A stretch of DNA of 24,175 nt from a virus (lineage: Duplodnaviria; Caudoviricetes), in the IMG/VR virus record IMGVR_UViG_3300013120_000407, positions 1 through 24,175 of that record. One strand, 5' to 3'. The stretch's first letter is position 1, and the number at the start of each line of letters is the position of its first letter. The position numbers and the translations under genes are program-made. Of this stretch, positions 1 through 24,175 are shown one piece after another. A model generated the notes under the pieces. The model worked only from the letters and a program-made list of their open reading frames with translations. It was not told where the DNA came from and ran no database searches.

Positions 1-299
1 TGGGCCGCGGTCATCTCCCGCCAGTACGGCAGTAGGACCCGCGCATCCCGGTACAACTCGGACGCCCTGGCCACGGGCAGCACCACGGCCCCGCACTCGG
101 CCACCCCCACCGCATCCACGTAAGGAGCTGGGGACCCGGGGACCAGGGCAGACTCCGCCGGACAATCCCCTTCCGCCACCTCGAGCAGGGTCAAAACCGG
201 GGGTGTGGTGTCTGGGATCGCGGACGTGTACACCGCCACGGACTTGGGGGCGCACCCTACCACCAGCAAAACCAGCAGCAGGGGGACCAGCCGAGTCAT
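1..299 (-). CDS. Lipoprotein, o-spanin-like (partial, runs off the window edge)
   Basis: Not in the ORF track. My translation from ATG 299, which overlaps the TGA of the upstream gene: MTRLVPLLLVLLVVG-CAPKSVAVYTSAIPDTTPPV..., open to position 1. Signal peptide with lipobox VVG-C, Pro-rich, last gene of the lysis cassette. Confidence 0.65.
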   Translation of the reverse strand, partial: MTRLVPLLLVLLVVGCAPKSVAVYTSAIPDTTPPVLTLLEVAEGDCPAESALVPGSPAPYVDAVGVAECGAVVLPVARASELYRDARVLLPYWREMTAA

Positions 300-565
300 G
301 GTGCGGCCCCAAACAGCTTGGCCAGCTCGCGGGCCTGGGTCCCGATGTCCGGCTGGTCCATGGCCCGCTGGACCTTGGCGTCCGCGGCCACCAGGTCCCG
401 CTGGATACGCTCCACCCGCCGCCCCTCCGTGGATGGAACGTGGAGTGGCAAATGGCCGGGGGGACGGCGGGGGAGCAAAAACACGAGAGACCCCACCATA
501 CCAGCGGCCAGGACGAACACGCCGCCCAGCAACCACCACAGCCAGGTGGGGACCGTCAGGGTCAT
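296..565 (-). CDS. Single-TM membrane protein, i-spanin-like (89 aa)
   Basis: True start is probably ATG 565 (ATGA overlap with the holin stop), not 952. N-terminal TM WLWWLLGGVFVLAAGMVGSLVFLL followed by a helical segment (RRVERIQRDLVAADAKVQRAM); lies between the holin and a lipoprotein. Confidence 0.6.
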   Translation of the reverse strand: MTLTVPTWLWWLLGGVFVLAAGMVGSLVFLLPRRPPGHLPLHVPSTEGRRVERIQRDLVAADAKVQRAMDQPDIGTQARELAKLFGAAP

Positions 566-849
566 GGTTCGCCGGCCGCCTGGTGGTAGTGGACGTTGGC
601 CGCCTGGGAGCTGGTCAGCCCACCAGACCCATAGTCCCGCAGGGCCATGGACCCGGCACCACACCCCGCCACCGCCGCAATGGACGGAACCAGGACCTGC
701 AAGGCTGTGAGTAACGGGGCCACGTGGTCCGCGCGGTCCACGGACCACAGACAGAACACCAGGGCTCCCAGCAGAAACGCCCCGATCAGCAGCAGCCCCA
801 GCAGCCCCACGGCCGCCAGGGCAAACGTCCTCGAGAACTGGACTTTCAC
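562..849 (-). CDS. Putative holin (about 95 aa, 2 hydrophobic segments)
   Basis: GTG 849 overlaps the endolysin TGA (ORF track uses 864). Hydrophobic FALAAVGLLGLLLIGAFLLGALVFCLW and PLLTALQVLVPSIAAVAGCGAG; immediately follows the endolysin. Confidence 0.6.
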   Translation of the reverse strand: MKVQFSRTFALAAVGLLGLLLIGAFLLGALVFCLWSVDRADHVAPLLTALQVLVPSIAAVAGCGAGSMALRDYGSGGLTSSQAANVHYHQAAGEP

Positions 850-1397
850 GGCGTGTCCCTCCAATCCACCACGCCCATGGCGATGGCTTTCCCCAGATCC
901 CCGGAGGCCCTCTTGAGCGTGGCCACGGCGGTGTCCTGATCGTTGCTCCCAAAGTAGGATTCGACGATCACGGCCGGGGCTTTCGTCCGGGTCAGGATCT
1001 TGAGCTCTTTCCCACGGTCATTGTGGGTCTGTTGCTTGACCCCGCGGTCCCGCAGCCCCAGGCACTGCACCACGTGGTGCTGGATGCGGGACGCCAGGTC
1101 CTGACCCAGGAGGCTGGCCGGGTGGCAAAGGGTCTCCGTACCCGTGGCCGCAGCAGGCCCACCGTTGAAGTGCAAGGAAACCACGGCCGCCACCTGGTCC
1201 CGGTTCAGGAGCTGTGCGAGCTCGCCGTATCCAGCAGAGTGGTTTGGCCGTTCGTACACCTCGGCGGGCACCCCGTACACCAACAATGCGGCCTTGACGT
1301 CCGCGGCCAGCTGGGTATTCCAGGTGTACTCCGTCTGTCCGTGGGTGTTGCGGGCACCCTGGGAGGACAGCCGGTGGCCGATGACGATCGCGATCAT
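846..1397 (-). CDS. Endolysin, N-acetylmuramoyl-L-alanine amidase (Amidase_3 family)
   Basis: Zinc amidase motifs in the expected order: IVIGH, TEYTWN, VSLHFNG, ATGTET, LRDRGVK, ILTRTKAPAVIVESYF. Catalytic domain only. Confidence 0.92.
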   Translation of the reverse strand: MIAIVIGHRLSSQGARNTHGQTEYTWNTQLAADVKAALLVYGVPAEVYERPNHSAGYGELAQLLNRDQVAAVVSLHFNGGPAAATGTETLCHPASLLGQDLASRIQHHVVQCLGLRDRGVKQQTHNDRGKELKILTRTKAPAVIVESYFGSNDQDTAVATLKRASGDLGKAIAMGVVDWRDTP

Positions 1398-1714
1398 CGG
1401 CCGTTCCCATGACCGCGGCCGGTAACAACATCACGATTCACAGTTTTGTCCGTTTCCATTTCGGCCGCACGCAATTGCCACCGCTCACGGGTGGCGGCGG
1501 TAACCTCGTCGTCCCACTCGGCCGGCTCGACGGGACGAGGCCAATGGGCAGGTATGGACACCCGGCGAAAATCAACCCCCGCGGGGTATTCCTCTATGCC
1601 ATGCGGCCCGACGATACGGACCACGGCATCCGATCCTTCAACAACTTCGCAGCCTTCCCAGTACGAAGCTCGACGAATCGGCTGGCCGTTGGAAAATGGT
1701 ACGAGTGCGAACAT
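1394..1714 (-). CDS. Hypothetical protein, possible tail-fibre assembly or accessory protein (106 aa)
   Basis: Start re-called at ATG 1714 (MFALVPFSNG...), preceded by GGAGGG just after the fibre gene stop; its stop overlaps the endolysin ATG. Function is by position only. Confidence 0.55.
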   Translation of the reverse strand: MFALVPFSNGQPIRRASYWEGCEVVEGSDAVVRIVGPHGIEEYPAGVDFRRVSIPAHWPRPVEPAEWDDEVTAATRERWQLRAAEMETDKTVNRDVVTGRGHGNGR

Positions 1715-1722
1715 GATCCCTC

Positions 1723-2538
1723 CTAGACCATCGAAACTTTGATGTCTTTGATCACACCCTTCACCCGGCCGCCGTTCTTGGCGCGGATCCAGATGTACAG
1801 GTGCGGCGTGGTAGCGTCCCCGTCCCGACAATGCATGGTCGTCTGTGTCAGACCGGCGGATTCGCTGAGGTTGGTTCCGTCGAAGAATTGGCACTCCTGG
1901 TGACCAACCTCGTCAATGACGCGCAACTGACCTTCACTGTTCCAGCCGGTGGCCGCAGTCGTGCCCGCGCCGCTGGCTCCGGAGTTGTTGACCTCGCGGC
2001 CCGTCAACAGTCGGACAGTCCCCGAGTCATTGTAGAACGCTCCAGAACAATTTTCCGTGTCTCCGCCACCGCCCGCCGTGACGTTGCGAACACGAAAGCT
2101 GATCGTGTCGTCGTTGACATCAAGGTTGTCAAGGTCGATCGTGGCGGTAACGACGATCAAGCTCGCCTTGTTCAAATCGGGCAGGCCCTCAGCGGACAGG
2201 GCGCGGTAGAGGTGGACCTGCTTGTCGGCACCGCTGCCAGACAGATCGAAGCTGATCTGGGAACTCCCCACTTCCAGCGTGGTGGCGTCCGTGACGTCGC
2301 CGTAAGCAAAAATCAGACTGGTTGGATCTTGAGAGCTGTCACCATTGGCTTGCCAGTCATAGGTCCCAGACAAGTCCGCATCCCACACTACAATATCGCC
2401 AAGCCCGTCTGGATCCTCCTCACTCCAACCGGACCCACTGCGCTTGGGAATGTAACCATCCGTGAGATCCGAATACTTGATCCCCTCTTGAGTCAAAGCC
2501 TTCAGTGCATTGACGACTGTGCGGCCAAGGTGCAACAT
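1723..2538 (-). CDS. Putative short tail fibre / receptor-binding protein (271 aa)
   Basis: RBS AGGAGG; DGYIPKRSGSGW resembles short fibre-shaft motifs; the rest is G/S/T/D-rich and beta-strand-like; lies between tail hub and lysis genes. Confidence 0.5.
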   Translation of the reverse strand: MLHLGRTVVNALKALTQEGIKYSDLTDGYIPKRSGSGWSEEDPDGLGDIVVWDADLSGTYDWQANGDSSQDPTSLIFAYGDVTDATTLEVGSSQISFDLSGSGADKQVHLYRALSAEGLPDLNKASLIVVTATIDLDNLDVNDDTISFRVRNVTAGGGGDTENCSGAFYNDSGTVRLLTGREVNNSGASGAGTTAATGWNSEGQLRVIDEVGHQECQFFDGTNLSESAGLTQTTMHCRDGDATTPHLYIWIRAKNGGRVKGVIKDIKVSMV

Positions 2539-2539
2539 T

Positions 2540-2740
2540 CTATTTTCCTCCTGATTTCAGGGCTTTCCGTACTTTGCTGATGCGGTCCGCTTTGCGGCCG
2601 TGGGTGGGCCATGCGATCCCAGCAACGTGGCATCTTGCGGCCCATTCGTCCATTGTCTTTTTGTCGTTGGTGGGATCGGCCAGCCACGCCCGATCAGCAG
2701 ATGGTTCCTGCGGACGACCTGCCCCGATATGGTGTCGCAT
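2540..2740 (-). CDS. Small basic protein, HeH/Rho_N-like (66 aa)
   Basis: RBS GGAGG upstream; its stop is 1 bp from the next ATG; KKTMDEWAARCHVAGIAWPTHGRKADRISKV follows the TxxELxxxxxxxGIxxxxxxxKADLI pattern. Confidence 0.5.
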   Translation of the reverse strand: MRHHIGAGRPQEPSADRAWLADPTNDKKTMDEWAARCHVAGIAWPTHGRKADRISKVRKALKSGGK

Positions 2741-2802
2741 GCTACGATCCTCCAGGGAACATCCCGCGGGCCCGCCCGTAGTACCTGGAAACGGAGGACT
2801 GA

Positions 2803-3168
2803 ATGCGAGATCGGTTATTGGTTCTGGCCCTGGGCCTGCTGGCCCTGGGGTGTGTGTCTGCCACCGACGACGACGACAGCAGCGGAACAGGAGATGTCAG
2901 CTGGTCCGGCAACAACGGTGCCCAATACGAGCTGCAAACACTCCACCTCGATTCAGGCGAATCAGGGGACGTGTGCGATTTGGTGGCCTGGCAAGTGTGG
3001 CAATGCGTCCGCGATGACAACGGATGGCACGAAGCCTGCAACGATGTCACTGCGGAGTTTTCCCTCTGTGATGGTTGCCTGTGCAACAAACCACCCAACT
3101 GGGATGACTTTGGAGCTCTCGAGGCTGGGCCCACCGGGCTGACCATCGTGACCTGGCATCCCATCTAG
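2803..3168 (+). CDS. Cys-rich lipoprotein on the opposite strand (moron-like)
   Basis: RBS GGAGG 5 nt upstream; MRDRLLVLALGLLALG-C signal peptide with lipobox; acidic linker TDDDDSSG; six further Cys. The only convincing plus-strand gene. Confidence 0.8.
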   Translation: MRDRLLVLALGLLALGCVSATDDDDSSGTGDVSWSGNNGAQYELQTLHLDSGESGDVCDLVAWQVWQCVRDDNGWHEACNDVTAEFSLCDGCLCNKPPNWDDFGALEAGPTGLTIVTWHPI

Positions 3169-4796
3169 ACCACCCCCCCCAGAACACCCATGTGCCCCTG
3201 CAGTCCAACGGGCATCCGCCCATCGGACAACCACGGGCGAGACACCACCAGGCACGGGCGGTTGTTGATGCTGCGGCCGACGTCAGTCAAGGCCACCACG
3301 TCCCCAGGATCGAGCTGGCCCGCAATCTCCTGGTCCACGTCGTAAGACAGGAGATCCCATTGCAGACCCCGCCGCCGGATCTCCGTGGCCGCAATCAACC
3401 CAGCCGTGGACGCGTCCTGGACATGGGGGGCCGCGAGCTCGTAACAGATGTTGGTCCGCTGCTGCAGCCATGCGCGGCGGGCCTGGAAGCTGCGGCGGGC
3501 ATCCGCGTCCTGGTCCAGCGTAACATCATCGCCGGTCAAAACCAGGCGGGCCGTGGGCTCACCCTCCCGCGGATCGTGGTGGTAGGAAACGGTCACCTCT
3601 GTGGCCACCTCGTTTCGGGACGTGGTGGTCACAGGTCCCGCCCGCTCACAGTTCAACCCCTCTTTCAAATGAACCCGCGCATCCTCGGCCGTGGACTTGA
3701 GATCCCACACCACGAAGTAGAGACCGCGGGGGCCGATACGGGGACTGACCGGAAGTATGGGTAACAGATTGTCCTGGACCCAGTGGTAAGGGCTGATACG
3801 GGACCCGGGGTCCGCAACCACGTAGGTATCGATCTTGTATTCGTTGAGACGGGCCCGCACAGCCGCCAGGCGGCCCGCATCAAATCGCACGGTGGATTGC
3901 CGCAGCCACCAGATCAGCAGGTCACCAGCACCCCGCAGGGGCTCGGAACCGTCGAACGGCGAGACATGCCCCCAGGCCCGTGCGCCACCGCTGTACCAGT
4001 TGATCCACACTTCGTCCCCGGCCGCCAGCCAGCCAAGCGCGGGTTCCACATAGGCAATCATCCTGCCGTGACCGTCTTGCATGTACTGGACAGCTCGGAC
4101 AGCCTGCGTTCCTTGCGTGACGTTGACCACGTCCACGTTGCTGGCCAGGGGACAGGCATGGCCCGCAATCAAGATTTTCATGGGGGCGGATGCGGTATCG
4201 ACGATTAAACCCGGCGTCCAGGTGTCCGTGGTCGTGGTGGTCCCGGGACCGCCGAACACCCAAGGATAGAACTCCCCCTCGATTGCCGGGTCATGGTTGG
4301 CCCAGCTGTCCGCGTCCACCTTGGCATTTGACGCTGGCCACAAGGACCGATCCTGGACGGGGTCCTCTTCCAACGTGACTACGATCGGGGTCTCCGGAAG
4401 ATCCCATGTGGGGTCCATCATGTCCCCCTCGATCACGTCCAGGACCGTGGTGGTTCCCCGCGGCCACAGCCGCAGGCGACCCGTTGCCGTGGCCAGGTTA
4501 TGGCCCTCGGAAATGCGGGCGGGGACATCCAGTTCCGGGTACAGGTGCAAGGTCAAGGACGCGCGCTTGGACTCCAGGGTGTCCTGCAGCAAGGACAAAT
4601 CGTCCGGTTGCTCCTCCCCCCACTCGAGGCCATCGAAGCACTCAACGTCCGCGCCATCTGGCCCAGCGGGTACATCCGTCTCTCTTGACCGAGACAGATA
4701 CAGGGTTTCCCCCGCCCAGGTAAACTCACAGATCCACACCAGCTCCTGGCCCCGCAGGTCCGCAAGGCTGAATCCGCCTGGCGCAATCTCCGTCAT
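3165..4796 (-). CDS. Tail tip / baseplate hub protein (543 aa)
   Basis: Second gene after the tape measure; C-terminal EVTVSY...LDPGDVVALTD pattern typical of tail-tip hub proteins; ATGA-coupled to the upstream gene. Confidence 0.65.
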   Translation of the reverse strand: MTEIAPGGFSLADLRGQELVWICEFTWAGETLYLSRSRETDVPAGPDGADVECFDGLEWGEEQPDDLSLLQDTLESKRASLTLHLYPELDVPARISEGHNLATATGRLRLWPRGTTTVLDVIEGDMMDPTWDLPETPIVVTLEEDPVQDRSLWPASNAKVDADSWANHDPAIEGEFYPWVFGGPGTTTTTDTWTPGLIVDTASAPMKILIAGHACPLASNVDVVNVTQGTQAVRAVQYMQDGHGRMIAYVEPALGWLAAGDEVWINWYSGGARAWGHVSPFDGSEPLRGAGDLLIWWLRQSTVRFDAGRLAAVRARLNEYKIDTYVVADPGSRISPYHWVQDNLLPILPVSPRIGPRGLYFVVWDLKSTAEDARVHLKEGLNCERAGPVTTTSRNEVATEVTVSYHHDPREGEPTARLVLTGDDVTLDQDADARRSFQARRAWLQQRTNICYELAAPHVQDASTAGLIAATEIRRRGLQWDLLSYDVDQEIAGQLDPGDVVALTDVGRSINNRPCLVVSRPWLSDGRMPVGLQGHMGVLGGVV

Positions 4797-7700
4797 TCGT
4801 GGGGGAGCTCCCGGAAGATGATTTCATTCAGGCGGGCCAACTCGGTGTCCCCCTCTTCCCCCTGCACGTTTTCCCGGGTGGGGTGCGTGTGGATGCGGCC
4901 GATCGCGAACAACTCTGCATCATTGAGAAGTTTGGACCCCGTGCCGGCGGACAGCTGCAGCAGCAGCACACCCACACCCTTGGCCCCCTCTTCCCGCTCG
5001 AGCCAGCCGGTGATGGCCCGCAGGGTATCCGCTGGGGTAGCGATGGCCTCCCCGCCCGCGCTGCCGGCGATGTAGTCGGGGGATGGGTCCGTCTCCCATG
5101 CCTGGGATTCGTCCACGGCCGTCCGCATCCAGGCAAACCCAAACTCCCTGCGGGTGGGGCCGTGCTTGCGTGCGTAGTCCGTACCGTCCTTGCGTTCGAT
5201 AACTTCCACGTTGTGCTGGGCCGTGGTCGGCCGTTCCCAATCGTAGGCCCGCCCGAACACCAGGACATCCCCAACCACGATGGTTCCGATCTCGTAGTAC
5301 CCTTCCGCGGTCTTCTGGGCAGGAATGTAGATCCGATAGTAGTCGGGGTTGTTGGTATACTCGTGGACCGTGCCCAGGTGGTTGGGCATGGACAACCGCC
5401 CGGACAATCCGGACGCGGCCTCCGCGCCGTTGATGGTGTCCTGGGCGATGGTCAGCATGGGGCGCTTGGTGGTGCCGCCAGACCCCACCCAGCTGCCGGA
5501 CGTATTGGCCTCGATCCGCTTGTACCGGGCCGCGTCCGCGCCAGCTCCCATGTCCCACTGCGCACCGCGGGCCGCGTTGTACCAAAGCCACTGGGAAGCC
5601 TGGGTGGTCTGGCCCGTGTCCGGATGCAGCTTGCGGCCATCCCTGGTGTAGGCCAGGGATGTGAATCCCGCAGCTCCGTTGAGGGCCACCACGTCCGTCC
5701 ACGCAGCTCCCGTCCACCGCTGTAGTTTGGCCTCCCGGACGTTGGTATTAAACAACGCCAGACCCAGGGTGGAGCTGTCAAACCGTGTGTTGGAAAACGA
5801 GCTCTCCAGGTCGAACACCAAAGCCACGTCCACGTTGTGCGCGGTGGACCTCCATGTCCGCTGGGGACTTGGGTGCGTGTTCGGGAAAACGGCGGCAATC
5901 GGGTAGTCGTAATCCGCTTCAATGTCCTGGGTTTCCCCGATGTGCGAGGGCCCGGACGTCGCCTGAATCTTGACCCCATCGAAGATCAACGCGGGCAGCG
6001 TCGGCCAGCTCTTGCCGTGGATGTGCGTGGGATTCGTCCACGCGGTGCCCGGGTTGTGGGTGGCCCGTTCGTTGTACCGGGTACACCAGTTGTTGTAGCC
6101 AAACAGGGACCACCAGCTGTCATTGGCTGCGTTGGCCAGGTGGCCCCACTCGTAGGTGTTGTTGGTGGCATAGGGACCGCCTGTGTCCGTGGCGTCTCCC
6201 CCCGGTCCCTCGGCAAACTCCCGGACGTGGGCCTTGTGTGCCCAAAACGTCTTGACCTTGTCCACACCGCCGGCACCCTTGGACATGGTGATTCGCACCA
6301 TGGTCTCCTGGGTGAAATCCACGGATTCGTCCGAGCCGATCTGCGCACCCGCCACATTGTCCCACAGCCGATAGGCCGTGTCCGAGATCCGCAGCGAGAT
6401 GTCACGCTCATAGGCCGCGGCGTCCGAGTGGATGATCCGCACAGCGATGTCATCGGACCCAAGGGCCCCATCCCCCGTGTCCACCCGCACGTGGAATTCC
6501 ACGTTGATGGCATCGGGGTCCTCGGCCTCGGTGCGCGTGTAGTTTCGCTGTTGGGCCAAGGCCGTATTGACGTTCATCTCGCCCGTGGAGCCCAGCGTGT
6601 CCGTCCCCAGGCCACCGACCGCCCAGATTGCCCCGATGTTCCCGGGCTCCTCTATCGCGGTCCACAAAATCCCCGCGTAGGTCCAGTCACCCCGCCAATG
6701 CAGGTAGTCCCGATCGTCAAACTCCGTGGCCTCCCAGCTGGCGGGGTGGGTGTGGCGAGAAAATCCACCCAGCTCGAGGACCGCCACGGTTTCCTGGTGG
6801 TATGCAGTAACCGAGCTCTCGAAATGGGTAACGAAGAACGCACGGCCGCCCGTGCTGCAGCAGGACCCGGACAGCTCGTATTCCGTGTTGGTGCCATACC
6901 ACCAGGATGTGGTCCGGCTATCCTCCCAGGTATACCCACCATCATGGGACGTGGTGAGCGTGGCCCCCGGCCATACACCCCCGAAGATGGCCTCCCCAGC
7001 CAGGCTGTACCAGGTGCCGTCTTCATCCATCCAGATGGTCAGGAAGAACGCCCCATCCACTCCGTCTATGTCGATCTCCTCCTGGTCCGTGACGTCCGAA
7101 AACGCGGAATCCACGTGGCGAACATCCGCGTTGTATCCAACGATAAACCCACCGCCCGGCTTGGCCACCACGTTGACGTGCCATGCTGTGTTTGCGGTGG
7201 CCGTGTGATAGTCCTCCATGACCATGACAAACGACTGCCCCTGATCGTCGCTGCCATGCTGATCGAACGTGTACGTGGGGCCAGCCTTGGCATACCCCAC
7301 CAACAACAGGACCTCGTCCCCGTCGCAGGCGGCCCGGACCTCGGTGATGGTCTGGGCACATGGAGTATCCAGCACGCGGGCCGAGTACAAATCCCAGGTT
7401 TCCCCGTCGTCATCCGAGTGGAACGCGTCCACCTGATCATCGCTGCGGGCCATGTACAGCACAACTCGGCCGCTATCCAGCTGGACAATGGTGGAGGCCA
7501 CGACCGTGGCCACGATGTCCGATGCAGCGGTGACCTCGTATCCGGTCCACGCAGCCGTGGTGGGATCGTATTTGTAGACGTGGTTGGGGTTGGCCCCCTG
7601 CGTTTCGATTCCGCAGACCAGCAACTCCCCGGACTGCAGCCGGATGACGTGTGGGACCAGGACGGGGTCCGCTGCTACGGACGCATACAGGTAGTCAAAC

Positions 7701-8035
7701 CCTGTGACCGTACAGTATGGATCCCATCCCTTGTAATCGTCGGACCCGTCTCCAGCGTCCATGTCCCGCCAGCCCATCCGTCCCCGGCCGGACGGCCCAG
7801 GATGACCTGCGCGCAAAGTGCGAACCTTCAGGTGGCCATCCTCGGATTGCGTGCCGCTGGTGGCCAGGGTGAGATGGGTGTCCTGTGCGGCCACCGCTCC
7901 ACCAGGCCGGGGGCCAGCCTGCGTGTAACTGCTGTCCGTGGCTCCCGCACCCTTGGCCTGCAGGGTATCCGTTGAGATCCGCTCGTCCTGGCGTATCAGA
8001 CCCTGGGACTGGCTGGGTACGGTCTCGGTTCCCAT
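4793..8035 (-). CDS. Large tail protein with Asp-box (BNR) beta-propeller and probable distal-tail-like C-terminus (1080 aa)
   Basis: Directly after the tape measure (TAATG overlap). Asp-boxes SDDDGETW, SDDQGQSF, SHDGGYTW; C-terminal ~150 aa (HNVEVIERKDGTDYARKHGPTRREFGFAW) resembles distal tail proteins. Confidence 0.7.
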   Translation of the reverse strand: MGTETVPSQSQGLIRQDERISTDTLQAKGAGATDSSYTQAGPRPGGAVAAQDTHLTLATSGTQSEDGHLKVRTLRAGHPGPSGRGRMGWRDMDAGDGSDDYKGWDPYCTVTGFDYLYASVAADPVLVPHVIRLQSGELLVCGIETQGANPNHVYKYDPTTAAWTGYEVTAASDIVATVVASTIVQLDSGRVVLYMARSDDQVDAFHSDDDGETWDLYSARVLDTPCAQTITEVRAACDGDEVLLLVGYAKAGPTYTFDQHGSDDQGQSFVMVMEDYHTATANTAWHVNVVAKPGGGFIVGYNADVRHVDSAFSDVTDQEEIDIDGVDGAFFLTIWMDEDGTWYSLAGEAIFGGVWPGATLTTSHDGGYTWEDSRTTSWWYGTNTEYELSGSCCSTGGRAFFVTHFESSVTAYHQETVAVLELGGFSRHTHPASWEATEFDDRDYLHWRGDWTYAGILWTAIEEPGNIGAIWAVGGLGTDTLGSTGEMNVNTALAQQRNYTRTEAEDPDAINVEFHVRVDTGDGALGSDDIAVRIIHSDAAAYERDISLRISDTAYRLWDNVAGAQIGSDESVDFTQETMVRITMSKGAGGVDKVKTFWAHKAHVREFAEGPGGDATDTGGPYATNNTYEWGHLANAANDSWWSLFGYNNWCTRYNERATHNPGTAWTNPTHIHGKSWPTLPALIFDGVKIQATSGPSHIGETQDIEADYDYPIAAVFPNTHPSPQRTWRSTAHNVDVALVFDLESSFSNTRFDSSTLGLALFNTNVREAKLQRWTGAAWTDVVALNGAAGFTSLAYTRDGRKLHPDTGQTTQASQWLWYNAARGAQWDMGAGADAARYKRIEANTSGSWVGSGGTTKRPMLTIAQDTINGAEAASGLSGRLSMPNHLGTVHEYTNNPDYYRIYIPAQKTAEGYYEIGTIVVGDVLVFGRAYDWERPTTAQHNVEVIERKDGTDYARKHGPTRREFGFAWMRTAVDESQAWETDPSPDYIAGSAGGEAIATPADTLRAITGWLEREEGAKGVGVLLLQLSAGTGSKLLNDAELFAIGRIHTHPTRENVQGEEGDTELARLNEIIFRELPHE

Positions 8036-9897
8036 TACACCACTCCGTAAGCAGCAGGAACACGGCGGCCCGTGCGAGGCTGTGCGCGTTCCAGGGCTTC
8101 GATCGTTCGGCGGGAACGGGTGCGGAGATGTTCATACAGGCTGGTGCCGATGACCTTGTGATCGATCTTCCACACGGCCAGCAAGGATTGGATACCGCCG
8201 CCGCTGGCTGCGGCGTCCACGGCCTTGGGCCCGCCCATGGCATCCTGCTGCGGACGGGTCAACACCCGCTCACCACGACGAATCACGGCCGGGGTTTCGT
8301 CCGGAGCTCCGCCCACCAGACCCGTGTGGAACGTGGGAAGACGCTGGGATGTGACGGCCATGGTTTGGGCCGTGGCGGTCCCGACGATTCCCGCGGATGC
8401 GATAGCCCCGCCGATGGGCCCCAGCGTGGCAAACGCTTTCATGATGGCCGCAGCCGCATCCACCTGTATCTGGGCCACCGCCGCCAGCTTGTAGAACGTG
8501 AACCACTTGCGGGCCGCGTCCGCGTTGCTTTCGTTGATGGTGTCCGCCGTGGTTTGCGCCAAGTCAGCCCACCCACCCAGGAACGTCTGGGTTGCACTGA
8601 ACCGGGCCGCTTGCTCCGCCTCGATGCGGGCCAACTCCCGTTCGTGCATTTCCTCGGCCAACCGCTCCGCCTGTTCCTGCTGTTGCTGCCGCAGCGCGGA
8701 CAGCTGGTGTTCTGCACGCTCGAGTACCGCGTAGCGTGCGGCCTCCACCTCAACGGACGCACCTACCTTTGCCGCCAATTCGTCTATCTTGGCCAGCTCC
8801 ACATCCCGCAGATGGAGTATCCGTTCCTCCGCCCCCATGACCGCTTCCTGCGCACGCATGCGGATGGACTGTAAGGATGCAGCGGCACGCTCAAGATCCT
8901 TGATCGCGGCCGTTTGCTTTTTGGTGGTCTTGGCTCCCTCTTCCCCCGTGCGGTTGACCTCGGTCTGGACGCTGATCAGCTGTTCCGCCTGGCCCATGTA
9001 CCCGCCCAGGCCATCGGTGTACCAGCGGATTGCCTCCCCGGATCCTGTGACCCAGTTTTCCACCGCACCCTTGGCCAGGTTCCGGGTCCACGCGTCGTAT
9101 TCCGCGTTGACATCCTGCAACGAACCACCGAGGCCCTCCATGCCCAGCGCGCTGGCGGCCTTGCCCAGCAGGCCCAGCATGTCCACGATCCCTGTCACGC
9201 CACCCAGCAGGGCCTGTATCAGCTTGTCCGTGATGTCGATCGCCAGGTCCTTGATCACGGCTCGGCCAGCGTCCAGACCCGAAAACAGATCCTTGGACAT
9301 CAACGCCATGGCAACGATCACGGTCCCTGATTTTTCCACCACGGGGGCCAGCTCCCCGCCCAGGGTGACCACCACGGCCTTGGCCACGGTGCCCAACGCA
9401 TCCAACGATGCGTTGGCCCGCTCCAGGGTGGCCACCTGTTCCGCGGTCAACAGCTCGAATCCCGGGACGTCCGCAAAGTCCTCGAGCTCGTCCCGCAAGT
9501 CCTCCGCATTGCGGACGGCTGCAACGATACCAGCCCCCACACCAACGACCGCCGCACCCAAGGCCACGCTTCCCACGGTGGCCACGGCAAAACCCTTGCC
9601 CAGTTCCTTGGACCCGATGGACAGATACCGCAGCTGTCGGGCCACGTCGGACAGGGGGCCCGCACCAATTCCGTCCATCAAATCCTCAACGGACGCCAGC
9701 TGGTCTCCGAAATCCTGGGCCCCCCTCTTGGACGCTTTCCATGCTTTCTTGGACGCGGCCTCCGCTTTCTTCATCTGGGATGTGAAGCCCTTGACCATGC
9801 GCTTGGCCTCGGCCTCGGTCATCCCTGGGAGCTTTTTGAGCTCCTTTCGCATGTTGGCCAGGTCCGCCTGGAACGAGACAGTTGCGGTACGTGCCAT
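8035..9897 (-). CDS. Tail tape measure protein (620 aa)
   Basis: Ala/Gly-rich and helical with coiled-coil and hydrophobic segments; N-terminal ATVSFQADL; C-terminal FHTG...DETPAVIRRGERVLT motif common in tape measures; follows the tail chaperones. Confidence 0.88.
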   Translation of the reverse strand: MARTATVSFQADLANMRKELKKLPGMTEAEAKRMVKGFTSQMKKAEAASKKAWKASKRGAQDFGDQLASVEDLMDGIGAGPLSDVARQLRYLSIGSKELGKGFAVATVGSVALGAAVVGVGAGIVAAVRNAEDLRDELEDFADVPGFELLTAEQVATLERANASLDALGTVAKAVVVTLGGELAPVVEKSGTVIVAMALMSKDLFSGLDAGRAVIKDLAIDITDKLIQALLGGVTGIVDMLGLLGKAASALGMEGLGGSLQDVNAEYDAWTRNLAKGAVENWVTGSGEAIRWYTDGLGGYMGQAEQLISVQTEVNRTGEEGAKTTKKQTAAIKDLERAAASLQSIRMRAQEAVMGAEERILHLRDVELAKIDELAAKVGASVEVEAARYAVLERAEHQLSALRQQQQEQAERLAEEMHERELARIEAEQAARFSATQTFLGGWADLAQTTADTINESNADAARKWFTFYKLAAVAQIQVDAAAAIMKAFATLGPIGGAIASAGIVGTATAQTMAVTSQRLPTFHTGLVGGAPDETPAVIRRGERVLTRPQQDAMGGPKAVDAAASGGGIQSLLAVWKIDHKVIGTSLYEHLRTRSRRTIEALERAQPRTGRRVPAAYGVV

Positions 9898-9898
9898 G

Positions 9899-10405
9899 TC
9901 AGCTACCCCCGTCCGCCAGGCGAATCAACTCGTCCTGCAACTCGTCCGCCAGCTTGGGCTGGGCCTTGCGGTGGGGACTTCGTACCAGGACCTGCCACGG
10001 GCTTTTGTAGGTGAGCGCATCGCTGGGCGCACCCTTGCCAAACTTACGTTGCAGGTAACGCAGCTGGGCGGAACTCTTGGCTCGGGCCCGCAGCTCCGCC
10101 TCCGTGTATCGCGAGAACTTGATCATGTAGGCATACGGCCGTCCCGATGCGTCCCGCGCGTCGTTGTACAGCACGGTTTCGATTCCATCGGGGGTCAACC
10201 GAGACAGGATGCGAAACGCAGCAGCGGATCGGCCGGTCTTGCGCGGCCATCGCTCGAGCGCATCCCGGACGATCCGCGCGCTGGTCTCCTCAAACCGGCG
10301 GACGACGACAGGAGCCAGCCCATCGGGGATGGTGCGCTCCAGATCGAACAGCGCCCCATCCATGCGGACCGTGGTGGTTCCATCGCTGGCGGAGACTCCG
10401 CCCAC
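9899..10405 (-). CDS. HK97 gp10-like tail completion protein (168 aa)
   Basis: GTG start with AAGGAG RBS; basic; WPRKTGRS...YAYMI matches the P-x-x-T-G...YA pattern of HK97 gp10-like proteins. Confidence 0.6.
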   Translation of the reverse strand: MGGVSASDGTTTVRMDGALFDLERTIPDGLAPVVVRRFEETSARIVRDALERWPRKTGRSAAAFRILSRLTPDGIETVLYNDARDASGRPYAYMIKFSRYTEAELRARAKSSAQLRYLQRKFGKGAPSDALTYKSPWQVLVRSPHRKAQPKLADELQDELIRLADGGS

Positions 10406-10408
10406 GGC

Positions 10409-10929
10409 TCACTCCTTTTGGCCCGCCAGCTTGGCCTGGTGCCACGCCAGCATCTTGGTCTGGTCCTCCCGGCTCAACGTGGCCCACCAGCTAGGCTCCT
10501 TTCCCCACAGGGCGCACAGCTCGAGGATGGCAACCTCTATGCTTCCCCGTGGGGATCGATAAAAGCCTTGGCCGCGGCCAGCTCCTCCGGGGATAGCAGC
10601 AAATCGGGCAAGAGCTCGTAAGCAGCGATCCCCGCCGCAATCACTTCACCCAGCGGCACACCAGCCGAACACATGGAGTCGATCACGTTGGACCCGTACA
10701 CGAGGCCATCGAACCGACAACGCAACATCTCGGGACGGGCCTGGCCAGGCCAGGTGATATGTCGCGGCCAGCACACCCCCAGGGCCGCAGCTGCGGACCA
10801 CTGGGGATGGCGGACTCCGATATTGATAACGGCCAGGACCTCGGCCTGGGAGGTGGGAATTTCCAGTTCCACCTCCTGGCCTTGGATGGTCACGATCGGT
10901 GCGTCGGACATTGCCTCCTCCTCCGTCAT
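10409..10929 (-). CDS. Frameshifted tail assembly chaperone extension (gpGT-like, -1 shift near 10561-10567)
   Basis: The -1 frame after AAG GCT TTT reads YRSPRGSIEVAILELCALWGKEPSWWATLSREDQTKMLAWHQAKLAGQKE* and ends 3 nt before the next start; no evident RBS-plus-start of its own. Confidence 0.75.
10537..10929 (-). CDS. Tail assembly chaperone (gpG-like, 130 aa; alternative start MSDAPIV)
   Basis: Follows the tail tube gene; N-terminal IVTIQGQEVEL; ends just after a T-run shift site. Confidence 0.75.
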   Translation of the reverse strand: MTEEEAMSDAPIVTIQGQEVELEIPTSQAEVLAVINIGVRHPQWSAAAALGVCWPRHITWPGQARPEMLRCRFDGLVYGSNVIDSMCSAGVPLGEVIAAGIAAYELLPDLLLSPEELAAAKAFIDPHGEA

Positions 10930-10934
10930 ACCGA

Positions 10935-11420
10935 TCAGGTGGTAGCCACGGCCCCGTACACCGTCCCAGACGTGGAGATAGTGTTGGGCTCACCCTCAGC
11001 AAACGCCACCTCCGGGTGGAAGTCGTTGATGGTGAACACGTGGGTTTCCGCGTCGTAGGCAATCGTCAATTCCGCAATGATGGTCTTGACGTCGCCTATG
11101 GACTCCGTGGTCGAGGTATTCCCGCTGTACTTGTTGCGGAACAGCAGGAAGTCCAAGATCGCGTCATCCGTGGCGTCCGAAAGACCCGCTTGCATGAACG
11201 ACAGGGACAGGGATGGATGCTTTGGGTTGCCGCTCCGTAGACCCACCAGGGTCCCCCGCGAATAGTACGCGTGGGTTTCCTTCAGGTCCGGCGTCAACCC
11301 GTCGATCTTCAGATCCCCGTTGTCCAGCTGAGTGGTCAGCGTCACGGGCGTTCCGGTGCCGTCCTTCAGGACCAGCGTAGCGTCCGTGAAATGCTTGACG
11401 ATCGTCGATTCGAAAGCCAT
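10935..11420 (-). CDS. Major tail tube protein (161 aa)
   Basis: Size, acidic T/G-rich beta composition, C-terminal AEGEPNTISTSGTVYG, position directly before the chaperone pair. Confidence 0.75.
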   Translation of the reverse strand: MAFESTIVKHFTDATLVLKDGTGTPVTLTTQLDNGDLKIDGLTPDLKETHAYYSRGTLVGLRSGNPKHPSLSLSFMQAGLSDATDDAILDFLLFRNKYSGNTSTTESIGDVKTIIAELTIAYDAETHVFTINDFHPEVAFAEGEPNTISTSGTVYGAVATT

Positions 11421-11445
11421 CGATCAGCCCCTTTCAGCTGACGGT

Positions 11446-14400
11446 TCAGGTCTTGTAAGAAACCACGTAGTCCTTGGCTCCATCCGGTGCCGCGGTCGGG
11501 GTGAACGCCCCATCCGCGGACAGGGTGGCCCCAGCGTCCCGGCCGCCCGCGCTGGTCTCGTATGCCTCGAGCAAGGTCGGGGACTTGCTGCCCACGACCA
11601 CGCCCATGGCGATCCCGCACTGGACATCCATGGTTCCCGCGGAGTGGGTGCCCAGGTTGCGCACCCGACGAATGAGCTGGAACGGAATGGTTCCCTGTAC
11701 CGTGGAGCCCGCCACCGGGGTGATGGTGTCGGTCGCGTCATCGCCCGCCATGGTCAGCCCGGTGACCTCGATGTCTCCGCCGTCCCAGTCCGGACCAGCG
11801 GACGCAGCCACCTGGGCCACGCGCGGAACGTCCGGCTGCGTGAGGTTGCCCCAGGTGGTTTCGTCGAAATCTGCAGCCTTCTGGACCAGGATGTTGGTCC
11901 CAGCCGCGGCCGGGTTTGTGAACGTGTCGATTCGCACGTCCTCGAGATCATCCACCGTGGTGGACCAGGAGACGACCACCCAGTTGGAACCGTCGTAGAC
12001 AACCTGGACGTAGTCCGTGACCTCGGCCAGGGAGATGTCACGGCCGTTGGGACACACAATGTTGCCCGTGCCGTGCTTGACCACCACGGTGCGCCCGGAG
12101 TTTTCGGCACGCAGCCAGATGACCTCCTCCGCGGTTCCGCCGTTGATGGTGTCCAGGTCGTCCGACGCGGCGTCACCCTCGGTGTCCACCTTGTGCGCGG
12201 CCTGGGTCGCGGTGATCGCACCCGTGCTGATCGTCAGCTCGGTGGCCGCATCGAAGATCAGCTCGGGCAGCGTGTCACGGGCCAGGGTGCTGGCCGCGAC
12301 AATGATCACGTTGGTTCCGTCTCCCACGCCAATGACGTAGTCCGTGACCTCGGCCAGGGAGATGTCACGGGAGTTCGGGCAATAGATGTTGCCCGTGCCG
12401 TGCTTGACCACCACGGTGCGCGCGGCATTCTCCGGATAGAAGATCACGAGCTCCCCGGCAACCACTCCGTTGATGGTGTCCAGGTCGTCCGACGCAGCGT
12501 CACCCTCGGTGTCCACCGAGTGGATTCCCTGGGTCGCAGTGATCGCACCCGTGCTGATCGTCAGCTCCGTGGCCGCGTCGAACACCAGATCCGGGTGGGT
12601 GTCTGCGGCCAGCGTGCCCGCAGCCAGTACGATGGCGTTGGAGCCATCGCCCAGGACCATGACTCCGTCCGTGACCTCGGCCAGCGTAATGTCACGGCCG
12701 TTGGGGCACAGGATGTTGCCCGTGCCATGCTTGACCACCACGTCTCGGCCGGCATTCTCGGCGGTCAGCCAAACCAGCTCGTCCGCCCCCAGGCCATTGA
12801 TGGTGTCCAGGTCATCGGTCCCCGCATCCGCCTCCGTGTCGATGGTATGCCGGGCCTGGGTCACTGTGATCTCACCCGTGGCGATCGTCAGCTCCGTGGC
12901 CGCCTGGAACCGCAGATCACTGTGCGGGGTGCTGACGTCCAGGGAGGACGCAATCACCCGCCAGCCGGTCCCCTCGTAGGCCACCAGGACAAAGTCCGTC
13001 AGGGTGTCCAGGATGATGTCATCGCCATCCGGACACGTGATGTTGCCGGTCCCGTGCTTGACCACCACGTTGTGCGTGGCATCCGCCAGGCGGAGCAACA
13101 CGAGCTCGTCCGCGGTCCCGCCATTGATGGTGTCCAGGTCATCCGACGCAGCCGCGGCCTCGGTGTCCACGGCGTGGGAACCGCCGGTCACTGTGATCGC
13201 ACCCGTGGCGATCGTCAGGGACGATCCCGCATAGGTCAGGAACTTGGTGGTGGGCCGCTGGGCGGCGGTCCGCCAGGCCACGACCGTCCAGTTGGAACCG
13301 TCGTAGTACAGCTGGACGAAGTCCGAAACCTCGGCCAGCGTGATGTCCTGGGCCTCCGGGCACAGGATGTTGCCGGTCCCGTGCTTGACCACCACGTCCC
13401 GGCCGGCGTTCTCGGCCCGCAGCCAGATGACCTCCTCTGCGGTCCCACCGCTGACGGTGTCCAGGTCATCGGACCCGGCGTCACCCTCGGTGTCCACCGT
13501 GTGCGCGGCCTGGGTCACGGTGATCGCGCCCGTGCTGATCGTCAACTCGGTGGCCGCATCAAAGATCAGATCCGGATGCGTGTCCGCAGCCAGGGTATTG
13601 GATGCGATGACTGCCCAGTTGGAACCGTCGTAGTACAGCTGGACATAGTCCGTGACCTCGGCCAGGGAGATGTCACGGCCGTTGGGGCACAGGATGTTGC
13701 CCGTGCCATGCTTGACCACCACGGTCCGCGCGGCGTTGTTGGGGCGCAGCCAGATGACCTCCTCTGCGGTCCCACCGTTGATGGTGTCCAGGTCGTCCGA
13801 CGCGGCGTCACCCTCGGTGTCCACCGTGTGGGCAAACTGGGTCACAGTGATCGCACCCGTGGCGATCGTCAGCTCGGATGCTGCATCAAAAATCAGCTCG
13901 GGCAGGGTGTCCCGGGACAGGGTGGACTCCGCCACGACGATGACGTTGGTCCCGTTCCCGATACACATAACATAGTCCGTGACCTCGGCCAGGGAGATGT
14001 CACGAGCGTTTGGGCACAGGATGTTGCCCGTGCCGTGCTTGAACACGACGGTGCGGGCCGCGTTGTTCGGATAGAAGAAACAAACCTCACCCGCGGCCAA
14101 ACCGTTGATGGTGTCCAGGTCGTCCGACGCGGCGTCACCCTCGGTATCGATGTTGTGCAACGACTGGGTGGCGGTGATTGCCCCGGTCGCGATGGTCAGC
14201 TCGGTGGCAGCCGGCAGAATCAAATCTTGATTGTCCAGCCGCCAGGTGGTCCCGTTGTCCACGGTTTTGTACACCAGGGCGTTGGTGCCGGTGGCACCAT
14301 CACGGAGATAGACCATCTCATTGACGTCATATCCGTAGTTTCCAGAGGGAGCACCCGCCCCCGCGATGATCATCGGGACATCCGCGTCCCGCTGAGTCGC

Positions 14401-14469
14401 AGAGGTTCGGACGCCCAGACCCGTAGCCGCGATCGGCTTCCGGCGTCGAATAGCGAACTGGCTTGCCAT
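11446..14469 (-). CDS. Virion appendage / decoration protein with seven tandem 109-aa domains (1007 aa)
   Basis: RBS GGAGGA. N-terminal GAGAPS..YLRDG..VYKT..W module, seven repeats at aa 83-845, unique C-terminal domain with QPDVPR. Lies between neck genes and tail tube. Confidence 0.8.
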   Translation of the reverse strand: MASQFAIRRRKPIAATGLGVRTSATQRDADVPMIIAGAGAPSGNYGYDVNEMVYLRDGATGTNALVYKTVDNGTTWRLDNQDLILPAATELTIATGAITATQSLHNIDTEGDAASDDLDTINGLAAGEVCFFYPNNAARTVVFKHGTGNILCPNARDISLAEVTDYVMCIGNGTNVIVVAESTLSRDTLPELIFDAASELTIATGAITVTQFAHTVDTEGDAASDDLDTINGGTAEEVIWLRPNNAARTVVVKHGTGNILCPNGRDISLAEVTDYVQLYYDGSNWAVIASNTLAADTHPDLIFDAATELTISTGAITVTQAAHTVDTEGDAGSDDLDTVSGGTAEEVIWLRAENAGRDVVVKHGTGNILCPEAQDITLAEVSDFVQLYYDGSNWTVVAWRTAAQRPTTKFLTYAGSSLTIATGAITVTGGSHAVDTEAAAASDDLDTINGGTADELVLLRLADATHNVVVKHGTGNITCPDGDDIILDTLTDFVLVAYEGTGWRVIASSLDVSTPHSDLRFQAATELTIATGEITVTQARHTIDTEADAGTDDLDTINGLGADELVWLTAENAGRDVVVKHGTGNILCPNGRDITLAEVTDGVMVLGDGSNAIVLAAGTLAADTHPDLVFDAATELTISTGAITATQGIHSVDTEGDAASDDLDTINGVVAGELVIFYPENAARTVVVKHGTGNIYCPNSRDISLAEVTDYVIGVGDGTNVIIVAASTLARDTLPELIFDAATELTISTGAITATQAAHKVDTEGDAASDDLDTINGGTAEEVIWLRAENSGRTVVVKHGTGNIVCPNGRDISLAEVTDYVQVVYDGSNWVVVSWSTTVDDLEDVRIDTFTNPAAAGTNILVQKAADFDETTWGNLTQPDVPRVAQVAASAGPDWDGGDIEVTGLTMAGDDATDTITPVAGSTVQGTIPFQLIRRVRNLGTHSAGTMDVQCGIAMGVVVGSKSPTLLEAYETSAGGRDAGATLSADGAFTPTAAPDGAKDYVVSYKT
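11935..14223 (-). repeat. Seven imperfect tandem 327-bp coding repeats
   Basis: gtccaggtcgtccgacgc recurs at 12151 and 12478 (327 apart); unit starts checked at 14223, 13896 and 12261. Consensus ELTIxTGAITxTQxxHxxDTExxAxxDDLDTINGxxxxExxxxxxxxxxxxVVVKHGTGNIxCP. Confidence 0.95.
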
Positions 14470-14501
14470 CGGTATTCCTCCACCGCCCCTTGGACGGTCG
14501 T

Positions 14502-14945
14502 TTAGCTCAGGGCGTAATGGTGCAGCACCCTGAACGCGATTGTGCCAACGAAGTAAACGTGGTCCTCAGACAGGAGCTCCCGCCCCAGGACCTCTTCAAA
14601 TACGATATGTGTGTTCGTGGGCGGAGACCCCTTGGCCGCAGCCACCAGGGACAGCTCCCCGCCCAAGGCCAGGTCATAGTCCGCCCGCATTCGATTCCCC
14701 CGGATGCGCCACAGGAACCGGGCCAGGACCTGGGTCCGCACGTAGGCCCCCACGGACAGCCGCTGGCGGTCCGTCTGCTGGACCAGCTGAGTACGACCCA
14801 GGCCCACGGCAAAGGACTTGTGGACGTATGTCTTGGGATCGAACGCGATCAGGTCGAACGGCCAACGGGATTCCCGAAAGCCGGTCACGGCGTCCAAGGC
14901 GGTGGCCACCCCCTGGCGGATGGTCGCGGGGGCAACTGCGGTCAT
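14502..14945 (-). CDS. Putative tail terminator / neck protein (147 aa)
   Basis: ATG 14945 overlaps the upstream TGA (ORF track uses 14963). N-terminal helix IRQGVATALDAV then beta strands ending in FRVLH, the layout of tail terminators; position. Confidence 0.55.
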   Translation of the reverse strand: MTAVAPATIRQGVATALDAVTGFRESRWPFDLIAFDPKTYVHKSFAVGLGRTQLVQQTDRQRLSVGAYVRTQVLARFLWRIRGNRMRADYDLALGGELSLVAAAKGSPPTNTHIVFEEVLGRELLSEDHVYFVGTIAFRVLHHYALS

Positions 14946-15691
14946 CGGTAACCCCTCGAGCAAAGCCAGGTGGTGGGACGAGCTCCCACCCGATGGTCCG
15001 GGCTGTCCGGGGTCCCGTCGTCGTCGCTGTCATACAGGAAGTTGCAACGGTTCCAAGCCTGTTCGTACCGCCTGCGGTACTCCGTGGCCTTGGCCGCAAA
15101 CGCTTCATACTGACGCGTGGCCAGGTCATCGAAGATGATCGCCAAGGTCAGATTCAGCCAGATTCCACGCAGCGCACTGGGCGATACGATCAGGTTCGGG
15201 CGGTTTCCCTGTTCGATCAGCCGGAGCTGGACTTCCACGTCCGCTTCATCGATGTAGGACTGATAGTCCGTGGCATCGGTCATGGGGTCCGAGCTGTTGG
15301 GGTCCAGCGCGGTTTCCCGGCGGAACAGGTCCAGGTCCGTGATCGATGGGTACAGGCGAGCGGACACCAGGGCCCCATCATTGCGGAACGTGTGGGTCAC
15401 GTCCGACATGACCAGGGCCCATTCCAGGATCCACCCCTCGGACAGGTCCTCCGCGTCCAGCGTTGCGGACGGAACCGTGTACGTGGCAATGGACCCGGTC
15501 ACGGTCACGGCCGCTGGCGACACCACATCATCCCCCACCTGATTGCGGATGGTCACGGTTGACCCCGCCTGCGTGGGGGCCTCGAGCGCACCATCCACGT
15601 ACACGGGACACTGGATGTCACTGTCCCGCCCCTGTTCCAAAAGGTCCGGGAGCTGGTACCGCGCGGAGTATCGGGTGTCCGTGCTACTCAC
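14942..15691 (-). CDS. Head-tail adaptor with extra N-terminal beta domain (249 aa)
   Basis: C-terminal half is helical (YQSYIDEADVEVQLRL...LRGIWLNLTLAIIF...EYRRRYEQAW) like gp15/gp6-type adaptors; GTGA-coupled; position after head genes. Confidence 0.55.
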   Translation of the reverse strand: MSSTDTRYSARYQLPDLLEQGRDSDIQCPVYVDGALEAPTQAGSTVTIRNQVGDDVVSPAAVTVTGSIATYTVPSATLDAEDLSEGWILEWALVMSDVTHTFRNDGALVSARLYPSITDLDLFRRETALDPNSSDPMTDATDYQSYIDEADVEVQLRLIEQGNRPNLIVSPSALRGIWLNLTLAIIFDDLATRQYEAFAAKATEYRRRYEQAWNRCNFLYDSDDDGTPDSPDHRVGARPTTWLCSRGYR

Positions 15692-15972
15692 GAGTGGTAC
15701 TCGTTTCCGACCTGGCGGTCCCGCCAGCGGTCATGGACCCCGCGGGACTTGTGCTTTGCCCATTGCTCCGTGGCTCCGTGCGCCACGCACTTGGCTGCGA
15801 ACGCATCCCGGGATTCCGGGTGGGCCTGCAGGGATGCCACCCTGGCCGGTACGCTGGGCACCCGCGGGCAGTCCGCCTCACAGTACGGGCAAGGGATCGC
15901 GTCCTGGGGTTTCGACGTCAGGGTCTCCACCTCCGCTCCGCAGTTTCCACACCGGTACTCGTAAATCGCCAC
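15688..15972 (-). CDS. FmdB-family zinc-ribbon protein (94 aa)
   Basis: MAIYEYRCGNCGAEVE...CPYCE...RVPS matches the MPxYxYxCxxCG...CPxC signature of the family. Confidence 0.85.
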   Translation of the reverse strand: MAIYEYRCGNCGAEVETLTSKPQDAIPCPYCEADCPRVPSVPARVASLQAHPESRDAFAAKCVAHGATEQWAKHKSRGVHDRWRDRQVGNEYHS

Positions 15973-15975
15973 GGT

Positions 15976-16689
15976 CTAGTCCTTGCCCTTGGACTTGCTG
16001 CCCTTGGGCCGCCCGGGCTTCTTCTTCTTCTTCCCGGGCTGGGCTGCGTTTTCCATCTCCTCCAGCCTTGCCTGGGCCCGCTCCGCCCGCTTGGGGTTGT
16101 TGGACCCGGCTGCAGCCTCGAGCCGTTGCCGCTGGGAATCCAGCAGCGCATCCACGATGTCCGGATCGGGGGGAGGGATGTACCCCTCTCGGACGAGGGC
16201 CCGCAGCCAGTCCCGATACCCATCGGTGTCCGACTTGATGATCACCTTTGCCCCGATCTGTTTCGGGGTCTCCCACACGGACATGTGGTGCTTGCCCGTC
16301 CGGTTCTCGCCGGCACGGACCTTGAAAGCCCGCACGTAGCTCGTACGATCGGGCATGGTCAACTTGATGGCATCGTGGGGTATCAGCGTCCGACCCTTGG
16401 CCTTGGCATCCATCTCCGCGATTTTCTTGCTGCCCCCCTCGGCAACGCCATCCACCCCGGGGTCCAGGCGCATGATCCCCAGCTGGGGCAACCACTCGCC
16501 GTCCATGCACGTCCAGCGGGCCTCGTGCCACCAGTAATAGAACGACGCGGCCGGATGCAGGTTTACAAGCTGTTCCCGGACCACGGGCTGGGTCGGCGGG
16601 ATTTCCTCGAACTGGGCGGGACCCGAGGATGCGGGGCTGGCGGCGGTAGCCTGTCCCGTGACCTCGTCCCTTTCGAACGTATGGGCCAT
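15976..16689 (-). CDS. Hypothetical post-capsid protein with Lys-rich AT-hook-like C-terminus (237 aa)
   Basis: Strong RBS GGAGGAGG; GC3-biased codons; C-terminal KKKKKPGRPKGSKSK. Confidence 0.8.
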   Translation of the reverse strand: MAHTFERDEVTGQATAASPASSGPAQFEEIPPTQPVVREQLVNLHPAASFYYWWHEARWTCMDGEWLPQLGIMRLDPGVDGVAEGGSKKIAEMDAKAKGRTLIPHDAIKLTMPDRTSYVRAFKVRAGENRTGKHHMSVWETPKQIGAKVIIKSDTDGYRDWLRALVREGYIPPPDPDIVDALLDSQRQRLEAAAGSNNPKRAERAQARLEEMENAAQPGKKKKKPGRPKGSKSKGKD

Positions 16690-16779
16690 GGTTTCCTCCT
16701 CCTGATTTCGGAAAGGTGGGGGCCCCCGCGGAGGAGGCTGCGGGAGCTCCCCGCGGGGACCGCCTCCCCGACCACGGAC
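16690..16779 (-). promoter_or_regulatory. GC-rich structured intergenic RNA with anti-SD after the capsid gene
   Basis: On the minus strand CCUCCUCC (16730-16737) is the perfect complement of the SD GGAGGAGG (16695-16702) and can alternatively pair with upstream GGAGGC (16762-16767). Confidence 0.5.
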
Positions 16780-17709
16780 CTAGCGGTCCGTGATGATCGA
16801 CACTCCGCGGCCGTCCTCGATCTGGACCACGCCGCAGAAGTAGTTGCCCACGATTTCGTTGTAGGCTCCGGGTTCGTCGTTGTCGAGTCCGACGAAAATG
16901 CTGGTGCCCGCGGGGTACACGCGTTCCCCGATCTGGACGATCTCCGTGGCTGCGAAGTCCGTGTATCCCACGGCCCCGCGTCCGAACATCCCGCCAGCCG
17001 AGTCCGCACCCGCGTTGGCGGTGGGGACCAGGGACGAACCGAAAATCGGAACACCCAGGAACGAGCCCTTGTAGCCCGGGCCCTTGATGTCCAGCATTTC
17101 CTGGGCATCGTCCTTGAACTGCATCGCGCCGGCCTCGGCACGGATGCTGTTCTGCAGGTCGGTGACCTGGACGGGGTACAGGACGCACAGGTACGGACCC
17201 GGGACGGACGCCTGGGTCAGCGTATAGTTCGCGTCCATGTAGTCATCCACCGCCAGGTCCACCGTGGTGGTTCCGACCGTGGCGGTGAAATCATCGGTGA
17301 TCCCCGCGATCATCTCCGTCAGCCGCATGCGCGCGGCCCCTACCATGTCCTGCGCCAGGCGCGGGATGTCCAGGCCAACGGTGTCCGTCAGCTGGGCCAG
17401 ATAGGTCATCTGGCGGCGGAGAGACTGGCGGGCGATCACAACCTGGGGACTCGCGTCCGTCAGGGCGGTAACACCCGTGTCCGCGTCCTCGGCAACGGCG
17501 GCCATGCGGTTGTACCCGTCCAGACCGGCCAAGCCGATCTCGAACGCGGTGCTACCCTGCTTTGCCTTGTTTCCGAGGTAGACGATCGTGGGATCGCCCA
17601 TGAGATCCGCGCGGTCCGCCAGGAGCAACAGCATTTCCTGGTGGAGGGCTGCGGCCAGGCGCAGATCACCCAGCCCCGAGTAGAGAAGTCCATTTGCATT
17701 GACGGCCAT
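16780..17709 (-). CDS. Major capsid protein (309 aa)
   Basis: Follows portal and scaffold; size; CVLYPVQVTDL...GSFLGVPIF and C-terminal GVVQIEDGRGVSI are typical of HK97-fold capsids. Confidence 0.88.
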   Translation of the reverse strand: MAVNANGLLYSGLGDLRLAAALHQEMLLLLADRADLMGDPTIVYLGNKAKQGSTAFEIGLAGLDGYNRMAAVAEDADTGVTALTDASPQVVIARQSLRRQMTYLAQLTDTVGLDIPRLAQDMVGAARMRLTEMIAGITDDFTATVGTTTVDLAVDDYMDANYTLTQASVPGPYLCVLYPVQVTDLQNSIRAEAGAMQFKDDAQEMLDIKGPGYKGSFLGVPIFGSSLVPTANAGADSAGGMFGRGAVGYTDFAATEIVQIGERVYPAGTSIFVGLDNDEPGAYNEIVGNYFCGVVQIEDGRGVSIITDR

Positions 17710-17790
17710 TGAAGGGGCCTCCCGTAGAACAGTGGTTCAGGCTTTCCGCCTTTTCCGCTGTTACGGGTGCGACCCGGGCGGGGATCTAAC
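17710..17790 (-). ncRNA. Candidate cis-regulatory leader RNA of the capsid gene (pseudoknot versus SD-occluding hairpin)
   Basis: CCGCC-CGGG-UCGCA-CCCG-UAACA-GCG-GAAAA-GGCGG versus CCCGUAACAG...CUGUUCUACGGG; pairings identified by eye. Confidence 0.5.
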
Positions 17791-17802
17791 GTGTACGCGA
17801 TC

Positions 17803-17832
17803 AGCCTACACGCGCGTTTGTAGAAATGACAA
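17803..17832 (-). promoter_or_regulatory. Sigma70-like capsid promoter overlapped by a TTGT-N7-ACAA box
   Basis: TTGTCA (17827-17832), 18-nt spacer, TAGGCT (17803-17808); palindromic box ttgtagaaatgacaa at 17818-17832 covers the -35. Confidence 0.6.
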
Positions 17833-18528
17833 CTATTTTCTGATGATCTGGTCCCGCTGGGCTTTGTATTCCTTTGTGGACATCGAAAGGATGGCATCCG
17901 CGGACAACGCGTCCGGGGCGGCCACCACGGGCTGGGCTCCCGCGTTGGGGTTGTGGGACGGCGGGCTGGGTGCTGCGGGTTGCGGCGGGGCCACGGTTCC
18001 CAATGCAGCTGCGGGGGCGGGGGCCGCTGGCGGGGGCGGAGCCGCTGGCGGGGGCGGGGCAACGGCCGGCGCAGGGGCCAGCGGCGGAGCCGCTGGCGGA
18101 ACTCCCACGGGCCCCATGGGAGCGGGGGCAACAGGGGCAGGGCCCGCGGGTTGCTGCGGAGCAAGGTGTGGCTGCAGCGATAGCGGGGCCTGCGTGGGGT
18201 CCGCACGCAACGCAGTCACCCACTCGGCCAGCTCGGGCCGCGCATCCTCCGGGATCCTCGAGTGTTCCCACACCATCAAGTCCACCAGCTGGGGATTGAC
18301 TCCCGCGGCCGTGATGGTCTGGTGTGCGTACAGGGTCCCCTGGGCGGCGGCCAGCTGTTGCTGGGCTGCGGCCAGCTGTTCGGCGGTCTGCTGGCCCTGC
18401 TGGACCTGCTGCTGGGCCGTGGCCAACGCGGTCTCCGCGTCCTGTTTCTGCTGGTTGACCTGGTCAAAGCGGTCCTTGGGTATGACGTTGTCAATCCCCT
18501 GGCTGCAATGTGGACAATTGAATGGCAT
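17833..18528 (-). CDS. Capsid scaffolding protein (231 aa)
   Basis: Between portal and capsid; VIPKDRFDQVN then Gln/Ala coiled coil, Pro/Ala low-complexity linker, terminal helix MSTKEYKAQR. Confidence 0.8.
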   Translation of the reverse strand: MPFNCPHCSQGIDNVIPKDRFDQVNQQKQDAETALATAQQQVQQGQQTAEQLAAAQQQLAAAQGTLYAHQTITAAGVNPQLVDLMVWEHSRIPEDARPELAEWVTALRADPTQAPLSLQPHLAPQQPAGPAPVAPAPMGPVGVPPAAPPLAPAPAVAPPPPAAPPPPAAPAPAAALGTVAPPQPAAPSPPSHNPNAGAQPVVAAPDALSADAILSMSTKEYKAQRDQIIRK

Positions 18529-18540
18529 GCGGCCTCCTCC

Positions 18541-18561
18541 AAAAAGCCCCGATCACGGGGC
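18541..18561 (-). terminator. Intrinsic terminator-like hairpin between portal and scaffold
   Basis: GCCCCG-TGAT-CGGGGC followed by TTTTT, then directly the SD GGAGGAGG. Confidence 0.65.
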
Positions 18562-18571
18562 GGCGGTTTTA

Positions 18572-20011
18572 TTACTGCGGCGGTTCCTGGCCTCGTATCC
18601 GATCCAGGTCCTCCTGGGCCCCCACCTCGTCCACCCCGGGGTTCAGGTACATGTACGCCTGAACGTCCGACATAAGCCGGCGGTCCATGAGCTCGATCGC
18701 GTGCTTTCGCCTCGAGTCCAGCTCCTGTGGCGACAGCGGGATTTCCCGGTAGACCACGGAATAATCCTTTTCCGGATACCGTGTCCCCGTCTCCCTGTTC
18801 AGCAGCATGGCGGACAGGGCCACCAGCTGGGCATCCGAGGGCCCGAACTGCGGCCCGAAGTGACGCTGGGCCGCCCGCTTTCCCTCGTTGGACATGGCGA
18901 TGGCATACCCGCTGCGTGCGGTCCCACCCAGCCGCTGGACGTCAGACTGGGGCAACCCCGCATCCTGACCCAGCCTCGTGGCATAGGATTCCAGGGCCCG
19001 CTGGGTGCCCTCCACATCCCCCGCGGTCTGGAACTGGCTGACAATGGGCTGGGCCTCGGGTTCCGTCCGCGTCAGGTGCAGCAGGACGGCGGGGTCCATG
19101 ACCACCTCGGACCGGCGAGCATCCCCGCTGGTGGGGATGTCCCCGCCCGCCACCATCGCGTCCACCGCATACCGCTGGGGCCAGCTTGCGGACCGTAGCA
19201 TGTGCAACCAGAAGGACCCGCCCGTGGCCAGGTTCAAGGACCCCTCGACAACCTCGATCATCTCGTAGGGGTCCCACAGCCGATCACCCGTGCGGGATGC
19301 GTGATAGACCACATAGGGAAGAACTGGGGCACCATCCTCGTCCCGGTACGGGTATCGGTCTGGGGCCTCCACCAGGTCCGCCAGGAACGTGGAGGACCAG
19401 TCCGCACCCACCTCGTCCCCGGACTCGGCCTCTCGGACCTCGTAGATGGGACGGGCCGGGTCCGAGATGTCCAGGACATCGAAGGTCCACGCGGGTTCCT
19501 TGGTCGCGGGATTGTACCGCATCCGTAGCTCCTGGATACGGACGGGGTCCATGGGGGAGTCCGTGGACGCCCTGGCCTGGATGTAGTCCGGAGCCACGGG
19601 CCTGTACCGCAGCCGCCCGCCCTGGTCCACGTGCGCGCGCACCAGGTACTCCCTGCATCCGATGGCCCAAGCCTGGACCCGGGCCATGGTGGACCACAGC
19701 CCGGACCGTGCTATCTCCTTTACCAGGCCCTTGGTGGCATCCCTGCCCAGCTGGTGGCGGATGTCCGGCTGCGTGGCGTACAGAACCGCCAGCTCCCGGC
19801 AGATGGTCCGGAACGGGTTGGAGGACATGTCCGCAGCACCCCACGCGTCCTTGCGTTGGGTGCCCACGGCCTTGCGGACGCGGGTTTCGATGTCCTCCCG
19901 CCAAGCCCCGTCCAGCATCCTGCGGCGGAGCCTGGTGTGCATCCAACGTTGCGATTCGGCGGGGTCTGAAGGGGTAGGGGGGGAAGTGAGCAAGGCGGAT
20001 GCTGTGGCCAC
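18572..20011 (-). CDS. Portal protein (SPP1 gp6-like, 479 aa)
   Basis: Follows the terminase; size; SSNPFRTICRELAVLY, LPYVVYH, ARSGYAI, DYSVVY...P motifs. Confidence 0.85.
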   Translation of the reverse strand: MATASALLTSPPTPSDPAESQRWMHTRLRRRMLDGAWREDIETRVRKAVGTQRKDAWGAADMSSNPFRTICRELAVLYATQPDIRHQLGRDATKGLVKEIARSGLWSTMARVQAWAIGCREYLVRAHVDQGGRLRYRPVAPDYIQARASTDSPMDPVRIQELRMRYNPATKEPAWTFDVLDISDPARPIYEVREAESGDEVGADWSSTFLADLVEAPDRYPYRDEDGAPVLPYVVYHASRTGDRLWDPYEMIEVVEGSLNLATGGSFWLHMLRSASWPQRYAVDAMVAGGDIPTSGDARRSEVVMDPAVLLHLTRTEPEAQPIVSQFQTAGDVEGTQRALESYATRLGQDAGLPQSDVQRLGGTARSGYAIAMSNEGKRAAQRHFGPQFGPSDAQLVALSAMLLNRETGTRYPEKDYSVVYREIPLSPQELDSRRKHAIELMDRRLMSDVQAYMYLNPGVDEVGAQEDLDRIRGQEPPQ

Positions 20012-20027
20012 GACGACTCCCGGCGAT

Positions 20028-20098
20028 GGTTGTCATTATCACAACCGTGGTACGATTGTGGGTTTCACAATTGTATCTATCACAATCCGCCGTGTCAT
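20028..20098 (-). promoter_or_regulatory. Portal promoter with three TTGT-N7-ACAA operator-like boxes
   Basis: Boxes at 20030-20044, 20056-20070 and 20071-20085; ATGACA (20093-20098), 17-nt spacer, TACAAT (20070-20075) on the minus strand; AT-rich island in a GC-rich genome. Confidence 0.75.
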
Positions 20099-21576
20099 CC
20101 CACACGAACCGTCCGCGGACGAACCACACGCCTGCGGAAGATGAACGGCCGCAAGGCATAGCGGACGGCGTCCAGCTGGTCCTTGTATTCCTCGGCCGGG
20201 CCGCCCTGCCATTTCTGCAAACACTCGATCGTGCGGGTACAGCTGGCGTCCACGTAGAACGCATCCGGGGTGATCATCCGGTCATTCAGCCACCGCACCC
20301 CCGCCCAGACGGATCCCCGCCCCGCACCCGTGCCCCGCTTGGCGGACCTGAACGCGGGCTTGATTCCCCGCCGTCTGCCCAGGGCCTTTTCTATCGCCTC
20401 GGTCAGCATGGCATTTGACTTGCGGGTGATGCGGCCCCTCGCGTCCGTGTACCGCTTGTCACCGTGCGCGTGGTCCAGCTGGTTCCACTGCACGCCCAGG
20501 GTGGACACGGACTCGAGGACCCCGCCCGCGTCCATCTGGATGGTGGTGGCCGCATTGGGGGCATACTCCCGCAAGATGAACACCCGGAGCCCGTGGGCCT
20601 CGGACGCTTCAACCGCCACCAGCACCCCGGCCGTCCGCAGCCGATCCTCCCCGTAATCCACCCCATAGGCCAACTGGACCTCCCCGCGGGGGCCCACGTC
20701 CGAGGACACCAGGTTGGGGACCACGTGCAGGTTCGGGTGGAAGTTTTCGAACACCGCGTCTATCCGGCCGTATTCCCACTCCCCGTGACAGCGGACAGGG
20801 CGGGCCCAGGACAGGGTGTTGGCGATCTCGCGGGCCACCCACGCGGCGTCCATGACCTCGCCGTTTTCCGACAGCAGAGGACGCGCGGACCCCACGGGGA
20901 TGAAATTCGCGGGTTCCATCCGATAGTGCATGTCCTCGACCTGGCCCGCCTCCACGAGCTCCCGCAACCACACCAGGTCCCCGGTGGTGGCCGGGGTCAT
21001 GGTGATGGCCAGCTCCCCGCCCGTCCGCCGCAGCCGCATTTGCAGCTCGCTGAACGTCTCCGCATCCCCGAGGGGTTCGTCTATCCAGATGCGGTGGACC
21101 GTGGCGGACGCCAAGTCCAGGTTATCCTGGCCGATCGTCTTGATTCGGATGATCGACCATCCGCCGGACTTGTGCCGGATTTCGATGGCCTTCTGGACCC
21201 CGGCAAACCCGGTTTTGGGTCGGAACGTCGTATCGGGGGCCAACAGGTGTTTGGGCAGCAGGGCCCACAGCTTGGCCTGGATGGCGATGGACTGGGACCA
21301 CGACTTGCAGACGATCCATTGCTCGGTGGGGACCTGGGGGACATCCCGATAGGGATGGACACCCATGGCATACCAGATGGTGTCCGCGCACCCCGCCCAT
21401 GTCTTGCCAAACTGGTTCCCTGTCCGGAGGAGTTTGAACCTAGCCAGGCATTCGAGAAACGCGCGCTGGGGAGGGGTCCACCGAACGTAGGCCAGCGGGT
21501 TGACAGCTGCCCGATCGGACAGCTCCACCACGGGGCCCAGAAACCCCGTCTCCGCGCTGGATGCAAGCTCGTACAC
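20095..21576 (-). CDS. terL: Terminase large subunit (493 aa)
   Basis: Adenine-binding PPQ, Walker A TGNQFGKT, Walker B IWIDEP, motif C TMTP, RNase H-fold nuclease YGVDYG and DQLDAVRYA. Confidence 0.95.
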   Translation of the reverse strand: MYELASSAETGFLGPVVELSDRAAVNPLAYVRWTPPQRAFLECLARFKLLRTGNQFGKTWAGCADTIWYAMGVHPYRDVPQVPTEQWIVCKSWSQSIAIQAKLWALLPKHLLAPDTTFRPKTGFAGVQKAIEIRHKSGGWSIIRIKTIGQDNLDLASATVHRIWIDEPLGDAETFSELQMRLRRTGGELAITMTPATTGDLVWLRELVEAGQVEDMHYRMEPANFIPVGSARPLLSENGEVMDAAWVAREIANTLSWARPVRCHGEWEYGRIDAVFENFHPNLHVVPNLVSSDVGPRGEVQLAYGVDYGEDRLRTAGVLVAVEASEAHGLRVFILREYAPNAATTIQMDAGGVLESVSTLGVQWNQLDHAHGDKRYTDARGRITRKSNAMLTEAIEKALGRRRGIKPAFRSAKRGTGAGRGSVWAGVRWLNDRMITPDAFYVDASCTRTIECLQKWQGGPAEEYKDQLDAVRYALRPFIFRRRVVRPRTVRVG

Positions 21577-22070
21577 TATTCGGCGGGGACCTGTTCGTCC
21601 GGCTTGTCCACCATGACTGGCTGACCACGCAGCCGGTCCTCACAAGCATCTTGCAGCTGTTCCACCAGGACGTCCGGCAATCCATCCAGCTCCGCCCGGA
21701 ACTTGCCCACCACGTCCCCGTCTGACGTGGCACGGCGGGCCGCCTCCTCCGCTTGCAGCGTCCGCGCTGCAATGCGCTCACGGATGGACTGTTCCTCCCG
21801 CAGGAAGTCCCGGGCAGCCACCCAGGACCCGGCGAGCTCCGCCTTGCGGCCCAGCCGTTTGGCCCGCTCCGCAGCCGCCTCGAGCGGGTCATCCGGGAGG
21901 GGCCGCGGGTCTGGGACATAGGGGGGATCGTCGAGTCCCTTGAGCTGGATCTCCTGGCGATGCAGCTGCGCAAGCGCGGACCAGGACCCAGCCTCCCGGG
22001 CCGCCCGGATGTCTGACCGCAGCTCCTTGATCTTGGACTTGCGGAGTCTCTTCTTTGGGTCCGCTTTCAT
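21576..22070 (-). CDS. Probable terminase small subunit (164 aa)
   Basis: TAGTG-coupled directly upstream of terL; helical; internal duplication AREAGSWSA / AELAGSWVA. Positional call. Confidence 0.6.
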   Translation of the reverse strand: MKADPKKRLRKSKIKELRSDIRAAREAGSWSALAQLHRQEIQLKGLDDPPYVPDPRPLPDDPLEAAAERAKRLGRKAELAGSWVAARDFLREEQSIRERIAARTLQAEEAARRATSDGDVVGKFRAELDGLPDVLVEQLQDACEDRLRGQPVMVDKPDEQVPAE

Positions 22071-22165
22071 CCTAACTCCGTGGATTCTTGGGTTTTTTTT
22101 GTTCGCTCACGCGAAAAATTCGACGGGAAACTAGCACCCGGGGTGATCGGCCCCAGACACACGGG
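22071..22165. other. Candidate packaging initiation (cos/pac) region
   Basis: Only sizeable non-coding gap upstream of the terminase genes; T8 and A5 tracts, CACCC-G-GGGTG dyad and GGGG-N7-CCCC. Confidence 0.35.
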
Positions 22166-22384
22166 TTATGGGCCTTTTTCGGGCAATTTCTTGCCGGTTT
22201 TGGCCTCTTTCATGGCCTTTCGGACGCATCGGATGATATGCCGTGTCCACTCCCCTTCCCTCCCGGGTCTGGTATAACGGGCCTCGGCCAATGACTTGAG
22301 CTCGGTTTCCACAGCTCTGACCTTGGCCTCCGCGTCCAACGCCAGCCGTTCCTCCCGCGCAATCAATTGCGCTTGCATCATCAT
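22166..22384 (-). CDS. Hypothetical basic helical protein (about 72 aa)
   Basis: ATGA-coupled to the upstream gene; coiled-coil-like N-terminus. Confidence 0.65.
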   Translation of the reverse strand: MMMQAQLIAREERLALDAEAKVRAVETELKSLAEARYTRPGREGEWTRHIIRCVRKAMKEAKTGKKLPEKGP

Positions 22385-22875
22385 CGACGACGACGGCGCT
22401 TCTTCGCCGCCTGCCGTTGCTTCTCGATCTTCAACAACCCAGGTCGGAGACGACGCAGCTCATCCAGCATCTTCTGCATCGTCGCCGTCCTCATCGCCCA
22501 CTTCGCGTGGTAGTTCGACACCCACCCCCACTCCGGGTGGCCCTTGGCCTTCGCCCGCCGAATCCCATTCTCCAGCATCTCCTGGTAGTACCCGTGTGCG
22601 ATGTCGTACGGACGCACCACAACGACGCCAGCGACATCCACCCACTCGTCCCCGCCTCCACCATCACCAGAGCCACGAACGCGGTCCTCGAACGTCTGGA
22701 GCTCCACCGGCAGCTTCGACTCCTTCTCCACGGGCGGGTGCTCCAACCCCTCCTCGCGATACCGCCGAAACAGGTACTCCAGCACCTTCCGCTTCAGACC
22801 GTACTCGATCCGAAGCTCCCGCTTCTGCCGCGAGCCCTCGTACCCTTTCCACTCGATTCGGAAGAACGTCTTCAC
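22381..22875 (-). CDS. Putative HTH DNA-binding protein (164 aa)
   Basis: Start re-called at GTG 22875 with GAGGAG upstream. YGLKRKVLEYLFRRYREEGLE resembles the GIS..T...W.RRYREEGL homeodomain-like HTH; Arg/Lys-rich C-terminus. Confidence 0.6.
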   Translation of the reverse strand: MKTFFRIEWKGYEGSRQKRELRIEYGLKRKVLEYLFRRYREEGLEHPPVEKESKLPVELQTFEDRVRGSGDGGGGDEWVDVAGVVVVRPYDIAHGYYQEMLENGIRRAKAKGHPEWGWVSNYHAKWAMRTATMQKMLDELRRLRPGLLKIEKQRQAAKKRRRRR

Positions 22876-23010
22876 CCCTGGCTCTCCTCGTCGTCTTCGT
22901 TGTCCTCGTCCCAGCCAGCCAGCAGCCCCAGCCCCTTGATTCGGTGTCAGGATGCGGCCATCGGCCAGCAGTAAGCCCCTTTGCGTGCCCATTCCATTGA
23001 TGTCATCCAC
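22872..23010 (-). pseudogene. Small (~45-codon) gene with a frame disruption
   Basis: Fills the gap between two genes and ends in a GTGA overlap; the 3' half (LGLLAGWDEDNEDDEESQG*) has high GC3 but is cut from any start by TGA at 22947-22949 or by one extra base. Confidence 0.5.
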
Positions 23011-23317
23011 GATCGTCCTCCCTCCTGAACACCAGCCGCCGCATGTCCTCGAGATGGTATTGCGTGGCCCGCAGCTGCCCCGTGGTGGACACTTCGTCCG
23101 AGGGCCGCAACCCAGCCCGCCACAGGTCATCCAGCAGGACCTGGGCCGCCTCCTGTTCCAGGATGGCGGTGGGCCCCACGGCCGTGCCCTCGTCCACCTC
23201 CTCCGCCTCTATGGCCCTGGACACGGCCCGACGTCTCCCCCTGTCGTCCACGTCCATGACCAGGAGCTCGTATCCAGCGGACCACGGAGCCGTGGTGATG
23301 CGTAGGCATAGGGACAT
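23003..23317 (-). CDS. Hypothetical phage protein (104 aa)
   Basis: Start re-called at ATG 23317 (GGAGGA RBS, 2 nt after the upstream stop); AQVLLDDLWRAGLRPS...HLEDMRRLVF. Confidence 0.75.
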   Translation of the reverse strand: MSLCLRITTAPWSAGYELLVMDVDDRGRRRAVSRAIEAEEVDEGTAVGPTAILEQEAAQVLLDDLWRAGLRPSDEVSTTGQLRATQYHLEDMRRLVFRREDDRG

Positions 23318-23319
23318 GG

Positions 23320-23670
23320 CTAGTCCTCCTCCGCGGCCGTATCCTCGGCCGCCTCCACGCGCGTCCGCGCGTTCTTCTCTCCCTTGGCGTCCGAGGATAC
23401 GGACGCGGCCCATGGTCGCCACTGCCCCGGATCCCCGCTCAGCTCCCGCACCATGGCCTCCAACGCGTCTATCCGGTCGTGGAGCCTGTCCAGCGACTCC
23501 ACGCAGTCCCTGTGGGCATCGGACTCGGCCTGGCGGAGCCTGTGGACCTCGTGGGCTATCACCCACTCCCGCCGGCTCCCGCCGTGCTGGTACAGGTCCA
23601 GGATCGCATCCGCGACAGACATCGGCTCCCTGTCCTGGGCTGCTGGTGGTGCTTTCGTTTCGTTACCCAC
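23320..23670 (-). CDS. Hypothetical coiled-coil protein (116 aa)
   Basis: GTG start with GGAGGG upstream; overlaps the upstream stop; heptad segment LDRLHDRIDALEAMVREL. Confidence 0.7.
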   Translation of the reverse strand: MGNETKAPPAAQDREPMSVADAILDLYQHGGSRREWVIAHEVHRLRQAESDAHRDCVESLDRLHDRIDALEAMVRELSGDPGQWRPWAASVSSDAKGEKNARTRVEAAEDTAAEED

Positions 23671-23950
23671 GTCCTATGCCCTCCACCTCGGCCCACGGCC
23701 GCCAGAACCCCCGCTCTGTATCCTGCACCCACCTATGCCCGTTCGTTTTCCACCACTCCACCGCCTGGCGACCGATACACGGATCGTATCTGTGCGCCCA
23801 GTTTTCCAGCCCCAGGTGGGGGTTATACCGCCCCCAGCCCCTCGCACAGCTCCCCACAGCTCCCTGGACCCGCTCCCACTCCAGACACTCCCCGCAACGC
23901 AGCCCAGGCACGTCCAGGGGGTCCTGGGGGACCAGGGACAGCTGGGTCAT
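23663..23950 (-). CDS. Hypothetical Cys/Trp-rich protein (95 aa)
   Basis: ATGA-coupled; CGEC...C...C possible zinc site. Confidence 0.65.
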   Translation of the reverse strand: MTQLSLVPQDPLDVPGLRCGECLEWERVQGAVGSCARGWGRYNPHLGLENWAHRYDPCIGRQAVEWWKTNGHRWVQDTERGFWRPWAEVEGIGRG

Positions 23951-24174
23951 GCTTTCGCCCTCCGCGCACGACTGCGGGAACCATCACTCCGCCGTTGCGA
24001 ATCCTCCCCTGTGTATGTCCATCCCCTGTCAGTCCACCGCATCCGAGGGATATGTCCGCAATCGCCTTCCATCCATACGAGATCACCGATGCGGGCCTGT
24101 TCGTAGTTCGGCCATGACCAACGATGCACGTGTCCACAATGGGGACAGGTCCAGACATGCTGCCAACGATCCAT
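23947..24174 (-). CDS. Hypothetical zinc-ribbon-like protein (75 aa or longer; may be cut by the window edge)
   Basis: WTCPHCGH...DCGH; its stop overlaps the next ATG. Confidence 0.55.
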   Translation of the reverse strand: MDRWQHVWTCPHCGHVHRWSWPNYEQARIGDLVWMEGDCGHIPRMRWTDRGWTYTGEDSQRRSDGSRSRARRAKA

Positions 24175-24175
24175 C

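Follow-up and report, generated by a model that had tools for sequence, protein, structure and literature searches.

The structural gene block of the phage described here carries four 15-bp boxes of the form TTGT-N7-ACAA, all of which lie on two predicted promoters, those of the portal and capsid genes. The window analyzed, a stretch of 24,175 nucleotides, belongs to G001, a 34,168-bp record that is complete and has terminal repeats. The boxes are very probably binding sites for a regulatory protein, and they are best explained as operators of one dimeric repressor, probably phage encoded, that would hold the virion genes off, a reading to which we assign a probability of roughly 45%.

Three of the boxes occupy the 83-bp gap between the terminase large subunit gene (terL) and the portal gene (positions 20012 to 20094), namely, box 1 (20030 to 20044), box 2 (20056 to 20070), and box 3 (20071 to 20085). 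The preliminary description had listed them as palindromic 15-bp boxes with the pattern TTGT-N5-TCACAA, which all three match with 0 mismatches, with boxes 2 and 3 abutting; however, perfect palindromy in each box is confined to the outer 4 bp of each arm, and TTGT-N7-ACAA is the better notation. It had overlooked box 4 (17818 to 17832), which lies on the -35 element of the capsid promoter and starts directly after the scaffold stop codon, its coordinates adjoining those of the scaffold gene. The arms are fixed and the inner seven bases vary among the boxes, which is unlike a plain duplication, and box 1 differs by one base from a perfect TTGTCA-N3-TGACAA. The triple is far beyond chance expectation in shuffled sequence: among 200,000 shuffles of the gap, none held two or more TTGT-N7-ACAA matches and 210 held one. 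When any 4-bp arm and any spacer of 0 to 12 were allowed, a triple arose in 1 of 20,000 gap shuffles and in 2 of 1,205 real 83-bp windows, one of these two being the terL-portal gap itself. In a scan of TTGT/ACAA spacers from 0 to 19 across the window, spacer 7 gave four matches and the other spacers at most two each. The complete phage contains exactly four TTGT-N7-ACAA sites, all on the two promoters, and the reversed control gave 0.

The genes concerned are all on the minus strand. terL (20095 to 21576) is recognized by phrog_2 (E = 2e-12) and PF03237 (E = 4e-5). The probable portal protein (18572 to 20011) is assigned by gene order only, has no Pfam or PHROGs match, and has 339 homologues, indicating a widespread uncultured family. 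The probable scaffold protein (17833 to 18528) is assigned by gene order, with a PF06810 match below the cutoff (E = 0.0014), and the probable major capsid protein (16780 to 17709) is assigned by gene order and size, with no Pfam or PHROGs match. A terminator-like hairpin between the portal and scaffold genes (18546 to 18561, minus strand) is weak, with 7 such hairpins found in the region against 5.9 expected. The predicted portal promoter, ATGACA-N17-TACAAT (20070 to 20098, minus strand), whose -35 overlaps the terL stop codon, is one of two sigma70-like sites found in positions 14000 to 24175, and the predicted capsid promoter, TTGTCA-N18-TAGGCT (17803 to 17832, minus strand), has a position that is conserved across the family. 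A promoter matrix trained on 20 lineages with this phage left out ranks the capsid promoter first in the whole phage (score, 16.3), the portal promoter second (14.4), and a predicted early promoter (L007:8523), which has no box, third (14.3). The portal-directed promoter proposed earlier is thus upheld as a family-type promoter by an independent matrix, although such a promoter is not unique: a terL-portal promoter scoring at least 9 occurs in 8 of 34 lineages versus 0 of 34 controls, a feature that is recurrent but not the rule. Transcription of the portal gene separately from terL is plausible. An antisense extended -10 candidate in the gap (TGGTACGAT, 20048 to 20056, plus strand) has no properly spaced -35.

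With the portal +1 placed at about 20063, box 3 would cover positions -22 to -8, that is, the spacer and five -10 bases, box 2 about -7 to +8, over the predicted start site, and box 1 about +20 to +34 of the predicted transcript, so that the boxes overlap the promoter as repressor operators would, in agreement with the preliminary description. Because five of the six -10 bases come from box 3, this box is partly promoter sequence. The left half of box 4 is the -35 of the capsid promoter, of which the box covers -36 to -22, and the presence of a box there means that the portal site is not the dedicated, stand-alone switch that had been envisaged.

In relatives, a TTGACA/G-N17-18-TAnnnT promoter stands before the capsid gene and is accompanied by a conserved leader motif. 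A pattern search located this motif in 82 of 92 distinct sequences upstream of capsid genes, with at least two misplaced. In this phage, the motif is a pattern match at 17756 to 17775 (minus strand), 3' of the capsid promoter, and it served as an anchor in the comparisons. Its sequence, GGGTCG-N3-6-CCG-TAA-CAGCG, follows shortly after the predicted capsid +1 (17710 to 17780 of the window, minus strand, and 81 other regions) and folds as a small hairpin within a longer stem in a three-sequence alignment. It has no Rfam match and is possibly a cis-regulatory RNA not described before. A one-mismatch match to the LexA box of the likely host order at 17726 to 17739 coincides with the predicted leader RNA stem, and another match of this kind falls within coding sequence; the match is therefore probably due to chance.

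Temperate phages usually silence their late genes indirectly, by blocking the early genes for an antiterminator or activator. In the arrangement proposed here, a sigma70-type polymerase of the host would transcribe from the portal and capsid promoters, whose activity would be strong in the absence of a guard, and the presence of an integrase implies that such near-consensus structural promoters would have to be silenced. Boxes 2 and 3 are 15 bp apart and thus on roughly opposite faces of the helix, and dimers bound there would mask the -10 together with the start site. Box 1 would contribute a further, downstream block to portal transcription, and occupancy of box 4 would cover the capsid -35. 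The head and tail genes would then be silent in the lysogen or in early infection, independently of terS-terL, which has no box, and loss of the repressor would turn the virion genes on. The half-sites differ between phages, which in our view favors a coevolving phage protein. Against a phage repressor, boxes 3 and 4 consist partly of promoter hexamers, and the same core occurs at nine sites in a host genome, G146. In addition, the lack of a box on the predicted early promoter makes the system unlike a classical immunity repressor.

Besides the tyrosine integrase, the phage encodes an adjacent xis-like ORF, a methyltransferase, and a DUF5131 protein. Pfam and PHROGs detected no helix-turn-helix (HTH) repressor family, including cI/Cro, in 53 ORFs of the phage, which were a selection rather than every possible ORF and of which 10 were rescanned at E ≤ 10. 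A divergent cI/cro-type HTH pair was detected in the distant prophage-like contig L224, showing that the profile scan is able to detect such a pair. The protein encoded at 22381 to 22875, which had been put forward as the possible regulator, gains little from the searches: it has no family match in Pfam, a blank result in the Atlas, a single weak homologue (P0149), also an orphan, and a predicted model that is too poor to be usable (pLDDT, 39). An HTH-like stretch at about residues 17 to 45 of this protein is visible by eye only. A second candidate, a 79-amino-acid ORF (L007:9977), has Atlas leads below 0.9 and a poor predicted model (pLDDT, 53).

Several other features of the phage were recorded. 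A whole-phage Rfam scan gave one match, attributed to chance, a whole-phage tRNA scan found none, and an integrase scan identified neither attP nor the host. Outside the window, positions L007:9822 to 9933 of G001 contain three 9-mers within one mismatch of the DnaA-box consensus, together with a weaker fourth and GACGG repeats, and directly follow a replication initiator-like ORF; this region is likely the phage origin, as judged from these features. Among the head-tail genes, a 1,007-amino-acid protein (11446 to 14469, minus strand) contains eight 109-residue (327-bp) repeats that resemble a phage depolymerase C-terminal domain. The sole clear gene on the opposite strand (2803 to 3168, plus strand) is predicted to encode a small lipoprotein that contains an acidic stretch (DDDDS) and is possibly a moron. 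An FmdB-type zinc ribbon protein is encoded in the head operon (15688 to 15972, minus strand), and its homologues occur in the closest lineage alone among the loci compared. An A/T-tract region before terS (22071 to 22165) resembles a packaging end, and the contigs of relatives often start at the equivalent place.

Single-protein scans found no relative of the portal or capsid protein among 50,697 GenBank phage records and no portal relative in genome contigs. Neither the exact box nor the triple was found in 84 other distinct terL-portal gaps or in the best 15-mers per lineage, so the conservation check proposed for the triple did not bear out this arrangement in relatives. The closest capsid protein, that of L106, shares 83% identity, and since the L106 and L144 portals are identical at 287 of 287 positions, these two loci are very likely one phage. 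L106/L144 has TTGTCA-N3-TGAAAC on the -35 of both its capsid and its portal promoter, with different centers and with all 12 arm bases in common, the best pair in 23 lineages, although 6 of the 12 are the -35 itself; a second box lies 24 bp upstream of the capsid one. None of 506 cross-lineage pairs reached at least 11 of 12, and five reached 10. Pairs within a phage reached 9 to 10 of 12 in 7 lineages, and the 10 of 12 of the present phage is not exceptional because one other lineage and five cross pairs match it. A palindrome on the capsid -35 with a 3-bp spacer and at least 4 of 6 matches occurs in 4 of 24 lineages, this phage included, versus 1 case at nine other spacings, and the box is absent in the other 20 of the 24; a permutation test of the mean match at this 3-bp distance gave a nonsignificant result (P = 0.18). 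In four low-GC relatives the -35 is TTGTCA and has no palindromic partner half-site, which indicates that the box is not forced by the promoter. In distant phages in G106, TGACA-N3-TGTC boxes lie on the -35 of the portal promoter (L206/L255, twice in L206) or the capsid promoter (L224). A viral scan for an L106-type box before the leader motif gave 0 matches, and a paired-box scan of genomes gave about 600 scattered matches and was uninformative.

A survey of 300 sampled genomes from the phylum of L094, a Myxococcota metagenome-assembled genome, yielded portal relatives in 6, one of them weak, compared with 0 of 300 in each of the phyla of L090 and L088, center genomes not counted. One G106 contig carries homologues of the integrase, the xis-like ORF, DUF5131, terL, and the portal together. 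The survey and this contig suggest that the host likely belongs to the order of G106 within the Myxococcota, subject to possible binning errors.

A different host repressor, for example of the TetR type, could bind the boxes and tie virion synthesis to the state of the host, which we consider unlikely. Such a protein would accord with the failure to find a phage repressor among the 53 scanned ORFs, and the same core does occur with a 3-bp spacer in L391, where it separates a divergent TetR gene from a P450 gene, and beside mixed genes at the nine G146 sites; TTGACA-N3-TGTC variants also stand at promoters of the distant phages L206 and L224. However, the number of TTGT-N7-ACAA matches in 8 genomes that contain relatives does not rise above that of the control (34 versus 29), and a G146-like set of sites is absent in 40 relatives of G146, of which 33 have no exact match and two with multiple matches also matched the control. 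The half-sites differ between sister phages, which is also at odds with a shared host protein.

Of similarly low probability, marginally below that of such a different host repressor, is the host regulator NrtR, a Nudix-wHTH protein released by ADP-ribose, through which NAD+ breakdown would switch the virion genes on. The available text of PMC2330246 describes NrtR operators that resemble the boxes in their GT-N7-AC core, which is present in 4 of 4 boxes, in their odd symmetry and tandem sites, and in their location over or just after promoters, and that differ from the flankless boxes at phage structural genes in having AT-rich 21-bp flanks and NAD salvage targets. Of 61 genomes from the likely host order (the host itself being a prediction), 28 contain NrtR_WHD; in 5 genomes, GTGT-N7-ACA sites immediately precede NAPRTase genes that lie close to nrtR; and in G146 a one-mismatch TTGTCA-N3-TGACAA site precedes an operon with pncA-like and nrtR genes. 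With a 15-bp matrix built from 17 host sites, which were picked in 11 loci from 20 neighborhoods, with NAPRTase as the next gene in 5 loci, the boxes rank 1, 2, 4, and 10 among 34,140 phage positions. This likeness ends at the flanks: T is present at flank position -2 in 25 of 34 host half-sites versus 0 of 8 phage half-sites, and the 21-bp scores of the boxes are 2.9 to 6.3 versus at least 11 for 16 of the 17 host sites, which had been preselected for AT-richness; the nine G146 sites were chosen by core alone, and all have the flanks. A 23-bp G146 pattern has 0 phage matches at up to 3 mismatches, 21-bp NrtR footprints would overlap at boxes 2 and 3, the TGAAAC half of the relative (L106/L144) has no AC, and the GT-N7-AC core is also found beside the TetR gene in L391, which means that it is not diagnostic of NrtR. 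It is correspondingly improbable that this is a repressorless temperate phage under host NrtR in which ADP-ribose released on NAD+ breakdown, caused for instance by anti-phage NADases or stress, would signal virion building; the available text of PMC9503650 and PMC13464706 presents NrtR as an ADP-ribose sensor and does not mention phage gene control.

Two palindromes were also noted. G146 contains nine TTGTCA-N3-TGACAA sites within one mismatch versus 1 in the control, and at nine sites (L346 to L354) a 23- to 27-bp palindrome, GTTATTGTCA-N3-TGACAATAAC, lies next to an nrtR operon, thiC, a thioredoxin reductase-like gene, and further genes, a candidate regulon of unusual breadth. Another set of NrtR-like genes (L322, L323, L326, L327, L328, L331, and L345) has a conserved upstream palindrome, GATGCA-N3-TGCATATATG, which is not of the GT-N7-AC type.

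The boxes might instead bind a late-gene activator of the phage, with a logic like that of Ogr or Mor, or a dual regulator, which we regard as rather improbable. They occur at structural promoters only, and L003 and L106 have a box centered at about -53, an activator position, at the same 11-bp distance to the -35. In this phage, however, the elements overlapped by the boxes are the -35, the -10, the start site, and the leader, a geometry typical of a repressor, and near-consensus promoters should not need activation.

That no protein binds at all and the boxes are by-products of promoter hexamers and short local duplications is quite improbable. It is true that the -35 falls within box 4 and TACAA from the -10 within box 3, that boxes 2 and 3 adjoin as a 15-bp duplication would, that most lineages have no boxes, and that a similar tandem lies within a gene of the unrelated phage L182. 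Such an origin is nevertheless hard to reconcile with boxes 1 and 2, which are essentially outside the hexamers, and with the retention of arms around differing centers; the four low-GC relatives show the TTGTCA -35 standing alone, and two separate promoters of the nearest relative share one half-site.

It is highly improbable that the boxes are terminase-binding sites of the cos/pac R type: three sites adjoining terL recall R1 to R3 of lambda cosB, but box 4 is on the capsid promoter, 2.2 kb away, and the contig starts 400 to 599 bp before terL in 69 of 118 related loci (not independent), which suggests that a genome end lies upstream of terS and makes a packaging role unlikely. Equally remote is binding by HexR, of the RpiR family, or LexA, despite a Pseudomonas HexR consensus that is literally TTGT-N7/8-ACAA, with sites around and downstream of +1, in the available text of PMC5902321, and a similar 15-mer in one lexA promoter, since a search of 61 genomes from the likely host order (the order itself a prediction) detected the RpiR HTH in 0, portal relatives are found in 0 of 300 sampled genomes of the L090 phylum, and the LexA box of the host order is TGAAC-N4-GTTCA (at most 2 mismatches in 24 of 30 lexA promoters; 14 of 30 recA regions). 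Delta-proteobacterial HcpR and BirA sites have other spacers in the available text of PMC545781.

TTGT-N7-ACAA within one mismatch is found in 4 of 30 lexA and 1 of 30 recA regions. TTGWSA-N3-TSWCAA, with 73 matches versus 26 in the control across 41 host-order genomes, is not regarded as a regulon because two genomes give 32 of the matches and some matches fall in coding repeats. Besides the LexA box, a GGAC-N7-GTCC dyad is present in 7 of the 30 recA upstream regions (L286 to L315).

Among known systems, P2 Ogr and Mu C act as one phage protein at several late promoters through a dyad site, and their promoters have no good -35, with the sites upstream; in contrast, the promoters of this phage are near consensus and are overlapped by the boxes. 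At lambda OR1 to OR3, several cI/Cro operators lie over a sigma70 promoter, with divergent promoters and flanking repressor genes. The likeness to lambda OR drawn in the preliminary description stands as far as multiplicity goes, since three similar, imperfectly palindromic putative operators lie over a predicted sigma70-type promoter and one of their spacings, 26 bp, is close to that of lambda. The analogy holds only to this extent because no divergent repressor/antirepressor pair or divergent promoter pair lies beside the boxes, which are flanked by terL and the portal gene on one strand, with no HTH in the 53 ORFs; in addition, the control would fall on structural genes, two of the boxes stand end to end at 15 bp, and a second promoter carries a fourth copy. 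The general lambda layout is also given in the available text of PMC9262239, which describes the stoperators of cluster A mycobacteriophages as many asymmetric sites that act on elongation and lie among lytic genes, away from a repressor gene that is hard to find bioinformatically. The boxes resemble stoperators in lying among lytic genes and in the elusiveness of the repressor to bioinformatics, whereas they are four symmetric sites, at promoters only and with none on the predicted early promoter, rather than many asymmetric oriented sites through the genome. The Aca repressors, according to the available text of PMC12658196, are small phage dimers on inverted repeats over the -35 and -10, and Aca11, which controls two promoters, is a precedent for the action of a single phage dimer at more than one of them; in the present phage, by contrast, neither an acr-aca operon nor an Aca-like HTH was seen, and virion genes are the predicted targets. 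The arrangement of the boxes was not found described in the open-access literature searched, and the word "promoter" does not occur in the available text of a myxophage preprint. The phage family seemingly relies on strong host-type promoters for its portal and capsid genes; in some members, these promoters seem to be guarded directly by operators. If the binding protein is found, it would be either a repressor that standard profiles overlook or a host metabolic sensor wired to virion assembly. In comparison with these known systems, the predicted circuit is one of two-promoter operator control and not a lambda-like switch.
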